In this document: one piece after another, positions 1 through 11,466 of the stretch | How positions within the stretch are numbered: the stretch's first letter is position 1 | How the letters are laid out: the number at the start of each line of letters is the position of its first letter | UHGV virus genome: UHGV-0306748 | Origin: a virus | DNA length: 11,466 nucleotides | Reading direction: 5' to 3' (one strand) | Position numbers and translations under genes: made by a program | The notes under the pieces: model-generated | What the model was told of the DNA's origin: nothing | What the model saw: the letters and a program-made list of their open reading frames with translations, nothing else | The model's database searches: none

Positions 1-631
1 TAGCTCGAAAGAGATTAGCCGCCAGTTCTGTTGAACCCATATGATCCAGGATCTTCTGATTCTTTTTCAGCCCCTTCCGCTGATGAATAGCTTTCTGATC
101 TAATCCACCATACAGCCCCCGGTAACCATGATTCTGAAATATGGCGAAATCGATAGCTGTCGCTCCCCCAGCTTGCTGCGCTGCCTCAACCAATTGTTTG
201 TTATGTTCTTTCAATTCATTTCTCAGAAAAAGACGCTTTTCGTCTTCACGAAGTTGCCTGAAAGCTTCATCGTCAGCCAGCTCCTGCCGTCGGGTCTGGA
301 TAGCAAAATAAGTTTGCCCTGCCGCAATAACCGGTTTCGCAGGGTCGCCGTTTTGTACTACCAGGTAACAGGCATAGCGGGAGAGATGAACATCTTCAAG
401 TTCTCGTTGAGCCCCTGAACCTAATACAACCATTTTGGTGGTTTCAACGAAATGGTCAGATGCAGCTTGATTGCTGGCTTCGCACGCTTGAGTCGCGCGG
501 GCCAGTACCTTTTGAAAATTGCGCCAGTCCCGATAATCCAGTAACGGTGCCAATTCTCTAGCTGACCAAAATTCTTGCCCTTCAGTGCCATAATGCCGTA
601 TTTCTTCAAAAGGTTGATGATGTTCGTTCAT
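1..631 (-). CDS. dinD: DNA-damage-inducible protein D (DinD) homolog, copy 1; 3' end lies outside the window (partial)
   Basis: Manual minus-strand translation from ATG at 631 gives MNEHHQPFEEIRHYGTEGQEFWSARELAPLLDYRDWRNFQKVLARATQAC...ILDHMGSTELAANLFRA with no stop before position 1. It is absent from the ORF track only because its stop is outside the window. An in-frame ATG at 643 would add MEWA. About 80% identical to the 975..1799 ORF. The N-terminus matches my recollection of E. coli DinD. Confidence 0.7.
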   Translation of the reverse strand, partial: MNEHHQPFEEIRHYGTEGQEFWSARELAPLLDYRDWRNFQKVLARATQACEASNQAASDHFVETTKMVVLGSGAQRELEDVHLSRYACYLVVQNGDPAKPVIAAGQTYFAIQTRRQELADDEAFRQLREDEKRLFLRNELKEHNKQLVEAAQQAGGATAIDFAIFQNHGYRGLYGGLDQKAIHQRKGLKKNQKILDHMGSTELAANLFRA

Positions 632-676
632 TGCCCACTCCATGTGATATCGATTGCAAAGAAAGTAAATCTGTAA

Positions 677-692
677 CTGTATTTATATACAG
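677..692. promoter_or_regulatory. LexA (SOS) box, CTGT-N8-ACAG
   Basis: CTGTATTTATATACAG is a perfect match to the E. coli LexA operator consensus, about 40-50 bp upstream of the copy-1 dinD start. dinD is a known LexA-regulated gene. Confidence 0.65.
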
Positions 693-782
693 TTGTGAGT
701 ATCTCACGTTCTCAGTGTGCTGGGCAAAAAAACATCGCAAAATCTGGAGCAGGCACGAAAAACAGAATTGAAAGTTGCGGGG

Positions 783-816
783 AAGAAAAATGCCGCTCTG
801 TTTGAGTGGGCGGCAT
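783..816 (-). terminator. Candidate rho-independent terminator downstream of dinD copy 2
   Basis: 7-bp inverted repeat ATGCCGC / GCGGCAT (790-796 / 810-816) with a 13-nt loop. On the minus strand it is followed by TTTTCTTCC (complement of 781-789). About 160 nt past the 975 stop. Confidence 0.35.
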
Positions 817-974
817 TTGTGAAGGCTGAAAAGTAAGAATTAGTGTTACGAGTTATGAATCTGTTTATTGAGTAGGTTGATTAAAGCTGCGTGGTTGCTG
901 GTTTTTTTGTAATGCATTTTTTCATTAGGTACACCCTTGTGTACACCGTAAAGTGATGTGCTTAAAGGCTGCGT

Positions 975-1799
975 CTATTTTTTATCCAGCTTCTTGGCGG
1001 CAGATTCTAATTGTTTGATGCTTTTTTCCGGTACGGGCAGATTCTCTGGCATTGTCCCGCCTAGCTCCTGGATTGTTTGCCTAACTTTCCGGCCGACCTC
1101 GAAGTGAGTTTCATTAGCTTTTTGCTTCGATTTAACATTATCTCTGCGGAGCTTTTCTTCTGCCTGAGTCGCTCGGAACAGGTTGGCTGCCAATTCGGTA
1201 GAACCCATGTGATCGAGTATCTTTTGGCTCTTTTTAAGACCTTTTCGCTGATGGATAGCCTTTTGGTCTAACCCGCCATAAAGCCCCTTGTATCCGTGAT
1301 TCTGGAAGATTGCAAAGTCCAATGTTGTTTCAACACCAGCTTGCTGTGCTGCCTCAACAAGTTGCTTGTTGTGTTCCTTTAACTCGTTTCGGAGAAAAAG
1401 GCGCTTTTGATCCTCGCGGAGTCGCTTGAATGTTTCATCGTCAGCTAGTTCCTGCCGTCTGGTCTGTATTGCAAAATATGTTTGCCCAGCAGCAATAACT
1501 GGCTTGCTAGGATCGCCGTTCTGCACAACTAGATAGCAGGCATATCTGGACAAATGAACATCTTCCAACTCTCGTTGGGCACCAGACCCTAGAACAACCA
1601 TTTTGGTGGTATCAACGAAATGGTCTGAAACCTCTTGGTTGCTGGTTTCACACGCCTGAGCTGCTCGTGATAGAACGTTTTGAAAGTTTCGCCAATCTCG
1701 ATAATCCAGTAGTGGTGCCAAATCTCTTGCTGACCAATATTCCTGCCCTTCGCTTCCATATTGTCGTAAGTCTTCAAATGGTTGATGGTGCTCGTTCAT
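975..1799 (-). CDS. DinD-family protein, diverged paralog (copy 2), 274 aa
   Basis: Complete ORF in the track; MNEHHQPFEDLRQYGSEGQEYWSARDLAPLLDYRDWRNFQ... is collinear with copy 1 over its full length. No LexA box in its upstream region (1800-1933). Confidence 0.8.
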   Translation of the reverse strand: MNEHHQPFEDLRQYGSEGQEYWSARDLAPLLDYRDWRNFQNVLSRAAQACETSNQEVSDHFVDTTKMVVLGSGAQRELEDVHLSRYACYLVVQNGDPSKPVIAAGQTYFAIQTRRQELADDETFKRLREDQKRLFLRNELKEHNKQLVEAAQQAGVETTLDFAIFQNHGYKGLYGGLDQKAIHQRKGLKKSQKILDHMGSTELAANLFRATQAEEKLRRDNVKSKQKANETHFEVGRKVRQTIQELGGTMPENLPVPEKSIKQLESAAKKLDKK

Positions 1800-1933
1800 T
1801 GCTCACTCCATGTATTGGCTTGATGTTCAAGTGTGGTGACTTTTACTGGCGCTACTGCTAGCGGAGAGACTCAATATCTCACATCCTGATTAATGTATGA
1901 TAGAGGTATCCCACAATAAGGAACCTGCCAGCC

Positions 1934-2293
1934 ATGAGAATGACCAGCCGCAAAAAAGAGATACTCAGCTACTTTGAACCTGATAGCCTCGATTGGGTTA
2001 CTGGTGAGATTGGTGCGCCGCCGTTCGATGTGTCGGGTGTGGCCTACCTGCTTCATGGCATGGTGTCGTTCGATAAGCGTCACCAGCTCGAATCAACCCG
2101 GCGCACACTGGAAAGCATGGTTGCTGGTGGGCTGCTTGAGCGGGTGACAGTGTATGAATCGCGCCAGATACGGCGCGGCGGTGAGACTAACGCAACGGTC
2201 GTGCGCTACGGTTTACCCGGTCAGTGCGCTGTTATGCGCGATACTGGCGGCGCTGATAACGCAATATCAGGTGAATACATGCGGGTCAGTTAA
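1934..2293 (+). CDS. Hypothetical protein, 119 aa, possibly winged-helix-like
   Basis: Only sizeable plus-strand ORF that does not lie inside another gene. AAGGAA sits 10 nt upstream of the ATG. The segment LESMVAGGLLERVTVYE resembles a wHTH recognition helix and wing. Its 3' end overlaps the convergent 2286..2828 gene by 8 nt. No family recognised. Confidence 0.45.
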   Translation: MRMTSRKKEILSYFEPDSLDWVTGEIGAPPFDVSGVAYLLHGMVSFDKRHQLESTRRTLESMVAGGLLERVTVYESRQIRRGGETNATVVRYGLPGQCAVMRDTGGADNAISGEYMRVS

Positions 2294-2828
2294 TAGCCTG
2301 CAATCTGTCGTTGATGCGGCTCAGGTCGTAAACCCGGCGTTCAATATCCAGCATCAGGAAATTGTGGATCTCGGCCTGCTCAGGATTATCAGACTCTCTG
2401 GCCTGTAATAGCAATTCATTGTAACCATGCAAGCCGCCTGAGTTTTCCGCCGGGGTGGTGCCTTTCCCACGCAGGCAGCTAATAGGCTGATTGCTCGTAT
2501 CGTGTGTTTGCTTCTCCAGCACAATGACGCAATCCCACCAGTTGCCAAAGTCATACGTGTAAACCAGCTTGTCACCATCATTCTGGAGCGCTGCCCATAG
2601 TGGTGTGATTGCCGCATTACCCATGCTTTCATCCTCACCCCATACGCGATACTCGCTACCGGGATCACCTTTACGCCCTTTCTCGAACATATACAGGTGT
2701 TCGTCATTCCAGCCAAAAGCCAACTGGATCACCGCGTGAAGTTCACTAAAGGGGATTTGCTCTGGAACCAGCACACGCCGCCATATAGGTGGTTTGCTGT
2801 CTCGGATGGTTATCTTTAGCTGGTACAT
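2286..2828 (-). CDS. pRiA4b ORF-3-like family protein, 180 aa
   Basis: N-terminus MYQLKITIRDSKPPIWRRVLVP...LHAVIQLAFGWNDEHLYMF matches the signature I recall for this family (YQLK-[IV]-x-L...PP-[IV]-WRR...GW..HL..F). ATG start at 2828. Confidence 0.7.
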   Translation of the reverse strand: MYQLKITIRDSKPPIWRRVLVPEQIPFSELHAVIQLAFGWNDEHLYMFEKGRKGDPGSEYRVWGEDESMGNAAITPLWAALQNDGDKLVYTYDFGNWWDCVIVLEKQTHDTSNQPISCLRGKGTTPAENSGGLHGYNELLLQARESDNPEQAEIHNFLMLDIERRVYDLSRINDRLQAIN

Positions 2829-2948
2829 GCAAATCCTGAATAAATGCGAATCGGAAGGATAACGATACTGACGTACTCACAATTCTGTAAAGGTGAATAA
2901 AGGAAATTTGCTTAATACGCATAAGTTACATGCGGAATAATCCCGTAT

Positions 2949-3134
2949 CTACCTGCGCGGCGCTGGCTTCTTCCACTGGTAGGCAGGTGCTCGCATCATT
3001 TCGCGGAACCTGTCGCGCCGGGCTATATCGGCATTAACTGAGCGTTCTATCTCCCGTTGATCTGCCTGTGTAAGCTGGTGGCCTCCGTGCTCAAGTTTGG
3101 CGATGGTCAATAAGGCTATTTCGCGTGGTGTCAT
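2949..3134 (-). CDS. Hypothetical small protein, 61 aa
   Basis: ORF with ATG start and a GAGGG-like SD 8 nt upstream. Basic C-terminus. No family recognised. Confidence 0.4.
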   Translation of the reverse strand: MTPREIALLTIAKLEHGGHQLTQADQREIERSVNADIARRDRFREMMRAPAYQWKKPAPRR

Positions 3135-3267
3135 ACGTCATACCCTCTGGAAGGATGAAACACGCCCGGATTAAATTTCATTTTTCGCGGGTATAAAAAA
3201 ACGATGGGGCGGGCAGTCCCGGACAGTCAGGGCTGTAGAGATTTGACTACCCCCTCCCGCTGGTGGT

Positions 3268-3549
3268 CTACCTTTGCCTCTTGCCGCCATTTAACCGGAA
3301 GGCGTTACCGTTCGGTTGCGCTATCCCCATGCGGTGTTGCGTTTCGGTAACAGCTTTATGCAGGTCGCCAAAGCCCTCAACCTTTACAGGCGGGCGCTTC
3401 ACGTTCTCCAGACACGTTTCACGGCGGCGCTTTATCCATTCCCGATCATCGTCCTCGGTGCATAACAGCATGACTTCCATCCATCGCGCTGCGGCGCGTC
3501 GGTACAGCCCTTTTGCTTCCAGATCCTCGGCTTTACTGTCGTTTACCAT
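3268..3549 (-). CDS. PerC-family transcriptional activator-like protein, 93 aa
   Basis: The segment AEDLEAKGLYRRAAARWMEVMLLCTEDDDREWIKRRRETCL matches the PerC-family pattern as I recall it. Strong SD (GGGGGAG, 6-nt spacer) before the ATG at 3549. Confidence 0.65.
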   Translation of the reverse strand: MVNDSKAEDLEAKGLYRRAAARWMEVMLLCTEDDDREWIKRRRETCLENVKRPPVKVEGFGDLHKAVTETQHRMGIAQPNGNAFRLNGGKRQR

Positions 3550-3762
3550 GTTTATCTCCCCCAGAATGGCGTTTCATCGTCGAATGGTGGGCGTTGGTCA
3601 AAATCATCAGGGGTATTATATAACTCCCATCCCGGCGCGGATTGTGTTGCGTGGCCTCCTGTGTGCCTGTAGCCTGGCTGATTCCGGTAATACTGCGGAG
3701 TTAGGTCTACCGGCATAGCTTACCCGTGGAGAAATGAATCATCGAATGAGTTTGGTCGGGAG

Positions 3763-4434
3763 TTATTCCACCAGCAAAAATGGCGTTGCCCGGTCTATGA
3801 CGTTGATGCCAATTAACGAGCTAACATTTCGACCATTCACAATGCTATCCCGTTCAAGCAAATGCGCTATTTTTTCTACTTCATACCAGTATTGAGCCAT
3901 GAGGGCTTTGGTCTTTTCAACGAGTTTAGAAAGTATTAACTCCCTGTTAATTCGCTTATCTGTAGCGCAGATTAAATCGAGCATGTCATTTACGTTAGCC
4001 ATGTCATAGCGATGAGGTAGCGAATACTTTTTGTTGAAAATATCGTTGTTTTCGTAAAGGGCTTCGCTTACTGGTCCGGCGAGGGATACAAAAGCAGCCT
4101 TTTTTGCATCGCGCTTTATACCATCCGCATAGTAACGTATGAAAGGGATAACTTTACCATTCTGCCCAACTACACCAGATTTACTATCCCGCAAACGCCC
4201 GAGATCGTGGCTGTGAATTATGCTGTGTTTAACAACGCCCAAACACTTGGCCTCATGTACATGTTCGCCAGCAACGTAACCGTATTCATCCATAACGGCG
4301 ATAACCTGTATATCTAAGCGAATAAGCCATGCAGCTACTGCATGTCCCGCTTCGTGGAATGCTACACATCGTTTACCATCACCTATCCAGTTATAGAACA
4401 TTTCATGCTCATATATCTGGTGAATGGCGCCCAT
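3763..4434 (-). CDS. Standalone FtsH-like (peptidase M41) zinc-metallopeptidase domain protein, 223 aa; no AAA+ or transmembrane region
   Basis: HEAGH zinc-binding motif at nt 4342..4356 (confirmed on the DNA) in the FtsH-like context AFHEAGHAVAAWL. A downstream MANVNDM segment resembles the FtsH GASNDI region that holds the third zinc ligand. C-terminal helices resemble the FtsH M41 C-terminus. Its ATG overlaps the upstream gene's stop (TAATG). Confidence 0.7.
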   Translation of the reverse strand: MGAIHQIYEHEMFYNWIGDGKRCVAFHEAGHAVAAWLIRLDIQVIAVMDEYGYVAGEHVHEAKCLGVVKHSIIHSHDLGRLRDSKSGVVGQNGKVIPFIRYYADGIKRDAKKAAFVSLAGPVSEALYENNDIFNKKYSLPHRYDMANVNDMLDLICATDKRINRELILSKLVEKTKALMAQYWYEVEKIAHLLERDSIVNGRNVSSLIGINVIDRATPFLLVE

Positions 4435-4607
4435 TACGCGCCCTCGCTTGCCAGTGAGGCCAGCGCCTTATCCATTAATCCCCGAGCAATTTCGTGGATC
4501 GTTGGCGCAACTCCTACCTCTGATTTTTTACGCTGCTCCTCCTGAATTTTCTTTATCGCTTCCATTTGCTTCTCACTTATCAATACCGGCTTTACTGAAA
4601 TAGCCAT
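4434..4607 (-). CDS. Small ribbon-helix-helix-like DNA-binding protein, 57 aa from ATG at 4607
   Basis: MAISVKPVLISEKQMEAIKKIQEEQRKKSEVGVAPTIHEIARGLMDKALASLASEGA has a strand-helix-turn-helix layout typical of RHH (CopG/Arc-like) proteins. AAGGGG SD 4-5 nt before the ATG. The track's TTG start at 4634 is probably an over-extension. Translationally coupled to the peptidase gene. Confidence 0.5.
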   Translation of the reverse strand: MAISVKPVLISEKQMEAIKKIQEEQRKKSEVGVAPTIHEIARGLMDKALASLASEGA

Positions 4608-4639
4608 AACGCCCCTTAGAACTGTATAAAACAACAGTT

Positions 4640-4700
4640 ATTATAGTTTCACAAATAGCAATATTTATCACCGTAATTGCAAAATATGAAACAAATAGCA
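4640..4700 (-). promoter_or_regulatory. Candidate promoter/operator region for the RHH-peptidase pair
   Basis: Minus-strand TATAAT at 4645..4640, about 33 nt upstream of the ATG. Two 10-bp direct repeats ACAAATAGCA (4651-4660 and 4691-4700) lie 40 bp apart. No convincing -35 hexamer at 17-bp spacing. Confidence 0.3.
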
Positions 4701-4701
4701 C

Positions 4702-4734
4702 AAAAAAATGCCGCCGCTCAGTAGCTGGTGGCAT
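4702..4734 (-). terminator. Candidate rho-independent terminator for the alpha operon
   Basis: 8-bp stem (4708-4715 / 4727-4734; 7 of 8 pairs) with an 11-nt loop, followed on the minus strand by six T (complement of 4702-4707). It lies between the iteron cluster and the RHH promoter. Confidence 0.4.
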
Positions 4735-4809
4735 CGTTCTGTGTGTCAAGTTTTGACAAGTTTCGTTTTAAGCTCACCCCCCCATAGAATCTTTTTGGGG
4801 GTGTAATAT

Positions 4810-5057
4810 CCCTACCAATCCCTACTAACTGGCTCATGCCACGAATGGCAAGGCTTTCAGACTGGTAGGCATTCAATTTTGTTGCCCTACATAACCCTAC
4901 TTATCCCTACTAAATCACTTCAACGGCATTTTACTGCCTGTTTTATTTGGTAGGGATATGTAGGGATAAGTAGGGATAAAAATATATATCCCTACCTAGT
5001 TTAAAGCCTTGCTACGTCTGGCCTCGTCTCGTTTTTAGTAGGGCAGTAGGGATAAGT
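4810..5057. repeat. Iteron cluster; putative replication origin for the alpha-like primase-helicase
   Basis: About 11 copies of a GTAGGG(ATA) / (TAT)CCCTAC core in both orientations. Three CCCTAC copies begin at 4885, 4895 and 4905 and three TAGGGATA copies at 4951, 4961 and 4971 (10-bp phasing). Others are at 4812, 4822, 4992, 5040 and 5049. An AT-rich stretch AAAAATATATAT sits at 4978-4989. Confidence 0.6.
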
Positions 5058-5072
5058 GCCGCCGTAAAAGTT

Positions 5073-7514
5073 TCAATCATCACTCTGCCCGCTCTCCACA
5101 CCGTAAGCGCGTGGCATGAACTCCTCAGCCTTCTCGTTATAGCCAACGTTGGTTTGCGCTCTGCCGTTAATGCTTCTCGTCAGGTAGCTGGCTCGGTACT
5201 CTTTTGCTGCTGATTTTATGGCGCGTGAAAACTTATTGACGGAAAGCGGTTTACCCAAACCGTGATACTCCATAAACGCCAGATAAAGATGATAAAGATA
5301 CGTCCTCGGCTCTGGCTGGCCTGCCCATGTACCTCCGCCCATCATCATGCCTTTGGGTTCGTTCATGAAAAAAAGCGCCGCACACATATCGACAACCGGA
5401 TCCGTGCCGCGTTTAACCTCTAGCGCCTCCTGCGAATCGCGCTGCTCTAGTAATAGTGCCTTTGCTTTGTTCTGGTCGGCAAAGGTGGTTAGCAGGTGGC
5501 GGATAATCACCGGGATTTCTCGCCTGATTTTTGCGGTTAAATCCGGGTCTTTGTCTGCGTCTGATACCGGGTTATTAAACGGGAATATCACGCGGCGGCG
5601 GGCAATGCCCCCGTTTCGCTCCGTGAATGTCATCGGCTCGTTATTGGTTGCCATAACAACGGCATTTATCACGGTTGTGAACTGCTTTTCATATTTCCCA
5701 TCAATCTCTACCGGATCGCCGCCCGTAATGGCTTTAATCCCCGCACCCTCTCCAACATAGCGGGTCTGGTCAGGCATAATAATCAGGCTTTTTCCTACGA
5801 ACTGCGCCCGTCCCCGTGCGGTGTCCAGCGTCATCATGCTACCGCTGGCGGTGTTGTGTTCACCTGCCAGCGTGGTTGCTATGCTGCTGAATACGGATTT
5901 CCCACTGCCGCCCTCGCCAGTTATCTCAATGAATAGCTGCCAGTCGTGACGCTTCGCCAGCACCATAAACAAGGCTGCTTTGATACGCTCGGCCTTATGA
6001 TGGTCGCCAGCCGTTGCATGATTCAGCCAACGGGTAAAATTGGGGGCGCTGGTGGTAATATTTTCCCCCGGCGCTGGCGGGGTGTAGGTGATCCCATTGT
6101 GGTTCATCAGCCAGTTACCCGGCGAATGGGCGGAAAACGTCTGCGTAGCGAGGTCATAAACGCCGTTATCAAAACCAATCAAATCCCCGCTCCGCTCACC
6201 AATTACCGGTATTTGCAGCTTCATGGTTGCGACAACCGATTTAATCCCCTTTTCGGTGTAGTGGGCTTCGTGCTCGTCGAAAATTGCCACCATAACCCTT
6301 TCTAATTCGCTGTCTGGTAGCTTCACCCATACGCCAGATTCGTAGCAGTAAACAGTGCCACTATCAGGGTTAACCGCCAACATATCCCATCGAGATGAAA
6401 GCAACCGCGCTTTCTGGCTGGCTGCCATTTGTGCAATATCTCCGACATCGGCTTTACGGCGGGATTTACCGCCCTCAATGGCTTGCAATCGCGGTTTCAC
6501 GGCTTCCCCTTGAATCTGGTACATCGAATCGTTAAACGCAGCCGTAGCGACTTCCAGCCCGTTTTGCTGGCGGTAGTCGTCCCAGTCGGCTTTGTAGTCT
6601 GTCGGCGGCAGCGCCACCCAGCCAGCCACGGATAAGGCGGCTTTCTCTGCGGCATCTTTGCCCGTGTTCGCCTGGTCGTCCTGCTGGTGGTCGTTATCTG
6701 CGGCAATGATAATCTGCGTGGCTGGATATATCCGGCGCATCACTTCGGCAACGGGTAGCAGGTTGCCCGCGTCAATTGCTGCCACTGCCAGCGCGTCCGG
6801 GCGCATCAGGTGAACTGAAAGGGCCGTCGCCAGCCCCTCGGCAATTAAAACGCTCTGCGGCGATTCTGGCGCGTTTACGGCGTGATATGCCCCGCGCTTT
6901 GCTGAACCTGTCAGGAGTCGTTTATCTCCCTGCGGCGTGATGGTCTGCGCCGCCACTACTGCGCCGGATTCATCCACCAGCTCCAGCAATAACGAACCAT
7001 CCGGCATAACCGGATAGTTAAACCCGGTCAGCCCTTTTGATTGCAGGTAATCAGATTCGCCCTGTGTGGCACTCTGGCGCATTCCGGCATACAGATGGGC
7101 AAACGTAGCCCTTCGCTGCTCTGCGTCCTCTGCTGCCTGTTTCTGGCGCTCCTGCTCACGCTGCTGGCGGTCAGCTTCCAGTTGCTCTCTTCTATGGCTC
7201 GCTGCCGCCGGGTCGGTTTGCGCTGCCCGGTAATCAATACCCAGCACGTCAGCGGCAAGCTGTGCCGCCTCCGTGGTGTCGCAGTTGTTAACCCGCTTGA
7301 TTAAATCCAGCCCGTCACCAGCGCCACACTGGTTGCAGATAAAGCTACCGCGCCCGTTGTCGTCGAATCTGAAACGGTCTTTTCCACCACATGCAGGGCA
7401 TGGAGAATGGCGGCGCGATGAATCAGGCACGTCGATAGACAATCCAGCCAGCACATAAGGCCAGCGCCCTGCTGCGGCGCTGGTCACTTCGCGGATAAGG
7501 TCGATATTACGCAT
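5073..7514 (-). CDS. P4 alpha-like primase-helicase, about 813 aa from ATG at 7514
   Basis: N-terminal zinc-binding motif CPACGGKDRFRFDD...CNQCGAGDG, a Toprim-like acidic segment IIIAADNDHQQDD, and a C-terminal Walker A GEGGSGKS (nt about 5895-5918). AGGAGG SD 5 nt before the ATG at 7514, which overlaps the upstream stop. The track's 7547 start is likely over-extended. Confidence 0.85.
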   Translation of the reverse strand: MRNIDLIREVTSAAAGRWPYVLAGLSIDVPDSSRRHSPCPACGGKDRFRFDDNGRGSFICNQCGAGDGLDLIKRVNNCDTTEAAQLAADVLGIDYRAAQTDPAAASHRREQLEADRQQREQERQKQAAEDAEQRRATFAHLYAGMRQSATQGESDYLQSKGLTGFNYPVMPDGSLLLELVDESGAVVAAQTITPQGDKRLLTGSAKRGAYHAVNAPESPQSVLIAEGLATALSVHLMRPDALAVAAIDAGNLLPVAEVMRRIYPATQIIIAADNDHQQDDQANTGKDAAEKAALSVAGWVALPPTDYKADWDDYRQQNGLEVATAAFNDSMYQIQGEAVKPRLQAIEGGKSRRKADVGDIAQMAASQKARLLSSRWDMLAVNPDSGTVYCYESGVWVKLPDSELERVMVAIFDEHEAHYTEKGIKSVVATMKLQIPVIGERSGDLIGFDNGVYDLATQTFSAHSPGNWLMNHNGITYTPPAPGENITTSAPNFTRWLNHATAGDHHKAERIKAALFMVLAKRHDWQLFIEITGEGGSGKSVFSSIATTLAGEHNTASGSMMTLDTARGRAQFVGKSLIIMPDQTRYVGEGAGIKAITGGDPVEIDGKYEKQFTTVINAVVMATNNEPMTFTERNGGIARRRVIFPFNNPVSDADKDPDLTAKIRREIPVIIRHLLTTFADQNKAKALLLEQRDSQEALEVKRGTDPVVDMCAALFFMNEPKGMMMGGGTWAGQPEPRTYLYHLYLAFMEYHGLGKPLSVNKFSRAIKSAAKEYRASYLTRSINGRAQTNVGYNEKAEEFMPRAYGVESGQSDD

Positions 7515-7848
7515 GGTTGCCTCCTGCCACGGTCGCGCCCATATCATTAATCATGCTTTGCCATATCTCGCGCCCGACGTCAGTCAATCCGTCCTTAGTG
7601 ACGCAACGATCAAGAAGCTCGATCCCCACGGTTTCCCACTGCGGGTAGAACACTTTCATGGCTGCCAGTGTGTAGCTATCGATCAGGCTGCGAACGCCTT
7701 TTACTCCATTGACGATTTCCACACGGACGGCGAGGCCGTCCGCATCAACCATGAAATAGTCCCCGCCGCTGGTGGAGGTAATGTGGTTATACAGTGCCGA
7801 CGCATACTTATTCGCCAGCGCATTCAGTCGGAAATTTTTAGTAATCAT
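7507..7848 (-). CDS. Hypothetical protein, 113 aa, alpha-operon member
   Basis: ATG at 7848 preceded by a GAGGGGG SD; tightly packed with flanking genes. No family recognised. Confidence 0.55.
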   Translation of the reverse strand: MITKNFRLNALANKYASALYNHITSTSGGDYFMVDADGLAVRVEIVNGVKGVRSLIDSYTLAAMKVFYPQWETVGIELLDRCVTKDGLTDVGREIWQSMINDMGATVAGGNHA

Positions 7849-7857
7849 GTCGCCCCC

Positions 7858-8484
7858 TCAGTGCGCCAGCGGCATTTCAGGCCAGCCGTTTTCATCCAGT
7901 TCAGCTATAAAGCTGTTGTGAAGTTCAGCAAGCGTTTCACGCCCGAACGGGGTCAACTCGCCGCGCTCCGTATCCAGCATGGCCTGATAAAACACAATGG
8001 CTTTTTCCGTACCCTGCTCAACGCCGTAGCGCTCAATCAGTGCGCCCTCGATGTTGTTCGCCATCGCAAGACGTTCCGCGAACGGATAAACCGGAAGTGC
8101 CGCTTTGCCATTGGAGTAAATCGCTACCTGCGATGAAGTGCCGTCAGACTCAGTTACCGTGGTTGTGCCGTTTTCGCGCTTCATCTCAGAAATGAACGTC
8201 GCAGCAATCAGCCAGCGCCACATAGTGACGTTATGCTGCGCGGTGAAGTCGAACCAGCCACGCGCCCCGCCATCAGCAACGGCAAAATGAATGGCGTATC
8301 CGATATCTGGCTTATCGTCGTACTCTCCGGCGTCAAGGCCGTTCACGGCGCTCTCGTAGCTGATAAGAGCAACCTGCTCATATCCCCCGGCATCATTGCG
8401 GGTCATGATATTGACGCCGTGCGGTGTGGCTTCGGCGTGTAATAAGTCGGCATTTCCCGATTTAATGGTCGGTGCGTTGCTCAT
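7858..8484 (-). CDS. Hypothetical protein, 208 aa, alpha-operon member
   Basis: ATG at 8484 overlaps the upstream stop (ATGA). Acidic protein; no family recognised. Confidence 0.55.
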   Translation of the reverse strand: MSNAPTIKSGNADLLHAEATPHGVNIMTRNDAGGYEQVALISYESAVNGLDAGEYDDKPDIGYAIHFAVADGGARGWFDFTAQHNVTMWRWLIAATFISEMKRENGTTTVTESDGTSSQVAIYSNGKAALPVYPFAERLAMANNIEGALIERYGVEQGTEKAIVFYQAMLDTERGELTPFGRETLAELHNSFIAELDENGWPEMPLAH

Positions 8485-8744
8485 GCGCTGCCCTCCGCAT
8501 CAATTCTGGCTATATCGACAATCGTCAGGACTTTACTCAGCCAGCAATACGCGATGGCTGCTTGCTCAACTTCGAGGAGTGGTAATAAATCGGTCATAAC
8601 GTGAGCCAGCCCATTGCGGGCGCGGGTCATGCGTTCTGCTGTTCGGTCTGCCAGCGTAAAATCATCCGGGTATGATTCTTTGCGAGATAGCATCGCTTCG
8701 GCTTCCAGCTCTGCCGGGTGGCGGTAGATGGTTTTTATGTTCAT
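8481..8744 (-). CDS. Hypothetical protein, 87 aa
   Basis: ATG at 8744 overlaps the upstream stop (ATGA). No family recognised. Confidence 0.5.
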   Translation of the reverse strand: MNIKTIYRHPAELEAEAMLSRKESYPDDFTLADRTAERMTRARNGLAHVMTDLLPLLEVEQAAIAYCWLSKVLTIVDIARIDAEGSA

Positions 8745-8920
8745 GCTGCCACCTCACGAATGCGGGTAATCTGGATGTGGGAAAGGCGTTCATTTCTGGC
8801 CTGATTTAGCGCCTCAGCTTTGGCGCTGATCGCGCTGCGGGCATCAACGATATAAACGAACTCGACTAATTCGCCGCTCCGGGCGGTGGCGCATCCTGCA
8901 ACACGGAAGTAATTAAGCAT
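8741..8920 (-). CDS. Hypothetical small protein, about 59 aa from ATG at 8920
   Basis: The track ORF begins at a TTG (8950). The first ATG is at 8920, overlapping the stop of the 8913.. gene by 8 nt. No family recognised. Confidence 0.4.
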   Translation of the reverse strand: MLNYFRVAGCATARSGELVEFVYIVDARSAISAKAEALNQARNERLSHIQITRIREVAA

Positions 8921-9104
8921 GTGCGCCCCCTGTGCGAATACGTCCGGCAAAAAAGCAAACGTGATCCCGCGCCAGAATGCGGCGGGCTTCCTGCTCAGTC
9001 TCTGCGGCGATATGGTGAATTTTGGCGGTAATTGTCGGCATATCGCGGCGAACTGCTGCGATAATCCAGATAAATTGCGGTTTTTGGGTAGGGGTAGTAG
9101 CCAT
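8913..9104 (-). CDS. Icd-like (host cell division inhibitor-like) small protein, 63 aa, nested in-frame at the 3' end of the upstream ORF
   Basis: ATG at 9104 preceded by AGGAGG with an 8-nt spacer. MATTPTQKPQFIWIIAAVRRD...RRILARDHVCFFAGRIRTGG resembles Icd-like proteins of P4-like elements as I recall them. Confidence 0.5.
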   Translation of the reverse strand: MATTPTQKPQFIWIIAAVRRDMPTITAKIHHIAAETEQEARRILARDHVCFFAGRIRTGGAHA

Positions 9105-9701
9105 TATGGCAGCCTCCTGTAACTGGGATTTATTCCCACCACCGGAAACGCCAATTTCACTGGTGGTGAGCTGAACAGGGTTGGCGTAACCGGCGTTACA
9201 GGAAACCGGCGCGGATCGCTCCGCCCCCATCCAGCCCACCATTACTTTTTGAGCAATATGGGCTATAGCCATATCGCTGGGAAAGAGGTGTGCAGATGCG
9301 AGGACACAAAAAAAGACGCTCGGCGCGTCATGTGTCGCCTGTAACATTATCAGGACGCCAATCCCGGCACCAGATTTTGCTGGTGCGCTATAACCATAAA
9401 CCGGGTTGGCGATAGTCGGCAAGCCCTTTTTTATGGACTCCGAATACTCACCTTCTCGCGTAACGACCCCTAATAAATCTTCCAGCGCACGCGTATTTGT
9501 CGCGAAAGTCGATGTGGAACGGTTCACAACGGTAGCAATCCAGTTCATACCACCAGCCAGCAGGGGGAATTTATTCCCCACAATCAGCTTTTTAGAGGTG
9601 ATTATTTCTTGGTTTAAAATGTCATCATTTGTCGTCATTCCCCGTGCGTGGATGTCAGGTTTTGTGAGGTTCAGGCTAAGTTTTGCTAAGTCATTAACCA
9701 T
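8913..9701 (-). CDS. Ash-family-like protein; start uncertain; reads in-frame through the Icd-like segment
   Basis: The track ORF starts at a GTG (9872) inside the DUF4222-like gene. The first ATGs after that gene's stop are at 9701 and 9638. The segment KSGAGIGV...PVSCNAGYANPVQLTTSEIGVSGGGNKSQ resembles the P4 Ash family as I recall it. No stop separates it from the Icd-like region. Confidence 0.4.
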   Translation of the reverse strand: MVNDLAKLSLNLTKPDIHARGMTTNDDILNQEIITSKKLIVGNKFPLLAGGMNWIATVVNRSTSTFATNTRALEDLLGVVTREGEYSESIKKGLPTIANPVYGYSAPAKSGAGIGVLIMLQATHDAPSVFFCVLASAHLFPSDMAIAHIAQKVMVGWMGAERSAPVSCNAGYANPVQLTTSEIGVSGGGNKSQLQEAAIMATTPTQKPQFIWIIAAVRRDMPTITAKIHHIAAETEQEARRILARDHVCFFAGRIRTGGAHA

Positions 9702-9810
9702 AACAATTGATAACAGGCAGCCGTTCGCGACCTTTGGTTTTATAAGGTTGTAAGGGTTAACATTTGTTAACAGGCTAGCCAGATTAAAGGCTTCTTTCTG
9801 GGCGGCAGGT

Positions 9811-9993
9811 TCATTCAGTATCACGGCGCACCTCCACGAACTCATTAACGAATCTCTCCAAAGGCTGAACACATGGCGACTGATAGCCCTCGCGGTAAAA
9901 GGTCACTCGGTTATGCTCGACGCGCTGTACGGTCACTACAGCCCCGTGCGAATCCTTGTAACGGCTTCCCGGCATCGGATTATGGTTACGCAT
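9811..9993 (-). CDS. DUF4222-like small protein, 60 aa
   Basis: ATG at 9993 with a GGAGG SD at 6 nt; overlaps the upstream stop by 8 nt. The pattern ...VTFYREGYQSPCVQPLERFVNEFVEV resembles small proteins common in P4-like elements. Confidence 0.5.
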   Translation of the reverse strand: MRNHNPMPGSRYKDSHGAVVTVQRVEHNRVTFYREGYQSPCVQPLERFVNEFVEVRRDTE

Positions 9994-10819
9994 GGTTTAC
10001 CTCCAGACGTTTAGTGAGCCAGCGTTGCGACAGGCGGGTGAGTTCTCCTTTGCGCTGCTCATATTCCATGCCCATATCAATTAGCGTGATATTGGTGCTT
10101 TCCAGATAGGAGAGGTGTTCAAGCTGTGCTGCGTTCATATGGTCGCGAGGTTCGCCAGTAATGCCATTTGCCTGCGCCCACTGCTTCGCCGTCATGCCAC
10201 CCAGCACGATACGGGCGATCATGTTGCTCTCGTTGCTGTAGTGGCGCTGCTGCGTCGTTTTACCCAGCTCGGCACGGGCCATATTCAGCGCATCGCACAT
10301 TGGCTTAAAGTTGTTTGCGGCACTGATACGGGCTTTTAGCTGGCGACGATAGCGGGCGGCGATTTCAGGCACGCTACGCTGTAATTCTTCCTCGCACTGG
10401 ATGAAATAACGGCGGATAGCGCGGCCCTGTTCGGTGCGTTCGACCATCGCCAGTTCTTTCGCCATTCCGACACTTAACAGATAGTCTTTGCCGGGTCTGC
10501 CAGACTGCTTAATCTTGCTGTAAGCCGCGCCATTCGGGCTTTTCCCCAGATTTGGGGAAATAGTTTTATGGACTGAGTAATCGTGCCCAATGGTGAAGTC
10601 ATATTCAGAGATGCGATCAGTGATCCATGTAGAGAAGTCTTTTCCCACGCCCAACGCTTTGTGTAACGCTTTTGCGCTAACAATATTGGTTTCACGCCCA
10701 CCGATATGACCAGGAATAACCGGGACAATTGCGGCAAATTCATTACCGTTAATTGTGCCCTGATAGGCGTTCAGATGAGGGGCGGCCTCAGAAATTAATC
10801 TGCTTTTTTCGATGTTCAT
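9986..10819 (-). CDS. Phage antirepressor-like protein (AntA/KilAC-type), 277 aa
   Basis: The N-terminal region (AIVPVIPGHIGGRETNIVSAKALHKALGVGKDFSTWITDRI) and a central region (GMAKELAMVERTEQGRAIRRYFIQCEEEL) resemble Ant/KilAC antirepressor domains. GGAG SD 7 nt before the ATG at 10819. Confidence 0.55.
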   Translation of the reverse strand: MNIEKSRLISEAAPHLNAYQGTINGNEFAAIVPVIPGHIGGRETNIVSAKALHKALGVGKDFSTWITDRISEYDFTIGHDYSVHKTISPNLGKSPNGAAYSKIKQSGRPGKDYLLSVGMAKELAMVERTEQGRAIRRYFIQCEEELQRSVPEIAARYRRQLKARISAANNFKPMCDALNMARAELGKTTQQRHYSNESNMIARIVLGGMTAKQWAQANGITGEPRDHMNAAQLEHLSYLESTNITLIDMGMEYEQRKGELTRLSQRWLTKRLEVNHA

Positions 10820-10831
10820 TTTCAGTCTCCG

Positions 10832-11263
10832 TTAGGCGGCGGTGAGATTGTCCGGGTATAGATTGAGAATGTCGGCAATTTCAGGCTGAGAAAGTCCCTG
10901 ATAGCCGCCAGCGTCGGCGTTATGGTTCACAAGCCGAATAACTTTTAGAACGTCACCGCGCCCGGTAAAGCGATAGCGTAAATGTGACCCTATCCCGTCG
11001 GGGTTCTTTTCGTCTATACGCTCAAGCTGAATATCAAGCCTGCGCTCTAACTCGCTGGCGTAGTTCCTTCCAGACGAAAGGCGGCAATAACGCAGAATAT
11101 CGTTTTCTGTCCATCCCTCTATACCAGTACGCAGCATATAGACGCGGGCGCGGTGTTTCTTTGGGGTACGCCTAGGTACTTGTACCGGGCTGGTGGTCGG
11201 CGTAATATCAGACGTGCGAATATCTGAGTTAGCCGCCTGTAATGGGCGGTTTTTCTTTTTCAT
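10832..11263 (-). CDS. Hypothetical basic protein, about 143 aa from ATG at 11263
   Basis: The track ORF starts at a TTG (11266). The adjacent ATG at 11263 overlaps the AlpA stop (TGATG). No family recognised. Confidence 0.5.
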   Translation of the reverse strand: MKKKNRPLQAANSDIRTSDITPTTSPVQVPRRTPKKHRARVYMLRTGIEGWTENDILRYCRLSSGRNYASELERRLDIQLERIDEKNPDGIGSHLRYRFTGRGDVLKVIRLVNHNADAGGYQGLSQPEIADILNLYPDNLTAA

Positions 11264-11466
11264 CAAGCCACCTTTCCCCGACGTTCTGCCAGCCAGTTGT
11301 TAATCTCTACCGCATCAAAGGCGGTAATCTTCTCGCCCAGCTTTACCGGACGTGGTAGTGAACCGTTTCTTACTTTACGGTCGATGGTGGATACACTAAC
11401 GCCCAGCAATTCAGCCAGGCGAAAGCGGCGGATGTAACCTGTGTTGGGGATGTTGTCTGTAGCCAT
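11263..11466 (-). CDS. alpA: AlpA-family (Vis/excisionase-like) HTH regulator, 67 aa; start coincides with the window edge and may be truncated
   Basis: RFRLAELLGVSVSTIDRKVRNGSLPRPVKLGEKITAFDAVEINNWL fits the AlpA phage-regulator HTH pattern. It is the first gene of the minus-strand operon. Confidence 0.65.
   Translation of the reverse strand: MATDNIPNTGYIRRFRLAELLGVSVSTIDRKVRNGSLPRPVKLGEKITAFDAVEINNWLAERRGKVA

Follow-up and report, generated by a model that had tools for sequence, protein, structure and literature searches.

Why should one stretch of DNA carry two dinD genes in tandem, and where does a second dinD come from that has none of the LexA control placed on the first? The question is raised by UHGV virus genome UHGV-0306748, a sequence of 11,466 nucleotides (hereafter the window), in which an original prediction had described two co-oriented minus-strand dinD genes, one with a perfect LexA box and the other without a recognisable site. 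That description is correct. The explanation that best accounts for it, and which is likely to be right, is that a PICI-type island of about 13.3 kb has integrated into the end of yicC, beside the LexA-controlled native dinD, and has brought with it a xenologous dinD cassette of its own. The island-borne gene is here called dinD2 and the native gene copy 1 (Table 1).

The yicC site and the limits of the island

In L001, a genome that is 99.5% identical to the window and from which the full-length native copy was taken, native dinD adjoins yicG, as comparison of the genomes also finds in K-12. Copy 1 had been judged closest to chromosomal dinD, and it is indeed the native gene, although its product is only 84% identical to K-12 DinD; this reflects the existence of two native allele classes in E. 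coli, which are 53% different in the Bro-N domain and occur in a ratio of roughly 52:39. The class found in the window, as defined by the 5' 252 nt, is present in 2814 of 5426 E. coli genomes. The LexA box, CTGTATTTATATACAG, lies 46 nt 5' of the copy 1 ATG and is identical in K-12. With a weight matrix trained on LexA operator sequences, whose training boxes score 2.3-11.2, it has a heterology-like score of 2.2, the best in the window, and copy 1 has within its promoter region the operator of functional quality that defines the SOS (LexA) regulon. The predicted promoter, TTGCCC-18-GATACT, has the best sigma-70 score of the native upstream region (9.0, the 95th percentile of background), and its -10 candidate overlaps a TATCTCAC element at 700-707.

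Further upstream the native arrangement is interrupted. The empty site of K-12 consists of yicC, 220 bp and then dinD, without an insert, and the hairpin found directly after yicC in K-12 has the same sequence as that in the window, where it has been parted from yicC by the island and now lies downstream of dinD2 (a strict terminator scan of 600-2400 did not list it). In L001 the interval between yicC and native dinD contains int, which adjoins yicC and lies outside the window, followed in order by the P4-family primase, PerC, pRiA4b-ORF3, the 119-aa ORF and dinD2, with the window representing the right-hand 10.6 kb of the island. Integration took place at the last codons of yicC, for which the island supplies replacements. 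The junction sequences are gttacgagTTAttcgatgttCTGAATCTGctcgcg in K-12, gttacgagTTAtGAATCTGtttattgag in the window and TTActcgatattCTGAATCTGctcgcg at the other junction in L001, and both island junctions have a CTGAATCTG core in common. The exact core shared by the junctions is only 7-9 bp, and the right junction is shorter than the expected B-O-P' arrangement by 10 bp in the window and by 11 bp in L001, such that it is not a clean textbook att site. Since a repeat search of L001 found only this short core and no long att direct repeats flanking the island, the boundaries were set from the empty K-12 site and from L003, a sister island that occupies the same site but lacks dinD2 and has the right arm (864-950) in common with the window. 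GTACACC repeats occur at both island ends, including beside int in L001 (27965-28020), and are probably arm-type sites of the integrase. In about 23% of E. coli genomes the yicC site is split, and genomes in which it is occupied number roughly 1230.

Table 1. Positions of the features identified in the window.
Feature	Position	Strand	Remarks
Native chromosomal dinD (copy 1)	1..631	minus	First 210 codons, no stop; leaves window toward yicG
LexA operator of native dinD	675..694, core 677-692	minus	20-mer AACTGTATATAAATACAGTT in gene orientation, exact CTG-N10-CAG
Candidate native dinD promoter	698..727	minus	-10 GATACT 698-703, -35 TTGCCC 722-727
yicC intrinsic terminator hairpin	786..820	minus	GCCGCCCACTCAAACAGAGCGGC then T run, read by eye
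Right junction (attR)	855..863		Homology to empty K-12 site stops; GAATCTG core common to yicC 3' end
Island right arm	864..950		Two GTACACC repeats, 929-935 and 941-947
dinD2 cassette	951..1889	minus	939 bp: 24 nt 3' flank, CDS, 90 nt 5' flank
dinD2 (copy 2)	975..1799	minus	Complete, 274 aa, DinD family; Bro-N 11-105 and helical C-terminal domain
Divergent intergenic region, dinD2 / 119-aa ORF	1800..1933		-10-like GATATT, complement 1873-1878
119-aa ORF	1934..2293	plus	Satellite backbone; in 385 E. coli genomes
Satellite accessory operon	2286..4607	minus	Transcribed towards dinD2
pRiA4b ORF-3 family	2286-2828	minus	Pfam PRiA4_ORF3 2e-41
61-aa ORF	2949-3134	minus	Accessory operon
PerC-family ORF	3268-3549	minus	Pfam PerC 9e-29
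223-aa ORF	3763-4434	minus	Accessory operon
57-aa ORF	4434-4607	minus	Accessory operon
Second LexA box and perfect TATAAT	4620..4645	minus	Box AACTGTTGTTTTATACAGTT 4620-4639, TATAAT 4640-4645; ahead of accessory operon
Probable replication origin	4800..5050		GTAGGGAT-type iteron clusters downstream of primase gene
P4-family primase-helicase, 824 aa	5073..7547	minus	Pfam Zn_Ribbon_Prim, Toprim_3, D5_N, DUF5906, Pox_D5
Immunity-type module	8913..10819	minus	Antirepressor, Icd/Ash-like protein, C4 and isrK RNAs
Icd/Ash-like protein	8913-9872	minus	Pfam Phage_ASH 3e-24
C4 antisense RNA	9159-9246	minus	Rfam RF01695, 76.9 bits, above gathering
isrK RNA	9309-9386	minus	Rfam RF01394, 75 bits, above gathering
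AntA/AntB antirepressor	9986-10819	minus	Pfam AntA 2e-21
AlpA-type HTH gene	11263-11466		Also in L001

What sort of element is this? Its gene content and its resemblance to EcCIMP1-type elements assign it to the PICI type. It has a tyrosine integrase at one end, site-specific integration and flanking repeats (short, the right one with a deletion), together with an AlpA-type regulator, a primase and a putative origin, whose iterons were read directly in the sequence and also appear as direct repeat family D9. Its length of about 13.3 kb falls within the 10-20 kb or so of such islands, and it has no virion or lysis genes; structural genes were neither annotated in L001 nor detected by profile scans. 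With EcCIMP1 and the Gram-negative PICIs (PMC11773190) it shares the integrase, AlpA-type HTH, antirepressor, primase and PerC-family gene, as well as a size in their 13-20 kb class, the absence of structural and lysis genes and the position of accessory genes at the int-distal end. The block of 119-aa ORF, pRiA4b-ORF3 and PerC is also found at the tRNA-Thr proA-yagU site beside vat and MarR, as in EcCIMP1. The island in the window differs from EcCIMP1 in its yicC 3' end site, its integrase, the terminal dinD and the LexA-box promoter before the accessory operon; EcCIMP1, with a related backbone, is mobilised by phage Kapi1 (PMC11773190). The P4-like satellites with defence hotspots (PMC9122126) likewise have a P4-family primase, a C4-type antisense RNA, icd/ant-like genes and variable cargo at a fixed position in the element. 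Of the P4-like core (psu, delta and sid with the alpha primase, alpA and int), however, only the primase, HTH and int were found, with no Psu, Sid or Delta in the L001 annotation or in Pfam scans of the larger ORFs, and the cargo is accommodated at the att-distal end, beside the arm sites.

The origin of the second dinD

The original prediction placed copy 2 next to a mobile element. In fact dinD2 is inside the island, with the integrase arm repeats (928-947) on one side of it and the satellite backbone on the other, and the further suggestion that it may travel with the element is supported by its position within the island boundaries and its absence from sister islands. The occurrence of L003 at the same site without dinD2 fixes the exact limits of the cassette, with 600-950 of the window corresponding to L003 5573-5927 and 1890-2389 to L003 6001-6500, such that the cassette stands in place of 73 bp of the sister island. 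As this cassette is borne by the island and missing from sister islands, the tandem pair is the outcome of integration and not of duplication. Within E. coli, 34 genomes have dinD2, and about 350 have the backbone from 1890 onwards without it. The 119-aa ORF, which has no match in Pfam, NCBIfam, PHROGs or PADLOC, was considered as a dedicated regulator of dinD2 and rejected because it is part of the backbone in these dinD2-less islands.

Sequence comparison leads to the same reading. Over the 210 residues of copy 1 visible in the window the two proteins are 89% identical, and over their full length the figure is 84.7%, in place of the approximately 80% initially estimated. At the protein level dinD2 is closest to a Pectobacterium gene (97%) and to one carried by a Salmonella satellite (96%), in comparison to 85% for native E. 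coli. By these identities dinD2 is a xenolog, a foreign allele rather than a diverged local duplicate, with 127 synonymous against 42 non-synonymous codon differences between the copies; it is under purifying selection. The longest identical run between the two copies is 17 nt, which makes recombination between them unlikely. The Salmonella relative (L010) is itself carried at the end of a different int-alpA-Ash-DUF927 island, one that occupies the yicC/yicG site. The Pectobacterium gene sits in a decayed island, in which an int fragment, IS1, a truncated 119-aa ORF and dinD are accompanied by arm repeats and an att repeat, with the first codons of the 119-aa ORF persisting upstream of dinD.

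Could the pair nevertheless have arisen by local tandem duplication, with one copy then diverging, losing its LexA box and becoming a constitutive paralog merely beside a mobile element? The two genes are adjacent, co-oriented and colinear, both encode 274 aa, and the homology between them reaches 14 nt 5' of the ATG, with a GTGAGATA element in both. Yet their full-length nucleotide identity is only 74.9% and synonymous change is near-saturated; dinD2 is far closer to the Pectobacterium and Salmonella genes than to its neighbour, and island L003, identical in other respects, does not have it. The tandem pair, which the original prediction had allowed might be the ordinary chromosomal arrangement, is confined to 33 of the 5426 complete E. 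coli genomes (0.6%), and most members of the DinD family never had a LexA box to lose. A local duplication can therefore be given almost no credence. Capture by aberrant excision, in which a satellite at yicC of another enterobacterial host took up the neighbouring dinD in the manner of specialised transduction, has somewhat more in its favour, in that the att site adjoins dinD in Escherichia, Shigella, Rahnella, Morganella, Pectobacterium and 'Enterobacteriaceae bacterium G50' and that no gene of the island lies further out than dinD2. A gene so acquired sits poorly, however, with the position of dinD2 inside the arm-type repeats and the crossover core instead of beyond them. Upstream of dinD2, too, the features of the chromosomal yicC-dinD interval (yicC terminator, att core) are missing, and the sequence runs straight into satellite backbone, which is also found 5' of the Pectobacterium dinD, and the spacing from dinD stop to GTACACC arm repeats, exactly 28 nt, is the same in the Salmonella island with its different replication module. 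Capture is accordingly improbable, and delivery of a xenologous cassette by the island is the preferred reading.

LexA control within the dinD family

If dinD2 is foreign, then has it lost a LexA box at all? Among 52 gammaproteobacterial loci scanned, only three have a LexA box 5' of dinD, and these are confined to E. coli, Shigella and Citrobacter portucalensis. SOS control is thus the exception within the dinD family, and as the lack of a LexA box is the norm it is the native E. coli gene that has the unusual, probably acquired, operator. LexA control of native E. coli dinD would on this distribution be a derived, lineage-specific state. The description of copy 2 as a paralog freed from SOS control is unsupported on both counts, since it is a xenolog and 49 of the 52 loci are without a LexA box anyway.

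The upstream region of dinD2 (1800-1933) is homologous to the dinD upstream regions in Salmonella and Pectobacterium. The element that was said to be shared with copy 1, TATCTCAC, is present at 1875-1882 as well as at 700-707, its complement GTGAGATA / GTGGGATA is kept 5' of the Salmonella dinD and at five Pectobacterium loci, and on this sequence conservation its presence in both upstream regions is more than chance. As had been noted, CTG-N10-CAG is absent from 1800-1933, and the LexA matrix gives a best score there of 19.9 (background median 22.3 per 156 nt; native box 2.2), so that no operator of the SOS regulon type was found in this region. A sigma-70 weight-matrix scan for dinD2 gave a best score of 6.5 against a background median of 5.6, with no convincing promoter, and a consensus promoter and terminator scan of 600-2400 returned zero promoters; the latter is uninformative because it missed the native promoter too. 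dinD2 would be transcribed from the usual promoter of the family, one without a LexA box and with a -10-like GATATT homologous to GATACT of the native gene, and its expression may be constitutive at a low level, or under the control of the element, instead of directly SOS-repressed.

A rather unlikely alternative is that dinD2 is SOS-inducible by an indirect route, either by read-through from the promoter at 4620-4645 or by SOS-triggered induction or replication of the satellite raising its expression. There a strong LexA site (score 6.1, within the training range) abuts the perfect -10 on the downstream side, in a module that is widespread (499 E. coli genomes); the genes from 4607 to 2286 are all on the same strand as dinD2, and the minus strand from 2286 to 1800 has no predicted terminator-like site. 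Set against this, the accessory operon is separated from dinD2 by the convergent overlapping plus-strand gene at 1934-2293, dinD2 has a conserved upstream block of its own, and the Pectobacterium dinD persists without the accessory operon. Low constitutive or element-controlled expression from the gene's own upstream region is the reading retained here.

The DinD protein and its distribution

To our knowledge DinD has a single reported biochemical activity and no known physiological role. The product of dinD2 matches the NCBIfam equivalog NF008573 at 493.5 bits against a cut-off of 242, with residues 1-274 aligning to positions 6-279 of the 288 in the profile, and its Bro-N domain is recognised by Pfam with an E-value of 1e-11. 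K-12 DinD (PcsA), the SOS-regulon protein, is of the same family, length and Bro-N plus helical C-terminal architecture, from which dinD2 differs in being satellite-borne and without a LexA operator. The two proteins are 75% identical overall, with 45% identity in residues 11-84 and 86% in the C-terminal 190 residues, and identities of 77-97% are seen in the C-terminal domain when the native E. coli alleles and genera ranging from Morganella to Pseudomonas are compared.

The AF2 model of the dinD2 protein has a pLDDT of 88; a 15-sequence alignment left the C-terminal domain below 50, and an alignment of 53 sequences resolved it. The predicted fold matches that of Deinococcus DdrC, with two domains, a Dachshund-like wHTH and a helical bundle, at a sequence identity of 14-18%. 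DdrC (PDB 7qvb, 7udi, 8u0g) is a damage-induced D. radiodurans dimer binding nicks and double-strand breaks. At the sequence level the relationship is marginal: a PDB sequence search with DinD profiles gave no significant match (with the DinD HMM in HMMER, DdrC ranked second at E = 1), and hhalign gave a probability of 19.6% and a pairwise E of 0.0012, its alignment agreeing in register with the structural match; a search for full-length DdrC homologues recovered only 10 fragments. Nothing useful was returned when the C-terminal domain by itself was scanned against Pfam at E up to 10. DinD is probably a two-domain, dimeric protein with a DdrC-like fold that binds DNA lesions or RecA filaments. 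For K-12 DinD the reported activity is inhibition of postsynaptic RecA filaments (Uranga et al. 2011, as cited in PMC10602874).

While DdrC is described as Deinococcus-specific, DinD is found across phyla on mobile elements, with homologues that retain at least 70% identity. In about 35 of 80 species loci the homologue is embedded in a type I R-M operon, between hsdM and hsdS or just before hsdM, as are PrrC and a dinD/RhuM-domain CDS (PMC9881135); for dinD2 this is not the setting, as hsd genes are absent from both the window and L001. The family also extends to Streptococcus satellite prophages and PRCIs (Javan; PMC10602874), where a DinD-family gene of 54% identity is carried on an integrase/primase satellite. 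A phage collection holds 15 matching Streptococcus satellite records, and in the ten listed the match falls under a gene annotated dinD; in Javan743, the one record opened, dinD adjoins int, whereas in the window island it is at the far end. A dinD-like gene is known from a pneumococcal PRCI, and deleting it did not greatly affect transformation in one reported test (PMC10602874). Finally, the PADLOC model PDLC04919 of PDC-S13, a candidate and not a validated system, matches dinD2 at 3e-126 over residues 2-274; in the literature searched there was no report joining DinD with an anti-phage function and none mentioning PDC-S13. From these comparisons DinD is a widely transferred accessory gene, which occurs in type I R-M operons and on satellites and is a PADLOC defence candidate. 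Mobile elements and type I R-M operons may carry DinD for a role in conflict between host, phage and satellite, with anti-phage defence (PDC-S13) and modulation of recombination or SOS during helper-phage induction as candidate roles. The original prediction had suggested that copy 2 could be a constitutive recombination modulator or a decoy. The proposed functions draw on association, on one biochemical report for the K-12 protein and on a predicted structure.

Might the native gene of E. coli have had the same origin? It is possible, and is put forward tentatively, that E. coli dinD is itself domesticated cargo of yicC-targeting satellites, encoding a DdrC-like sensor or binder of DNA lesions or RecA filaments with a swappable Bro-N recognition domain. 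The protein would have a role in conflict among hosts, phages, satellites and type I restriction systems, where it might act against phages or serve in restriction alleviation or self-protection. PICI-type islands that target yicC would repeatedly deliver dinD and then decay, and the lone E. coli gene would later have gained its LexA operator. Three stages of such decay would be represented by the half-decayed island with dinD in Pectobacterium, by the Morganella locus, where a lone dinD lies between 78-bp att repeats, and by the lone dinD of E. coli, with no more than a faint trace of att. GTACACC repeats are absent downstream of the native E. coli gene. A local alignment of this region to the yicC 3' end, TGTTGATTGAG..GATGCG, was equalled by 11 of 1000 shuffles and is too weak for a relic att to be claimed.

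For annotation, the appearance of 'dinD (x2)' in PGAP output should be read as a warning of an occupied yicC integration site. Natural strains that have a LexA-controlled copy together with a copy predicted to be LexA-independent can be used for comparison, and the DdrC-like predicted fold, taken with the distribution of the family, leads to concrete experiments on DinD. The locus shows dinD in what is apparently its more typical setting, as the cargo of a phage satellite, and places the DinD family among the most widely transferred accessory genes, on satellites of both Gram-positive and Gram-negative bacteria.

Insertion of a satellite island at yicC

The window consists of E. coli chromosome, within which a PICI-type satellite of a familiar sort has an accessory cargo gene that happens to be a second allele of the adjoining host gene, dinD. 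Both dinD genes, the native copy 1 and the satellite copy 2 (dinD2), are confirmed as reading frames. At the empty site of K-12 the order is yicC, a 220-bp spacer, dinD and yicG; in NZ_CP024275, a genome 99.5% identical to the window, a block of about 13.3 kb is inserted between yicC and the native dinD promoter. This block encodes, in order, a tyrosine integrase, an HTH protein, an AntA/B antirepressor, an Icd/Ash-like protein, a P4-family primase, a PerC-family protein, a pRiA4b-ORF3 protein, a 119-aa ORF and the second dinD. The crossover core, (CT)GAATCTG, falls in the final codons of yicC, with replacement codons and a stop for that gene provided by the element at the opposite junction (TTActcgatatt). 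The GTACACC repeats at both island ends are probably integrase arm sites and, since they lie 28 nt from the dinD2 stop codon (975), the gene is internal to the attachment arm. The sister island of strain QDFD216, at the identical site, lacks dinD2, and the alignment of its locus record, L003, with the window (600-950 with 5573-5927, and 1890-2389 with 6001-6500) delimits a 939-bp cassette, made up of dinD2 plus 24 nt on its 3' side and 90 nt on its 5' side, that stands in place of 73 bp of the sister island. The terminator hairpin of yicC has been left between dinD2 and the promoter of native dinD, where transcripts exiting the island would end.

Features of the window and their coordinates
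Feature	Position	Strand	Remarks
Copy 1, native dinD	1-631	minus	210 codons; stop absent, continues beyond window edge
Native dinD operator as scored	675-694		LexA matrix score 2.2
Native LexA box	677-692		perfect palindrome CTGTATTTATATACAG
Shared TATCTCAC element	700-707; 1875-1882		found ahead of both copies
yicC terminator hairpin	786-820	minus	
End of similarity to empty site	855-863		
GTACACC repeats	929-935; 941-947		other island end: 27965-28020 of L001, the locus record from NZ_CP024275
dinD2 cassette	951-1889		
Copy 2, dinD2	975-1799	minus	complete, 274 aa
119-aa ORF	1934-2293	plus	divergent from dinD2
Satellite LexA box	4620-4639	minus	AACTGTTGTTTTATACAGTT; score 6.1; abuts perfect TATAAT (within 4620-4645)
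Iteron clusters	about 4800-5050	both	dense, GTAGGGAT-type
C4 antisense RNA	9159-9246	minus	Rfam, 76.9 bits
isrK Hfq-binding RNA	9309-9386	minus	Rfam, 75 bits

The gene content fits a Gram-negative phage-inducible chromosomal island: the element has int, an antirepressor, an AlpA-type HTH, a PerC-family gene and a primase beside which iterons lie, and virion or lysis genes are absent. The iteron region, immediately downstream of the primase gene, is probably the satellite replication origin. The C4 and isrK RNAs lie inside the icd/ant region (Icd/Ash-like protein and antirepressor), which gives the PICI-like island an immunity module of P1/P7/P4 type. [quoted passage not shown] The right-hand block (119-aa ORF, pRiA4b-ORF3, 61-aa ORF and PerC) recurs beside vat and MarR at tRNA-Thr proA-yagU, the site at which EcCIMP1, an experimentally mobilised PICI, has been described. 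The 119-aa ORF shares 8 nt with the end of the pRiA4b-ORF3 gene; although conserved in 385 E. coli genomes, it matched nothing in Pfam, NCBIfam, PHROGs or PADLOC.

How common is this arrangement? Of 5426 complete E. coli genomes, 385 have the backbone block that starts at 1890, at several chromosomal sites, while 34 have dinD2 and 33 the complete tandem. When the K-12 junction (2420-2680 of the K-12 locus record, L002) was searched against E. coli genomes, yicC and dinD were contiguous in 4192, and in about 1230 of 5424 (23%) the yicC stop was the point of interruption, so the yicC 3' end is a busy site and major integration hotspot. The dinD2-bearing island is a minor occupant, dinD2 being present on only about 3% of yicC-site occupants.

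Origin and divergence of the two genes

Over the stretch of copy 1 that the window covers, the proteins have 89% identity; at full length, with the native copy taken from NZ_CP024275, identity is 84.7% for amino acids and 74.9% for nucleotides. The codon differences, 127 synonymous against 42 non-synonymous, indicate an old divergence under purifying selection and are at odds with a recent duplication. RecA-dependent exchange usually needs roughly 25 nt of identity, and as the longest identical run common to both copies is 17 nt we infer that the pair is stable against mutual recombination.

In a search of 5.8 billion proteins the nearest named relatives of dinD2 were the dinD genes of Pectobacterium (97%) and Salmonella enterica (96%), against 85% for the common native alleles of E. 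coli. In Salmonella, dinD closes another island, which encodes int, AlpA, Bro-N, Ash, a DUF927 primase and DUF4224 and sits between yicC and yicG; the same arm repeats lie exactly 28 nt past the dinD stop, and then comes a pseudo-yicC end. In Pectobacterium (L006-L009, 5323-9050) yicC is followed by an integrase Arm-binding fragment, an IS1 and dinD, the latter preceded by the first codons of the 119-aa ORF with the intergenic block of window 1890-1945, and flanked on its 3' side by arm repeats and a 25-bp repeat of yicC-downstream sequence; the locus is an island end of this kind in decayed form. Next to it are defence genes, AbiEii and McrBC-like. That dinD2 was a host gene picked up through aberrant excision is unlikely, because the arm repeats and core lie outside it, and upstream it is flanked by satellite backbone and not by the yicC-dinD spacer of the chromosome.

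The native locus has a history of its own. The K-12 and window native alleles are 97% identical over residues 85-274 and 47% identical over residues 11-84, the Bro-N core; in 75-nt bins identity runs 0.71, 0.55, 0.56, 0.85, 0.92, 0.97 ... 1.0, with a sharp breakpoint near nt 225-300 (window 380-631 against L002 2761-3012). The window type of 5' end occurs in 2814 of the 5426 genomes and the K-12 type in 2118. The K-12 N-domain clusters with Morganella, Photorhabdus, Yersinia similis and Enterobacter (64-69%), and that of the window's native gene with dinD2, the Salmonella island and Pectobacterium (82-84%). Such a divergent N-domain on a conserved core shows that recombination has overwritten the dinD locus at least once, and resembles the swappable recognition domains often seen in conflict genes. 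The present dinD2 is excluded as donor of this recombined 5' part, since in the first 375 nt it has 75-84% nucleotide identity with the native gene. In Morganella psychrotolerans (L045, 5760-6950) a lone dinD lies between 78-bp direct repeats of the yicC 3' end and terminator, the footprint of an element that had integrated site-specifically and has since shrunk to its cargo. The corresponding att trace in E. coli K-12 is weak, 11 of 1000 shuffles reaching its score.

LexA sites at the native and satellite genes

The window contains five CTG-N10-CAG matches against 2.6 expected by chance. The perfect box ahead of copy 1 is identical in K-12 and directly follows GATACT, the candidate -10 of the best sigma-70 promoter (TTGCCC-18-GATACT), which is the classic operator position. 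Homology between the copies ends 14 nt upstream of the ATG (1813) and picks up again only at the GTGAGATA element, within which the native -10 falls; at the equivalent place dinD2 has GATATT, a poor -35 and no operator, and none of its promoter scores exceeds 6.5, about the level of the background (median 5.6). No CTG-N10-CAG occurs in 1800-1933, upstream of dinD2. On a weight matrix built from 24 E. coli operators, with dinD excluded (training sites 2.3-11.2), the best 20-mer of 1790-1945 scored 19.9, not above background (median 22.3 per 156 nt). Homology with the Salmonella gene covers the 95 nt upstream of dinD2; with the Pectobacterium gene it is partial there.

Does this make dinD2 a paralog that has lost SOS control, as originally predicted? 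When 250 nt upstream of dinD were scanned at 52 gammaproteobacterial loci, LexA sites were found only in E. coli and Shigella (2.2) and in Citrobacter portucalensis (5.7), and none in Pectobacterium, Serratia, Rahnella, Klebsiella, Kluyvera, Enterobacter, Yersinia, Photorhabdus, Xenorhabdus, Morganella or Pseudomonas; absence of the box is thus the family default, and the native E. coli operator probably a derived feature. The prediction stands in that copy 2 is mobile with the element and lacks a LexA box, but it had the evolutionary direction wrong and understated the role of the element. The Citrobacter gene, between ibpB and yidE, has a good box of its own (CACTGTAAAAACATCCAGTA, about 5930-5950 of L060), whereas the genes at that site in Klebsiella, Kluyvera and Scandinavium lack one, a difference that points to SOS control having been gained or lost independently there.

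The satellite itself has a strong LexA site. The module of TATAAT and LexA box, present in 499 E. coli genomes, ends 13 nt short of the start codon (ATG) of a 57-aa ORF, the first of an accessory operon continuing with a 223-aa ORF, PerC, a 61-aa ORF and pRiA4b-ORF3, and suggests that part of this PICI family is under direct SOS control. Indirect induction of dinD2 from this promoter is possible, since the operon runs towards dinD2 with no terminator predicted in between, although a convergent gene intervenes.

The DinD family and its possible activity

dinD2 scores 493.5 bits against the NCBIfam DinD equivalog model (cut-off 242) and has a Pfam Bro-N domain at residues 11-105. The family, which forms 9024 clusters at 50% identity, is unusually conserved and patchy in distribution: Chlamydiae, Planctomycetota, Chlorobi, Firmicutes, Spirochaetes and other groups have homologues that are at least 70% identical. 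Among 80 species-level loci, dinD lies within a type I R-M operon, co-oriented with hsdM, hsdS and hsdR and adjoining hsdM and hsdS, in about 35, after recF-gyrB in 10 (nine Pseudomonas and the gammaproteobacterium L18), after yicC in 7 and between ibpB and yidE in 7. In a phage collection, 15 Streptococcus satellite prophage records match with a DinD-family gene of 54% identity, the match falling under a gene annotated dinD in all ten matches listed; in Javan743 (1333-2184), the one record opened, this gene adjoins int. The literature also mentions a pneumococcal PRCI with a dinD-like gene (PMC10602874). Two Campylobacter jejuni phages, A11a and A18a, have a 75%-identical copy. PADLOC lists the family as defence candidate PDC-S13 (dinD2 match 3e-126), and its type I specificity-subunit model includes a DinD-like part.

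By a wide margin the best structural match of the AlphaFold model of dinD2 (53-sequence alignment, mean pLDDT 88) is Deinococcus DdrC, whose chains fill the top six Foldseek places (probability 1.00, about 240 columns). DdrC, a dimer induced by damage, compacts DNA and binds nicks as well as double-strand breaks; the authors who described it reported no homologues outside Deinococcus and do not mention DinD. At the sequence level the match is marginal, with agreeing register (HMMER E = 1, second in PDB; hhalign probability 19.6%). K-12 DinD is reported to inhibit RecA postsynaptic filaments (cited in PMC10602874). Taken with the predicted fold, this makes a dimeric binder of damaged or recombining DNA the most economical guess for DinD.

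More interesting than the tandem pair, and partly inferred, are the wider leads: dinD as a recurrent cargo of satellites and R-M systems, the LexA operator of E. coli dinD as a lineage-specific gain, the putative DdrC-like fold, the N-domain dimorphism, and the relics in Morganella and Pectobacterium.

Follow-up and report, generated by a model that had tools for sequence, protein, structure and literature searches.

The window, an 11,466-nucleotide stretch of the viral genome UHGV-0306748, encodes a 223-aa protein that, judged from its sequence, is a soluble, domain-only peptidase of the M41 superfamily with neither ATPase nor membrane anchor. The gene and ~35 nt of upstream DNA, ribosome-binding site included, form a small mobile cassette that has been recombined into a cargo slot. 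FtsH-type proteases are regarded as ATP-driven membrane machines, so that a widespread soluble version without a motor would be a different use of the catalytic domain. The coding region and its predicted catalytic codons are the following:

3763..4434, minus strand: ORF of 223 aa, standalone M41 (FtsH-type) zinc metallopeptidase domain
4342..4356, minus strand: HEAGH zinc-binding and catalytic motif (H27 E28 A29 G30 H31), read from the sequence
4063..4065, minus strand: codon of E124 in L-A-G-P-x-[AS]-E, equated with the FtsH 'GGRxAEE' segment by profile alignment and family conservation
4003..4005, minus strand: codon of D144, predicted third zinc ligand, equated with the Asp of FtsH G-A-x-N-D by family conservation and profile alignment

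Residues 25-36 (AFHEAGHAVAAW) place the HExxH inside an x-A-x-H-E-A-G-H-A helix, and the initial annotation was right to report an intact HEAGH at nt 4342-4356. Across the wider family H27, A29, G30 and H31 never vary, and 56 of 58 sequences keep E28. The same annotation had likened an A-x-N-D segment to the third-ligand region of FtsH, which has to be corrected: A146-D150 is not equivalent, and the residue aligning there is the near-invariant D144 (D in 54 of 58 members of the wider-family alignment), whose profile column pairs, by alignment only, with the D of 'GAENDL' in Aquifex aeolicus FtsH (2di4). E124, invariant in the close family, pairs in the profile alignment with the Glu of FtsH AEE. 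Membership in M41 fails on the Pfam score of the single protein, which reaches 21.4 bits against PF01434 for a gathering cut-off of 29.9, over residues 21-40 only (TIGR01241 gives 15 bits), and holds at the family level: PF01434 is matched by 54 of 58 relatives (best E 4e-16), and a profile of the relatives aligns with the protease domains of FtsH, YME1 and AFG3L2 over the whole length of these domains (E 5e-20 to 1e-15). The predicted structure adopts the M41/FtsH protease fold, in a low-confidence model (mean pLDDT 61). Pfam matches are short and confined to the surroundings of the motif, with no AAA+ match, and no membrane segment is seen (highest 19-residue hydropathy 1.41); the two analyses thus agree with the earlier proposal that both ATPase and anchor are missing. 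Nor is the protein a piece of a longer ftsH, as all its close homologues measure 219-243 aa and standalone M41 proteins of 160-250 aa form more than 1000 clusters. The gene is under purifying selection (dN/dS ~0.2). All predicted catalytic residues are present and the enzyme is probably active.

The protein shares with the C-terminal protease domain of FtsH, AFG3L2 and YME1 (M41 in MEROPS and Pfam) the predicted fold, the C-terminal helical bundle, the helix context xAxHEAGHAxxxW, the L-A-G-x-x-A-E segment and an Asp as third ligand. In contrast to FtsH, it has no AAA+ ATPase, transmembrane anchor or periplasmic domain, is only ~15-20% identical and alone scores under the Pfam gathering threshold, and is borne by a mobile element while FtsH is an essential housekeeping gene. 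A dominant-negative mimic of FtsH was considered and rejected, given the invariant catalytic residues and an identity to FtsH at which a conserved hexamer interface would be unlikely.

The peptidase gene lies behind a short leader gene, and one limit of the cassette falls inside the latter:

4434..4607, minus strand: leader ORF of 57 aa, with an extended N-terminus and two helices, RHH-like in topology only
4607 to ~4459: resident backbone part of the leader ORF
~4458-4434: cassette-borne tail of the leader ORF
4431..4445, minus strand: junction, with the GAGGG Shine-Dalgarno sequence (4445-4441) and the TAATG stop/start overlap (4437-4433)
3748..4459, no strand assigned: mobile peptidase cassette, approximate extent from the limits of BLAST matches H23/H24, the peptidase-less elements and the switch point in nucleotide alignment A5

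As previously described, a 57-aa ORF (4607..4434 on the minus strand) overlaps the peptidase ATG in a TAATG, the stop and start codons sharing one base; the Shine-Dalgarno sequence of the peptidase sits within the end of the leader ORF, and the leader ATG at 4607 has its own, AAGGGG. The leader ORF of the window is itself a recombinant, made of a resident gene and 25-35 nt (the last eight codons) that travel with the peptidase cassette. An identical 35 nt precedes the peptidase gene at loci L005, L007 and L006, in the last case behind an 18-codon mini-ORF. The cassette is found in three backbones at two positions: after the primase gene (the window and L001), after the SSB gene (L006), and in the integrase-proximal block (L005/E2348/69). 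A second M41-like gene, 28% identical, occupies the same slot in ~26 genomes.

The leader gene is present in ~520 of 5426 E. coli genomes, and the peptidase in only 50 of these; in the seven peptidase-less sister elements sampled, the leader is followed every time by P22-type ejection-protein genes. Conversely, the peptidase occurs without a leader gene at L006, L009-11 and L032. The leader is a backbone gene of this element family and the two genes are no obligate unit. The initial annotation had seen in them a dedicated pair of DNA-binding protein and protease and had suggested checking their co-occurrence; this notion has to be abandoned, with ~470 genomes carrying the leader only, five loci carrying the peptidase only, and a junction inside the leader ORF. 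The junction also explains the linkage that does exist. The peptidase nevertheless follows a leader homologue in 47 of the 50 E. coli cases, which makes a functional link between the two possible.

Several signals were recorded in the DNA upstream of the leader gene:

4608..4763, minus strand: conserved DNA ahead of the leader gene, 91-100% identical in ~520 E. coli genomes
4645-4640, minus strand: perfect TATAAT upstream of the leader
4700-4691 and 4660-4651, minus strand: 10-nt exact direct repeat TGCTATTTGT upstream of the leader
4758-4744, minus strand: palindrome TGTCAAAACTTGACA upstream of the leader

The pair had been credited with its own promoter and flanking direct repeats. A TATAAT and a repeat do exist, but the promoter was not confirmed: the TATAAT has no acceptable -35, the repeat is of about the size expected by chance, and a consensus-based scan of 3400-5150 for promoters and terminators called neither a promoter upstream of the leader nor a terminator behind the peptidase gene. 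The leader ORF is under purifying selection (pN/pS 0.1-0.5). The RHH identity proposed for the leader protein is unconfirmed, the likeness being one of topology only; scans of Pfam, NCBIfam and PHROGs found no family for it; PADLOC returned Cas11a only, at chance level (E 0.017), and tblastn found no match to the leader protein in GenBank phages. Most likely, the leader protein would serve the operon as a small DNA-binding or regulatory protein and would not be the dedicated partner of the peptidase.

The setting is that of an E. coli phage-satellite-like island, the full element carrying a P4-family primase gene, an AlpA-type HTH gene and an integrase gene. Two further features mark the cargo block:

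4806..5057, no strand assigned: iteron field GTAGGGATA / TATCCCTAC with 10-bp phasing and inverted clusters, likely replication origin
3552..3716, minus strand: remnant of the 3' end of an SSB gene (…DDFDQRPPFDDETPF), scar of the backbone that received the cassette by recombination; match H59 corresponds to an annotated SSB gene

The location in an AT-rich, variable cargo block beside the alpha/ori module, proposed from the outset, is borne out: GC content is 0.40-0.46 over 3600-5000 vs 0.51-0.61 in the primase gene, and the leader/peptidase block adjoins both the iteron-type origin and the P4-family primase gene. The SSB genes are intact in L006 and L015-17. Such an element, with its variable cargo next to an integrase, AlpA and a P4-type primase, and with sister elements that hold known defence systems, resembles the hotspots of P4-like satellites in E. 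coli (Rousset et al. 2022, PMC9122126, a paper that does not mention an M41 peptidase). It differs in position: those hotspots lie between psu and int, whereas the window has its slot on the downstream side of the origin and primase. Within the P4-like core set (integrase, AlpA, alpha primase, psu, sid, delta), the first three are present, and psu, sid and delta are absent from the annotations of the full element.

The motor-less version of M41 travels on satellites, prophages and further integrative elements, where it is often joined to an integrase gene or found beside PARIS or RosmerTA. Among 11 distant lineages sampled, five couple a standalone M41 gene directly to an integrase gene; the gaps measure 0-64 nt and the coupling recurs in several phyla. 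One distant homologue has a MarR-family gene immediately upstream. RosmerTA adjoins the peptidase module in E2348/69-type elements and PARIS adjoins a distant homologue, defence systems being adjacent in these two lineages only. A profile scan of genome contigs with the close alignment was dominated by true ftsH genes and returned six distant loci. No tblastn match was found in GenBank phages for the peptidase or the L016-type peptidase, nor in PLSDB plasmids for the peptidase. Scans of Pfam, NCBIfam and PHROGs gave the peptidase no family beyond the sub-threshold M41 match. No model of PADLOC-DB 2.0 was matched by the peptidase, the L016-type peptidase or P0262, and in the literature searched, hotspot papers included, neither the gene, nor its accessions, nor any standalone M41 defence or regulatory system was found described. 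This agrees with the initial statement that no system built on a domain-only M41 peptidase had been described; with no matching defence model, paper or isolated phage, the wider standalone M41 family is uncharacterised.

What could such an enzyme do? Because its occurrence is sporadic and it is borne as cassette cargo in a hotspot of satellites, a role in the conflict between phage, satellite and host appears the most likely, and we favour, with a little less than even confidence, the reading that the peptidase is an accessory cargo cassette of the satellite slot acting in that conflict as an ATP-independent protease. Satellite hotspots are known to act as reservoirs for defence genes (PMC9122126). 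The cassette has entered the variable slot that immediately follows the iteron origin in a P4-primase-type integrative satellite bearing AlpA and an integrase, where the peptidase became a second cistron, translationally coupled behind the resident 57-aa leader. Because the enzyme has no unfoldase, it is probably a site-specific endopeptidase that attacks, independently of ATP, an exposed or unstructured stretch within one particular protein; the target could be a protein of the helper or of a competing phage or, once a phage has been sensed, one of the host. Its working mode might be similar to that of Lit of e14, or to that of satellite interference factors. Lit is a single-gene abortive-infection zinc protease of the Peptidase_U49 family and offers a working model for a lone defensive protease; like the peptidase, it is a standalone HExxH metallopeptidase on a defective-prophage or satellite-like element, but there is no sequence or Pfam relationship between the two, and the phage trigger of Lit and its cleavage of EF-Tu have no known counterpart here. 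Integrase coupling in nearly half of the distant lineages sampled counts against a conflict role, as it is more typical of a backbone or regulatory gene such as ImmA than of cargo; so do defence neighbours limited to two lineages and the empty PADLOC and literature searches. Roles as a toxin or as an obligate anti-repressor of the leader protein are nonetheless less likely than a conflict role.

In favour of the anti-repressor possibility is the layout: the gene of a small, putatively DNA-binding protein is followed by a zinc peptidase gene with a stop/start overlap, as in immR-immA, and the peptidase could cleave the leader protein or some other repressor of the element, leading to derepression of the operon or induction of the element. 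The order of a small regulator gene and then an HExxH zinc peptidase gene, on a mobile element, is shared with ImmR and ImmA/IrrE-type peptidases (M78, COG2856), CapH/CapP and RmrA of RosmerTA, and like these the M41 relatives adjoin integrase genes and defence hotspots. Such a switch would account for the frequent position behind a leader homologue in E. coli and for the MarR-family gene before a distant homologue, and coupling to integrase genes is the usual place of ImmA-type genes (PMC9122126). We nevertheless consider it unlikely: the identical leader gene and putative promoter occur in ~470 genomes with no peptidase, the peptidase does without the leader at several loci, and the recombination junction accounts for their linkage. 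Moreover, DNA binding by the leader is putative, the leader is neither an XRE helix-turn-helix protein nor obligately linked, and the peptidase belongs to M41 and not to M78, as neither Pfam nor NCBIfam gives a match to the ImmA/IrrE family (PF06114/COG2856).

The close coupling to integrase genes across several phyla could also mean that the protease serves integration or excision by degrading a recombination-directionality factor or some other short-lived element regulator. FtsH degrades lambda CII, CIII and Xis, and the action of the host enzyme on Xis and CII provides a precedent; however, in the window the gene stands well away from the integrase end, and it is sporadic among sister elements, which makes this role improbable. 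A type II toxin-antitoxin or addiction module, in which the leader protein would neutralise a protease toxin, is less probable still: an overlapping gene pair that begins with the small gene and lies on a mobile element fits such a module, and RosmerTA, a defence system of toxin-antitoxin type, neighbours the cassette in a related element, but a toxin should not tolerate the loss of its antitoxin, and the peptidase does exist without the leader, which itself mostly precedes unrelated genes. Canonical RHH antitoxins have a neutralising domain, for which the end of the leader protein, only ~7 residues past the second helix, is too short. Least credible of all is a decayed ftsH-like fragment or a chance HExxH: a Pfam match of just 20 residues under the gathering score would be in keeping with it, but full-domain alignment to M41 proteases, the predicted FtsH fold, conservation of length and catalytic residues under purifying selection, and more than 1000 standalone relatives speak against it. 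A prohead protease was rejected as well, having the wrong fold and no link to a capsid gene in the window.

If, as in the favoured conflict reading, the protein that the peptidase cleaves belongs to a phage or to the host, the cargo repertoire of satellites would gain a new single-gene mechanism of defence or interference; should the peptidase cleave a regulator of the element, it would constitute a second, unrelated answer to the problem solved by ImmA-type anti-repressors. More speculatively, and with more doubt than conviction, domain-only M41 peptidases may make up a large unstudied class on mobile elements, often coupled to integrases and represented by two divergent cassettes in one E. 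coli satellite slot, that acts as an ATP-independent switch or weapon, be it a single-gene anti-phage or helper-interference protease or an M41-based analogue of ImmA controlling induction or integration. About 1% of E. coli genomes carry the 0.7-kb peptidase cassette, as does the EPEC reference strain E2348/69.

At the level of sequence comparison, the longer of the two coupled ORFs encodes a genuine soluble, domain-only M41 peptidase, with an intact catalytic domain and no unfoldase, that is probably catalytically active.

4607..4434, minus strand: 57-aa small ORF
4434..3763, minus strand: 223-aa peptidase ORF
4356-4342, minus strand: HEAGH codons of the peptidase, exactly where the initial annotation had placed them

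Taken alone, the 223-aa protein stays below threshold, literally the outcome that the initial annotation had named as refuting its M41 assignment: PF01434 gives 21.4 bits against a cut-off of 29.9, over residues 21-40 only, and the FtsH equivalog model gives 15 bits. With family profiles, however, the match is strong. A profile of 16 close homologues retrieved 189 proteins at E ≤ 0.001 from 1.84 billion representatives, the best 150 of them almost all 150-280 aa long; PF01434 is matched by 54 of 58 aligned relatives (best E 4e-16), and the 58-sequence profile matches the protease domains of FtsH, YME1 and AFG3L2 across the entire domain with E values of 5e-20 to 1e-15. A phmmer search of PDB sequences aligned the whole AFG3L2 protease domain with peptidase residues 20-209 (E 0.003), and among viral structure predictions the top match comes from an uncultured phage, whose 214-aa protein is named "Peptidase M41 domain-containing protein". 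The homology is not new, since some copies are already named "peptidase M41 family protein" in RefSeq. As had been proposed, the 223-aa protein has neither an ATPase module nor a hydrophobic segment (highest 19-residue hydropathy, 1.41), and none of its homologues is longer (all 219-243 aa). A decayed ftsH fragment is excluded. Conservation among the 58 sequences is as follows.

H27, A29, G30, H31, G66: invariant
E28: 56 of 58
L118-A-G120 segment: 43, 52 and 57 of 58, respectively
E124: 46 of 58
D144: 54 of 58
W183: 53 of 58

The profile alignment pairs D144 with the Asp of G-A-E-N-D-L in Aquifex aeolicus FtsH, the third zinc ligand in published FtsH crystal structures. The earlier guess that A-x-N-D (A146-D150) is the third-ligand region was therefore close but not exact, because this segment aligns with the A-T-D-L-A turn that comes after. 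Fold and active site assign the protein to the M41 superfamily, but it is not an FtsH since it lacks both ATPase and anchor. The arrangement of leader and peptidase genes is similar to that of ImmR/ImmA, CapH/CapP and RmrA; membership of these systems nevertheless fails, given the different peptidase family and the lack of an obligate partner. The protein is best described as a mobile-element-borne HExxH protease on an M41 scaffold.

The window holds most of an integrative element, with the following features.

Minus strand: AlpA-type HTH gene; AntA/AntB, DUF4222 and Icd-like genes
5073-7547, minus strand: P4-family primase
4806-5057: iteron field, dense 9-10-bp repeats (GTAGGGATA / TATCCCTAC) with 10-bp phasing, in two inverted clusters
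3552-3716, minus strand: SSB gene scar, a 54-aa ORF with the SSB C-terminal tail DDFDQRPPFDDETPF
3268-3549, minus strand: PerC-family transcriptional activator (E 9e-29)
Between the PerC and PRiA4_ORF3 genes, minus strand: 61-aa ORF
2286-2828, minus strand: PRiA4_ORF3-family protein (E 2e-41)
2-631 and 975-1799, minus strand: two tandem dinD genes, proteins 89% identical

The order is primase, iterons, pair, SSB scar, PerC, 61-aa ORF and PRiA4_ORF3, with all genes on the minus strand. The iteron field, which separates the small ORF from the primase gene, is very likely the replication origin of the element, and the 54-aa ORF is the remnant of an SSB gene that is intact in comparison loci L006 and L015-17, marking the site where the peptidase cassette recombined. 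A copy of the element in PSS-12 (99.7% identical) ends in a tyrosine integrase by tRNA-Thr, and in further copies the element is flanked by yicC and dinD. No psu, sid or delta is annotated in the element, which is thus a P4-primase-type or PICI-like satellite and not P4 proper. The PerC and PRiA4_ORF3 genes are backbone genes at its distal end; EPEC and EHEC use PerC homologues to regulate virulence loci. One dinD copy runs past the left end of the window, and the complete DinD copy matches the PADLOC candidate-defence model PDC-S13 (E 3e-126); only one dinD is present here in other strains.

Both ORFs of the pair are under purifying selection, with dN/dS of 0.19-0.27 for the peptidase (homologues 65-97% identical) and pN/pS of 0.08-0.50 for the small ORF, where synonymous sites are near-saturated. 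Their block is AT-rich, as first described, with a GC content of 0.40-0.46 against 0.51-0.61 in the adjoining primase gene. The peptidase gene follows a conserved leader as a translationally coupled second cistron: the TAATG overlap is borne out, one base being common to the small-ORF stop and the peptidase start, and the GAGGG ribosome-binding site of the peptidase lies within the final codons of the small ORF. AAGGGG precedes the small-ORF ATG; the TTG at 4634, from which a mechanical ORF list starts a longer small ORF, has no site of this type. The perfect -10 upstream of the leader, with no -35, suggests activator-dependent expression. About 110 nt upstream of the leader-gene TATAAT, the palindrome TGTCAAAACTTGACA (4744-4758, perfect 6+3+6) is kept in sister elements and is a candidate site for a dimeric regulator.

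The claim that the 57-aa protein is RHH-like is unconfirmed; what stands of it is a compatible predicted topology. In the AlphaFold monomer (pLDDT 74), residues 1-11 at the N-terminus are extended and an 8-residue loop separates helices 12-28 and 37-55; hhalign against Arc pairs strand with strand and helix with helix, at 1.3% probability. The predicted topology and the invariant pattern V-K-P-V-L…G-V-A-P-T…A-R-G-L…K-A-L are no more than compatible with a small protein that binds DNA as a dimer. Profile matches did not follow: none of 20 family members hits Pfam, even at E 10, and a PDB search with the family profile gave no relevant match.

The idea of a dedicated two-gene system is weakened by the comparative data. 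The peptidase gene is present in 50 of 5426 complete E. coli genomes, behind different upstream sequences.

26 genomes: the exact small ORF of the window
21 genomes, including EPEC E2348/69 and O55:H7: a small-ORF homologue, ~65% identical
3 genomes: an SSB gene, no small ORF

In the 21-genome group, an int-183aa-62aa-small ORF-peptidase module occupies the integrase end of a different element. The small ORF and the region upstream of it (4459-4763) occur with no peptidase in some 470 further E. coli genomes, the best match being at least 99% identical for 232 records. In all seven such elements examined (L002-L004, L040-L043), the small ORF heads P22-type ejection-protein genes (DUF2824/gp14-like, gp7-like, gp20 'DNA ejection', gp16-like 'injection'); satellites with their own ejection proteins seem to merit separate study. 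Nucleotide alignment shows that the window matches a peptidase-less element without a difference from the promoter as far as …GATAAGGCGCTGGC, at ~4459, beyond which it switches to CTCACTGGCAAGCGAGGGCGCGTAATGG, common to all other peptidase loci; the small ORF of the window is thus a recombinant between a resident leader gene and the cassette tail, which supplies about eight codons together with the peptidase ribosome-binding site. In L006, an SSB-type locus, the first eight perC codons run into the same 35 nt and form with them an 18-codon mini-ORF that also ends in TAATG, so translational coupling is a property of the cassette and not partner-specific. More distant homologues (43-49% identical; L009-11, L032) lack the small ORF and follow different genes. 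Members of the close family in IMG/VR contigs are situated downstream of P4-type primases, at the head of head/tail gene blocks in prophage-like elements.

A word-indexed search with a diverse profile extends the family to 1082 clusters at E ≤ 1e-5, nearly all 160-250 aa and unnamed. Among 11 distant lineages inspected, five (L020; L021; L025-27; L028-29; L035-36) have the M41 gene co-oriented with a tyrosine integrase gene, 0-64 nt apart; one has it after a MarR-family gene on a Rhizobium plasmid, two in other phage-like contexts and three in no obvious mobile context. PADLOC models recognise defence genes immediately beside the M41 gene or module at the following loci.

L025-L027 (acidobacterial prophage), 2787-6855: integrase, 21-nt gap, standalone M41 gene, then a convergent PARIS-like AriA/AriB pair
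L005 5055-6922 and L018 7014-8881 (E2348/69): RosmerTA (RmrT + RmrA, HTH-M78 peptidase)

The acidobacterial layout resembles the integrase-peptidase-hotspot layout reported for Bacillus prophages, and in EPEC E2348/69 and relatives, RosmerTA and the M41 module of the yicC-dinD element are convergent. The M41 peptidases themselves match no PADLOC model, tblastn gave no match among 50,697 phage records (for the peptidases of the window and of L016) or among 72,556 plasmids (for the peptidase of the window), and the searched literature does not mention these standalone proteins.

The cassette is mobile and sporadically present in a variable satellite slot. Such sporadic cargo beside known defence genes makes a role in phage-satellite-host conflict the most probable one, and we favour it tentatively. 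The peptidase would be an endopeptidase that works without ATP and therefore has to recognise an exposed stretch in one specific protein; like the Lit protease, it might cut a protein of a helper or competitor phage, or one of the host once phage is sensed. The main rival, a regulatory protease resembling ImmA whose target is the small protein or another regulator, draws on the order of leader and peptidase genes and on the striking integrase coupling of distant relatives, but it appears unlikely in view of the peptidase-only loci and of the 470 genomes in which this leader has no peptidase. Turnover of recombination-directionality factors or other labile regulators is improbable, and a toxin-antitoxin module even more so. 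What remains is a protease family that is widespread, amenable to experiment and found in suggestive contexts.

In sister elements and in ~26 E. coli genomes, this slot of the element family is taken by a second standalone M41-like gene (22-28% identical). Its 218-254-aa product carries HEAGHAIAAW (L015-L017 and L044, match at ~8001 or ~6001); in three of four loci the gene comes immediately after the satellite SSB gene, and it is followed by one for a 116-aa protein with an N-terminal signal-like segment. L044 (CACSKA010000004.1), a contig labelled Chryseobacterium sp., carries a typical enterobacterial P4-type primase-SSB-M41 element, which could reflect assembly contamination or mis-binning, or real transfer.

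Follow-up and report, generated by a model that had tools for sequence, protein, structure and literature searches.

The window analyzed here, an 11,466-nt stretch of the virus genome UHGV-0306748, carries a regulatory and replication module resembling that of P4 and no sid, delta, or psu gene, which raises the question of whether these late genes have been lost, lie nearby, or were never part of the element. All genes named in a preliminary description of the sequence are present, about where it placed them, and its assignment of a P4-type module is well founded: the primase aligns with P4 alpha at 38% identity across 97% of its length, AlpA and P4 Vis/ORF88 share 34% identity, and the same three Rfam matches (C4/CI RNA, isrK/SeqA-like leader, and a1b1 targets) occur in the same order in the window and in P4. 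Taken together, the data described below indicate that the island is probably a PICI-type satellite of an EcCIMP1-like lineage, which has P4-type RNA immunity and a P4-type primase and was without P4 late genes from the outset. The lack of Sid, Delta, and Psu would then be expected because the lineage never had the P4 capsid-resizing genes. The island adds a further member to a family of small phage-satellite islands already known from E. coli.

Gene order and relatives of the island

Read along the minus strand (Table 1), the first half of the island comprises AlpA, orf144, AntA, DUF4222, the RNA immunity cassette, an icd-like ORF, and four small ORFs. The second half comprises the P4-family primase, the iteron origin, the RHH and FtsH-like peptidase genes, PerC, orf61, pRiA4b-ORF3, orf119, and a dinD paralog, beyond which lies the host dinD. 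The layout is shared with islands L008, L009, and L010, and homologs of 13 of the 18 window proteins are found in the same order in EcCIMP1 (the PICI of E. coli MP1; helper, vB_EcoP_Kapi1; PMC11773190). The order common to both runs int, alpA, orf143/144, AntA, DUF4222, C4/isrK cassette with icd-like ORF, small ORFs, primase, RHH gene, payload, PerC, orf61, pRiA4b-ORF3, and orf119, with identities of 92% for AntA, 97% for orf113, 81% for RHH, 93.5% for PerC, 100% for orf61, 98% for pRiA4b, and 97% for orf119; the small ORFs are 60–97% identical to their counterparts, orf69 excepted.

EcCIMP1 differs in that it occupies the thrW tRNA-Thr gene rather than the yicC 3′ end, has another integrase and an AlpA of 34% identity, and lacks the dinD paralog and orf69. 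Only the N-terminal half of its primase is shared, the C-terminal half being DUF927 there and D5/DUF5906 here, and its RHH gene is followed by P22-type ejection proteins instead of an M41 protease. The specificity loops of its antisense RNA are also unlike those of the island. EcCIMP1 is the type member of the lineage, and its helper is P22-like; phage Kapi1 both induces and transduces it in an alpA-dependent manner, with a low frequency of transfer (PMC11773190). One backbone occurs at two att sites, yicC (a documented PICI site) and thrW, with int/alpA cassettes swapped between them. The island genes are under purifying selection (dN/dS of 0.09–0.31, with 0.14 for orf113 and 0.09–0.21 for the distal block; for orf87 and orf208, dS was either saturated or could not be computed).

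Table 1. Features of the window, with positions counted from its first nucleotide
Feature	Position	Strand	Basis or details
alpA, 67 aa	11263..11466	-	Pfam Phage_AlpA 1.9e-08; 34% to P4 ORF88/Vis
orf144, conserved backbone gene	10832..11266	-	79% identical in EcCIMP1
AntA/AntB-type antirepressor, 277 aa	9986..10819	-	Pfam AntA 1.7e-21; PHROG anti-repressor Ant 2.6e-37; 92% in EcCIMP1
DUF4222 small protein, 60 aa	9811..9993	-	Pfam DUF4222 1.4e-22
Candidate internal promoter	9393..9423	-	CTTGCC, 19-nt spacer by alignment coordinates, TATGGT
SeqA/IsrK-like leader	9309..9399	-	Rfam isrK 75 bits (GA 50); c4-a1b1 43.8 bits (GA 46.7)
C4/CI-family antisense immunity RNA	9159..9246	-	Rfam RF01695 76.9 bits (GA 45), full length
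SeqC-like downstream target	9113..9155	-	b2 ATTGGCGT 9148-9155; a2 GTTACAGG 9116-9123
icd/kil-like small ORF, 63 aa	8913..9104	-	ORF and RNA-cassette analysis; EcCIMP1 parallel
Four small backbone ORFs	7507..8950	-	PHROG unknown-function families; orf69 8741-8950; orf87 8481-8744; orf208 7858-8484; orf113 7507-7848
P4-family primase-helicase	5073..7547	-	Zn ribbon, Toprim, D5_N/DUF5906, Pox_D5 domains
Replication origin	4806..5057		Iterons GTAGGGATA/TATCCCTAC, two oppositely oriented sets around AT-rich core
LexA-box-like palindrome AACTGTATAAAACAACAGTT	4620..4639		Between TATAAT and SD/ATG of RHH gene
Small putative ribbon-helix-helix (RHH) protein, 57 aa	4434..4607	-	ATG 4607; ORF open from TTG 4634
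Stand-alone FtsH-type (M41) zinc-protease domain, 223 aa	3763..4434	-	HEAGH motif; GC 0.435
PerC-family regulator, 93 aa	3268..3549	-	Pfam PerC 9.2e-29; 93.5% in EcCIMP1
Conserved distal block	1934..3134		orf61 2949-3134 (-); pRiA4b ORF-3 family 2286-2828 (-); orf119 1934-2293 (+)
Island-borne dinD paralog, 274 aa	975..1799	-	85% to host DinD; PADLOC PDC-S13
Distal island end	853..947		att remnant TTATGAATCTG 853-863; arm-type repeats GGTACACC / GTGTACACC 928-947
Host chromosome, outside island	1..694	-	Native dinD 5′ part 1-631; its known LexA box 675-694

RNA immunity cassette and the operon from alpA to the primase

The operon is headed by alpA, and the window edge coincides exactly with the alpA ATG. 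By analogy with E. coli PICIs (PMC6092414, PMC11773190), AlpA, an AlpA/Vis-type HTH protein, is presumed to be the master activator and excision factor. The DUF4222 gene is found in both EcCICFT073 and EcCIMP1. An identification of orf144 as RppA was rejected, although the lengths are the same. In a long ORF (8913–9872), read as a 319-aa Ash/Icd protein, the Pfam “Ash” match (aa 160–264, nt ~9080–9395) falls on the RNA cassette; its real coding part is the icd/kil-like ORF alone, and EcCIMP1 has a separate 64-aa Icd-like gene in its PGAP annotation. The primase is a mosaic: its N-terminal half matches the EcCIMP1 primase at 71% identity, and its C-terminal half matches the EcCICFT073 Pri-Rep at 55%.

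In an alignment with P4 and EcCIMP1, the candidate promoter matches, column for column, the P4 sequence just upstream of seqA, and we infer from this sequence agreement that it functions as a promoter. In P4, P_LE occupies that position. The leader contains the upstream antisense targets b1 (ATTGGCGT, 9355–9362) and a1 (GTTACAGG, 9338–9345) and ends in an intrinsic terminator found by a terminator scan (9315–9329 plus a T-run). The antisense RNA, for which the P4 CI RNA provides a comparison (74.9 bits against RF01695), carries the loop elements a′ (CCUGUAAC, 9195–9202) and b′ (ACGCCAA, 9181–9187). These are complementary to targets at two flanking sites, the downstream one, SeqC-like, overlapping the AGGAGG Shine–Dalgarno sequence (9113–9118) of the icd-like ORF. 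Among three elements (the window, P4, and EcCIMP1), both loop elements show compensatory covariation with both targets. The CI RNA/SeqA mechanism is described in PMC4825925.

With P4 and P4-like elements (NC_001609; PMC8628076; PMC10085698), the island thus has in common Vis/AlpA, a P_LE-like promoter, a SeqA leader, CI RNA, SeqC over a small-ORF ribosome-binding site, and an alpha primase-helicase with alpha-binding repeats just after it. The Rfam pattern and a tyrosine integrase are likewise common to both, and the sizes are similar; the island differs in having three extra genes between alpA and the immunity cassette. P1 immI (c4-icd-ant) and Gifsy-1 isrK-orf45-anrP likewise use an antisense or leader RNA to control the translation of a small ORF (icd/orf45), with the genes after it coupled to that ORF, and the RNA module is associated with an antirepressor. 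Unlike in these systems, the antirepressor gene of the island precedes the RNA cassette, and the gated genes are those for replication, as in P4.

Origin, post-origin operon, and island borders

The gap directly downstream of the primase gene (4635–5072; GC 0.41), which the preliminary description had taken for iterons, contains genuine ones: GTAGGGWTA occurs in nine exact or near-exact copies at 4807–5054, in both orientations and many 10 bp apart, compared with 2.9 expected in the whole window. The organization of PICI origins is described in PMC6092414. EcCICFT073-type PICIs (PMC6092414; PMC6739421) share with the island co-directional int and alpA, the DUF4222 gene, the helicase half of Pri-Rep, an iteron origin downstream of Pri-Rep, a PerC homolog past the origin, a lack of tail and lysis genes, and a size of ~12–15 kb. 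EcCICFT073 differs in having no C4/isrK cassette detectable even at E ≤ 1 and in possessing genes for capsid, decoration, and RppA proteins as well as lambda-type cos sites, all of which are missing from the island.

The post-origin operon begins with the conserved RHH gene, which is preceded by a palindrome of the form CTGT-N8-ACAG; the window contains just two such sites, against 0.09 expected. The palindrome has a PWM score of 19.3 bits (validated boxes, 14.3–28.5), and its core departs from that of the polB box by a single difference. All five relatives examined share the 16-nt core unchanged, L009 deviating only at the last flanking base, and the RHH gene of EcCIMP1 has an identical LexA-like box. 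Instead of a LexA site, the palindrome could be an operator for the RHH protein itself; in EcCICFT073, induction of alpA reportedly does not depend on SOS. As summarized in PMC6092414 (citing Ubeda 2007), SaPI operon I, which has packaging/interference functions and follows the SaPI origin, is controlled by LexA, and a similarly placed operon with a predicted LexA box is seen here; with an SOS box, its expression would therefore coincide with helper-prophage induction. The island operon has no sequence relationship to SaPI operon I, and none of the genes it carries (for the RHH-like protein and the M41 protease or ejection proteins) is known to act in packaging. In the literature searched, we found no description of antisense-RNA specificities that covary or of a conserved LexA-like box before the post-origin operon.

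As for the RHH–peptidase pair named in the preliminary description, the peptidase is supported as a protease domain, whereas the RHH-labeled protein gave no match in profile searches; a single-sequence structure model of it, with only an extended N-terminus and two helices, is compatible with the RHH fold. The RHH gene with its promoter is found in ~524 complete E. coli genomes and the PerC–orf61–pRiA4b–orf119 block in 366 (95–99% identity), compared with 75 for the primase and 50 for the M41 peptidase (at ≥80% coverage). The first two therefore constitute a conserved backbone, contrary to the suggestion that everything downstream of the iterons was acquired separately. Only the slot between the RHH gene and the distal block, plus the dinD end, is variable, and the M41 protease gene is the variable payload of the operon. 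Per-gene GC content agrees with the supposed AT-richness of the cargo for the RHH–peptidase pair (0.44) and the island dinD (0.46) but not for PerC, orf61, pRiA4b-ORF3, and orf119 (GC 0.51–0.57, GC3 0.58–0.63), whose values cannot be told apart from those of the alpha operon (GC 0.536). PerC is the first gene of the distal block, and its EcCIMP1 homolog silences LEE1 (PMC11773190); the basis for the pRiA4b ORF-3 assignment includes PDB 2i1s.

Both reported dinD genes are present, but only one is island-borne, the other being part of the host chromosome. No LexA box was found upstream of the island paralog, which is part of the yicC-specific integration cassette. The distal end was defined by comparison with the K-12 empty site and both L001 junctions; the att remnant duplicates the 3′ end of yicC, and the distal att repeat is 8–9 bp shorter than that of L001, which could impair excision.

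We propose that, in the quiescent state, the internal promoter would produce a leader with the SeqA/IsrK-like element, stopping at the intrinsic terminator, and that the antisense RNA from the same leader would pair by its two loop elements with sites on either side of itself, the downstream site covering the ribosome-binding site of the icd-like ORF. As in P4 and P1 immI, such pairing would be expected to prevent expression of the primase and of the small ORFs that lie downstream. Upon induction, a helper phage (possibly SOS too) would raise AlpA and activate the operon, AlpA and Int would excise the island, and AntA may inactivate a resident repressor. The primase-helicase would act on the iteron origin directly 3′ of its own gene, and the post-origin operon, predicted to be LexA-gated, would supply the RHH-like protein and then a swappable payload, i.e., the FtsH-like protease domain here and P22-type ejection proteins in EcCIMP1-type relatives. 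Packaging would depend on a helper, with no cos, TerS, Rpp, or Sid provided by the island.

Absence of P4 late genes and alternative explanations

The late genes had been expected after alpha/ori, as was thought to be the case in P4. The P4 record shows t-alpha, crr, attP, and int after alpha; sid-delta-psu lies on the opposite strand, divergent from and upstream of the ORF88-cI-epsilon-alpha (Vis/AlpA-CI-alpha) operon (NC_001609). The reported absence of sid, delta, and psu from the window was borne out by a six-frame comparison with P4 itself as positive control and by PHROG scans of all window proteins. Sid, Delta, and Psu are also absent, in every frame, from a complete relative of 98% identity, which consists of int, one unknown ORF, alpA, the window genes, and the distal att, and the late genes are absent from four related islands at another att site. 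Together with the purifying selection on the genes and the experimental mobilization of EcCIMP1, these relatives favor the alternative, already raised in the preliminary description, of a PICI-like island that never had late genes.

That the locus is an ordinary complete P4-like prophage with late genes just past the right window edge is barely credible. The window does end at the alpA start codon, on the side where P4 has its late genes, but in the yicC-site relatives L001 and L004, the flank on that side consists of one ~300-aa ORF without similarity to Sid, Psu, or Delta, then int, and directly beyond it yicC, which also speaks against late genes located past the integrase. The thrW-site copies lack late genes as well, and the genes after alpha and the missing cos are already un-P4-like. 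Judged by these relatives, the window appears to lack only the int-proximal end, i.e., int and one ORF. It is also very unlikely that the island is a defective P4-like satellite from which sid-delta-psu and a P2-type cos have been deleted. Such a history would agree with the clear homology of the regulatory and replication operon (alpha, Vis, and the collinear CI/SeqA cassette) and with the variable slot, holding one unrelated ORF, at the P4-like late-gene position between int and alpA. However, no late-gene remnant was detected in six frames in any island examined, and neither a P2/P4 cos nor epsilon (PF25738, matched by no island protein) was found. P4-like elements have alpha as the last gene before att, but here seven or eight genes come after the primase. 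In place of the bipartite ori/crr octamers of P4, the origin has one iteron cluster of the PICI style, built on another motif, and the helicase half is nearer to PICI Pri-Rep than to P4 alpha. Finally, purifying selection acts on the genes, and members of the family number in the hundreds.

An island that is not a phage satellite, but a self-excising and replicating integrative element, an element moved by conjugation like the yicC MGIs, or a fixed regulatory/defense island, is unlikely, even though a search for packaging determinants revealed no lambda cosN, P2/P4 cos, Rpp, or TerS in the island. Under the SatelliteFinder scheme, it would therefore be only a “Type C PICI,” a class that, according to the SatelliteFinder authors, may contain defective satellites or other kinds of element. 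Moreover, the yicC 3′ end is also the att site of MGIs mobilized by SXT/R391 ICEs and A/C plasmids (PMC5397120), and a DinD paralog that matches a PADLOC defense-candidate family is among the cargo, as is a PerC-type regulator. On the other hand, the annotated products include no relaxase, MobI, oriT-type, or conjugation gene, and the combination of antirepressor, Vis/AlpA, CI-RNA immunity, and primase-origin module is the toolkit of P4/PICI satellites. The closest characterized relative is both induced and transduced by a phage, and the P22-type ejection-protein genes of the relatives resemble those of their helper.

Gene content and borders of the island

ORF calling combined with Pfam and PHROG scans bore out the gene list of the preliminary description, and the features are collected in the table below. 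The substantial ORFs of the window are all encoded on the minus strand, which gives the module a right-to-left reading direction. No tRNA genes were found in the window. For orf144, orf69, and orf87, there was no NCBIfam, Pfam, or PHROG match, and PADLOC gave no match for the putative ribbon-helix-helix (RHH) gene, the peptidase, PerC, orf61, pRiA4b, orf119, orf208, or the integrase-proximal ORF; DinD alone was matched, to the candidate family PDC-S13. The gene orf208 is wholly absent from L001, a relative of ~98% identity that carries a complete island at yicC, and is kept in EcCIMP1 and in L010, a thrW island with a window-type backbone. Since L001 lacks it, orf208 is dispensable for maintenance.

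Positions of features in the window and in related elements
Feature	Sequence	Position	Strand	Remarks
AlpA	window	11466–11263	−	Pfam/PHROG
orf144	window	between AlpA and AntA/AntB	−
AntA/AntB antirepressor	window	10819–9986	−	Pfam/PHROG
DUF4222	window	after antirepressor	−	Pfam/PHROG
319-aa ORF	window	9872–8913	−	“Ash/Icd-like” in annotations elsewhere
a1/b1 target model	window	9399–9347		Rfam
isrK-like leader	window	9386–9309		Rfam
Upstream target pair	window	9362–9338
C4-family antisense RNA	window	9246–9159		Rfam
Downstream target pair	window	9155–9116
63-aa icd-like ORF	window	start 9104
Phage_ASH match	window	about 9395–9080		aa 160–264
Aligned cassette region	window	9113–9399
Aligned cassette region	P4 (L005)	8355–8750
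Aligned cassette region	EcCIMP1 (L003)	24535–24890
orf69, orf87, orf208, orf113	window	between 319-aa ORF and primase, in that order	−	orf208 at 7858–8484
orf208, site of absence	L001	~19856–19911
P4-family primase–helicase, 824 aa	window	7547–5073	−	Pfam/PHROG
Gap, 438 bp	window	directly after primase
Iterons	window	4807–5054
10-bp direct repeat	window	4651–4660 and 4691–4700		TGCTATTTGT (coding strand)
LexA-like box	window	4620–4639		AACTGTATAAAACAACAGTT; CTGT-N8-ACAG at 4622–4637
LexA-like box	L001	16628–16647
LexA-like box	EcCIMP1 (L003)	18841–18860
LexA-like box	L004	10086–10105
LexA-like box	L008	11163–11182
LexA-like box	L009	11170–11189
Small ORF (RHH), then 223-aa HEAGH protein	window	4634–3763	−
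PerC	window	3549–3268	−	Pfam/PHROG
orf61	window	between PerC and pRiA4b ORF-3
pRiA4b ORF-3 family protein	window	2828–2286	−	Pfam/PHROG
orf119	window	after pRiA4b ORF-3 gene	convergent
Weak att-like string	window	about 1853–1872		ACTCAATATCTCACATCCTG
dinD, full length	window	1799–975	−	island gene
Distal island end	window	853–947
Distal att copy	window	853–863		TTATGAATCTG
Distal att repeat	L001	12841–12868
Known LexA box	window	675–694		host dinD
dinD, 5′ part only	window	631–1	−	host gene
P22-type ejection/injection and DUF2824 genes	EcCIMP1 (L003)	13481–18649		after RHH
P22-type ejection/injection and DUF2824 genes	L008	6627–10971		after RHH
P22-type ejection/injection and DUF2824 genes	L009	7407–10978		after RHH
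int–alpA LexA-like box	L001	22949–22968		19.5 bits
int–alpA LexA-like box	EcCICFT073 (L007)	7289–7308		16.5–18.8 bits
int–alpA LexA-like box	L008	19574–19593		12.9–15.0 bits

The window aligns to E. coli chromosomes at ~98% identity, and at least 80% of it is covered in 22 complete genomes. In L001, the element sits between yicC and dinD, and to the right of alpA follow a 316-aa ORF, a tyrosine integrase, and then yicC. The second yicC-site relative, L004, has the same arrangement (one ORF, integrase, yicC); the integrase lies outside the window and adjoins yicC in both relatives. The yicC–dinD spacer of K-12 is uninterrupted and 220 bp long. Comparison of this empty site with both island junctions showed that the entire K-12 spacer is present at the distal junction, together with a degenerate version of the final ~20 bp of yicC (TTACTCAATATT-GAATCTG), and that the true yicC end (TTACTCGATATTCTGAATCTG) adjoins int. 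Immediately inward of each island end are repeats of the GTACACC type that are probably arm sites for Int. The distal att copy in the window is shorter, the repeat missing 8 to 9 bp relative to that of L001, which may entail less excision or may reflect drift of the att block as reported for yicC PICIs.

Reference PICIs have been reported at yicC, and MGIs likewise integrate at the yicC 3′ end (PMC5397120). The K-12 yicC–dinD junction (3380–3820 of the K-12 locus) is intact in 3,933 of the 5,424 genomes of the ecoli_genomes collection and split in ~27%, and the junction is a busy integration hotspot. The window island itself occurs in only 22 genomes, and a related yicC-type integrase in about 347.

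The outer dinD is the host gene. The island dinD, which lands beside it and so creates tandem dinD genes, encodes a protein with 85% amino acid identity to host DinD and lacks an upstream LexA box. A possible origin is capture of a flanking gene via aberrant excision. The weak att-like string upstream of the island dinD, recognized by visual resemblance only, is a candidate relic att of such an event; the arm-type repeats beyond the island dinD argue against the simplest version of this scenario. L010 shares the window-type backbone, including primase and peptidase at about 97% identity, and differs in int, alpA, and the int-proximal ORF, all three being different, and in the absence of the island dinD. 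The breakpoints of homology between L010 and the window lie at about 1890 and 11273, and the block outside them, alpA–ORF–int–attP–dinD, is contiguous in the excised circle. Since the breakpoints bracket this block, the dinD paralog travels with the yicC-specific integration cassette.

Late genes and kinship to PICIs

According to the preliminary description, the late genes sid, delta, and psu follow alpha in P4. In the P4 record, alpha (4636–6969, minus strand) is followed by t-alpha, crr, attP, and int, and sid, delta, and psu (9583–11460, plus strand) lie divergently, upstream of the ORF88(Vis)–cI–epsilon–orf151–orf106–alpha operon. SatelliteFinder gives psu–delta–sid, then alpA, epsilon, and alpha, as the conserved P4-like order, and in a survey of P4-like elements alpha came last, without any conserved gene following it (PMC8628076). 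These three sources contradict the earlier account and correct a mistaken view of P4 gene order. Because the late genes lie upstream of the operon in P4, the place to look for them is past the right edge of the window, not downstream of alpha.

We used P4 Sid, Delta, and Psu as tblastn queries against the window, the whole L001 island, EcCIMP1, L004, EcCICFT073, and the related thrW islands L008 and L009, with P4 as positive control. P4 itself was the sole match. The earlier observation that the window holds no sid, delta, or psu therefore stands, and beyond the right edge, as seen in the relatives, the check proposed at that time revealed one ORF, int, and yicC, and none of the three late genes. 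In three relatives, the ORFs that separate int from alpA share the orientation of alpA and gave no Pfam, PHROG, NCBIfam, or PADLOC match. Sid had no PHROG or Pfam match among the island proteins, P4 epsilon had no tblastn match in the islands searched, and the epsilon family PF25738 was matched by no island protein. The 19-nt P2/P4 cohesive end was not matched in the window at up to five mismatches. Compared with the seven core components of P4-like elements (de Sousa et al.), the window island has the Alpha primase–helicase and the AlpA/Vis regulator (AlpA being 34% identical to P4 Vis) but lacks Sid, Delta, Psu, and Epsilon. Moreover, seven or eight ORFs lie between its primase and the distal att, whereas alpha comes last in P4-like elements.

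The closest characterized element is EcCIMP1, a PICI that is induced and transduced by the P22-like phage Kapi1 and whose excision needs alpA (PMC11773190). EcCIMP1 has homologs for 13 of the 18 window proteins, in the same order, with identities of 79% for orf144, 92% for AntA, 97% for orf113, 81% for the RHH-like protein, 93.5% for PerC, 100% for orf61, 98% for pRiA4b, and 97% for orf119. dN/dS values against the EcCIMP1 orthologs range from 0.09 to 0.31, which indicates maintained genes rather than debris. EcCIMP1 also shares the C4/isrK cassette described below; in EcCICFT073, in contrast, the cassette was not found even at E ≤ 1, and capsid, decoration, and RppA genes are present that the window island lacks. 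Gram-negative PICIs have a co-directional order of integrase, AlpA, and replication module, carry no structural or lysis genes, and are about 12 to 15 kb long (Fillol-Salom et al. 2018). The island has the same order, with int seen in the relatives, the same lack of structural and lysis genes, and a comparable size (~12.6 kb between the att copies of L001). The window element belongs to the EcCIMP1-like lineage of PICIs and occupies a site known for PICI insertion. Because the element is a PICI-type satellite, the absence of sid, delta, and psu is no anomaly; it is expected for this lineage, and the finding as originally posed is ordinary. Among the alternatives offered earlier, the PICI-like island is the one retained.

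Helper-dependent induction and transfer have been shown for EcCIMP1 with Kapi1 (PMC11773190); for the window island, function, helper identity, and packaging route are what we infer. Two PDB sequence searches with all island proteins of unknown function concatenated did not find Rpp. The product of orf144 has the same length as a 144-aa EcCICFT073 ORF that is called RppA by length and position only, but shows no similarity to it, and we rejected both orf144 as RppA and packaging by Rpp/TerS redirection. For lambda cosN, the window contains only two matches with two mismatches, both within coding sequence, and no island protein matched a head or packaging PHROG, except for a weak HTH match on AlpA. 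The packaging or hijack module of SatelliteFinder Types A and B (TerS, Rpp, capsid-morphogenesis gene, cos/pac) was not found in the island, which would be a “Type C PICI” in SatelliteFinder terms, the class in which EcCIMP1 was placed by its authors (PMC11773190).

A P4-type antisense-RNA cassette and the replication origin

The 319-aa ORF contains a full-length match to the C4 family of antisense RNAs (76.9 bits; Rfam RF01695, gathering score 45), an isrK-like leader (75 bits), and a match to the a1/b1 target model (43.8 bits, below the cutoff of 46.7). P4 gives the same three Rfam matches upstream of alpha, and their order is unchanged. Structurally, IsrK is homologous to the P4 SeqA RNA, and pairing of the CI RNA with two complementary sites causes transcription to terminate before the replication genes (PMC4825925). 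In the window, the RNA loop elements CCUGUAAC and ACGCCAA have their complement, ATTGGCGT...GTTACAGG, at two sites, the downstream one overlapping the AGGAGG Shine–Dalgarno sequence of the 63-aa icd-like ORF. The C4 RNA, the target pairs up- and downstream on the transcript, and the position of the downstream pair over the ribosome-binding site are shared with the C4/CI immunity systems of P1 (immI) and P4. When the window, P4, and EcCIMP1 are aligned, the promoter-like hexamers, leader terminator, antisense RNA, and targets are all collinear, and in these three elements both loop elements covary, in a compensatory manner, with both targets (a element pairs: GTTACAGG/CCTGTAAC in the window, TTCACAGG/CCTGTGAA in P4, and GTACAAGG/CCTTGTAC in EcCIMP1). 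This covariation is strong comparative evidence that the RNA switch would be functional and the elements heteroimmune, which would imply distinct immunity specificities among co-resident satellites.

The Pfam match “Ash” (Phage_ASH) falls on the RNA region. The obsolete “cI ORF” of P4, which overlies the CI RNA, also matches Phage_ASH, and the real P4 epsilon matches PF25738; hence, the equation of Ash with epsilon was rejected. Since PF25738 is unmatched and the Ash match belongs to the cI ORF family, epsilon is absent from the island. The 319-aa ORF is probably over-annotated, the likely gene being confined to its last 63 codons, and much of the Ash protein family may be the translation of an RNA locus. 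The “Ash/Icd-like” annotation, which is widespread in such islands, overlies a conserved antisense-RNA cassette, and satellite-detection schemes that use an “Ash/epsilon” protein marker deserve a check.

The primase shares 38% identity with P4 alpha along 97% of its length (E = 3e-145) and contains Zn-ribbon, Toprim, D5_N, and Pox_D5 domains. Residues 11 to 359 share 71% identity with the TOPRIM/DUF927 protein of EcCIMP1, and the helicase half (residues 371–811) is 55% identical to EcCICFT073 Pri-Rep, closer than to P4 alpha. A mosaic primase–helicase of this kind suggests that satellite replicases have exchanged domains. Nine GTAGGGWTA iterons, against 2.9 expected for the window as a whole, lie in the gap that follows the primase; they form sets of opposite orientation about an AT-rich core, many of them spaced by 10 bp. 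In E. coli PICIs, the origin follows pri-rep and has an AT-rich region with a set of iterons on either side (PMC6092414), and the window origin matches this PICI layout (Fillol-Salom et al. 2018), whereas it differs from the bipartite ori/crr of P4 with its TGTTCACC octamers. The octamer occurs once in the window, within the primase gene, and was rejected as the window iteron.

The post-origin operon and its cargo

The window contains the motif CTGT-N8-ACAG only twice, against an expectation of 0.09: in the host dinD box and between a TATAAT and the SD/ATG of the RHH gene. The latter site is part of a perfect LexA-box-like palindrome, with an AT-rich spacer, in the promoter of the RHH-headed operon. 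Using a PWM derived from the validated boxes tabulated in PMC3009722, with dinD left out, the palindrome scores 19.3 bits (training range 14.3–28.5, polB 14.3; 95th percentile of shuffled-window maxima 14.1), and a single core position separates it from the polB SOS box. Five of five relatives share its 16-nt core unchanged whatever the payload, L009 differing at the last flanking base only. Scoring like validated boxes, the palindrome is predicted to be a LexA (SOS) site, for which operon I of SaPIs, a post-origin operon under LexA control, offers a functional precedent (cited in PMC6092414). The palindrome could instead be an operator of the RHH protein. A 10-bp direct repeat, its copies 40 bp apart just upstream of the RHH gene, is likewise a candidate operator for the RHH-like protein. 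A generic promoter scan of the window was uninformative, with fewer matches than in shuffled sequence. LexA-like boxes, each with a single mismatch in the core, also recur in the int–alpA interval of three distinct island types; induction of EcCICFT073 alpA has been reported to be SOS-independent despite such a box.

The 223-aa peptidase belongs to a small, Enterobacterales-only family of 28 clusters in which HEAGH is invariant. It has a weak PDB sequence match to AFG3L2 over about 190 residues, and with an AlphaFold model of moderate quality only (pLDDT 60.6, pTM 0.64), about 42 top Foldseek matches were all FtsH-family protease domains (TM about 0.5, weak E-values). The protein is an M41 protease domain that stands alone, with no AAA+ module attached. 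Its small partner had no profile match; in a single-sequence model it shows two helices and an extended N-terminus, which would fit a ribbon-helix-helix protomer.

Among 5,426 complete E. coli genomes, primase plus origin is at least 80% covered in 75 and the RHH–peptidase pair in 50, the RHH gene with its upstream ~130 bp is found in about 524, and the PerC–orf61–pRiA4b–orf119 block, at 95 to 99% identity, in 366. In the thrW islands sampled (L008, L009, and EcCIMP1), the RHH gene is kept and followed by P22-type ejection-protein genes, and the primases are of other types. For a satellite with a P22-like phage as its known helper, a payload of P22-type ejection genes is unusual. Composition agrees with this division into backbone and cargo. 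The cargo had been described as more AT-rich than the alpha operon (GC 0.536), which holds for RHH plus peptidase (0.442) and the island dinD (0.462) but not for PerC to orf119 (0.525).

It is conceivable, if rather doubtful, that EcCIMP1-like elements, including that of the window, are not “incomplete PICIs” but a distinct hybrid lineage of enterobacterial satellites, combining a P4-type CI/C4 switch, a PICI-style body, and a LexA-gated payload operon. Under such a reading, the antisense-RNA switch may have diversified into mutually heteroimmune specificities, and the RHH-headed post-origin payload may be a helper-exploitation or interference module that replaces sid–delta–psu, Rpp, or TerS. 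The payload may then be interchangeable, with a stand-alone FtsH-like protease here and P22-type ejection proteins elsewhere. Apart from this reading, the analysis yields a concrete model of regulation for the thousands of “Type C PICIs” that are at present put aside as potentially defective, and it points to a payload slot with an SOS box, downstream of the origin, as a place to screen for genes of helper interference or phage defense. In the searchable literature, we found no description of a P4-type covarying RNA immunity cassette in EcCIMP1-like PICIs, of the “Ash” family overlying an RNA cassette, or of a conserved SOS box before a swappable post-origin payload, and we consider these three features modest additions to the known picture.

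In one genome (NZ_CM151354.1, 3707944–3710895), a gene with a Panacea domain, which is toxin–antitoxin-associated, is inserted in the PerC–pRiA4b block, hinting at a further cargo slot.

Follow-up and report, generated by a model that had tools for sequence, protein, structure and literature searches.

Positions 4810-5051 of the virus genome UHGV-0306748, of which a stretch of 11,466 nucleotides (the window) was analyzed, very probably represent the replication origin of a Gram-negative phage-inducible chromosomal island (PICI) of E. coli, approximately 12 kb in size and located next to dinD. The assignment was made by sequence comparison, and the features by which such an origin can be recognized are found together: the stretch lies immediately 3' of the pri-rep gene, iteron sets of opposite orientation surround an AT-rich region, and the sites are arranged as in the PICI EcCICFT073. 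As this layout is shared with EcCICFT073 and no second cluster is present, the single origin of the PICIs is a closer model than the pair of ori and crr known from P4.

The window contains 12 exact copies of the core GTAGGG (CCCTAC in the opposite orientation), of which 11 lie inside 4810-5051. In dinucleotide-preserving shuffles of the whole window GTAGGG was counted 3.4 times on average and 8 times at most, and at least 12 copies were reached in 0 out of 200 shuffles. Within the cluster CCCTAC starts at 4810, 4820, 4885, 4895, 4905 and 4990, and GTAGGG starts at 4950, 4960, 4970, 5038 and 5046. A degenerate twelfth site can be read from the sequence at 4865 (Table 1), where three related loci, L002, L031 and L014, possess a perfect GTAGGG; the site at 4950 is exact in the window and degenerate in L002. 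The preliminary description of this stretch had counted about 11 copies in both orientations, which is in agreement with 11 exact words plus the degenerate one.

Both inner triplets are spaced by exactly 10 bp, and Tandem Repeats Finder (TRF) recognizes arrays of period 10 at 4885-4911 and 4950-4979. The extended unit is approximately GTAGGGATA(A/T); the word itself, GTAGGG(ATA), has about 9 bp. The six site pairs share a common midpoint at 4930-4931.5, with the dyad centre at approximately 4930, and the whole cluster of 242 bp is therefore a single mirror-symmetric array, << > <<< / >>> < >> (arrowheads give the orientation, the slash gives the centre). Counted in nucleotides after the stop codon of pri-rep the sites are placed at 22< 30< 78> 98< 108< 118< / 163> 173> 183> (203<) 248> 258>. 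The nearest iteron is thus found 22 nt past the stop, as expected from the earlier claim that the cluster directly follows the 3' end of the alpha-like gene.

Two parts of the array could serve as the site of melting. The central spacer keeps its position among the relatives while its sequence is not conserved, and it is the AT-rich stretch that is flanked by the exact 10-bp runs, as had been proposed. The pure A+T tract at 4976-4989 is located off-centre in the array and retains its (TA)n character in the relatives; among all 20-bp duplexes of the window the one at 4971-4990 is the weakest (dG -18.9 compared to a mean of -27.2, sd 2.7).

Table 1. Features of the putative origin and of the adjacent initiator gene (positions in the window)
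Feature	Position	Strand	Remarks
Outer distal iteron pair, CCCTAC at 4810 and 4820, 10 bp apart	4810..4825	-	Conserved in L002, L012, L013 and L031; mirror partner of the pair 5038/5046 (midpoints 4930.5 and 4931.5)
Degenerate single iteron GTAGGC	4865..4870	+	Mirror partner of the iteron at 4990
Left inner iteron triplet, 10-bp period	4885..4910	-	TRF; conserved in four lineages
Central 39-bp spacer, 67% AT	4911..4949	.	Holds the dyad centre; candidate melting/loading site
Right inner iteron triplet, 10-bp period	4950..4975	+	2-4 copies among E. coli strains
Pure A+T 14-mer ATAAAAATATATAT	4976..4989	.	Between oppositely oriented iterons; second candidate unwinding element
Single inverted iteron CCCTAC	4990..4995	-	
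Outer gene-proximal iteron pair, GTAGGG at 5038 and 5046, 8 bp apart	5038..5051	+	
Pri-Rep (P4-alpha-like) gene	5073..7514	-	813 aa according to the annotation in relatives
Putative origin-binding domain, proposed iteron reader	5094..5372	-	Residues 715-807 of the 824-aa ORF, ~704-796 of the 813-aa protein

Several other elements of the region were considered. A possible DnaA box was rejected by eye, since TTATCCCTA deviates from TTATCCACA at two positions of the critical 3' portion. A small ORF at 4718..4876(-) overlaps the words and is regarded as spurious, since conservation of the words is seen at the DNA level in either orientation. Directly beyond the distalmost iteron a G/C hairpin is located at 4775-4803 (CACCCCCCC-ATAGAATCTTTTT-GGGGGTG), which is kept in relatives with a C-run of 6 to 10 residues depending on the strain; it is followed by no T-run and was not called a terminator. 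Comparison with Rfam led to chance-level eukaryotic matches only. The origin region was not found in phage records, and on large plasmids five weak matches were obtained.

Cluster and gene are tightly linked: among complete E. coli genomes 78 carry the cluster and 75 carry the full-length allele of the gene. In L002, which is 79% identical over the region, every word is in place and the spacers have diverged. To quantify this we aligned the window with the loci of Shimwellia (L031), L018 and Buttiauxella (L014). The pairwise identity between these four lineages is 80% in the iteron cores compared to 56% outside the cores, and 45 out of 72 core columns are fully conserved compared to 57 out of 180 spacer columns (Fisher p = 9e-6). 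The right triplet varies in steps of exactly 10 bp, with two copies in strain F11 (L003), three in the window and four in strain MSB1_1D (L004); the respective arrays are located at 751-766 of L003 and 751-786 of L004. In strain DY612 the origin (L005, 3191-3268) is a recombinant, with the distal two thirds of the window type and the third near the gene of the L002 type; one of its words is degraded to GTTGGG, and the partner primase allele carries a different name. The locus L018 comes from a record titled Chryseobacterium sp. 18061, a Bacteroidota-labelled assembly, and shares 82% identity with the enterobacterial gene, with frameshifts and only seven exact words; contamination or a recent transfer is likely here.

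The unit missing in strain F11, together with the frameshift in the primase gene of this strain, could be taken as a hint that the cluster is a non-functional relic; one might also think of a chance repeat of low complexity, or of a site for integration or packaging. We consider this group of explanations extremely unlikely. The enrichment of the word is extreme, the words have been kept in spite of diverging spacers, the architecture is common to genera from Escherichia through Aeromonas, and the integrase gene and the att site are located at the end of the island opposite to the cluster.

The ORF for Pri-Rep, 5073..7547(-), encodes 824 aa, and the annotation of the relatives places the start at 7514. 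Pfam matches were obtained for Zn_Ribbon_Prim, Toprim_3, D5_N, DUF5906 and Pox_D5, leading to the domain order Zn-ribbon, Toprim primase, D5_N, DUF5906 helicase and C-terminal origin-binding domain. Among phage records the protein is matched best by P4 alpha, with 38% identity across 97% of the length. Compared to solved structures, residues 399-660 match the PriRep helicase of SaPI5 (7OLA, E 3.8e-11), and the C-terminus matches the origin-binding domain of P4 alpha (1KA8, E 4.2e-8 with phmmer, chain residues 2-93 of 100). An AlphaFold2 model of the full Pri-Rep, calculated from an alignment of 17 sequences, has a pLDDT below 50 at residues 533-813. Besides, the primase part (6465-7514, the N-terminal ~42%) is 73-89% identical on the nucleotide level to genes that carry the annotation "TOPRIM and DUF927" or "DUF5906" in numerous E. 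coli genomes, while the helicase and the C-terminal part are without such matches. For the gene as a whole approximately 1,950 out of 2,078 matching records fall within the 60-80% band of overall identity. The initiator gene is a mosaic at the domain level.

The type example of the single origin in Gram-negative PICIs is EcCICFT073, described by Fillol-Salom et al. 2018 (ISME J, PMC6092414). Its pri-rep-ori segment kept a temperature-sensitive plasmid at the restrictive temperature; in this test a rep mutant gave no colonies and deletion of ori led to strongly fewer (PMC6092414). The element resembles the island in the window in having one cluster, placed immediately after pri-rep with its 12 sites laid out alike (17< 26< 72> 94< 105< 114< / 145> 156> 178< 224> 233> in nucleotides after the stop), and in the order of the island, which is int, AlpA-type HTH, Icd-like, DUF4222, pri-rep, ori and accessory genes including perC. 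The two differ in the word, which is GGTAGA(C/T)A in EcCICFT073 and GTAGGGATA in the window, and in the initiator: the Pri-Rep of EcCICFT073 has 584 aa compared to 813 aa here, where an N-terminal Zn-ribbon and a Toprim primase are present as in P4 alpha. The origin-binding domains are only 45% identical, and the AT-rich stretch of EcCICFT073 is placed elsewhere than 4976-4989.

The preliminary description had taken P4 as its model, in which alpha binds iterons at ori and at a crr located 3' of alpha. What stood from this model is the protein, an alpha homolog with the same domain order and a C-terminal domain homologous to 1KA8, whereas the arrangement of the DNA follows the PICIs. According to the annotated record of P4 the crr is located directly 3' of alpha with short words in both orientations, and the word is TGTTCACC, as the description had stated. 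The equivalent position and the full-length alpha homolog could be interpreted such that the present cluster is a crr-like cis-acting enhancer bound by alpha, and that replication starts at a separate origin elsewhere. This is very improbable, however, as ori and crr of P4 are approximately 4.7 kb apart and share their word, whereas the island has one cluster only, and neither the window nor the complete islands L001 and L002 contain a second one. Furthermore, the crr consists of two direct repeats of 120 bp, in contrast to the mirror-symmetric array observed here, which is laid out like the single origin of EcCICFT073. Of the features of P4 we thus find the alpha-type primase-helicase with its C-terminal origin-binding domain, but not the word TGTTCACC, the two loci or the gene set. 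The comparison shows that an initiator of the P4 alpha type can apparently serve a single origin of the PICI type.

A more distant parallel is given by the SaPIs. Their origins are described as 6-12 penta- or hexanucleotide iterons directly after rep with an AT-rich centre (Ubeda et al. 2007, in the part cited in PMC9371898), and binding to the iterons, which requires no ATP, occurs through the winged helix at the C-terminus of a self-loading Rep helicase (structures 7OLA and 7PDS, PMC9371898). The likeness lies in the iterons immediately after rep and in their opposite orientation on either side of an AT-rich region; the Gram-positive host, the distantly related proteins and the words are different. 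Iterons of plasmids such as pPS10, R6K, RK2 and F have a length of 17-22 bp, are mostly direct, and are used by a WH1-WH2 Rep that needs DnaA and DnaB/DnaC. With these plasmids the cluster shares the repeated initiator words beside an AT-rich unwinding element; its own words, in contrast, have 6-9 bp and are mirror-arranged, and the initiator is a primase-helicase.

In plasmids iterons often double as autoregulatory sites. As the cluster is intergenic and precedes the genes that follow on the same strand, the words could be transcriptional operators of the downstream operon, which comprises the small ORF, the M41-like gene and perC, or of pri-rep itself, bound by Pri-Rep or by another protein of the island. 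That this is their main role appears highly unlikely to us: a consensus scan of 4400-5200 found no promoter of the sigma-70 type and no terminator, and twelve sites in a mirror array of 240 bp with an AT-rich core resemble an origin. In addition, the word co-varies with the C-terminal domain of the initiator, and the genes downstream of the same cluster differ (M41-like here, ssb in L011). A secondary regulatory role of the words is possible.

For the proposed origin the following mechanism may be considered. Pri-Rep would combine primase, helicase and initiator in one chain, and its C-terminal winged-helix domain would read the ~9-bp word GTAGGGATA. The mirror array, whose inner triplets lie on the same side of the helix, could allow two oppositely oriented rings of Pri-Rep to assemble. 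These rings might then open A+T-rich DNA, either in the 39-bp centre or in the pure A+T 14-mer, so that Pri-Rep would load itself and prime bidirectional synthesis. Binding, the loading of a double ring and the activity as an origin are what we infer from the similarities given above, as is the site of melting, which is uncertain because the AT-rich element is not placed alike in the different word classes.

To compare the words across homologs we scanned one genome per species. Among the 20 homologs obtained (47-93% identity) 18 were scorable and two ran off their contigs. In 17 out of the 18 scorable homologs, and likewise in the five reference elements P4, EcCICFT073, ATCC 25922, EcCIRM13514 and EcCI042, one word is repeated 7-12 times within the first 500 nt behind the stop. 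GTAGGG is found in Kluyvera, Atlantibacter, Shimwellia, Buttiauxella, L018 and one Aeromonas locus (L024). GGTAGA(G/Y)A is the word of Rosenbergiella, Tolumonas, a second Aeromonas locus (L030) and EcCICFT073, and TGTTCAC(C) that of Rahnella, Tatumella, Erwinia, Serratia aquatilis, EcCIRM13514 and P4. Yersinia has T(G/A)TTCAG, and EcCI042 (O42), with an unrelated protein of the RepA type, has AAGTGAGG. In the Serratia fonticola locus L017 no iteron cluster was found after the gene (6415-6900) or anywhere in the 10-kb locus; its protein is 53% identical overall with a C-terminal domain of the GTAG type, and coding-like sequence directly follows the gene. Three out of the four Pri-Rep alleles named in PMC6092414 (all except EcCIED1a) were compared, and all of them have words other than GTAGGG, namely GGTAGAYA (CFT073), TGTTCACC (RM13514) and AAGTGAGG (O42). 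The islands of IHE3034, 11128 and Ecol_224 possess shorter, different Pri-Rep genes, and CAR08829 has no link in the cluster-member list.

The class of the word tracks the C-terminal 100-120 residues and not the helicase or the rest of the protein, a co-variation that could partly represent co-inheritance since domain and words are only ~100-300 bp apart. In Tatumella (L026) the helicase is 82% identical to that of the window, the origin-binding domain is 33% identical, and the word is TGTTCACC; in Aeromonas L024 the respective values are 58% and 61%, and GTAGGG is retained. Rosenbergiella (L015, 81% and 80%) has GTAGAGA, which is one base off within a shared core GTAG(G/A)GA. Taken together, this pattern indicates that both the exchange of modules and local drift occur. 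The only residues that set the enteric GTAGGG proteins apart from those with GGTAGA are M717, P734 and N783 (numbering of the 813-aa protein), and N783, located in the segment TRSINGRAQTN, may be a candidate specificity residue.

These results bear on the earlier reading of the cluster as an alpha-dependent origin of a distinct specificity class, which had been said to fall if homologous elements lacked the repeat. They do not lack it: relatives with a similar C-terminal domain share the word and its placement, and where this domain is P4-like, TGTTCAC(C) is found in its place. The word is clearly unlike that of P4, and coexistence with P4 replicons is plausible; its independence from the GGTAGAGA class, however, is uncertain because the difference is a single position within the 7-base core GTAG(G/A)GA. 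One order, orientation and approximate distance of the 12 sites is shared by the window, EcCICFT073, L015, L026 and EcCIRM13514, and the words differ between them. The P4 word TGTTCACC in the 12-site layout of the PICIs was observed in EcCIRM13514 (L009, 8055-8545) and in the loci L026, L016, L028 and L029. EcCIRM13514 and these islands of Tatumella, Rahnella, Erwinia and Serratia have an origin-binding domain of the P4 type and not of the GTAG type. The combination of P4 word and P4-type domain suggests that islands of the EcCIRM13514 type may cross-talk with P4 alpha.

The window matches E. coli chromosomes. Its ORF of 274 aa with a Bro-N domain, 975..1799(-), is the chromosomal dinD, and the window therefore crosses the right-hand junction of an island copy that sits at yicC-dinD, which is also the att site of the published EcCIRM13514. 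Near-identical elements are found at thrW/proA (L001), at yicC-dinD (L011) and beside yfgJ/xseA (L002). The annotated order is integrase, hypothetical gene, AlpA-type HTH, AntA, DUF4222, Icd/Ash-like, small ORFs, primase and the cluster, followed by a small ORF, an ssb or M41-like gene, perC and pRiA4b-ORF3. An integrase, an AlpA-type regulator, pri-rep, a size of ~8-15 kb and an own att site are thus present (L001, L002, L011), as in other PICIs. In the annotated island copies there is no full set of phage morphogenesis genes, and no genes for a capsid or a small terminase subunit are found, which is a further difference from EcCICFT073. Neither sid, delta, psu, epsilon nor cI is annotated in L001, L002 and L011, and none is among the Pfam and PHROGs matches of the window ORFs. 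Judged by its gene content, the element is a Gram-negative PICI of roughly 12 kb and not a satellite of the P4 type. Two further observations concern its genes: a gene for a transcriptional activator of the PerC family is located at 3268-3549 (-) and belongs to the typical accessory genes of E. coli PICIs (perC has been linked to LEE activation, PMC6092414), and a 13-bp tandem repeat, TAGCGGGCGACGA, with 2.1 copies lies at 10337-10363 inside the AntA-family gene.

With regard to novelty, we report an apparently new word in an already known origin architecture that was described in 2018, and the gain is incremental. The combination of GTAGGG(ATA) with a full-length alpha-type Pri-Rep is not contained in the text or the supplements of PMC6092414, Fig. 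2a aside, and a text search of the literature for the word returned only irrelevant matches to the I-SceI site (TAGGGATAA...).

The assignment would give a function to an unannotated stretch of 250 bp in approximately 78 complete E. coli genomes, and to the related islands of Kluyvera, Atlantibacter, Shimwellia, Buttiauxella and others. The comparison of words and domains further leads to testable predictions as to the origins that a given satellite initiator should recognize; for example, islands of the EcCIRM13514 type use the word of P4 and the island in the window does not. This bears on replicon incompatibility, on the cross-activation of satellites in one cell and on the design of orthogonal self-priming replicons. 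The interest lies in a swappable module for origin specificity, i.e. one scaffold with exchangeable words. Tentatively, and with the balance leaning somewhat against so general a statement, we propose that the Pri-Reps of the P4-alpha/PICI type in Enterobacterales and Aeromonadales share a fixed mirror scaffold of 12 sites, in which only the word (GTAGGG, GTAGAG, GGTAGAYA, TGTTCACC or TRTTCAG) and the matching C-terminal reader would be exchanged, by a swap of modules or by a few substitutions (with M717, P734 and N783 as candidates). If this is true, these elements would represent a naturally occurring set of self-loading replicons that are orthogonal to one another, and a readable code of protein-DNA specificity would govern whether satellites coexist or cross-activate each other in one cell.

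Follow-up and report, generated by a model that had tools for sequence, protein, structure and literature searches.

A long open frame ending in an icd-like gene in virus genome UHGV-0306748: a probable P4-type eta/kil immunity pair with embedded seqA and CI RNAs

On the minus strand of the 11,466-nt stretch of viral DNA analysed here (UHGV-0306748, hereafter the window), an icd-like gene with its own Shine-Dalgarno sequence lies in frame within the 3' end of a much longer open reading frame. This raises the question whether one frame yields a long and a short product, whether two genes were joined by the loss of a stop codon, or whether the upstream part of the frame is a gene at all. We consider it probable (about 0.8) that the locus is a P4-type nested eta/kil immunity pair with embedded seqA and CI RNAs, and that it serves a P4-like satellite or PICI as a module for immunity and anti-immunity, homologous to P4 eta-kil. 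It would thus be a new copy of a known device, since the Icd-like gene is the counterpart of kil and the so-called Ash-like part consists mostly of two RNA genes read as protein. The features of the locus are compiled in Table 1.

Table 1. Features of the nested locus and its neighbourhood (positions in the window).
Feature	Position	Strand	Remarks
AntA gene	10819-9986	minus	upstream of icd
DUF4222 gene	9811..9993	minus	directly upstream of long ORF; PF13973, E=1.4e-22; PGAP
Shine-Dalgarno GGAGG of long ORF	9831..9835	minus	6 nt before GTG 9824
Eta-like long ORF	8913..9824	minus	303 aa from GTG 9824; spans both RNA genes, ends at Icd stop
Putative internal promoter, P4 PLE analog	9393..9422	minus	-35 TTGCCG 9422-9417, 18-nt spacer, -10 TATGGT 9398-9393, +1 near 9386
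isrK-type small RNA, counterpart of P4 seqA region	9309..9386	minus	Rfam RF01394, 75 bits (gathering 50)
seqA-like target UGUUACAGG in isrK linker	9338..9346	minus	complementary to C4 loop
C4 antisense RNA, homolog of P4 CI immunity RNA	9159..9246	minus	Rfam RF01695, 76.9 bits (gathering 45)
AUG at C4 nucleotides 5-7	9240..9242	minus	in long-ORF frame
C4 specificity loop UUUCCUGUAAC, seqB equivalent	9195..9205	minus	complementary to seqA-like and seqC-like targets
seqC-like target GUUACAGGAGG	9113..9123	minus	includes Icd AGGAGG (9118-9113)
Icd/Kil-like gene	8913..9104	minus	63 aa, in frame within 3' end of long ORF
Next gene downstream, 59 aa	8741..8920	minus	ATG 8920 overlaps Icd stop (ATGCTTAA); icd +1 frame
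Primase ORF, 824 aa	7547-5073	minus	Zn_Ribbon_Prim, Toprim_3, D5_N and DUF5906 domains

The long frame and its nested gene

As stated in the initial annotation, no stop codon separates the upstream part from the Icd-like part, and the minus strand is open down to 8913. In the ORF listing this frame is open back to 9872, giving 319 aa from the first possible GTG (9872..8913), with a C-terminal end that reads ...QEAAIMATTPTQKPQFIWIIAAVRRD...GGAHA*. The AGGAGG noticed 8 nt 5' of the internal ATG 9104 is present as well (plus-strand CCTCCT 9113-9118; CAT 9102-9104). This hexamer occurs five times in the window, with 3.7 occurrences expected, and hence is not enriched; GAGGCTGCC 5' of the Icd start is nearly invariant across homologs. 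The Icd-like protein matches NCBIfam phage_ICD_like (NF033153) with E=1e-20 and a score close to that of P4 Kil. Its homologs are mostly stand-alone proteins of 62-66 aa, and the entropies at the three codon positions of the Icd core (0.36/0.24/1.00) represent a clear coding signature.

The start of the long ORF had been placed at ATG 9701, a codon that lacks a Shine-Dalgarno sequence and is situated within a 26-aa insertion absent from homologs. GTG 9824 is the likely start: homologs of 238-249 aa share it, together with their N-terminus (MILNEPAAQKEA...), and it is where PGAP begins the CDS in the copy of E. coli HeN100, which is 99.8% identical. A frame beginning there runs over the stop of the preceding DUF4222 gene (9813-9811), which suggests that the long ORF is translationally coupled to this gene. 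The surrounding genes form an operon with overlapping junctions, from AlpA to the P4-family primase, with the nested module at its head; the 824-aa ORF is named 'phage/plasmid primase, P4 family' by PGAP. Searches of Pfam, NCBIfam and PHROGs detected no Ant domain in the ORFs downstream of icd (59, 87, 208, and 113 aa) and no family match for the small ones among them.

RNA genes inside the frame and their pairing

The isrK-type RNA ends in an intrinsic terminator (9329-9315) followed by a U-run. For the C4 RNA, compensatory changes were observed in 19 of 28 pairs (RNAalifold, 44 homologs). An AUG near its 5' end is used by gene callers as the start of 106-110-aa 'Ash domain' products and probably corresponds to the start of Gifsy-1 orf45, which overlaps the C4-like RNA STnc1160. 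A putative promoter precedes isrK; its sequence block is nearly invariant in the homolog alignment and weak by consensus, and a consensus promoter scan of 8850-10050 called no minus-strand promoter, the putative PLE analog included. A further promoter, 3' of the isrK terminator and 5' of C4, was also considered (TGgcTATAGC, 9271-9262). It shows only a partial -10 match, and the idea stays speculative because, in the summary of P4 given in PMC10111431, seqA and CI are both involved in the transcript that starts at the eta-internal promoter.

The initial annotation called the part of the frame that contains both RNAs 'Ash-like'. The underlying match to Pfam PF10554 (Phage_ASH) is real, with 86 bits (cut-off 26) over aa 160-264 of the 319-aa ORF, but it coincides exactly with isrK, C4 and the Icd Shine-Dalgarno region, so that what was taken for a protein is for the most part the isrK/seqA and C4/CI RNA genes in translation. 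From isrK to C4 the entropy is flat over the codon positions (0.57/0.57/0.54), without the periodicity of the Icd core, and in the whole Phage_ASH region nucleotides and base pairs are conserved, but amino acids only poorly. With flat codon-position entropy and the overlap with isrK and C4, no protein domain under amino-acid purifying selection was recognised in this region; in effect, Pfam Phage_ASH is a detector of isrK plus C4 in protein space. The same observations, together with the fact that PGAP often labels the 'Ash' ORF a pseudogene, are what one would expect of a pure annotation artefact, in which the RNA genes are stop-free by chance, nothing 5' of ATG 9104 is translated and the continuity with icd is coincidental. 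The frame statistics given below bear on this explanation.

The C4 loop is complementary to two sites within the long frame. With the Icd translation start, a duplex of 13 pairs is predicted (-19.7 kcal/mol), and the strong Icd Shine-Dalgarno sequence is, as judged from complementarity, the antisense target of C4. Across 28 loop types, the C4 loop, the Icd Shine-Dalgarno region and the isrK site covary: cognate loop and Shine-Dalgarno region form at least 8 and a median of 10 contiguous pairs, cognate loop and isrK linker a median of 9, compared to a median of 5 pairs for non-cognate combinations of loop and target.

Reading frame among homologous loci

Besides a nested arrangement, the initial annotation had proposed that a lost stop codon fused two genes. 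As considered here, a recent loss of a stop or a frameshift would have joined separate ash and icd genes in the window copy only. The window indeed differs by a small indel at the Shine-Dalgarno-ATG junction from E. coli XB2 and W46, two strains for which the PGAP annotation shows a 64-aa Icd by itself and an ash pseudogene. In addition, the +1 frame of the window icd is still stop-free, which would fit a recent switch of frame class. The alignment of homologs nevertheless led us to reject this proposal. The initial annotation had named stops upstream of the internal ATG in homologs as the refuting outcome for its nested reading; among 94 distinct homologous loci, none carries such a stop in the frame of the long ORF. 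Relative to icd, this ORF lies in frame in 41 loci and in the +1 frame in 53, counts which are not independent since the loci are related by descent. These frame statistics leave aside five of the 31 genome_contigs loci (L029, L031, L033, L034, and L037), which are mostly more distant and have no gathering-level C4 match. The 41 distinct in-frame sequences are spread across many genera, the in-frame state is found in P4 itself too, and E. coli and Klebsiella commonly carry full-length in-frame proteins of 238-249 aa. Where the long ORF is out of frame, it likewise has no stop 5' of icd and crosses the gene in the +1 frame. A fusion private to the window copy is therefore very improbable.

The artefact explanation is at odds with the extent to which the frame is kept open. 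It is uninterrupted through isrK, spacer and C4 in 93 of the 94 distinct loci. Of the 91 distinct loci in which isrK was located, 90 keep it open for at least 84 nt (median 351, up to 693) further 5' of isrK, through sequence that is a non-homologous mosaic. Six lengths were observed for the stretch that separates the C4 AUG from the start of isrK (102, 105, 129, 132, 144, and 189 nt), all of them multiples of three; the corresponding distances in two phages lacking the long ORF are 101 and 127 nt. The +1 frame of icd is stop-free across icd exactly where the long ORF uses it, namely in 53 of 53 loci of the +1 class, versus 9 of 41 in-frame loci. Furthermore, both in the window and in P4 the long ORF begins at a start codon with a Shine-Dalgarno sequence and overlaps the preceding stop, and translation is reported for P4 eta and for Gifsy-1 orf45 in PMC10111431 and PMC4825925, respectively. 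Due to the open frame far upstream, the spacers in multiples of three and the homology to P4 eta/kil, an origin by chance was dropped as an explanation and is regarded as quite improbable.

If the frame is maintained, it may be so for its product or for the passage of ribosomes. The chances appear about even that the long eta-like ORF is kept only as a ribosome track and not for its protein. This reading fits the switching of the frame between 0 and +1 relative to icd via 1-nt indels at the Shine-Dalgarno-ATG junction, the absence of stops across icd in whichever frame the long ORF uses and the restriction of all isrK-C4 spacers to multiples of three.

Conversely, the long product could be a functional regulatory fusion ('Bro-network' or antirepressor-like) that is under selection for its amino acids, those of the C-terminal Icd domain included. 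Its N-terminal 143 aa have protein homologs with 37-46% identity over the full length, a conserved N-terminus and indels in multiples of three codons, and because of these homologs the long product may have a role as a protein, in addition to ribosome transit. Phage_ASH is listed among the Bro-network domains in PMC10111431, and in phage SfV the same RNA cassette lies inside an open frame of 279 codons annotated as the CDS orf37, a regulator. Selection on the entire fusion is unlikely, though, since 53 of the 94 loci (related by descent, as mentioned) read icd in the +1 frame and hence end in an unrelated C-terminus, the isrK-to-C4 part lacks a coding signature, and the N-terminal halves are mosaic, of low complexity and built over DNA repeats of 26-32 nt, the N-terminal 143 aa of the window ORF being without a family match in Pfam, PHROG or NCBIfam.

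Relationship to P4 eta/kil and other immunity systems

The frame shared by a long and a short Icd-like product had been compared to ant1/ant2 of phage P1. In the P1/P7 immI operon, which comprises the c4 antisense RNA, icd and ant1/ant2, the nested pair of P1 is ant1/ant2 and not icd; the closest precedent is eta/kil of P4. PMC10111431 credits Forti et al. 1999 (J Bacteriol 181:5225) with the description of kil and eta as nested genes. Citing the same work, it describes Kil as a truncated Eta from an internal start, and full-length Eta as translated only from the upstream late promoter.

The window long ORF matches P4 eta in BLASTP with E=1e-23, the junction QEAAIMATT is identical in both, and PHROG 6928, the family of the P4 'cI' ORF, matches aa 127-296 of the long ORF. 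In P4 itself, the isrK family has a match at 8692-8615 and the CI region matches the C4 family, both inside eta, whose ATG overlaps the vis stop (GCATGATGATG). Thus, both systems have a long ORF that is presumably coupled to the gene before it, holds seqA/isrK and CI/C4 and has Kil (65 aa in P4) or its counterpart, with a Shine-Dalgarno sequence of its own, as its in-frame 3' end; the loop is complementary to the kil/icd Shine-Dalgarno region and to an upstream site, and the module is located upstream of a P4-family primase operon. The two differ in the N-terminal part, which in the window is unrelated to that of P4 Eta and longer (303 versus approximately 199 aa in total), in the preceding gene (DUF4222 after AntA, but directly vis/alpA in P4), in the isrK-C4 spacer (62 versus 107 nt) and in the specificity loop (UUUCCUGUAAC versus AUCCUGUGAA). 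P4 Kil and the window Icd share only about 40% identity. Homology to eta/kil supports the earlier proposal that one frame gives rise to a long and a short Icd-like product; by analogy with P4, both would be synthesised here.

A mechanism can be proposed in which the RNA genes, their covariation and complementarity, the homology to P4 and the conservation of the open frame stem from this analysis, and promoter, processing, Rho-dependent termination and the synthesis of both proteins are carried over from P4. A constitutive internal promoter just 5' of 9386 would produce an untranslated leader. Part of these transcripts would end at the isrK terminator, and part would read on and be processed to a stable C4/CI-like RNA. 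Its loop (9205-9195) would pair with the Icd Shine-Dalgarno region (9123-9113) and with the isrK site, blocking translation of Icd and, as in P4, causing premature, presumably Rho-dependent, termination before the replication genes. On transcripts from the upstream AlpA-AntA-DUF4222 operon, ribosomes starting at GTG 9824 would cross isrK, C4, the Shine-Dalgarno sequence and icd. As their passage would prevent antisense pairing and termination, transcripts of this kind would be exempt from immunity and allow expression of the primase operon; the conservation of an open frame in either of two frames lends this step indirect support. From ATG 9104, the short Icd/Kil-like protein would be made whenever its Shine-Dalgarno sequence is free, and the long product only from upstream transcripts, as in P4.

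Other systems share parts of this arrangement. In immI of P1 type, for which D6 serves as a P1-like example, a C4 RNA is located upstream of a homologous icd, the C4 loop targets the icd ribosome-binding site and an upstream a1/b1-type site is present. In D6, however, the frame over C4 comprises 45 codons and is closed upstream, so that no long nested ORF exists, and an ant gene follows icd; the window has no Ant domain after icd and carries its AntA gene upstream. In Gifsy-1 an ORF over a C4-like RNA is translated and coupled to the next gene (PMC4825925). Its isrK-orf45-anrP region resembles the window in an isrK small RNA with its own terminator, which is leaky in Gifsy-1, and in an ORF overlapping the C4-like RNA STnc1160 with conserved nucleotides and non-conserved protein. 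This ORF has 45 codons and is followed by an antirepressor, whereas in the window no stop interrupts the frame from 9872 to the end of icd. The same neighbourhood of AlpA, antirepressor, Ash, primase and PerC is found in the 'Bro zone' of Gram-negative or helper-embedded PICIs (PMC10111431) and in EcCIMP1-like PICIs with an 'Ash family protein' (PMC11773190). PMC10111431 also reports matches of the Rfam C4 and isrK models, marking relatives of CI and seqA, within 'Bro' genes of PICIs.

The arrangement as such is already known, though little cited (P4 eta/kil with embedded immunity RNAs), and the practical value of the present copy lies mainly in annotation. The two frame classes, the avoidance of stops in the +1 frame and the three-way covariation of specificity may be new; the excerpted texts of PMC10111431 and PMC11773190 contain no mention of frame classes, spacer lengths or specificity covariation. 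These comparative results provide an inexpensive and testable way into the question of how the antisense-RNA immunity of satellites is overridden by translation. If the long frame is indeed a ribosome track, Phage_ASH and the NCBI 'ash family protein' would represent a pseudo-domain, i.e., two immunity RNA genes read in frame, and P4-like satellites and PICIs would fall into immunity groups according to their triplets of loop, Shine-Dalgarno region and isrK site, of which there are approximately 28.

Treatment of the locus in RefSeq varies: some records have a 303-aa 'Icd-like protein', others a 64-aa Icd next to an 'ash family protein' pseudogene, and others small hypothetical ORFs; the isrK and C4 RNA genes are listed in none of the annotated records examined. 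At least one scheme for the detection of satellites takes PF10554 as a marker of P4 epsilon (PMC8628076). In our profile scan, PF10554 matches P4 eta, and P4 epsilon matches PF25738.

The nested Icd-like gene and the RNA genes upstream of it

According to the ORF listing of the window, the long minus-strand ORF comprises 319 aa counted from the first possible GTG, and its last 63 residues (MATTPTQKPQFIWIIAAVRRD...) start at ATG 9104 and represent the Icd-like protein. The initial annotation had described a frame that runs open into the Icd-like part, with an AGGAGG 8 nt before this ATG; ORF listing and sequence agree with this description, and no stop codon is situated in between. With 5 occurrences vs. 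3.7 expected, AGGAGG shows no enrichment in the window; the one preceding the icd start is nevertheless conserved among homologs. The start assumed in the initial annotation for the long ORF, ATG 9701, lacks a Shine-Dalgarno sequence and is part of a 26-aa insertion absent from homologs. The start conserved among homologs is GTG 9824, located 6 nt downstream of a GGAGG and overlapping the stop codon of the preceding DUF4222 gene; from this GTG, PGAP annotates a CDS of 303 aa in a 99.8% identical E. coli chromosome. The N-terminal 143 aa have protein-level homologs with 37-46% identity. The insertion (NLIKP...NLTKP) is specific to the lineage of the window and flanked by a direct repeat at 9701-9718 (TAACAATTGATAACAGGC) and 9758-9775 (TAACATTTGTTAACAGGC).

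The Ash-like part upstream of icd contains two RNA genes on the same strand, isrK and the antisense RNA C4, identified by Rfam scan (see table). The Pfam Phage_ASH match (aa 160-264) coincides exactly with the stretch from isrK through the spacer and C4 to the Shine-Dalgarno sequence and the opening codons of icd. The loop of C4, UUUCCUGUAAC, is complementary to GUUACAGGAGG, which includes the AGGAGG, as well as to UGUUACAGG in the isrK linker; its duplex with the icd translation start comprises 13 pairs (-19.7 kcal/mol). RNAalifold on 44 C4 homologs revealed compensatory double changes in 19 of 28 pairs of the fold. Among the loci compared, 28 distinct C4 loop sequences occur, each pairing with its own Shine-Dalgarno region (median 10 contiguous pairs, minimum 8) and its own isrK linker (median 9), whereas non-cognate loop/target combinations reach a median of 5 pairs and only 4% of them attain 9. 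Judged from sequence, we consider isrK and C4 to be real, regulatory RNA genes. Because each loop pairs with its own Shine-Dalgarno region and more weakly with non-cognate ones, the AGGAGG most likely belongs to a seqC/b2-type antisense target.

Coordinates of features in the window and in compared loci
Feature	Position	Strand	Remarks
Long (eta-like) ORF	9872..8913	-	from first possible GTG
Phage_ASH match	9395-9081	-	
isrK	9386-9309	-	Rfam, 75 bits; 3' end is a hairpin followed by a U-run, also found by terminator detection
C4 antisense RNA	9246-9159	-	Rfam, 76.9 bits
isrK linker complementary to C4 loop	9346-9338	-	
C4 loop	9205-9195	-	
C4 target at icd start	9123-9113	-	
AGGAGG	9118-9113	-	
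Eta-like ORF repeats, window	9451-9507	-	
Eta-like ORF repeats, other loci	L007:1036-1183, L011:1055-1206, L027:816-1125		
+1-class loci	roughly 1360-1900		L002, L003, L012, L014, L018, L022, L027, L028, L030, L032 and ~40 viral-contig loci
223-aa ORF	4434-3763	-	downstream of primase; only a sub-threshold zinc-protease-like motif
PerC	3549-3268	-	downstream of primase
PRiA4_ORF3 protein	2828-2286	-	downstream of primase

The P4 precedent and the open frame in homologous loci

Satellite phage P4 shares this layout. Its ORF 8812..8168 contains isrK (8692-8615) and C4 (8507-8420), the latter being the CI immunity RNA, and ends in a 65-aa segment (MATTLTPSHPEF...) homologous to the Icd-like protein; the ATG of the ORF (GCATGATGATG) overlaps the vis stop codon. 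Whole-ORF BLASTP of the window against P4 yielded E=1e-23 with the junction QEAAIMATT common to both, and NCBIfam phage_ICD_like matches both C-terminal segments with about equal scores. In its passages on P4, PMC10111431 (citing Forti et al. 1999) describes CI as encoded within eta, Kil as a truncated Eta, full-length Eta as made only from the upstream late promoter with translation coupled to the alpA homolog, and Eta translation as preventing termination; it also mentions relatives of CI and seqA in PICI "Bro" genes, detected by the Rfam models C4 and isrK. IsrK is a structural homolog of P4 SeqA, and Gifsy-1 orf45, which overlaps a C4-like RNA, is translated and couples translation into the next gene (PMC4825925).

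Besides the window and P4, the collection comprised 31 loci encoding Icd in different species and a further 80 on viral contigs. The 110 loci analysed, in which isrK and C4 were placed by Rfam or nhmmer profiles, are phylogenetically related and represent 94 distinct sequences. In 93 of these, isrK, spacer, and C4 are free of stop codons in the frame that reads the C4 AUG (C4 nucleotides 5-7). Where isrK could be located (91 sequences), this frame remains open for at least 84 nt further upstream (up to 693, median 351) in all but one, crossing sequence that is non-homologous between loci. Between the isrK start and the C4 AUG, six different distances occur (102, 105, 129, 132, 144, and 189 nt), each divisible by three; in two phages without a long ORF, the distance is 101 and 127 nt. 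The IMG/VR contig L041 is the sole locus combining a distance of 143 nt with a broken long frame; a frameshift in this copy or an error in sequencing is the probable cause. The first hypothesis, an Ash ORF that is a mere artefact of translated RNA genes, is contradicted by the frame and spacer comparison.

The initial annotation had offered the loss of a stop codon that once separated two genes as an alternative. This is rejected by the homologs, since in none of the 94 distinct sequences is the long-ORF frame interrupted by a stop codon from C4 to the Icd start. The favoured reading, a long and a short product from one frame, is supported by conservation and by its homology to a system that has been characterised in experiments.

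With respect to icd, the long ORF is in frame in 41 distinct sequences, including the window and P4, and in the +1 frame in 53, as a result of a Shine-Dalgarno-ATG junction that is 1 nt shorter; the +2 frame was never observed among the 94. The +1 frame is stop-free across icd in 53/53 sequences of the +1 class and in only 9/41 of the in-frame class; in synonymous-codon shuffles, the probability of a +1 frame free of stops by chance was 0.02-0.85 per cluster. In 51 of the 53, the long ORF continues into the next gene, joining it in frame at an ATG that overlaps the icd stop codon (e.g., CACATGATTAA). PGAP labels these long ORFs as 'ash' pseudogenes 'missing C-terminus'. Entropy by codon position bears the clear mark of coding sequence in the Icd core (0.36/0.24/1.00) and shows no such pattern where isrK, spacer, and C4 are read in the frame of the long ORF (0.57/0.57/0.54). 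We presume that selection keeps an uninterrupted ribosome path and not a particular fusion protein, with the caveats that the loci are related and that the N-terminal part has protein homologs (37-46%).

Ash annotation and proposed mechanism

PF10554 'Ash' matches P4 eta (NC_001609, 8168-8767(-); aa 22-146, including seqA and CI) and not epsilon (7888-8175(-)), which matches Pfam PF25738 'Derepression'. Ash has been equated with epsilon, and PF10554 serves as epsilon profile for detecting P4-like satellites (PMC8628076). As the profile matches eta, this epsilon marker therefore detects the immunity-RNA region. Phage_ASH is, as far as its sequence tells, a translated RNA cassette and no protein domain. 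The arrangement itself is already known; the frame classes, the multiple-of-three spacers, the specificity triplets, and Phage_ASH as a translated RNA cassette may be new.

By analogy with P4, an internal promoter, probably TTGCCG-18-TATGGT (9422-9393), would yield the isrK leader and C4; this block is conserved, and the promoter scan made no call in it. C4 would mask the Icd Shine-Dalgarno sequence and cause termination before the primase operon. On transcripts of the upstream operon (AlpA, 144-aa ORF, AntA, DUF4222), ribosomes starting at GTG 9824 would read without interruption across the RNA elements and icd, and these transcripts would thereby escape immunity.

The N-terminal halves of eta-like ORFs overlie 26-32-nt direct repeats, e.g., GGAAGRTTTTTCnGAnATCACnACGCGAG and TTTCGAGACCAGTACGCGCACG, which resemble iterons or operators. 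Each repeat family has 2-3 copies in other loci and ~1 in the window; although the repeats are not in every case spaced by a multiple of 3, the ORF runs through them without a stop codon.

Neighbouring genes and the cassette in other phages

The neighbourhood, with an AlpA regulator, an AntA antirepressor, a P4-family primase, PerC, PRiA4_ORF3, and a Bro-N protein, fits a P4-like satellite or PICI. Two 62-aa ORFs, 421-609 and 1589-1777 (-), are ~55% alike by eye (MKKYGIMALKGKNFGQLENWH... and MKTYDNMEAKGRNIGQQEIWH...). The latter overlaps the 5' part of the Bro-N gene (975-1799) in another frame, and a truncated second copy of this 5' region is probably located near 420-610.

Many Stx, SfV-like, and P1-like phages also carry the isrK and C4 cassette (265 phage records), with differing downstream genes. 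In phage SfV (832-1668) it is situated inside orf37, annotated as 'transcriptional regulator', and in the Stx-type phage phi345 (1185-1402) the annotation shows two small hypothetical proteins in its place, ahead of Ant. In phage D6 (1192-1438), the frame over C4 comprises 45 codons, as in Gifsy-1 orf45.
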